NCBI GenBank assembly: GCA_040143965.1
Contig: JASJQH010000037.1
Span: forward strand, 1 to 40,575
Source: Basidiobolus ranarum
Lineage: Eukaryota
Direction: 5' to 3'
Length of the DNA stretch: 40,575 bases
In this document: one piece after another, positions 1-40,575 of the stretch
How positions within the stretch are numbered: position 1 is the stretch's first letter
How the letters are laid out: every line of letters starts with the position of its first letter
Program-made: the position numbers and the translations under genes
Notes under the pieces: generated by a model
Told to the model about the DNA's origin: nothing
Seen by the model: only the letters and a program-made list of their open reading frames with translations
The model's database searches: none

Positions 1-3000
1 CATCTTCTTCCACTACTTAACCTTCACCTTCATCGGCCAATGATTGATAAAACTCGGCTACCTATCAAATTTAAAAATCATCCGCCTCTTTATCGTCTAT
101 CTCCTCATCGATATCACTACCCGAAGAAGTATCCGACAATTCACTCTCATCACCATTATCGTCTTGAGATTTCTCAGCCCCAGCGTCCTGAAGAACTTTA
201 GCATTGACGAGTAACATTTCATCTACAGCTAATGCAGCTTCTTCGTAAGAGTCGAAAAGTTTCATATTAGGGCGTAAAGCTTCAAAGGTATCATTGACCA
301 TAAATTCAACATCCATGGGCATAGGTATCTTCGACCAAATGTACATTTGAAAGAAAATCAGGAATGAATCCAATCTTGATTTAGATCTTCCCCTATCGAA
401 ACACATTCCACAGGTGTCCAATAGAGTACAACAAAGTCTTACACGGAAGAAATCATCAGGTGCGTCTATAGGAGTAAAGCGACTAGGAGATGGACGACCA
501 TTTTCGTGGCCCAGGGTTAAAATGGAGTACAAAGTATCGAAAACAACTGGAGAATCGATCAAACGATAGTTGTACAGCTCGGCCAAATATTTGACCGTAG
601 TAATTCGACGCTGGTTGTGTTTGAATATATTTTGCTCTAAGCCTATACGGATATCCTCAAGGATTTGGTCAACCAAAAATACACCGAAATCTGAATGATA
701 ACGATGAAGACCACTCGCTAGCATTGCAAGAAGGTGAACATTACCGAATTTGACTTTCCACACTTTGTGGAAGATCTTTTTTACAATACGATAAACCTCC
801 GGATCACTCCAATGAAGTTTTCGAAGCAATCGAAGTACCTTGTCTACAGTTTTCTTACTAAGATCTGAGTAGATTAGCTTTCGAACATACAACTCCATGG
901 GTGTGTGAACTTTACGAATAGTAGCATCTCTATCAGGGGGGTTACATTGGTAGTAGGCATTTTCAATCATAAGCACTTGTCGGTTATCCAAATGAAGAGC
1001 GTTTTTCTTTCGCATCATGATTTCGAGCATGTTGCTAGTGCGTATAGCTGTCTCTGGGCTCTTGAAGAGGAATCTACCACAGGTCTCGAGAAGATTGCAT
1101 GCAACCTCAATGTGACTAAGGGCGAAATCATCGAGAAGTACCTTGAGACAATGGAACGTAAGGTACAAAGGAGTAATTTTGAATTTAGTCAGCTCTCCAA
1201 TGAATCGGATGTTTTTAATTCTAGTCTCCAACAGGTCTTGGCCCTTCCTGAATTTCAAGGTCTTGAATTCATGCTCAAGAGCGGTAACCACTCCCTGACC
1301 AATATCGGGAAAATAAGGATTGAGGGTGGCAATGAGGCGAGAATAATAGGGCAATAGATCTAGACGAGCCCGAGCCACACCAACAAGAGCCTGTATAAGT
1401 CTTTTCCGGGCTGCCTTGGAGTTGAGATAACAAAAGTCAACAGCAGCTTGGTCAATCAAATCACGATTAATCATGTTAGGAAGACGAGTTAAGAGTGTCT
1501 CGATTTGAGCAGATGTAGTAGATTTGAGCTCGGACTTATCTTCGCTATGAGATTATTAGAATCATGTCATACAATCGAAGGTGTAACTAATAGCTCAAAC
1601 CTTAAGGAGTTTTCAGTTGCATTTTCTTCGGCCCCGCGTTCCAAAGCCATGCCATCGTCCTCTACAACGTCAGAGGATATCTCTGCTTTGGACTCATCTA
1701 CGCTCATGGGAGCATCGGAGCCCGCTTCCCCTTCAATAAGATCTGTATGCTCCTCCACAGTGGGTTTTTCACTTTTTTCGTCTTCCTTTTTCTTCTTGAC
1801 ATCCAATAAGATACCAGGGACCACTAGTTTTAGATCTATTAAAGATTCATAGAAAAGACGAGCATCTTCATCAGACCAAATGCCATTGCCGGTATTCTCC
1901 TACAGTTCATAGTCTTATTAATTGCTGTCTGAGTGAACCTACTGAAATATGCTTACCTTATCATCTGAGTTCGCAGATACGCCTTCTTTAATCATGGATT
2001 CCGTGATTTTAGTTGTACCTTCATCCTCTGGTAAATCGGGGAGATCGCAATCGAGTCCATCAGCAAGACTATGGTTGAAAGGGTTAGGGGTTAGGGCACT
2101 ACCAAACCAAACATATACAAAAAAACTCTACCAACCTTTGGGTATTAAATAAAATCCTTTCATAGACTTTAGAAGCTTTTTCATAATTTTGCTTACTTTC
2201 GTCTGATAGTTCACCCCTAGCAATATGCGATTCATGGTTTGACTTTTCCATTTTTTTGATATACTAGAACAATACTACGTAAGCTACAAGTGGAAACAAA
2301 CTAGTGAAAAGTAGATCACGGACCTTGTGTGCTTTGATTAATTGCTTTTCCACTGACCGATAATAGTCAATGAAAAGGTTTTTGAATAATTCTTGTTGCT
2401 CAGATGATACATCCACTCCAACTAACGTTTCTTCAAATGGGACGGTGTTAGCTGCATCTCTAGGTACTTCAGTCCCTTCACTATCGTCACCGTGAGACTG
2501 TTGCTCTTTCTTTGGTACTATACCAAGAAGGTCACGACCAAAATACTTCACAAAAGCAACAGCCAAGGGAAGATTCATATGATTATCCTTATCCACAGAG
2601 AACTAATGAAACACCAAAAGTAGAATTGAATCAATTATATAGAACTTTGAAAACCTTGACTAAACCCCACTTACCAAATCTTTGAGAATTGAATGAAGAA
2701 CATTGCCAGTATGCTTCATTTCTTTTCCAATTAAAATGGTTTCCTGGTTTGCAGTCATTAAACCGGCGATACTTTCTTTGACTTGTTTTCCAGAGGCAAG
2801 TCCTTCGTCTATACCCCAGAAAAATCCTACCAACCAAAGTTCTCCAGTGATACGAATAAAAATGCGTTGTTTGGTGATTCGCGCATTTTCTTCTTTCTCA
2901 CGTTGCTCCGAGCTTAATGCAGCCAAATGTTGCTTATTAGCTGGGGATAAAGCTCTCATTAGTAGATCCGTAAACTGAGGGGTGAAAGATTCAGGGAAAC

Positions 3001-3451
3001 GTTGATGAAGATTTGAAATAACCTGTAAAAAATAAGGAGAATAATAAGGGAGTCAACAACTAAACTGAAGAGTTATATTTTGTAACTATAAATTTCTGAC
3101 CTCCACGGCAGCATAAATATCTGAACTTCCTTTGCACTTTATCAAACCTTCCATCAAAGCAGTAACCACCTCACTAATATATTTCTCTAGTTTTAACGAG
3201 CGGATGTCTTTGAGAAGTTGTGCAGAAGAGTCTGCAGTTAACATGGTTTTACATTTCTTTATGAAAGCAGTATTCTTTTTTATATTAGAATCAAGATTCT
3301 TATACAGAGTTAAATCTAAGAAAGGTCAGTGGAAATTCTGGTAGGTTTATTAAATATTCCATAAATTTTCCCTACCAGGTTTATTATTCCAAGCATTTAT
3401 GTTGCGTGTTCTCAATTCCTTTTTTCTGTTTAAACGTGTTTGAGCATCCAT
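1..3451 (-). CDS. UPF2: Nonsense-mediated mRNA decay factor UPF2 (three MIF4G domains), multi-exon; 3' end lies beyond or at the window edge
   Basis: ATG at 3451 gives MDAQTRLNRKKELRTRNINAW. Spliced exons give LDSNIKKNTAFIKK, QRIFIRITGELWLVG, GIWSDEDARLFYESLIDL, LLPYYSRLIATL, IKNIRFIGELTKF, ENAYYQCNPP and DDFFRVRLCCTLLDTCG, all typical of UPF2/Nmd2. GT-AG introns join ORF fragments 2660-2959, 2264-2596, 1567-1824 and 71-1474. Confidence 0.95.
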
Positions 3452-3858
3452 CGTGTGTTTGTCCGAGAGAGGGAAAACCCACTGGAAAAATAATGGATGA
3501 ATATAAAATTAGTCCAGGAACCGATTAAAAATCATTTATGGATGATTTTATCTTGTTTGAAGTATTAGATCAACTTCTAGGTGGAATTATTACATAACGT
3601 TTCAATCTTGCTTGGATTAGTTTATTATGTGATGAGTACGATATATATCGAGCCAGTATGCCGTAGATTCCGTGTATGCTATATATGCGTCATACAGGTT
3701 TCTTATTCTAAGATCGGAGGGTTGTGGGAATATATCGACATAGCTGGTGCCTCAAGTTATGCGATTTAGAGTAAGTAGTCAAGAATATTGAGGGTTTGTT
3801 TCGTTTAGTGTTCTACTTCTCTCTCCACTATCCTTTTGATTTTCCATCAACCAAAAAT

Positions 3859-4204
3859 ATGAAAGCTGGTGTCAGAGAATTGTATAAACAGGTAACAGTT
3901 ACATAAACCCAAACAACAGACTCATCAATACTAAAATTCAATATAGCTTCTCTTCCTCGGACGTGATTATCCTGCGGGTTCTGACTATTTCAGAGGGCGG
4001 CTTAAGAAAGCTTTCCAAAAGAATTCGGAACTTATCGAACCGAAAGCCATCGAAGAAGCTGTGAAAAGAGGACAATTTGTGATTAAAGAGCTGGAAGCCA
4101 TGTACAAACTGAACAAATACCGAGCACTAAAGAAAAGATACTATGATGAACCAGAGCGAGAATTGTTAGAGTTTGAGAAAAAACTTCACGAGTCCAAATG
4201 TTGA
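3859..4204 (+). CDS. LYRM5: LYR-motif protein, LYRM5/ETFRF1-like (mitochondrial ETF regulatory factor); 2 exons, 96 aa
   Basis: Exon 3859-3891, intron 3892-3946 (gtaaca...atatag), exon 3947-4204. Translation is [37 protein letters not shown]...[27 protein letters not shown], which has the LYK motif and the LYRM5-type C-terminus. It is absent from the ORF track because it is spliced. Confidence 0.9.
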
Positions 4205-4210
4205 CCAATT

Positions 4211-4252
4211 CCTTCACCTTCACCTTCACCTCCACCTCACACACATACACAC
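4211..4252 (+). repeat. Short (CACCTT)n/(CA)n microsatellite in the LYRM5 3' region
   Basis: ccttcaccttcaccttcacctccacctcacacacatacacac is read directly from the sequence. Confidence 0.6.
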
Positions 4253-4754
4253 TTTAAGTATTCTTACATATTTTCAAGCGAACTCGAGATGTTTCCCCCT
4301 GAGCATAACGACTATGTTAATAACAACCCAGATATGAAGTGAAATTTATGTATTTCAAAGTAACCAGTATAATATTGAAGGTGATTCAATCCCGATACGA
4401 TTATATTATATGATAGCTGTAGAGCAGATTAATATCCAGCTCAACAAGCAAAAATACATCAAGTCACATCCTGGGAGATAAATCAGATGGGTATTAGTTG
4501 GTTACTATTCGTTTAGATCTATGCAAAAAGGAGACGTTAAATAACAGCTTTCATGACGTATGTTACAAAATTAGTACAAGTAGTCTGAAAACAAAAGGAG
4601 TTTGCATGATTCTTTTGAAGTCTACCTGAATGATAAAGTAAAATGAAAATGATGCTAGAAAGGAATTGAGTGAGTGAAAACATTTATGAACCATTAGTAG
4701 TCCCAAAAAACGTCATGCTTTTCAAATGGACAATCTTGAGATAACTAGAAATGA

Positions 4755-5531
4755 TTATTTCAGAGTAGCTAACTGACTACGGAAATCTGCTCGATATTGG
4801 GAACGACGACAAGTCCCAGCGCCTACAATTCCAGCACCAATGAAAAAAACCAACCCATAAATGTAAAGTCCTACTGGTGTAGCCTGAAAAGTGGTTCCAT
4901 CACCAAAGTCATTTATATCCTGGGTACTTGGATCAGCATTAAACTGAGGTGGTGAGACACGGATATATGGACCAAAAGGAGTGGCGGGAATATTCAAGTC
5001 TAGAGGGGTGTTGGTATAATCACTTAAGAGAACTTCTTGCTCTGGCCCTCCATCAGGTTTTAATATTAGCGTATATGAGGTTGGCATAATAAGACCAGCA
5101 ATGGATGCAGTATCTAGTTTACCGTTAATAGAAAACTGTGCATTGAAACAGTACGACTCTACTAAAGAATCACTCCCTTTCACTGGAAGTATCACGTAAG
5201 ATCCACTTTTATATTTCTCCAGTGACCATTCTCCCCAATACTCATCGATTTTTGTATGTTGGTCAGCAAATACGAATTTCATATTCCAATATGGCCCAAG
5301 AGGTGTAGTGGCTGGTAACGACAATGTCAAATTTCCGCCAAATTGACCGGTCGTTGTATCAATCCACGCTACTCGGTAATTAGCCTTCAATCCTAGTGGG
5401 TTATTATCTGGATCTCTTCGCTCCAGCTTGCCTCTGTATTTAGCTTCCACTAATACCCAAAATACCCAAAATACAAGCAATCCATAGTAAAACCGAGAAA
5501 AGAGAAACTTCATCTGAAATAGTTTACCCAT
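4755..5531 (-). CDS. Hypothetical type-I membrane protein: N-terminal signal/anchor, beta-rich CBM2-like ectodomain, C-terminal transmembrane helix
   Basis: Intronless ORF with first ATG at 5531 (MGKLFQMKF). It has a hydrophobic N-terminus (YGLLVFWVFWVLVEA), an aromatic-rich beta domain, a TM segment (VGLYIYGLVFFIGAGIVGAG) and a basic cytoplasmic tail (CRRSQYR). Confidence 0.75.
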   Translation of the reverse strand: MGKLFQMKFLFSRFYYGLLVFWVFWVLVEAKYRGKLERRDPDNNPLGLKANYRVAWIDTTTGQFGGNLTLSLPATTPLGPYWNMKFVFADQHTKIDEYWGEWSLEKYKSGSYVILPVKGSDSLVESYCFNAQFSINGKLDTASIAGLIMPTSYTLILKPDGGPEQEVLLSDYTNTPLDLNIPATPFGPYIRVSPPQFNADPSTQDINDFGDGTTFQATPVGLYIYGLVFFIGAGIVGAGTCRRSQYRADFRSQLATLK

Positions 5532-6247
5532 TGTCGTGTACAATAAGTATTTTCTAAAGCTTTATCAACAAAGCAGATCAAGAATGCTCTTATTTTTAGC
5601 TTTTGTTAGTAAATGTAATTTAGTAGAAAGCTAGGGTTAGAACCGTTTGGTAGAGAAACGTGGTGATAAAAACAGCAATTGTTGAAGAATAACTAGAGAG
5701 AAATCCAAGTGGTGAAGAAGTAAAGGAGCGATAAGGGGGAAATGACTGCAGATGACCAGACAGCAATCTACACAGCTCAAGGGAACTAAATTCTACTGTA
5801 TGAAATAGGGAGGTCGAATTCAAGACTTTGGTTGGGATTTTTCAAGAAACCTTGTGCAGTTCACTGCTTAGATGGACTATTTTTGCGAATTTATGCATCT
5901 CATTTATATCTAGATACAGTCTAAAAATTGTTTGGAGAAGTGATGATCACGATGCAACTACCTTACGAAATACTACATACAATATCATCCTTCGCCGTTT
6001 CTCAGTCAATTTATAATAATAAGCCACGTTTAATTTACCCCTTAAAAGGACTGCTTTACGATTGTCTTTACCGAAAACTGCATTTTGAAGCATTCGATCT
6101 TCAGGGTTAGATCTGCCGACTTGCCTTCAAAATGACGAACAGCTCTATATATAGATTTGAATGATTAGGGCGACGCAAAAGAAGCCAGTGCTTGGGTCTA
6201 TCATATTACTGTCTTTGGATCATCAAATGGGTTTTTGGGGAATTCTC

Positions 6248-6313
6248 ACTGTGATATATTTTTAATTATTACTAAGCACCTTACTGTGATATATTCCTAG
6301 TTATTACTAAGCA
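6248..6313. repeat. Two-copy tandem repeat, 31-bp unit, 35-bp period
   Basis: actgtgatatatt-tttaa-ttattactaagca (6248-6278) versus actgtgatatatt-cctag-ttattactaagca (6283-6313). Confidence 0.85.
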
Positions 6314-6433
6314 ATTCCATAGAAATGCTTGCCATCTAAAAACCCAATTGAACCCTCAGAAGTATAGTAATCTTGAAATATATTGATGGAGAACTCTTGT
6401 ATTAAAAGCGTCTGTCTACATGACTCTAGATTT

Positions 6434-8996
6434 TCAAGTTACAAGTTCATTTAAAACGGTCATCACTAGCTTGGCACGGTGTGGAGCGCGTGTCATTATC
6501 AGTATTAAGTCCTCTTCATGCGCCAATAGGGTGTTTCGAGCACTTTGGGCATGCGATATATTACGAAGTAAAAGACTTGTGATTAAAGGGATGCTACTTG
6601 ACTCAGCCGTGTTGGAGGGGATAGATCTAGTTTGGGTAGAGATATTTGTGATAGACTGAGAGGGAATCTTAGCTCTTGGTGATCCAAGATGTGTCTTGAC
6701 GTGAGCAAGAACCGCCTTACGTGTTGGCGCAGGCTGGTCTTTAAATCGAGTACAGGTCATCCAATGGCACGATAGTTGTGAATCATCAATCAAGTGTGTT
6801 TGTTCAATGTGATTAAGAAGATTGCTTTCTGAATTGGCAAGTTGGCTGCATCCAGTCCAGCGACAAGAGACCTGAACATAACCAGGGCCTCCGACTTGAG
6901 TGCTGCTGGATGTAGCTCTATGTTGTATACCCTTGATAACTATAGTCTGAATTCCATCTTGAGTTGCAACGTTGGCAACAGTATTCGGAAATACTGATGC
7001 CAGTGCTTGCATGAACTCCATTACCTGAAGCAGTCCCGGCGTATGTTGTCCGAAAGACGTAATGTAGGAAGTATACATTTGAACCTGAGGAACAGCAGAA
7101 TCAGGACAGGATATGAAGAAATTCTTCAACCTTTGGAAATTGTCAAAACTTAAGTTCAATATCGCAACAAAAGAATACATTCTAAACAATTACCATTCTA
7201 TTGTACGTTTAGGTTCCACTAATTTAGAAAGATCGGAAATAGAAACAGCTGCAGTGGTTGATTCAAAAGGCTGTCCATTCAAGGATTCCGGCTTCTGGCT
7301 TTGAGCGTTATGATTTGTGATGGGGCCAGCAGATGGTGGATTTGGTAATTGAGATGAGCGATTTCGAAGAGTGGTTGGTGCCTGAGTTAAGGTATCTGAA
7401 TGTTTGGGTGAAACTTCATGGATCATGTTCCAAGTCAGGCACTTAATCAAGACGTTTATAGAGTTTTTGGGCATATGCCGCACCAATTCAAGCGAGGTTT
7501 TGCTGCTAAGGTTTGAGTAACAATACAGATACTCTATGACTGTTTCTACTAACTCTTCATCTTTAACTAGTAAAAGCTCAAACATGCGTTGTATCAATTT
7601 ATCATCGACAACCGATAAAATGTCTTCATTAGCCTTGTTGAGAGCAAAACGTGTTAGAGAACGAATGCTGCCAAGAACCAATGCTCTGTCACTAGTATAG
7701 AGTAGATGCTTCAAAGGCTTGATAAACCGGGCACTACGGTTCTTCAGTGCGATATATGGAGATACATTCTCGAAAGCATCTAAGCAAAGCTGTCGAAGCT
7801 CTATATTTTGGCTATGGGAGGGTAACTCGATGCCCTTTGTCAACACTTCTAATAAAGCATCATGAGAGGCTAAGGTTTGCGCGTTATGACCTAGAAACGA
7901 AAGGTTGCGAGTTATATGAGCAATTTGTAATGCTCTTTCCATCCAGACTGTATTTGTGTCAGTAACAAAGAAATCGGCAAAATTGACGCCCACATTTTGG
8001 AGATCAAAGTAATGAAGCATTGCATCTAGTAAACCAGGAATGCTATCAATACGAAATGTGTCATCGCACCTATATGAAAGAATAATCAGGTTGTTGAAAG
8101 CCCAATCAATCTCATTAGGTAATGATGATTTCAAAGCCAAAAGAATTCGATTTTGTGGGCCTGGTTCAGTATGTATCTCTAAATATCTATTAGCCACCAT
8201 GAATCGAATGATTTTTTCTTACAAATTAAGTTACCATCATTTGCATATCTTGCAAGAGGATAGGCTGCTGCTTGTGTTGCGCCATGTGAGAATTGCGACG
8301 ATTCCAACGGATTTATTGAGGAGGGGTGAGGACTCAGTTCGTATCTCTGCCGTTTTTGCTCCGGCATAAATTGGGAAGCTTGAATAAGAGTAAGTATACC
8401 ACACGGGTCGCGATTGTACTACATTCTATTGCTTACCAGGATGGTGAATAGTTTTCGATGGGGCAGGACTTGAGGGAGTTCGCTCACGCGGCGTATGAGC
8501 TCTTGAAGACGTCTGGAGGGCAGGAACGGGTTGGCCCCAGTAGATCTCTCTCTCATACGCCTCTAAATATTTTGTATAAACTGATTTCATCATGTATGCG
8601 CTATTAGTACAAGTAGACGGGAGATTCAAGGGAATTGTTAAATGTCTCCATCCTTTCTCAGCAGTAACCTATGAACAGGGCTGTTGTAAGTAATTTTCAT
8701 CAAAATAATTGCATGTAACTAGCACGAACAGAATAGGAAGCTTAGTCTGATACCTTATCATAGCCCCCGCGCGAGAGTACTGATTTATATATCTCTAGTA
8801 AATCTAATTTTCGTGAACCAAGTACAGGTTCTCTCTGTAGTAGAGTTCTAAAATATCGTGTCAAAAGATGCGTTTATAACGTAAAGCCTATTAAAATCAG
8901 TATATACCCTCTTTGTTTGTGGAACCTTTCAAGTTTAGCAATAAAATCTTCATATTCGGGAGTTCTGTTGATGGTGTCAATCAAATTTACTCTCAT
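6434..8996 (-). CDS. RSC9: RSC/PBAF chromatin-remodelling subunit Rsc9/ARID2-like (ARID, ARM-like region, RFX-type winged helix, C2H2 zinc fingers)
   Basis: ATG at 8996 gives MRVNLIDTINRTPEYEDFIAKLERFHKQRG. The spliced ARID reads REPVLGSRKLDLLEIYKSVLSRGGYDK...YTKYLEAYE. The Rsc9 motif GPQNRILLALKSSLPNEIDWAFNNL is present, as are C-terminal CRWTGC...HIEQTH and CHWMTC...HVKTH zinc fingers. Confidence 0.9.
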
Positions 8997-9749
8997 GGTT
9001 TTAGAGAGCTTCAAATGAGCGCGAAAACTTGTCTATTTCTCTAAAATAGATTATTGAGAAACGATGAGTAAACAAACTAAATTCAAGAAAGGCTAACCAT
9101 ATTTAATCTAGACGCTAGAAATAAAAATTCAAGAATATATTAAAAGGAGCACTAAATAAACAAGTAGTTAAGCATGTATTGCAATCTTGTGTTACTCGCT
9201 CAACTGTTGGCTAGTTTTATGACATCGAGTTTGATGATAATGACCTACCTCCGTTTGCTGTTTGATTTACTTGGTGAAGCCGGATCCCGATATGAACCGG
9301 TTATTGTATACTCTTGAGTGTTTTGCATTCTATATTAGTACCATAACCCATGAGCTGTCTATATTACGTTACATTAAGCCTATCACGGCAACAGTCCGAC
9401 CCTTCGATAGTTTTCATAAAATATTAAAGAGTCAGTATTTTCATACCCTTCATTTTATTATCCACCCCAATATCCAAGAATAATCGATTACATATTCAAA
9501 AGAAAAACCTAAGACTACTGTTGTTTATTGAAGGAACTTCAGCACACTCTTTCAATCGCCAATATCATTACGATTTTCCAATTCATATCTCTTCGCCCAA
9601 TATACTGTTAAAAACCCTTGGACATATAGTCACCTTTACTATAGAATACCACTATCGGGCGACATTTACAGAATTTCTTTTTTGAATTTTGAATCATATA
9701 CTTTCTAAGCTATTGCTTATTCGAAGTACTACGAGAACAATTTATCTCA

Positions 9750-11798
9750 ATGCTTGACCGTCTTACTGATCTGGATGACCATGAGTTGGATGAGCAAGCA
9801 GCCATTTTCTTGCATGCCAAGAAAAACAAAAAGTCTGATTTTCTTTAATAGTCCACCATTCTCCTTCCATTTTATATTAAACTGAACCAATTCTTTCTAC
9901 AAAGCAGAGATCCACAATCACGTCTTGTAGCAAAAACTCATCGAAAAAACAATTGCAGTGATGCAGAAAGTCTTGTTACTTCTTATGAGGACAGGTCAGC
10001 TTTTAAATTTCGCCCTTTGGTTGAACCTTTTATACAAACTGGAGACAAGCGAAAGACTCTCAAGGGAAAAGCGTCTTTAAATACTTTCCAACCCCGTGAA
10101 TTAAGTGTTGAAACTTCTGATGGTGCTTTGAATTCTCTTAGAACTCGAAGGAGCAATGAGGTATTATATGTCCCAAATGCGGATTCTATCCTTGTTAACA
10201 AGACTAATTGTGATTCTCATATTTGATTTTAGTCTGATGCACCTACCTCTAATACTGCTCGTATCTCTAAAAAGCCTTCGAAATCATCTACTAATTTTAG
10301 TGAAACTAAGAAAGGGAATAGACTGTTTTCGTATACTAGCGATGGTGGCGGTAAGATCGATACTTTGGTCGCAAGAACAAAGCCCGAGTGCTAATTCTTT
10401 TGTATGATTATTTCAGATTCTGAGGAAGAAGAATATTTTGTTTATCCCAAACACCGTACTTGTGGACGTAATTCACCAAAACGCAACAGTAGCAGCATCT
10501 CATTGAATGAAGCTGTGGATAAGCACCCCAGATCACATTCTGGTACCAGTGGAGTTTCCAAGTACCCCGATTCACGTAAAAATGATCTTAGCAGGATGTC
10601 ATCCCCTAGAATATCGCGAACAGAGCATTACCAACCGGTAGGTAGTACTGACCAGGAGCGTCGGCCCGATCGACATTATCAGCATCATCCCAGTTATCTT
10701 TCGGATTCTGAGGACGATGGTGAATATATTACGCAGTGGAGGCATGACAAACGAATGGGAAGATCTTTAGCTGTACCTAAGAAAGGGGCCAAACAGCGTG
10801 AAGAGTCACTTGGGCCAAGATCCTTTAGGCGTTCAAGACAGCAGGAGTCTACATGCCACGGGGATTCTGAAGAGGAAGAAGAAACTCTACCGTTATTCTG
10901 GAAAATGAATCCTGAAGCGAAAAGACGCAAAAGGTAAACAATACATCGATTCCACCCTTAGTCCCTTGGCTCCCACTTATATCTTTGATTTCAGAAAACC
11001 CAAAAAAGTTAATCCCCTATTCGGGACACTCTCAGTGTTTATTATCATATTTGCACTATGTACGATGTATTCGTATACAACAATTCCTTTGGATGATGTA
11101 AGTCCAATCAGCTTTACCAACATATTGGCAGCTGAAAAGGAACTGGTATTTGACTTGCATTTGCGCGGACACAACTGGAACATATGGCCAGTGGAGGTAA
11201 CAACCATCGACATAGGAGTGTTCGCCACCGCAAAGAAAAAAAATGAAACGTCGACTCCCTTAAACTTCGACCGTTTAGCAACTACAGGTAAATTCTCTTG
11301 AAATGGTTTGGTGGTTATTCGGTACACTTACATTAGTCTCAACTTGGTAGGAACCACCCCAGCTGAGTTTTTAGGAAATGTGGACCATTTAGACGAGCCC
11401 ATTGTGTTTGCTTCTGGATGGGGTGTTCGTGAAGTAGTATCTACTGTAATTGCTCAATTCCGTCTCAGAAACCCGGGTAGCCCTAACGAAGACGGTGAAA
11501 ACAAATGGTAAATTCAATGTTAGGTTCCGTATAGTCGCTCTATAGTTAACATCTATATTCCAGGTATTCCATCCTTCGTAATCCTTACGATCTGACTGTG
11601 CGAGGAGTTCTTAAATACAAACTCTTATTCCGTACTCATGCAGTTCGAATTTGTGCAATCCAAGGTTTGGATCCAACTGGCGATGAGTTGAGATACGACT
11701 CTCTGGTGTTGTGCGATCGAGAGAATTGGGACCCACAGCAAGATGGCTATGTTAGACGAACCATCTCCCCCAACGAAACGTATATTACCAGCTCGTAA
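9750..11798 (+). CDS. VAC7: Vacuolar segregation protein Vac7-like (Fab1/PI(3,5)P2 regulator), multi-exon, single TM with luminal C-terminal domain
   Basis: Long S/R-rich disordered N-terminus, then a TM (LSVFIIIFALCTMYSY), then PLDDV...NILAAEKELVFDLHLRGHNWN...IDIGVFA...FLGNVDHLDEPIVF...FRLRNPG...KW...NPYDLTVRGVLKYKL, which matches the Vac7 luminal domain pattern. The start at ATG 9750 is inferred. Confidence 0.75.
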
Positions 11799-12465
11799 AT
11801 CAAACGCTTTACCTTCCAAAGCTTCCCGTATTAGTTTATCTTTATAGCATTAATCTTTTTCAAGCCAATTTTGTTCACCTTACCTAAACTCAGTCTCCTG
11901 TTTTAAGCCTTGTTGAGGCCTAAAAGGTTGTCAATACTCTTACAATGTATTATAATTTATGAGACAAGCTTTTTACCCATTTATCACGTTAAGTCCACTG
12001 TCGAATTCGGCAAGCTAACCACTATTAAACTCTAATCCACTTTTCCCGCCTGTAGTTAAGAGACCATTCCTTGTCATTAGTATCCAGAAGAATTTTTAAA
12101 AACCCTTTTGATCCAGATTTTTATTGTTGTCTTACCACAAATACGGAACAAACAGTGCATATGGGTAGTGTTTGTGCATTTTATATTCCTTGCGAGATTC
12201 TTGTTAAGTGACCAGCGAAATGAATGATTTCAATGATAATCGAAGTCACACTTCATTACATCGAGGGGGAGACGAACATTCTGTTACTCTCTTTATGTAA
12301 TGAAATTAATTTGTCAAATAATAGTTGAGACTTATCTATGAATTGTTAGGATTTTAGAATACATAACGAAATATTGAAATCCTATTAGTACATTGCATGT
12401 TTCGCTTGCTTTACACACTAATAAAAATATATTAATTGAAATACATATATGACACCATTTAATGA

Positions 12466-15400
12466 TTAGCCAGCTCGGATTCTAAATTTGGCTCCGCCGG
12501 TCGTCATGGTGGTGGAATTGGGGTCATTCGGGTAGTTGTTGGGTCTACTTGACGATATATTAGAGCCCGCCGCATACTGACTCCTCCGTGGTCCCTTACT
12601 ATGCACCAGATGTAGGCCATTCAACGGTGGATTTCTTCCCCGAGAGGCGATTGAAGGGGGCCTAGTGCGGTTATGACTTGACTGAGAGGCAGGTAGATTA
12701 GAACGGAGCTTGTTTGATGAAGGTTGAGGACGAGAAAATGATGAGGCAGTGGTTTTACTGGAGGTTTTGGTTGGGTGCTTCATGTTGGTCGACGTTCGAA
12801 GTTCTGGCGATGTGGTAGAGGTGATAGGAGCCTGTAAGCACTGTACAAGCTCATGTCCACTCAAGATTAATGAACGTGTAGAGTCCTCGGCTATGAGATG
12901 ATTCTTCAATCTTCCAATGATCATTTCAAGTTCAGAATTGGTATGGTTGAAAGTTTTTGCAAAAGTGGTGGTGATTTTTTCCAGCCAAGTAGTCCGCTCA
13001 GTAGCTGATTCTACACCGAACATGAACTTCTTACGTGGATGTGCACTGGTTTCTCCAGGAAAGCCGACTTGAAATGTATGCTGCATAAATGGTGGTTCGA
13101 CTACCAAAGACCAAGCTGAGATACTGGTATATTTTCGACTACGAGCACCAAGTTTGATGAACTGCAGGCTCTTGCGTCCCAATGACGTTGATTTCACTGT
13201 AAAAGTGTGAGTGTTTGTATATGTGAAATCCAATACAGGCACATCACAAACCAACCCATCACCTACAGGTTTAATTCTCAGATCTCTGTCAGCCACTGGA
13301 ATAGTTACAGTAAGAAGCGCTGAGCTATCATCAATGACAAGATGATAGTCCGATGGAAACCTAGTCTCTATTGTAATGGCTTGGTATTCCCGGTCATCCA
13401 TTGCTGTTTCTAACTTATCCTGGCGTATAGAATGATATATCTCCACAAGAAGGTTTTCAGATATTGCGGATGTAGTGTCCATAGCGCGGAAGCGCTCAAC
13501 AAAGTCCGCAAGCTCCATTTTGATTTTGGTTGGACATTTTCTGTTGTGAAGATCGGCATTAAGCGCCATCATAAAGAATGCCAATTTGATGGAAATCTCC
13601 ACATCAAAAGATACGTAGTGCGCATTTGCACGATGCCAACGTCTGGCAAATGCTCCGACAAGATAATCAATGATATTTCCTTCACCAGGAAGTCGGAAAG
13701 AGGCTAGGAATACTCTTAAAGCATCGTCGATACGTAGGCCAGAGAACTTGCATCGGTCTAAAAAGGAATTAAGGATTGCATGATTGCTTTGCATCCCAAG
13801 AAATTTACCAATTTGCTTGCGACTAAGTTCAGGGGTTTTGTGGAGAAAAGTAGAGATACTCAGTGGATCGGCACGAAGAGCGCCCTTATCAATCATATAC
13901 ATGATACCTTCGTAAGGATTGATATTGAATCTACGCACCGTACTTGCAATAAGTGGGTGTAGCTCTCCTGTCTGGTTTCGTGATGAAGAAACAGCCTTTC
14001 CATCCTCTATCCCCTTCCTTCCGTTGCGTTCTTTTTCTCGAGAGACGGAAAAACTGATGCTACTTAGATCAATGATGTGCTTAACCATGAAGCGTGAATT
14101 CAGGGTATAACTCTGTGAGCCTTCTCTAGAGATTGGTTTAGCGATGACTAATAAGTCATCCATCAAAATCAGGTATCGATTTTTCACTGCATTGCTATTA
14201 ATGATTTGTAGTGCAAGTCCTTGATACACTACGTCTCGTGTATCATGAGAATACTTATTCTCAGCGTCCTTTGCTTTGTTGGAGACCTTAGGTTTATCAT
14301 CGGAGATCGATTGAGAATTGAGAGCAGATGGGGTTTTTTCAGTTGAAGGCTCTACCGATGAATCGCAGCCTTCTTCTTTCACTTGGTTGGTGGATCGAGA
14401 TATTATTTTCATATTTTTCACCGGCTTTTTAGTTGCCACTTCAGTTGACTTCGTCACTTGCTCAAAATTGGCAGCAGCTTTAGTACTGGATTGCAATTCT
14501 GGACACAGGTTTTGAGTTACATTTGAGTCGCGAGCCTGAGTGGTGATTCCGGAAATATCTGCGTCTATTGCTTCACTCAACTTGGACATGTCATAGTTAT
14601 GATCAGAGTTACTAGCAGGTGATGATGAGGTGGATTCAGTTGCTTCATGAGTTGAGTGAGTGCAACCTGTCTCATCAGATTGGTTAGCGAAGTACGGTGT
14701 AATACTTTCACTGGATGAGACAGTCTCAGTTGAAGCAGTTTTTTGATGCTGCACAAGACTTCGACGGGATACATTGGTATCAATGTGAAGAAGTTGCGGT
14801 GCAATCCGTCTAGAATTTCGTCGAAAGGAACTAGATTGAGTAAGAATAGATGGCTTTTTCTTCTTCAAATGAGGTAAAATCCCTTTGACAACTCCCGCAG
14901 ATTCCACCACACTAAAACGTTTAACAAATGATGCATTTGTTCGGATATTAGGAACTGGTTCGATTTTGGGTTGGGTAGTACAAGATAGAGAAGAATAGTC
15001 ATTGGATGGCCTGCTGTCTTCACAAGCTATCTTTATAGAGGTATCAACTGGAATGTCATCGTTCGGGGTGGTTGGTGTGCGTTTTTTAGTGCTGTCATTT
15101 TCAGAATACTCAGTGGAAAAGACTGGGATTGAACAGGTCTTTAATATTGGTGAGCCACTAGCGTTCTTGACGTTATCTTGAGATAATGTATTATTCGGTA
15201 AAGGGCCTGTGCTTCTAGGGGAAACGGATAAATCTTGCCCATCCAAGGCGAATGGTAATTTCAATCTATCAGTCAGGGCAGTCAAAAAGAATGAAGGCCC
15301 GATATCTGCAGGAGAAAGAGGAGATGGTGAATGCTCATCTTGGTCAATGGTTTGTAAAGAATTCTTCCTTGACGTGTTTAGGAATGGAGAAAGGGTTGGC

Positions 15401-16886
15401 ACTGGTGAGGCTTGATAGTCTGTGCCTTGATTGAAATTCTTGCGCGTTTGACTAGATAAATTTCCCTCATCTTCATTTGGATAAACAATTTCTGGTGGAG
15501 TATCATGTAGCGCAGATTCTAATTCCAACCTTTGTTCGGCAATATCTTCAACAATGACGGAACAAAGTTTTTCTTTAGTCAGTCTCATTTCCAGTGAGGA
15601 GCGCGTGTTAAATTGCACTCTATTTGCCTTGATTTCTTTGCTTGGGAGAAACAGCCCCTGATACTCGTCATTTCGGAGTGAAGAATCTGACACCAATTTT
15701 TCTGGAACTGCTGGCTCAAATAAGGCACGCGATTCACTTGGGTTTTGAATTACAATCTTGCTTACTTTGGGTTTATGGAATTTGATCGCTCCGGCAGAAA
15801 GTTTGCGAGGAACAGAGGATAGGAGGGTCAAGTTTTCATTTGATGCAGATCCATCAGAGGCGATGCAGTCGAACAATGGCACAAACGTAGTTTCAGAATC
15901 GTCCTCCACCTTCCAACTTTTCATGATTCCAGAAATACGATCCCTTTTTGGCTCTTTTGTAGCGTTAAACTTTTGGGACCAAAAACCCAAAGGTCCTTCT
16001 GAATAAACAGGGATGGGTTCTTTCTCGCGACGGTTATGAGATGAGTATGTGCGAAGTAATTCAGCATTTTTGCTAGGGCTGTTGGAAACAACATTGAACG
16101 AACGCGATCTTCGAGCTAGCGGACGCTTGGTCACCGGTATTTCTGTGTCAACGTCCGAGTTATCACCGTTAGCATTATGAGCATGTAACCCATCTTCAAG
16201 ATCTATATATCGGTCGAACAAAATACAAAGCGTATCAATAAATGAAATTATAGCCTATATTAACTAATATAAATGATCTTACCCTTATTAGTTTTGATAG
16301 GTGAATCGGTGAATGCCTCTTGATCATCTAAAATAAAGAGATCTTCTTCTTCGTATCTCTCAAGCTGTACAGCTTCATGGGTTGATCTTTCGATGGATAA
16401 TGCCGAGTTACGCTCCTCGCTAAAGGATTTGGATTTTCTGAGTTGTCTTCTTCTGTGGGTTATTTCTTCAGTAAGAGGATTTTGATGTTCCTGATCCAAC
16501 GGTATAGATACATGTTCTGAAATGGCCTCACTGTCGTTTAAAGAAAGCGATCTTCGCAATAACTTATTTCTTTCTTTACGTTGCTCTTGCTTATCAATAG
16601 CGCCTTTTCGTAAGCCATTACTTGGCACCTTATGGACACGAATAGCAGCAGCACGCTTGAGTCTATTTGAGGTTGGGCTGACTGGGCTCTCTTTACTTCT
16701 ATCCCCGACTTCTAGAAACCCAAAATTGGCTGGGACTGAGTTAAATATGCTATGATCTATGCCACTAGTTTGGATAGAAAGATCTCTCCCTCCAAGTGAG
16801 CTGTCTTTAGAGGACCCATTATCGGCCGAAGTAGGATTGTTCGGGGAAAAATTTGGTAACGAAGGTGGTAATATCGAGTCTTCCAT
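12466..16886 (-). CDS. Sec7-domain Arf guanine-nucleotide exchange factor with split PH-like domain; 2 exons
   Basis: ORFs 16260-16886 and 12466-16221 are joined by a short GT-AG intron near 16208-16282. Sec7 hallmarks are FNINPYEGIMYM, LSRKQIGKFLG, FSGLRIDDALRVFLASFRLPGEG (glutamic finger) and LAFFMMALNADLHN. Confidence 0.9.
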
Positions 16887-18362
16887 ACATCCAAAATCTC
16901 AAGGTCAGAAAGGTAGAATTTTTTTAAAAACGTTGGTCAGAGAGTAAAATATTACTTTCGATCAAAAGCGAAATAGGTTTAACGGTAGTCGTTAAGCAAT
17001 GTACCGGATAAAGTACTCAGTAGAATGTTTCTATTTCCAATACCGGATAGTGGTATCTGTCAATATTTAGTTGCTAGATTTCGCCTATGTTGAGGAGAAG
17101 AAGCTTGTTGCTCTATAATTTTAAACCAGATTGATGGGATGGAATAAAATTTCTTGGGAAAGCGATTCGCAAGGGAAAGGTAGGATGTCTCTAGGGTATA
17201 TAGGGGGGTAATAAATATAATGCGAAGGATTACTATCTAAATAATATTGGTTGAACGCTTGTAATATCGTGGAAACTCTAAAGTCGGCCTAGGATATACA
17301 AATAATTAAGGTCAAGGTCTGAGAAGGAAGGCAAGGGTAGAAAGGTTAAAACGAAAAGGGAGTTTGTAGTAATAAAAGTGATAAAAACCATTGTGATGTT
17401 TCAAAGATTCTAATGAAAAATGCAATCAATAAACTTTCTCCAAATTAATTAACTCAATAGACGTATATATCGATGAAGTAATGTATATATATATTAGTGA
17501 AATACAAACAACCCACTGACCCAATAATAGCTTGATATTTATTATGTAACAACAAATTACTATGGCCAGAAAAAGAATATCATGTAACAAATCATGTATC
17601 CCTATCATATCCCGCTTCGAGGCTTAGAAGTGCCCCTCAGTTTCTGTCCATTCGTTAACCCTAGGTTTCATTACATTTCCTTGTACAATCTCTGAATAAG
17701 TAACATGCAACTCCGATCTACGCTCTTGTTGAGTGACCTCTATGTGACACCGAATATACTGCACTTCCTTTAGCAGTCACACGTGTTTCTATTGCTCAGA
17801 ATGCTATTCTCCAAGTTATAAGCACGTTTTCTGCTGTGCTGGTCATCAACCATACGGACGATGATAGGGAAACCATCCCAACTCTCACTTGGATGAGACA
17901 ATATAATCTAGCAGTTACAATAAGTGTGCTGTTCTTCATTTTGCGCTCAATACTGCCCACTGGTATGCATGGCTTTCAGGTTTCATTTATTGTGCGATGT
18001 CTCTGCCAAAATGCCATGAGACCGTATTTCCAATATCAGTAACCATCTTAGTCAAACATGGTATCCTCATATTTGTTCTTGGGCGTCAACCTCCATACCA
18101 TTACAGCGCCTACGCCTTCAAGCACTAAAAGGAGAATCCTCAAAGTTAGCGCCATCACGATCAAGTACTATATGGGTAAATGATAAATGACATCACTTGG
18201 ATCTGTGCGCTTATTAAGCTTCATCTCATATAGACCTCTCTATTCGTGGTAAATTCAGGAGAAACATGCTTAAAGACGACTCTGCTTTCATGTATATCCT
18301 TACTAGTAATTCAAATATATGTGGGTGGATGGATGTACACTTTATTGATAGAACCCATGGTG

Positions 18363-18371
18363 ATGACTCAT
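18363..18371. promoter_or_regulatory. Perfect Gcn4/AP-1-type site ATGACTCAT, 97 bp downstream of the MET17 stop
   Basis: Exact 9-mer read in the sequence; function not shown. Confidence 0.35.
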
Positions 18372-18467
18372 TTTAAGTAGAGATTACATAATCGTTGAAA
18401 GGATGAGTGATATGGTGATGATAGAATTAGCAGATTGAAAATATTGTCCATCAAAATTAATTAAATT

Positions 18468-19892
<1,425 letters not shown>

Positions 19893-19897
19893 CTAGA

Positions 19898-19906
19898 ATG
19901 ACTCAT
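19898..19906. promoter_or_regulatory. Gcn4/CpcA (general amino-acid control) element ATGACTCAT in the MET17 promoter
   Basis: Exact consensus 108 bp upstream of the ATG and just upstream of the TATA box. A further TGAGTCAT lies at 20243-20250. Confidence 0.65.
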
Positions 19907-20918
19907 TTATCTCATATAGGTTGAATCAGTGTTCACTAACTAACACTGTTTGACAAGATCACGCAATCTATAATCAATTTTCGACATCCGAACGGTTATT
20001 TATGAAAGTTGGCCAAAACGTAACTGGGTCGGATGTTAAAAAAGGAGATTACCCTTTAGCTGTTCGATTAGTACATACGTTTTGCAACACAAGCAAAGTA
20101 ACAGTGTCAAAGGTTTACAAAATGAGACTGAAGTCACAAGTACACTCACCTTCACATCCCCCTGTATTGTAATGATGGATCTTCAACTCAACTTGATCAT
20201 CAAGAATAGAAACCGACATAGCTTTTTGTTGATAACTCAACTTGAGTCATAATAATATGTTGAATAGAGCCGGTGAGAGCCTTTTTGGTGATTACTCTTT
20301 GCAAATTGTCGCACAGATATTCGTAATCTACTCCAATAGTGGTTCGAGCCAGGTGGCTTGTAGCCAAAGAATAACGGATCACTTGACACTGATAAGCATG
20401 TCCAACACCCTCCCATTCCAAACATTCGAGAAATCTATTGCAAGAGGATCTAACCTGAAATCTAAATTCAGACCATACATGATGACGGAAGCACTTGCCT
20501 CTCAAACCGATTCTAATAAATCCCTCATGTTCTCTTTTGTATATTGACCAATGGGTCGAGATTGTACGCGCTTTGCACCACTGGCTACCAGTATGGCCAC
20601 ACATTTTGGAAGTCACATGCGGCAGTTATTACATTCACAATATTCGTTTATTGATTCAAGAAAACTACATGGAATAAATATGATCGGGACTGCTAAAGTA
20701 TAAATTATTACATACATTACTCGATGTAGACTACTTTATTCGTGGCAGATTACTAACGGAATGCGAACAATGAAAGGAAAGGAAGGAAAGAAAGAAAAGA
20801 GAACGCAGATATGAAAAATCTACACTAGAAAAATACAACTGTAACATGAATTGAAGAAATGACAGTAGAATTTAGAAAAATGTTACCGTATTGCAAGAAC
20901 TAATATTAATACATCTCT

Positions 20919-23900
20919 TTAGGACCAATAACCTTGGTTTCTACCTTGTTGGTGGTGATATCCCCCACTTTGCTGCTGTTGCTGTTGTTGATGATTTTGC
21001 TGTTGCATGTGATATGTTTGATATTGCTGCTGGGTTTGTTGGGGATATTGTTGCTGGTAACCACCATACATTTGTTGCTGATAACCACCATATTGACCCC
21101 CTTGAGCGCTTTGGCCATACACGCTACTAGGATCGGCATAGTTCTTGTAGGGAGAGTTCATCTCATGAGTATTCTGTCCAGAAGCGTTCTTTGATGCTTC
21201 GGTAGTACCAACTTGTTGCTGTCCACTAGTAGAGCCTAAAAATCCTTGTAGTGGAAGGTCAGATTTGTAGCCCTTTTGATAGTCGGAAACACCGCCTCCC
21301 ATACCACTGTTGGCACTTCCACCCAACGACATGTCATCATATCTACTAACCCCAGGAGGGCCTTGAGTATATGAAGCTTGCTGGCTAAGAGTATTGGAGG
21401 GATACCCAGTTGATGTATAAGGTGAGCCGGCCCCGCTAGATCCAGGCTTGTTGGTTTGTTGGTTTCCATAGAAAGGATAAACGTTCTTGTTCATAAAAGG
21501 CTGACCGTAACCAGATTGTTGATAGGCTGGAGAATGGAACTGGTTGGGCACATAATAATAAGGATAGTAAGGAATACCAGCTAATTCAGGATACGAAGGT
21601 TGCTGGAGTTGTTGAGGTTGAGGTGAGGCTTGGGATGTTAAGGAGGCATTTTGAGCTGATTGAGTTGTAGAAGGAATGGCTGTAGGATCCTGTGTTGGTA
21701 ATCTGTTATCACGTTGATAGCTTGATGGAATTTGACCATATGACGGATCAGCATAGTATCCCTAGATGTACATATAAATAACTGAATGATAAAATAACAA
21801 TCAAATAATAGAAATAATTACCATTAGAGCTCTTTGAGCGTCATTTCCATAAAGAGCAGCTCCGTAATCAGTCATTGGGCCCATACCAAAGTTAGAGAAT
21901 TGACTTTGGGGTTGACCACCCATATACGTTCCGTAAGGAGAGGAATTCAACACATCAGGGTTACCAATATGAGGTTGTTGGCCAAGATAAGGAGAGTTAT
22001 GTTGACCGTTTTGTCTGCCAAAGGCGTTCATATTGGGCAAGACAGATGGTTGGGTTGGATACATGGTTTGGTTCTGAGCATTGTTGCTAGTCATCTCCAC
22101 CTTAGGGTTTTGAGGCTGAGTAGCTTGAGCCGAGTTATTGGCTCCATTAGTAGCCTCAGTAGACATAGAGACTGGCTCGGGAGACTTTGGCTTCAAAGGC
22201 TCTTCAACTTCAATAGGTGCAGAAGGAGCAGAAGCTTCCAATGAAACTGGGGCTGAGTCCATCAGTGTTGAAGCAAGGTTGTGGATAACAGGCTGCATTT
22301 CAGGCACAGAAACTTGTGGTTGAACTTCTTGAGTCTCGACATAGAATTGTTCCTCGGGTTCATTGAACTCAGTGTCAATCCTGGAGACAAAGCGATCATT
22401 AGTATTATATAAAGCATCATAAAAGATATGCGCAACTTACTTTTCATCTTGAACATCAGCATCAGCTACCTGGGAAACTGGTGCATTTCTATCTGGGAGG
22501 GAAGAAAGTGACAAGCTACCAAATTGAACACCGATTCTTTCCAAACTGGAGCTACCGCCTGGCATGACAACAGGGGAATCTTGCTTAAACTTACGAGGGT
22601 TCATCATTCTAGCTTTAGAATTGGGGGACGCAGCTTGGACTTTAGAAGTCTCGGTATTGAGATTACTATTTTGTTCTTTAGCTTCAGAGGCATCAGTCTC
22701 TTCAGTTCCAGCTGGAATAGCAACAGGTTCGATTGTCTCTTTGGGCTCTTCAATCTCTTCTTCTGCGTTTTCAATAGGTTCCTCGGATTCAACAGTGAGT
22801 TCTTCAGATATAGATACAGTATCAGGTTTGGACTCTTCTTGAGGCTCGGCCTGAATATTTTCTGGTAACTTGGTTTCTGATTCTGGCTCAACAGAATCTT
22901 GGACTTTGGCGGATTCAGATGAAGTATTTTCTGGAGATGTGATATGTGTTTCGGCTTCTTGTGGTTTTACAGGTGTGGAGTCAGTTTTGGTGGCAGAGGC
23001 GGATGGTGTGGAATTTACTACAGGTCTACTAGAAAATAAATTATATGGCATTAATGTCTATCCAACATATATCCATTTCCTTTGTAAGTGCTTACTTGAC
23101 GATCTGTGCCCAGGATATTTTAGGCTGTGTGATTGGTTTGGATGGTGTTGATAGAGTTGGGAATTCATTTTGAGGATTAGAAGCTTGCACAGTGTCAGTT
23201 TGACTCCGGCCTTGAGACTCAGGTTTAGATTTCGATGGACCCCAAGATGGTACTGAAAAGGCTGCAGATGGCGTTGGACCCCAAGCAGCTACGTCAGGAA
23301 CGTCTTGTTTTTCATTCTTTAATGGTGTGTGTGAAAAATCGGAATCTTGAGGAGGTTTTTGAGCTTGGCTGGCGAGTTGTGCGTATGTTTTAGCGTTTCC
23401 TGAATAATGATAAAAGCACTTAACAATAAGTCATATTGCAATGATCTGAGTCCAAATCCGTAAGTGTTACCTTGCGAATCCAGCATTACTGGTTTCACAG
23501 GAGTTGGGGTTGGAGCCGGCACTCTAGGCTTCTCGACTGGCTTAGGAATACGTGGTCCCTTTGCTTTTATTTGTGCTGATCAACATAAAAAGGAAATGCA
23601 GTCAACTGTTAGTTTGCATCTTAAAAAGAAAAACATCCAATATATTAACGTTTAGTAACTGGCATAAACTACATACAAGTTTTGGCTCGTTCATTTGATC
23701 CGGTACTCTTGATAGAAAATTGATATTTATCTACTTGTGGTTGAGTATTTGCAGATCTTTCGTTATGTGGCTTTTTGGTCTTTTTCCCTTTGACTTCACC
23801 CCACTGACTAGTATGACCTGATGAGTATCGGAAAATTTTGAATATTCATAAAGTCAATACAAATAATAATATCAATATACATTGGTTCAATAGATCTTAC

Positions 23901-24102
23901 CATCACTTATTCTGTCAATTGCGAGTTCTAAATCTCCGCCTGCTTCTTGTACGGCGAAAAGTAGGTCTTCATCTGACCAGTCAGCAAATAACTCTTTTAA
24001 AGTAGATAGCTGGGTAGAATGGAGCTTGCGAAGATTTTTGACTTCATCAGGTTCATCTTTGTAGGATTTGGAACGAATAGAAGGGTTCACGCGTGAACTC
24101 AT
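20919..24102 (-). CDS. DEF1: CUE-domain protein Def1/UBAP2(L)-like with low-complexity, Q/G/Y-rich C-terminus; multi-exon
   Basis: N-terminal CUE/UBA-like LSTLKELFADWSDEDLLFAVQEAGGDLELAIDRISDG-HTSQWGEVKGKK. Internal SPVVMPGG...IGVQFGSLSL. C-terminal YGGYQQQ...QQQQQQQ...NQGYWS. Six GT-AG introns were traced. Confidence 0.8.
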
Positions 24103-25484
24103 TATGTGTGGTTGATCGCGTATGGATATTTAGAAGAAAAGAGTGTGGAAGAGATAGGGTTTTAGCAAAGGAAGCCTGAATTAAATCAATGCTAGAAAGG
24201 CCTTTTTCAATTGACTCGGCTTACGAAACAGCTTTAAGACACGTGCCCAATCCGATTGTGATTTCACTTTAATAATTGTATAATTTTTTACGTCCATCCT
24301 AATATATTTGTTTTGCTTTTTGTCAGAGTGTTTTTATCCAACATCAATCAGTGTTTCCATTTCTCTGCCTTGATGGATTTATTCTGTAAAATCGACTAAA
24401 CGCAAGAATATACCAACCTGGACGTAGGTCTTTCTACAAGCTGATGACTGACGAAATATAACAGGTATTTCATTCGGCTCCACAAGTTGATTCCAATATT
24501 CTGTTTATTGACGTAAATGATCGACAGGGTGGTGGCTACAGGTACATATAACCATAATCCTACCCTGGCAGTGTTCTAACAAGCTCACTTTGGCACAAAC
24601 CACATGTTGAAAAGCGAACCATTAATGATGCGCTTTTCGGGCATATATATCTCACTAGCTACAATGTTAATATGCTCAATGGTTTATTGGTGTGGTTGGT
24701 TCAAAGGGTTATGCCATGGCTCTGGCATAGCATAAATCATCTACATACGCACACATTGACTCGCACTGTTACTGTGTTGGAGAACAACGATGACGCCATG
24801 ATCCCTTTTAGACTGATCGATTACCTAAAACATGACTGCAAAACACCGGAAATCACTGCAACACTATAATAAGCCAGTAACTCATCGCTAAATTATTTGA
24901 TTGTCGCGGCTATAAGATGGATATTCCGATAATATTTATGCACTTGTTGCCGAGAGGGAAACAACAATTTGGAGAACATAAATGGCATCTCTTGTTGAAG
25001 CAACATGGCTACTAGTTGGCACTATTTATTATAGATTTCAATAGCACGGATATTACAAAAAATGAATCACAAACCCATCTTTTACAATTCCAGATTAGAT
25101 AATGTTCACTAATTGGATCTGTAATGTATACGTGTGATCGAATGAACCGTTTCCAACAAGAGCCTTTACCAATTGATTGGGTAGTCTCAAGTAGTTACTA
25201 TTATTGGTTTTATTTATGTGGAGCAACTGGTTTAAATTTCTGCAAGTTTAACTGGCCGGTCCAGTCGTCACCTTTCTTGTTAGTCATTAAGCTAAATCCT
25301 TGATGAGGTGTTATTACTAGGTTTAGTGCGAGAAATAAGATGTTGGGGATAAATGTGTGGAATATCTGGTATAATTGTAGAATAATCGCGTTAAATATCC
25401 TACCAAATCTAATAAAATTTTCTTCTGAGAAGGTTTAATGAATAATGATCAGTGTGAAGCTTGGTATCCAACCTTATTGTGAGT

Positions 25485-25745
25485 ATGTCCGAGAAGAACC
25501 CAGTTGATCACATTGCTACCCAAGTAGGAACCTCTGATGGTAGAGCTGCTCGAATTGAGGCTTTACGCAAGTTGCATCCCGACTACAAGCCTCAACCACA
25601 TCGTTGTAACTCACATCTCGAAGATATACTGACCGCAGCTGGTAATTTCTCTTTCACTGAAGTCACCTCCACCTTTAAGATTTGGTGGACTTGTATGAGA
25701 TCTAATGAGGGGGAGGAACCAGCCCGATACACTTTCCAAAAGTAG
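25485..25745 (+). CDS. Small hypothetical protein (86 aa)
   Basis: ATG at 25485 gives MSEKNPVDHIATQVG...RYTFQK. The composition is coding-like against AT-rich flanks. No family recognised. Confidence 0.55.
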   Translation: MSEKNPVDHIATQVGTSDGRAARIEALRKLHPDYKPQPHRCNSHLEDILTAAGNFSFTEVTSTFKIWWTCMRSNEGEEPARYTFQK

Positions 25746-26083
25746 GGTATTGTGTCTGTTAACCTCACGAGAGAACGTGTATGTCAAGGATTCCCAAGTT
25801 CACTGACACATACAATAAGCATTTTACATTTCTAACACATTCGAACATCTAAATTCAACGTTATGTATCTACCATTTTACTTCTTGACCTTCTGTTTAGA
25901 AATTCTGGTACGATTAAGTAATAAATTACAAGAGAATAATTATAGTGTACCTCCAGCTCAAACGCTCGTTCAATAAGAGAAAATTCCATTCTTGAATCAA
26001 ATTGATAAACCATGTACAAACAAACGAATGGTGGGTAAATATAGATAGCTATGACTATAAAATAGAATAGATGAAGCGACGAA

Positions 26084-27796
26084 TCAACTCCTAATGCTTT
26101 TTTTGGAGTTTGCTGATCCGTTCATGTCATGAAGTAGGCCTTCAATCCCACTGTCTAACGGGCCTCGCATGGCATCAAGAAGAACGTCATGAACTCTCAA
26201 GCAATGATGACGTCTTCGCACAAACATAACTGGTCGAGTGGCAAGAGGTTGTGGATGGCTATGGGTTAGGGCTTCCAAGACTATATTGACTTCTTCATCT
26301 GAATCGAGCACCCTATCTTCAGCAATCGTTCCTAAGCCATCACCAGTACCAGAGCCATCTACTCCATTTTGAACTTCTACATTAGCACTGGGGTTGTCTA
26401 ATCAAATGGACTTAGTATGTGTCGGGAGTGATTATAGAGATTGATGAATATACTTTTCATAGGCTTGTTGAGAAGGTTCTTAGCCTGGTATGCTTGTAGT
26501 AGAATGTCATAGGGTTGCGTACGACCCACAACTGCTCTCTTCGAGGCCATGGAATGATTCTTGCAAGTGAGGGATCTGGTACATGGTGTATTATTAGGTC
26601 CAGCGATTACGCCACATTGTCGATCCAGATCCAAGGGTCCTAGAAAAGCACAAGTTTTTAATAATTAATATCATAATGCGTTCAAGATAAACACACATAT
26701 ACCTTTGACTCTTTTAATGGTGGCTTTCTTGCCTTTGCCTTTGACTTTCTTGGAAGCTGGTTTATCTTTTGTCAAGTCAGTAGGGAGTCGTTTACCGGAC
26801 ATCATGGTTTCAGTATCATCTTTGACCAAGTATAAAAAGGTAAGTTTGTATTATCATTTGATAGCTAAATTCACCAAATATCTCTCACCATCCCCAATGG
26901 ATTTCTTCTTCTTCTCGGTGGATTTCTTAGTCTTCTTTGTGAGTTTAGCTAAGGCGGCTTTCCCCCCTAATGGTTTGGTGCACTTCTCTACAATATCAGA
27001 AGTGATTAATATACTTTAGCATTTAGCTTTTCCAGAGAGGATGTATTACCACTATGCTGTAAGAAATTACACGGTAATATAGGCTTTGCACAGTTATTGC
27101 ATGTGACTATAGTCAGATCATTAGGCAATCCAATTCCACCAACACTAGACATATGTACACTGAAGTTAAGGAAGCATACATTATGTTGGAAACAGAGAAA
27201 GTTATTTCATTATTCTGAAGGATATATTCATATTGGATTTTCGTGGTGACTGGCATATCAGAAGCATCAAAAGGTTCAGAAATGGCCTTTTCCTCAAGAT
27301 CCACTAGAAAGTAAGGAAAATATAAGCAACAATGCAACGTGACAATAAAGATCCTGCGAAGAGCACATACTTTCAAACCCATTTAAAGTGTCACTGAAGG
27401 CCTCCCAGGTACCTTCTGGCAGAGGAACATGATCAACAGAATGAGTTGATGGTAGTCGATTCCAATCATTCTCTTTCTTGAATACCGCTAGAGTAGCTGG
27501 GCTGACAAAAGAGAGCCACGAATTGAAAGCTATTTTTGACTTGAGAAAGTCATTTGAGACCTTTTCAATGTCTATACAATTTTTAGTCAGTTGTAAACGA
27601 GTTTAGGTACTAGAAAAGCCGAACAGACCTTTTTCTAGATCCCTGACTTGATTTAACTTTTTTATAAGTGTTTCTTTTTGCTCATCTGAAAGTATATCCC
27701 AACCAGCTGTTAACAGAAGTAAAAGTAAATAAATAAGAGTGTTGTTCACAACGGCTACAGTATAAAAAATACAGTACGGGGCTTGTTTGAAGACAT
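26084..27796 (-). CDS. SGF73: SAGA deubiquitination-module subunit Sgf73/ataxin-7 (N-terminal C2HC zinc finger plus SCA7 domain); contains one U12 AT-AC intron
   Basis: The 19-nt first exon (27778-27796) splices to give [17 protein letters not shown]. The zinc finger reads [23 protein letters not shown]. The SCA7 domain reads [47 protein letters not shown]. The C-terminus has DSDEEV...SHPQPLA. Confidence 0.9.
27155..27225 (-). other. U12-type (minor spliceosome) AT-AC intron, 71 nt, in SGF73
   Basis: On the minus strand the 5' splice site is ATATCCTTC (starts 27225), the branch point is TTCCTTAAC (27173-27165) and the 3' end is GTAC (ends 27155). Removal joins GAA-T to AT-ATG-TCT in frame, giving KIQYEYMSSVGG...IVTCNNC. 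Confidence 0.92.
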
Positions 27797-28054
27797 TATA
27801 TGAATTCCAATTGAGTTTCCCCTAAAGAGGTTTGTGTCAAAATAGACATCACACTTGGCGTATAAACCGCTCCCCAATAATTTAGCTTAAATTTAGTATA
27901 CTTACGAATAGTAGATTTAGCTAAGCTTGTTCGGATTTTCCTAATGGACCTAAAACTGTTGATAGAGATTGAAAATTTACCTAGTAGACTTAAACAAAAC
28001 AATAATCGCTCATATTAATGCATCCTTCTCAGCTTATAACTCAACTTGACGAAA

Positions 28055-29105
28055 ATGACCCAAAGCTTTACAAATACACATAGGTATTTTTTACAGGCAT
28101 GTTTAGTTCAGAGATTCATCAAAGAATCTGAAGCGCTGAGCTTACTCCGTCGTGCTTGTGAAATCACTCAAGGTAATTTTCCTACTTTATTATAATCACT
28201 AACGCTATTAACACTGATTAAATGGCAGAACCCTTTGACGAAAGTTTACTCGCTGAAGTAATAAGTACTTTAAACGAAGGGATAAATTCTTTAGATCTGG
28301 AGTTTCGAAAATCTCACGATGAGGAGACCGGTGAAATGGTTTTAGCGTTGGTAATTACCAAGTCTTTTGTGCTTTTGCTTCCTTATTACTGACCTTCTCT
28401 CATTACAGGTCAACACCAATGGAGATGAGATAGCACAACTAGCTACTGATTATACACCAACAGAGCTGGTGTATTTACGACGTATTGTATGTTATATCTG
28501 TTGCTCTGATGTCTGAAGAACATGTGCTCATGAAAATTGCTTTACTTTAGATAGAATTAATTATCACTGCCGATGATGAATCTTATTCAGTCTCTTCGTT
28601 GTTAGCGTTAAGCGAGTCGAGTAAACTCAAGTCAGCTTTCACCAAAAATGCTGCGGAGCAATTGTTGGATAGATTTGTCAATGACAAATGGATATCCAAA
28701 ACTAGGTATTTAGAGTAACTCAAGTGGTTCCCATTGCCATTACCATTTATACAAGAATTGTTTTTAGTCACGGTCGATATTTTCTTACGCAAAGATCGAT
28801 TCTAGAATTACAAACCTATCTCAAAGAGGAGTTTGAAGAGTATATTCAGGAATGCACACTTTGCATGGATATTATTACTCGGGTAAACATATATTTCTGG
28901 TTCAAATACTAGAGTTTGTTTACTGATCTTCTGTACAAAAAAGGGAGAGCGTTGTCATGTAGCTAATTGTAGTGGTAGATTACACCTCCATTGCGCAGAC
29001 AGATACTTTTCCTCAAGACCGGATCGTAAAGTTTGCCCTTTATGCTCTACCGCGTGGACTTCAACACAAAAAGTTGGCCCTAGCAACCCTCATCACTCGC
29101 AATAA
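28055..29105 (+). CDS. NSE1: Smc5/6 complex non-SMC subunit Nse1 (winged-helix plus variant RING), 6 exons
   Basis: MTQSFTNTHRYFLQAC; LDLEFRKSHDEETGEMVLALVNTNGDEIAQLATDYTPTEL; RFVNDKW; YFLTQRSILELQTYL; RING ECTLCMDIITRGERCHVANCSGRLHLHC...CPLCSTAW. Confidence 0.92.
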
Positions 29106-29808
29106 CGACAGTCCCAGTCTAAATTTGCTTAGTTATCTGTCAGTACTTTGCTATACTTCGCTGTAGAATGCCAATGTAAATCACATGTCCCTTGAATAGA
29201 ATAGATAGAGCCAATAAAAGAATTATGCAATCAATTTATTTATACATCTCCATTACCAAAATATCCACCCGCTTTCACGTGGTCGAAGTGCTCTAGATTT
29301 ACGGATAAGTACCAAAATAGAGAGTGGATGTTTTGATGGCTGGGCATGGACTGAATGACCGACTCTCATCGATTAATCTTTCCTGCTTCAATCATTATCA
29401 CTGATCTCTATGTAAGAGTCGGGGTGGTTTGGGGCAGGATGCTATACTTGGTGGAAATCAAGCTGGATGGTCATATTGCGTGTTTATTAATTCATATAAT
29501 TATTTCAAACAACCCGTGAGAATAAGTGTATAGGTGTTAGTCACTCAAGGACATCGATGAGATAGTAATGAAGATAAGTGAGTTTACGAGCTGTATTTTG
29601 AAAAGCAATAAATTATCTCATAAAACCGTACAAGATGCCAACTAGAAAGTAATGATAAAAAAATTCTGAAAAGCCACAAAAACACAAGCCAGGAATCTGG
29701 GGAGTAATAGATGGTATGTATATGAAACAAGGTGGGGGCTACTAGGGGCGTATGGATGTTAAGTGAAACGGGGTAAGCCTGTGCAACATACTGACAGGAC
29801 GTTTGTAT

Positions 29809-32894
<3,086 letters not shown>

Positions 32895-34470
32895 CTGTTA
32901 TAATTCAAAAGTTAACCAAAGTAGAGAAGAGCCGTCTTTCCAACTAATCAAAAGAAATACTTTGAGTATACGAAACAAAAATATTCTTATAATAAAGATT
33001 GGAATGTAAGTTCACCAGTTTCGTTGAGTATGTATATTTGCAAAATCCAAGAAAAATGTAGCTCAGATGAAGATTGACAGCTTAGAAAGGTGCTTTCGAA
33101 GTAACTTCAAAGCTTCTTTTGAATGAGGTCAAAATAATAAAGTCCAGATATAAGTTTTTATCTGATGGATCACAGTAGGATGTATATCTGGCTTGTAGTT
33201 AATGTGGGAGAGAATAAACTCAAAAGAGAAAGACGTAGAAACTCGGGTTAAAGTTGAGAGAAGAGACCAGTGGGTGGAATTTCCTGGTTGCTTACTAACG
33301 TAGGTTCTCATCTAATCATTCCAGGGGAAGTTCAAAATAGATAAAATTAATCGATAATCACGCATTCAATAAGCAATGTGGATACAATTCTGATATTAAA
33401 AGATTCATCATTGTCGGCTAAAAAATGTAAACCGATGAATCATGTGTATCATAGATCAAAGCCGATTGAAGCGACCATAATCAATGAATTTTGTTTTCAG
33501 GAAAAAAAGACGTAATATAGAATTCAGGAAGACGTCACTAGATATTATGGAAATATTTTGTATTCTAAACGCTATCTAAACACTTGAATTACACATCCAA
33601 ATTCGAGGCTGAAACGACCTGAGAAACGAAACTTCCATTTTCCACAGAAATAGACAATAATGGCCGATTCTATTATAAACATTGCCAACCTATCATCTTC
33701 ACCATCCTTTTCCACATTCCCATTGCCTTGCATTGTTACATTGTCGCTACTGCTTAACGATATCTTCCTGCTGCTTCTGCCCCACATCATCCTGATTCCT
33801 GCAACTCTACCTGACTAGTGTTGGTGACATTTATTATATCATAAAGAATACCAATCATCCGATCAGCTGGGCATTATATGACATTTTCATCTTTCTTTAT
33901 ATGGTGCAAAATGTGCACAATTCCGCATGAATTCTAAACCAGTCCAACAGTCACACAGAACTAAGCTGCATTCTGTGTTGCCCAAGAAATAGTGAATCTG
34001 CATCATATTTCACTGATTTAATGGAGAAACATCAATCCATATCTGTGACATCTTGGAACGAAACATTCAGCTACCAAGTTATAGAAGGCTCTTTTCAGTT
34101 GTACGCAAAGCACATGGGTTTTTTCAGTAACTTACTACATATGGTGTAGTTGTTATTATTATTGCTACTGTTAGAGTCAGCTGTGACAGATTGGGTCTAT
34201 CTGATAAAGCAAAGGGGGTACAAAGATAGCACAACAACTAGCAGATAAATGTGAGAGCAAAGACAAGGTTGTGTACTACTTACATTTAAAGGGTAAAAGC
34301 TGTGATATGTATAAGTTGTACTGGATAGATTTGGATATAAGGTGAAGAAAACATTGTCCATCAGAAATGATTGCTAATATTGTTGATCAGTGGATGATGA
34401 TTGAATCACCATCAAATGGATTATTCCCCGAGCTTAGATAGTCTTATCCCACTTCATAAACGTACTGCAA

Positions 34471-35707
34471 ATGAAGCCGCGATTCAAATTAACGATAGAG
34501 CAGATCCAAAGCTTTCATAAAAGCGGTTATTTGATTTTGGAGAACTGTCAGTAAACTTATCTCACAACACACACATACACATAATCGATAGCTAAAGAAT
34601 GATCCACTTCCTTTATGGTTTCTTTTTCAGGTTTATCGGCGGAAGAAACAAACCAATTAACGGAGGAATGTGATTCCTTGATAAACCACGTATACATGGA
34701 GTTGGATCTTTTAGAACATTTGGGCTGTGTGATAGGTATAGTAGAGCAAACTTTGCAAATGACTTTTTCAACTTGAGATAATTTATCTTTGCTTATAGAG
34801 CCTTGGAATTGCGGCTATTTCGATACAGATACTGAAGAGGAGTATAAATCTGACTCTAAAGTCTACAGTGAGTTAAGAGCCGATCTCGCAGAACAAGTTA
34901 GCTCCATAATATTAGAAACAATACCAAATTGGTGTGCGCAACTGCTACCCACGCACAATCAAGACGGCAATGCTAGACTATACCTTGTTAGTAAAATTTG
35001 TTAATTGGCTTGAGTAATCATACAAGAGAAATGACCTTTTCTTAGTGTAATGAGCAGTATGTTGTGAAACCGCCGGATACTGGCTCACGTGGTCAATTTG
35101 AATGGCATCAGGTTTGTATTCTCTTTTCGACCCCATGCTTGGTACACACAACTGAACAAAATGTAGGATTCTCAGTATATGCCTGAAATATGCCGGTCTG
35201 TACCATCTGTGACATGTTGGGTGACTTTAGATAAAGTCAACGAAGTATTTAACTTTACGTAATGCTGTAGCCAAGTGCCATCTATTAAGTTCTATCGTAT
35301 TTTCCAAGGTTAATGGCGCCATCTGCATTGAGCCTTATCCAGCCGTTGCCCAAACATTTTCTGTGCCCAGCAACGTCACCGAGTATGTTAAACACCATCA
35401 TCAGCTGGCTTCACAATATCCTGATAAGTACCCATTTGAAATTTCCACTGGCTGTCTAAATATTTCCCAATATCCCAACCTGGTGTTCGTTGATTTAGAG
35501 CCTGGAAGTATTGTATTTATGAGTGGACAGGTCCGTCACTGTAGTATTTCTAATAGATCCAGCAAGTTTAGAAGAGTATTTTTACCGCAATATACTTCAT
35601 TACCAGTTTTAAAAGCTGAGTTTAGTCATGAAGACATTAATACTGAAGTAGTAGACACGAAAAATAAACTTTTGGCATTGGCAGTTCCTTGCGAACTGGA
35701 GCAATGA
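34471..35707 (+). CDS. Phytanoyl-CoA dioxygenase (PhyH/PHYHD1) family Fe(II)/2-oxoglutarate dioxygenase, multi-exon
   Basis: N-terminal LTIEQIQSFHKSGYLILEN; NEQYVVKPP...FEWHQ|DSQY (HxD iron ligands split by an intron); VTCWVTLD...NGAI; LEPGSIVFMSGQVRHCSISNRSSKFRR. Confidence 0.88.
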
Positions 35708-35844
35708 TTCTTTCTTCATTCAAAATTTAATGTATTTCCCTTTACAAATAATTATTCAGTTCGGTACATATTATGGTCAACTTCCTCACAAAATGACATT
35801 GCAGTGTTCCAGATCGAGTTGATGGGCTACGATAGAGCTTGCGC

Positions 35845-37155
35845 TTAGGGGCTGGAGCTCTTAGCAGATAGAGGATTCTTACTAACGTAGTCGATAAAAT
35901 TTTTAACCATGGCTACAGTTGCTTTGCCAGTTGGAATAATGCGTTCAGGTGGGAGAATAAAGCCAGGCTCATCTTCAAATGGTGATAATTCAACAGTTAG
36001 TCCCGTACTACGGAAGCCTTGTTTCTTGGTAACATCATCGCCGAAGAACCAATCATCGGCGCCTCCAGAGGCGATATAAAGTTCAGCATCCATCTGGGGG
36101 ACATACGCATTTGTAGCGTTAACTTTATTGACCGCTTCTTTCATGAAAGCGCCAAGTTTCTTGAATTCTTCATCCCATGGAGAACGCTCTTGAGTCCAAC
36201 CAAATGGCCACATGATCAATTCTCCATACGAATGGAAATCAATGGCCCCAGCAATGTTCTTTTGCTTCAGGTAGAAGTCCATGACTGCTTTAACCTCAGG
36301 CTCACTTCCGGGAGCTGTACCAAGGTAGGTTTGATCTTTAGGATTATGAGAGGCACCTCCATGGTCCCAGTGATCGGGCCAGTTGCGATTGAGGTCCACT
36401 CCTACAATGGGGTCTTTAACAACTCGACGGTTCTTACGCCATAGACGATCCTTGGTCCAGGAATAAGCGTATCCATCAGGGTTCACAATGGGTACAATCA
36501 AAATTTCACTGGTATCCAAAATACGAGTGATTTGCTTATTTTGCTTGTAACTGCTCGCAAATGTATCAGCAACAAATTGCATGGACGCAGTGGAAATCCA
36601 CTCTCGAGCATGCTGAAGACCTTGGAAGTAGTATTGCTTTTTGGGTGCATTGCCTTTGTTGATATTTTTCTTGCTGGTAATACGAAGGGCGGGAATATCA
36701 CGACCTTCAATAGATTTACCAATGGAGGGAATGTAGGAAACAAGTTCATTATGCTTCTTGGAAAGATCTGCTAACCACTTGAGAACCTCCTCGTATGGGT
36801 GGTAGCTTTTGAACCATTCGGGATCTGATACACATCGCTTAGAAATATGGTTGCGACGAAGACTACGTGCCTCTTCGTCGATTTTACTTTGGACATCCTG
36901 CATCAGAACCTCATAATCCAAGGCCGCGAACTTGGCTATATCACTTGGAGCTACGCGAACATGAAGGCCATTCTTATTGTTCTGCCAAACATCAAAGCCC
37001 TCCTTTTGCACGAGATCCCAGGATTCAGGTGTACGCTTGACACTGATGAGTTTATGATTGTCGTAACGCACGGTACCAACGCTACCATCCAAAGGTATGG
37101 AAAATACCGAGCTAGCAGGAAGAAGTAATAGAGAAAGATAACTAGAGTAGCGCAT
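35845..37155 (-). CDS. Secreted M14A zinc metallocarboxypeptidase prepro-enzyme, intronless
   Basis: Signal peptide MRYSSYLSLLLLPASSVFS, a pro-domain ending in a dibasic KR, then HAREW (Zn ligands), LWRKNRR, GVDLNRNW, SEPEV, DFHSY and the catalytic Glu in TVEL. Confidence 0.95.
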   Translation of the reverse strand: MRYSSYLSLLLLPASSVFSIPLDGSVGTVRYDNHKLISVKRTPESWDLVQKEGFDVWQNNKNGLHVRVAPSDIAKFAALDYEVLMQDVQSKIDEEARSLRRNHISKRCVSDPEWFKSYHPYEEVLKWLADLSKKHNELVSYIPSIGKSIEGRDIPALRITSKKNINKGNAPKKQYYFQGLQHAREWISTASMQFVADTFASSYKQNKQITRILDTSEILIVPIVNPDGYAYSWTKDRLWRKNRRVVKDPIVGVDLNRNWPDHWDHGGASHNPKDQTYLGTAPGSEPEVKAVMDFYLKQKNIAGAIDFHSYGELIMWPFGWTQERSPWDEEFKKLGAFMKEAVNKVNATNAYVPQMDAELYIASGGADDWFFGDDVTKKQGFRSTGLTVELSPFEDEPGFILPPERIIPTGKATVAMVKNFIDYVSKNPLSAKSSSP

Positions 37156-37204
37156 GTTTGATTTCAAGGCTCAGCACTACCAAAAAATATGAAGAAAGCA
37201 GTGG

Positions 37205-37211
37205 TTTTATA
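37205..37211 (-). promoter_or_regulatory. TATA box (TATAAAA) of the carboxypeptidase gene
   Basis: TTTTATA on the + strand, about 50 bp upstream of the ATG at 37155. Confidence 0.5.
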
Positions 37212-38272
37212 CGAAATTTACTCCGTAAGTTCCTGTTTTCAGTATCTGTACGACACATTCATCAAGGCAAACACACTTGGGCGCGCTATTTTTTCGTTTT
37301 AGCCACCTCAATTCTCACAGTATTGATAAGACGTTCTCACACAGCAAGAATCTTCGTCATGAACAAAACGTTCTCACTATAGATAACTTATCTGAGCGAG
37401 AGCGACTTGAAAATCCTACAACATGTGAAACAATCCTTGATGAAAATGGAAAGGTTACCAGAAATACGGGATTATCATCATCTTTTCTCAAGTCACTGGT
37501 TACCTAGTTTGAATTTCGTATCACTAAATTGCTGCTTCTGATTCGTATTTTATTTCGTAGACTTATCTTGTGGTCTGGTAAAAATTAAAGTTTAGTTTTG
37601 GTCAGCAGATCTACCCAAGATTCAGAACTCCTCTCTCACCTCAACATGGCAAAAGAGAATACAGTAGGTGTTTAATGAATTCCATTTTGGGCTCAACCAG
37701 AGGTAAACTCATAATCAATGGGATGCAAATTTCGGTCATTATTTTAGTCATAAACGATTGTCTTCACATTTGGAACTTTCCTTGCCGATTCCTACCAAAA
37801 ATTCATCTTATCAATCTTGATTGAGATGTCGTAACCTTTGCAGGATCACTGCTATATTGCACTTGGTATGCGACTTGGAGAAGCAGCGAATGATGACTCT
37901 TAAGTTCTGATATATGCATGGGTTATCATCCTTCGTCGGCGATGCTTGATCGTTACTTCACAACTAAACTCTAGACTGCAACGAAGAGCACTAAATCCTC
38001 AAGATGATCCATAAGAACTATTTCAATTGTCATCTCTTATTCAGATATAAATAGTGGGAGAATTGATAATTTTCACTTGTTCGTGTTACTATTTCGTTAT
38101 ACAAACAGTAATCTTCTCAATCTGTAATGCGAACTAACTCCGGAATTTGATCCAGTAACAGTGGTTACTACTAATGACAAGAATTTTTAAACTTGCGATG
38201 AAATAACTGATGAGTAAATAATTTCTGACATTTATATACACGACTATCCATGAGGTGTTTACAACTGCCATT

Positions 38273-40351
38273 TCAATCCTCTAGCCAATGCTCAAACTTA
38301 ATCGGGTGGCACTCCAGAGTGTTCAAATTGACTAAAACAATCGTATGAGTTTCAGAGAAGGCAGGAAGTAAAACGAGTCGGGTTACTTGACCCTCAGATC
38401 CTAAAGAAAATTGCAAGTTTTATCACTAATTATATTGAACTCTGATATGTAGAACAGTTATTTACCATGTATCAAGGTAGTTTCGAATTGTGGTTGATTT
38501 CCAAAAAAATAAACATGAGGACAATCACGAATAATAAATGGATCGGATGCTAAGTAAAGATGGCTCTTCTTTAGCTTTGCGTTATATCAAATATATGATC
38601 GTTGTTTGCTAATTTACCGGAGTTCTCTGGTGGTATTTCAGTTGGATCCATAAGACGCCACTTCATAGTTTGAACAGCAATTTGTAACCGATGATGAATA
38701 TTTGATAGCTGGAGTAGACTATCTAGGATCTGACCAGAGTTCCCTAAAAATCTATATCGTCTCTAAAGTTTAAAAGGAAGCAAGACGCGTACTTTTGAAT
38801 TTGCATAAAAACTTACGTGACTCCGTCAAGTTTGAAGCAATGGGGATTGGTGACACTATTAAAAGTAAAGAATCGTTGAGCACGTTCGAAGAATGCAAAG
38901 TGCATTGGCTGTTGAGGAAGGATTGCATTCGCTGGATCATGTGCTCCTGGCATCAAATCCACAGTTAGTGACTCACATATTTCCTCCAGGAACATATCTA
39001 GCTCCTTTACTGGTTTTCCGTCAAATATGCTTTGTCCTTGTATTTTGGTTTTCTGCAGTAGAATGAAGAGTTGAATTTGCATTTTAGAAACCGATACTAG
39101 TAAATATAAATGAAATAAAGCTACCGCTTTGTTTTCAACTTCTTCTCGCTGCAATTTAGCAAGTGAATTTCCAACAAATATTACGCGAACTATATGTGAA
39201 CTAAAGTTTTGCTCTTGAATGCTGCCCAACTGCCCACAAAGATGATCTTTCAACAATTCAAGACTCAATGACGATGCTTTGTCTTCTCCGATGTTCAAAC
39301 CGGATATAAGTGCGACATATTTTGGCTCTTCAGTGTGAGGGGCGTTTATATCATGAGTCCAAGGCTCACATTTGGTGGGCTAGAATGTAAAAGCTTACCT
39401 TGTGATTGGTGTATTTCAAGAGCCTCCTGGGCCACACACTTTGGAAAGCACAGATCCAAAATTTCTATTTCTCCAGGATTGTTTTGAATACCAAGTACTC
39501 CAATGACGACGCCTACACATAAAAGGAGTCATTATACTTGCAAAATCATTTATTGTGTTTTTTTGGTCTTTACCCGAGATTAGAGTCACTCCTTTCAAGG
39601 TATTACCAGTTAGCTCCACTTGCCCTGATTCGTCTTCGAGGAATATATTCGCAACCTCAGAATTTATATTTCGTGGAGGAGGTGCTACTACCCAATGCTT
39701 GAACAAAAATAGTAAATCAACCGGGAGACTAGCATTTTAATTTCCAAAAGGCTAGCAAATACCTCTTTTATAAAGCTATCTAAAGTTTCAGATTTGAGTG
39801 GCTGATCGGTATATACCACTCCAACCATATAACAAAGCTCTTCGCAAGGTGCATCTTCAATACTTTCTATGTACTTCGGAGCTCCACTGCCTATCAAGAA
39901 GTGATATGTGTATTAGCAATTTAGAATCAAAAACAATGATTCAATATATTAACCTTCAAAATTTCCCCACTTCTGTCGTGCATTTTCCACTATTCCTGGC
40001 TTAAAGAACTTCAAACGTTGAATAAAAGGAGTAAGAGTAGGTAATTCATCAATCATGCTTTCTGAGTTTTGTTCAAAAGGAGGGACTACTACAGGAGTCT
40101 CTTCATTGATTATGAAATTTTTTCGTAAGTCCCATTGCTCTTCATATTGGGCTTGAAGTCGTTGTGAAGGGAGCGAGGAAACATCTTTCAATGTTGTCAG
40201 AAATGAGTCATATCGCCTAGGTGTATTGTGCAAGAATTTAGTATCGATAGGATGACTACCCTATTATTGTTATCGTATACCCTTCAAAGCTACTGTTTCT
40301 GAAGTCTTCAATACTCTGTGCTGCTTTTGCTTTGGAGACTGGGGTCTCCAT
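38273..40351 (-). CDS. POL31: DNA polymerase delta small (B) subunit Pol31/Cdc1/POLD2, divergent, multi-exon
   Basis: OB region IFLEDESGQVEL and LISGVVIGVLG. Phosphoesterase-like region YVALISGLNIG, IVRVIFVGNS, VDLMPGAHDPANAILPQQPMH, VTNP, FLGNSGQ, DPFIIRDCPHVYFFGNQPQF and LVNLNTLECHPIKF. The start ATG at 40351 is tentative. Confidence 0.85.
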
Positions 40352-40575
40352 ATTGTTTGAAATAGGTACTCATGGAATATTTATTGATAGAGTTTTAAAT
40401 ACAGTAAGAAACTGACATTTATTGGTTAATTCTTTATGTTTATTTATGTATTCAGAGTAGGATAGTAGCTTGATTATAAATAAACCTTATATTTTAAGCA
40501 AAATACATTTTTACTCAGCAGTACTTGATTGCTGTCTTAATAGAGCATATAGTCTAAAATGGAAAGAAATGACAG

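What the first reader, a model, noticed from the sequence alone, without database searches (positions are those of the whole stretch)
27155..27225. Canonical U12-type AT-AC intron gating the Sgf73 zinc finger, implying a working minor spliceosome in this fungus
Seen: no GT-AG intron that I could find bridges the upstream SGF73 exon (…TTKIQYE) to the zinc-finger exon. A 71-nt segment instead starts ATATCCTT, carries TTCCTTAAC about 10 nt from its end, and ends in AC. Removing it restores the frame exactly (E-Y-M-S-S-V-G-G…[10 protein letters not shown]). If it is retained, the frame shifts and stops at 27113. Established: ATATCCTT / TCCTTAAC / AC is the U11/U12 consensus, and Dikarya have lost the minor spliceosome while some early-diverging fungi keep it. 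Inference: the organism has U11/U12/U4atac/U6atac machinery, and minor-intron splicing could limit SAGA DUB-module assembly. Automated GT-AG gene models will probably mis-annotate this gene. All other introns I traced in the window look like major GT-AG introns.
Basis: partly seen in the sequence, partly recalled or inferred. Interest (0 to 1): 0.8.

Follow-up and report, generated by a model that had tools for sequence, protein, structure and literature searches.

The report
Minor AT-AC intron in Basidiobolus SGF73
A rare minor-spliceosome (AT-AC) intron splits the chromatin-regulator gene SGF73 in the fungus Basidiobolus and sits at the same spot in root-symbiotic fungi; it explains wrong public gene models, but such introns are already known to be common in this genus.

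Summary
Confirmed. Window 27225-27155 (minus strand) is a 71-nt U12-type AT-AC intron in phase 1 of SGF73 of Basidiobolus ranarum. Removing it gives Q-Y-E-Y-M-S-S, the junction of the B. meristosporus protein model. The deposited B. ranarum model reads through it and uses a 20-nt GT-AG gap. The genome has U11 and U6atac above Rfam cut-offs, U12 and U4atac just below, four minor-spliceosome protein families, and 62 strict U12 intron patterns against 3 control hits. A Rhizophagus-like metagenome contig has an AT-AC intron at the same codon position, and seven Glomeromycotina models show read-through scars there, so the intron is old. The headline inference, a minor spliceosome in this fungus, is already published for the genus (about 240-250 minor introns). 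This scan noted two other AT-AC introns in the same genome. Gating of SAGA is untested, and no RNA run was listed. Side finding: the single U6atac has GUCGA in place of AAGGA, so only 2 of 5 canonical donor pairs form. It resembles the unexplained 'CC variant' of 2008, which that paper did not report in fungi.

The parts
27155..27225 (-). U12-type AT-AC intron (intron 4 of SGF73), 71 nt, phase 1, splitting the Tyr codon before Met
27217..27225 (-). U12 5' splice site ATATCCTTC (+9 is C; T in 25 of 30 strict AT-AC loci of this genome)
   Evidence: +4..+8 pair with the genome's U11 5' end (4 WC + 1 GU), +9 does not
27165..27173 (-). U12 branch site TTCCTTAAC; branch A predicted at 27167 or 27166; 10 nt to the 3' end, no polypyrimidine tract
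   Evidence: 9-bp duplex with one bulged A against the genome's U12
27155..27156 (-). 3' splice site AC
27145..27179 (-). Cryptic major-type donor GTATGC at 27179 inside the minor intron, with in-frame AGs at 27160 (20 nt, used by deposited model P0002) and 27145 (35 nt)
27113..27115 (-). Premature TGA reached if the intron is retained (162-aa product lacking both zinc fingers)
27778..27796 (-). SGF73 exon 1 (ATG at 27796)
   Evidence: matches P0002
27629..27706 (-). SGF73 exon 2
27371..27571 (-). SGF73 exon 3 (donor 27370 as in P0002; an alternative in-phase donor lies at 27412)
27226..27303 (-). SGF73 exon 4, ends ...TTKIQYE plus 1 nt
27050..27154 (-). SGF73 exon 5 (105 nt), three of the four ligands of the N-terminal zinc finger (CNNC...H); the last Cys is in exon 6
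26889..26987 (-). SGF73 exon 6
26703..26819 (-). SGF73 exon 7
26454..26639 (-). SGF73 exon 8, SCA7 zinc-binding domain (PF08313)
26084..26397 (-). SGF73 exon 9 to the stop codon

Best explanation
The 71-nt segment is an ordinary, ancient U12-type AT-AC intron in the only SGF73 (ataxin-7 ortholog) gene found in Basidiobolus ranarum. The genome's own U11 pairs with the donor and U12 with the branch site, bulging an A 11-12 nt before the AC end. U4atac/U6atac.U5 joins and the intron is removed, making the Tyr-Met junction just before the N-terminal zinc finger. Unspliced RNA hits a stop 40 nt into exon 5 and is probably degraded. Shown: the signals, the frame, the machinery genes, predicted U11/U12 pairing, the ortholog junction and conservation in Glomeromycotina. 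Inferred: actual splicing in this species, dependence on the minor spliceosome, and decay of the retained form. The intron most likely persists by inheritance, with no special regulatory role shown.
For: Signals and frame; 3 of 2000 shuffles. The B. meristosporus model P0001 has exactly QYEYMSSVGG, while P0002 carries a 17-residue insertion found in none of the other 14 aligned proteins. snRNAs: U11 84.6 bits (cut-off 39), U6atac 66.3 (33), U12 49.4 (53; E 2e-7), U4atac 46.6 (53; E 2e-5). All four share TCCCA[CT]A at -62 to -67 (background 0.002 per 15-nt window), and U4atac/U6atac pair at -29.9 kcal/mol. Genes beside U6atac, U12 and U11 are B. ranarum proteins (3 of 3 tested). PDCD7, CCDC84/CENATAC, zf-U11-48K and Ubiquitin_4 families match at or over cut-off. 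Genome-wide strict patterns: 32 AT-AC vs 3 control, 30 GT-AG vs 0 control. L037 has a 71-nt ATATCCTTT...TTCCTTAAC...AC intron at the same codon position; its 82%-identical relative L043 has the precise join.
Against: No junction reads from this species. Frame-keeping GT-AG alternatives exist, one with a good donor (GTATGC). U12 and U4atac fall under Rfam's gathering scores. The only U6atac found has GUCGA for AAGGA and makes 2 WC + 1 GU pairs with the donor instead of 5 WC. Whether P0001 rests on transcripts is not known from the calls. The PDCD7 match is borderline (27.0 vs 27), and the zf-U11-48K exon matches GTSF1 better than 48K in the PDB. RNPC3 and ZCRB1 were not searched.
Confidence: 0.95

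Rival explanations
1. The segment is mostly exon, and the real junction is a short major GT-AG intron from 27179 (20 nt as in the deposited model, or 35 nt).
For: GTATGC is a good major donor, both AGs keep the frame, and P0002 uses the 20-nt form.
Against: The gene's seven GT-AG introns are 56-71 nt. Both forms insert 14-17 residues that no other aligned homolog has. P0001 has the AT-AC junction, and the U12 signals are conserved in L037.
Confidence: 0.03
2. The intron is a regulated gate: slow or condition-dependent minor splicing limits full-length Sgf73, and hence DUB-module assembly on SAGA. It would add to the best explanation, not replace it.
For: Retention removes both zinc fingers. 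The donor has C at +9 and loses one U11 pair. L037 lacks introns that L043 or Rhizophagus models imply, yet keeps this one, as a partly spliced RNA would (inference from one contig). Yeast SUS1, another DUB subunit, is controlled by inefficient splicing (PMC3201862, abstract).
Against: No expression data here. In Rhizophagus, minor-intron retention was modestly higher, not lower, in proliferating cells, and functional enrichment largely vanished after controlling for gene age (PMC10639083 section 35). L043 shows the reverse pattern (minor site joined, a major intron kept). The gene is one of at least 60 with such introns here.
Confidence: 0.12
3. An AT-AC intron spliced by the major spliceosome or by a hybrid machinery.
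For: The U6atac box pairs poorly with the donor, and U4atac is divergent (also noted for B. meristosporus in PMC11347168).
Against: Donor and branch are full U12 consensus and pair with the genome's U11 and U12. A U4atac with Sm site, shared promoter element and strong U6atac pairing is present.
Confidence: 0.015
4. An assembly error or pseudogene frameshift with chance motifs.
For: Fragmented assembly (13,754 contigs); each motif alone is at chance level.
Against: Only one SGF73 copy found, all nine exons intact, joint motif in 3 of 2000 shuffles, and the same intron in L037.
Confidence: 0.005

Closest known systems
Minor (U12-type) introns of Basidiobolus meristosporus (249, 0.554%, PMC10639083; 237, PMC11347168) and Rhizophagus irregularis (205)
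   Same: Same genus, same consensus signals, phase 1 (the commonest minor-intron phase), all four minor snRNAs.
   Different: B. ranarum, and this SGF73 intron by name, were not found in the passages or supplements I searched. The intron may still be in those authors' online databases, which I could not see.
CC-variant U6atac ([GU]CCGA; Davila Lopez et al. 2008, PMC2396436)
   Same: The donor-pairing box is not AAGGA, and donor pairing is poor. The downstream CUCGAUAAGGAC is shared with the Trichoplax and Reniera rows of their alignment.
   Different: Here the box is GUCGA, with no match for UCGAGAGA in their alignment file. The fungi they name (Rhizopus, Phycomyces; Mucor in the alignment) have AAGGA.
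Yeast Sgf73 / human ATXN7 (SAGA DUB-module anchor)
   Same: N-terminal zinc finger plus SCA7 domain. The profile matches yeast Sgf73 (E 1.7e-46) and ATXN7 (E 1.1e-26); ATXN7 D132-M133 aligns to the Tyr-Met junction.
   Different: ATXN7/ATXN7L are not in the human minor-intron list searched. Dikarya lack minor introns (PMC10639083).
Yeast SUS1 introns (PMC3201862)
   Same: An intron in a DUB-module subunit gene whose retention would limit the protein.
   Different: SUS1 regulation was shown experimentally, in a yeast without a minor spliceosome; here regulation is untested.

Membership tests
U12-type intron, AT-AC subtype | 5' splice site RTATCCT(T) with AT-AC ends | tested here: met
   ATATCCTTC...AC; +9 is C, as in 3 of 30 strict AT-AC loci
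U12-type intron, AT-AC subtype | Branch site TCCTTAAC close to the 3' end, no polypyrimidine tract | tested here: met
   27173-27165, 10 nt from the end; 10 nt is the mode, 15 of 30 loci
U12-type intron, AT-AC subtype | Removal restores the conserved protein | tested here: met
   398-aa frame; junction identical to P0001
U12-type intron, AT-AC subtype | Minor snRNA genes in the same genome, U11 and U12 complementary to the intron | tested here: met
   U12 and U4atac under gathering score but E 2e-7 and 2e-5
U12-type intron, AT-AC subtype | Minor-specific proteins encoded | tested here: met
   PF14968 43.4 bits, PF18036 41.3, PF05253 33 (48K vs GTSF1 not resolved), PF16021 27.0; RNPC3 and ZCRB1 not searched
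U12-type intron, AT-AC subtype | Conserved as a minor intron at the orthologous position | tested here: met
   L037 258-328; read-through scars in 7 of 32 Glomeromycotina-type models
U12-type intron, AT-AC subtype | Junction seen in RNA of this species | not testable with these tools
   no RNA holder listed
U12-type intron, AT-AC subtype | Splicing depends on minor-spliceosome components | not testable with these tools
   needs depletion experiments
Canonical (AAGGA-type) U6atac | AAGGA box pairing with donor +4..+8 | tested here: not met
   GUCGA: 2 WC, 1 GU, 2 mismatches; one copy found
CC-variant U6atac | [GU]CCGA box | tested here: inconclusive
   GUCGA differs at one position; the downstream segment matches CC-type rows
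Sgf73/ATXN7 | SCA7 domain plus N-terminal zinc finger | tested here: met
   PF08313 96.9 bits (cut-off 23); zinc finger aligned to yeast Sgf73 and ATXN7

The most novel reading that the evidence does not exclude
This intron has been kept as AT-AC in front of the Sgf73 zinc finger since the split of Zoopagomycota and Mucoromycota because its incomplete splicing tunes SAGA deubiquitinase assembly. In Basidiobolus it is spliced by a minor spliceosome whose U6atac (GUCGA box) cannot make the textbook donor pairing, so another contact must hold the donor in the active site. The U6atac sequence itself is probably real (about 0.85); the regulatory part is the weak link.
Probability: 0.1. Interest if true: 0.65.

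Novelty: new member of a known kind. Interest (0 to 1): 0.3.

Why it matters
It is a clean case of a minor intron breaking gene models. The deposited B. ranarum protein is wrong at this site, and only 10 of 32 Glomeromycotina-type Sgf73 models have the clean junction, against 28 of 32 models from other early-diverging fungi (some of those assemblies are fragmentary). It adds a minor intron shared by two fungal phyla in a SAGA subunit, usable for dating intron loss or conversion. The GUCGA-box U6atac offers a culturable, minor-intron-rich fungus for the question left open in 2008: how non-AAGGA U6atac RNAs recognise the donor. It does not change the known distribution of the minor spliceosome.

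Tried and rejected
No RNA holder was listed for window 26000-28000, so no reads were laid; this is no evidence either way. Single-motif counts were uninformative. The intron has no unusual fold (z -0.16). No SGF73 paralog was found for comparison. Searches had off-by-one exon ends and are superseded; the U6atac register was off by one and is superseded. Of 80 metagenome loci, only L037 had both U12 signals before the zinc finger. Six had no zinc-finger motif, a few motif hits were spurious, and ranking by best unbroken match favours intron-less genes, so this is no measure of frequency. Human ATXN7 as a minor-intron gene: 0 hits in the PMC10810330 list, where ATXN10 was found as a control. The zero hits in PMC6717393, PMC7507305, PMC6865273 and PMC11347168 supplements are weak, because these lack a control hit or are partial lists. 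A search for the human exon boundary gave one unrelated paper. No paper held Sgf73 + intron + minor spliceosome; U6atac + CC variant returned only the 2008 paper; U6atac + Basidiobolus returned 5 listings. The second U12 hit (L003, E 0.6) was taken as chance. Contamination as the source of the snRNAs was rejected (the U4atac neighbour was not looked up).

Full report
Observation. On the minus strand, 27225-27155 is 71 nt: ATATCCTTC at the start, TTCCTTAAC at 27173-27165, then 10 nt ending in AC. With nine exons, removing it gives a stop-free 398-aa protein reading Q-Y-E-Y-M-S-S-V-G-G into the CNNC zinc finger. Keeping it stops translation at TGA 27115-27113 after 162 aa. Each motif alone is at chance level in the window. 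The strict spaced pattern appears in 3 of 2000 dinucleotide shuffles and a loose one in 87 of 1000. The other seven introns are GT-AG, 56-71 nt, and all eight are phase 1. Among 304 donor/acceptor pairs there are GT-AG gaps of 20, 35 and 44 nt and GC-AG gaps of 20, 95 and 110 nt, and a skip from the intron-3 donor to 27107 also keeps the frame. A loose scan found no other U12-like intron in the window.

Organism and gene. The SCA7 exon matches a Basidiobolus ranarum Sgf73 record (P0002) at 100% on a 40,575-base contig, and B. meristosporus (P0001) at 98%. One copy was found in the genome. Pfam gives SCA7 at 96.9 bits. A profile of 15 homologs matches yeast Sgf73 and human ATXN7 and aligns ATXN7 D132-M133 with the Tyr-Met junction. 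P0001 reads QYEYMSSVGG, the AT-AC-spliced junction. P0002 reads into the intron and uses the 20-nt GT-AG gap, giving a 17-residue insertion absent from the other 14 aligned proteins. The predicted mis-annotation has therefore happened.

Machinery. Rfam models find U11 (84.6 bits, cut-off 39), U6atac (66.3, cut-off 33), U12 (49.4, cut-off 53, E 2e-7) and U4atac (46.6, cut-off 53, E 2e-5); none of 14 control genomes passed any cut-off. All four share TCCCA[CT]A at -62 to -67. Genes beside three of them are B. ranarum proteins (3 of 3 tested). U11 pairs with donor +4..+8 but not +9, U12 makes 9 pairs with the branch site around one bulged A, and U4atac pairs with U6atac at -29.9 kcal/mol. CCDC84, Ubiquitin_4 (recalled as the 25K family), zf-U11-48K and PDCD7 match at or above cut-off; PDCD7 is borderline, and the 48K-type exon scores better against GTSF1 than 48K. 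Strict genome-wide patterns give 32 AT-AC hits (this one included) against 3 reversed-pattern controls, and 30 GT-AG hits (two share a donor) against 0. In 28 of the 30 AT-AC loci fetched, splicing opens a frame over 60 nt each side, against 4 of 30 when retained; no random-join control was run.

Conservation. Of 80 metagenome loci, L037 has a 71-nt ATATCCTTT...TTCCTTAAC...AC intron (258-328) at the same phase-1 position before the same Met. L043, 82% identical, has the precise join. Both are closest to P0019, which is 88% identical to Rhizophagus irregularis Sgf73. L037 lacks a GT-AG intron that L043 has at the position of Basidiobolus intron 7. I infer that both are partly spliced transcripts; precise intron loss is the alternative. 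An unrecognised AT-AC intron leaves D-I-L after the donor and H-M before the acceptor. Of 32 Glomeromycotina-type models, 7 show such scars (Rhizophagus twice, Glomus, Funneliformis twice, Acaulospora, Gigaspora), 7 delete the junction, 3 start at the Met after it, 5 lack the region and 10 are clean. Of 32 models from other early-diverging fungi, 28 are clean (sorted by eye; many Glomeromycotina models are marked partial). The intron thus most likely predates the split of Zoopagomycota and Mucoromycota. Protein data cannot tell whether Mortierella and Mucorales lost or converted it.

Mechanism. Most likely standard minor-spliceosome excision (0.95). The signals, frame, machinery genes and conservation are shown. 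Splicing in this species and decay of the retained RNA are inferred. The retained form would lack the N-terminal zinc finger; the yeast N-terminal 104 residues belong to the minimal DUB module (PMC8080568, passages). Gating is therefore plausible in principle, and yeast SUS1 is a precedent (PMC3201862, abstract). But nothing here shows regulation, and in Rhizophagus minor-intron retention was modestly higher in proliferating cells (PMC10639083, section 35). I give regulation 0.12.

What is known. Larue and Roy report 249 minor introns in B. meristosporus, 205 in R. irregularis with all four snRNAs, and none in Dikarya (PMC10639083: abstract, passages, sections 34-35, supplement searched). PMC11347168 gives 237 and a divergent U4atac for B. 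meristosporus (passages and supplement search). Two earlier notes of this scan describe AT-AC introns in other genes of this genome. No paper held Sgf73, intron and minor spliceosome together. ATXN7/ATXN7L are absent from the human list in PMC10810330 (supplement search only, ATXN10 found as control). PMC6717393, PMC7507305 and PMC6865273 were seen as listings plus supplement searches with no ATXN7 hit. My recollection that human ATXN7 has a phase-1 intron in codon D132 comes from no call and was not verified.

Side finding. The only U6atac found has GUCGA where the Rfam consensus has AAGGA. It makes 2 Watson-Crick pairs, 1 GU pair and 2 mismatches with donor +4..+8. Davila Lopez et al. describe an unexplained [GU]CCGA variant in basal animals, amoebozoa, a moss and oomycetes, with AAGGA in the zygomycetes they had (PMC2396436: passages, section 16, five of six supplement files searched, file 1 cut). 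The Basidiobolus RNA also shares CUCGAUAAGGAC with their Trichoplax and Reniera rows. A missed second copy in this fragmented assembly, or a consensus error, is not excluded.

Verdict. A real and well-supported intron, a new member of a known class in a genus known for it. Interest 0.3, owed mainly to the cross-phylum conservation, the annotation errors and the U6atac variant.

Noticed in passing
L001:1501-1634 (G000 C89): U6atac has GUCGA instead of AAGGA in the donor-pairing box and resembles the CC-variant RNAs of Trichoplax and Reniera more than the Mucorales rows; one copy found.
   Followed up: partly
L001, L002, L004, L005, 62-67 nt upstream of each snRNA: A shared TCCCA[CT]A element precedes all four minor snRNA genes, with a TATA-like word at -26 to -37 in three; it recalls the plant snRNA upstream element (from memory).
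   Followed up: partly
P0108-P0113 (Rhizophagus Sgf73 models); L037:370-435: Six Rhizophagus models drop the core of the N-terminal zinc finger (joining KDES to downstream residues), as an alternative donor inside that exon would; real isoforms or annotation errors is unknown.
   Followed up: no
window 27179-27145 (-): A major-type donor GTATGC lies inside the minor intron, just before its branch site, with in-frame AGs 20 and 35 nt away; a possible in-frame rescue route if minor splicing fails.
   Followed up: partly
window 27796-26084 (-): All eight SGF73 introns are phase 1.
   Followed up: no
L037:1-1231 and L043:1-1141: Mirror-image intron content: L037 keeps the AT-AC intron and lacks a GT-AG intron; L043 the reverse.
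   Followed up: partly
L012 and L013 (G000 C80:9093-9164 and 10111-10183): Two strict AT-AC introns about 1 kb apart on the same strand, perhaps in one gene.
   Followed up: no
P0136 (Jimgerdemannia Sgf73 model): Unrelated sequence up to a Q-M just at the junction, suggesting an unrecognised intron, perhaps AG-ended, near this site.
   Followed up: no
window 27412 and 27370 (-): Two in-phase donors for intron 3 differ by 14 codons; homologs favour the longer exon 3.
   Followed up: partly
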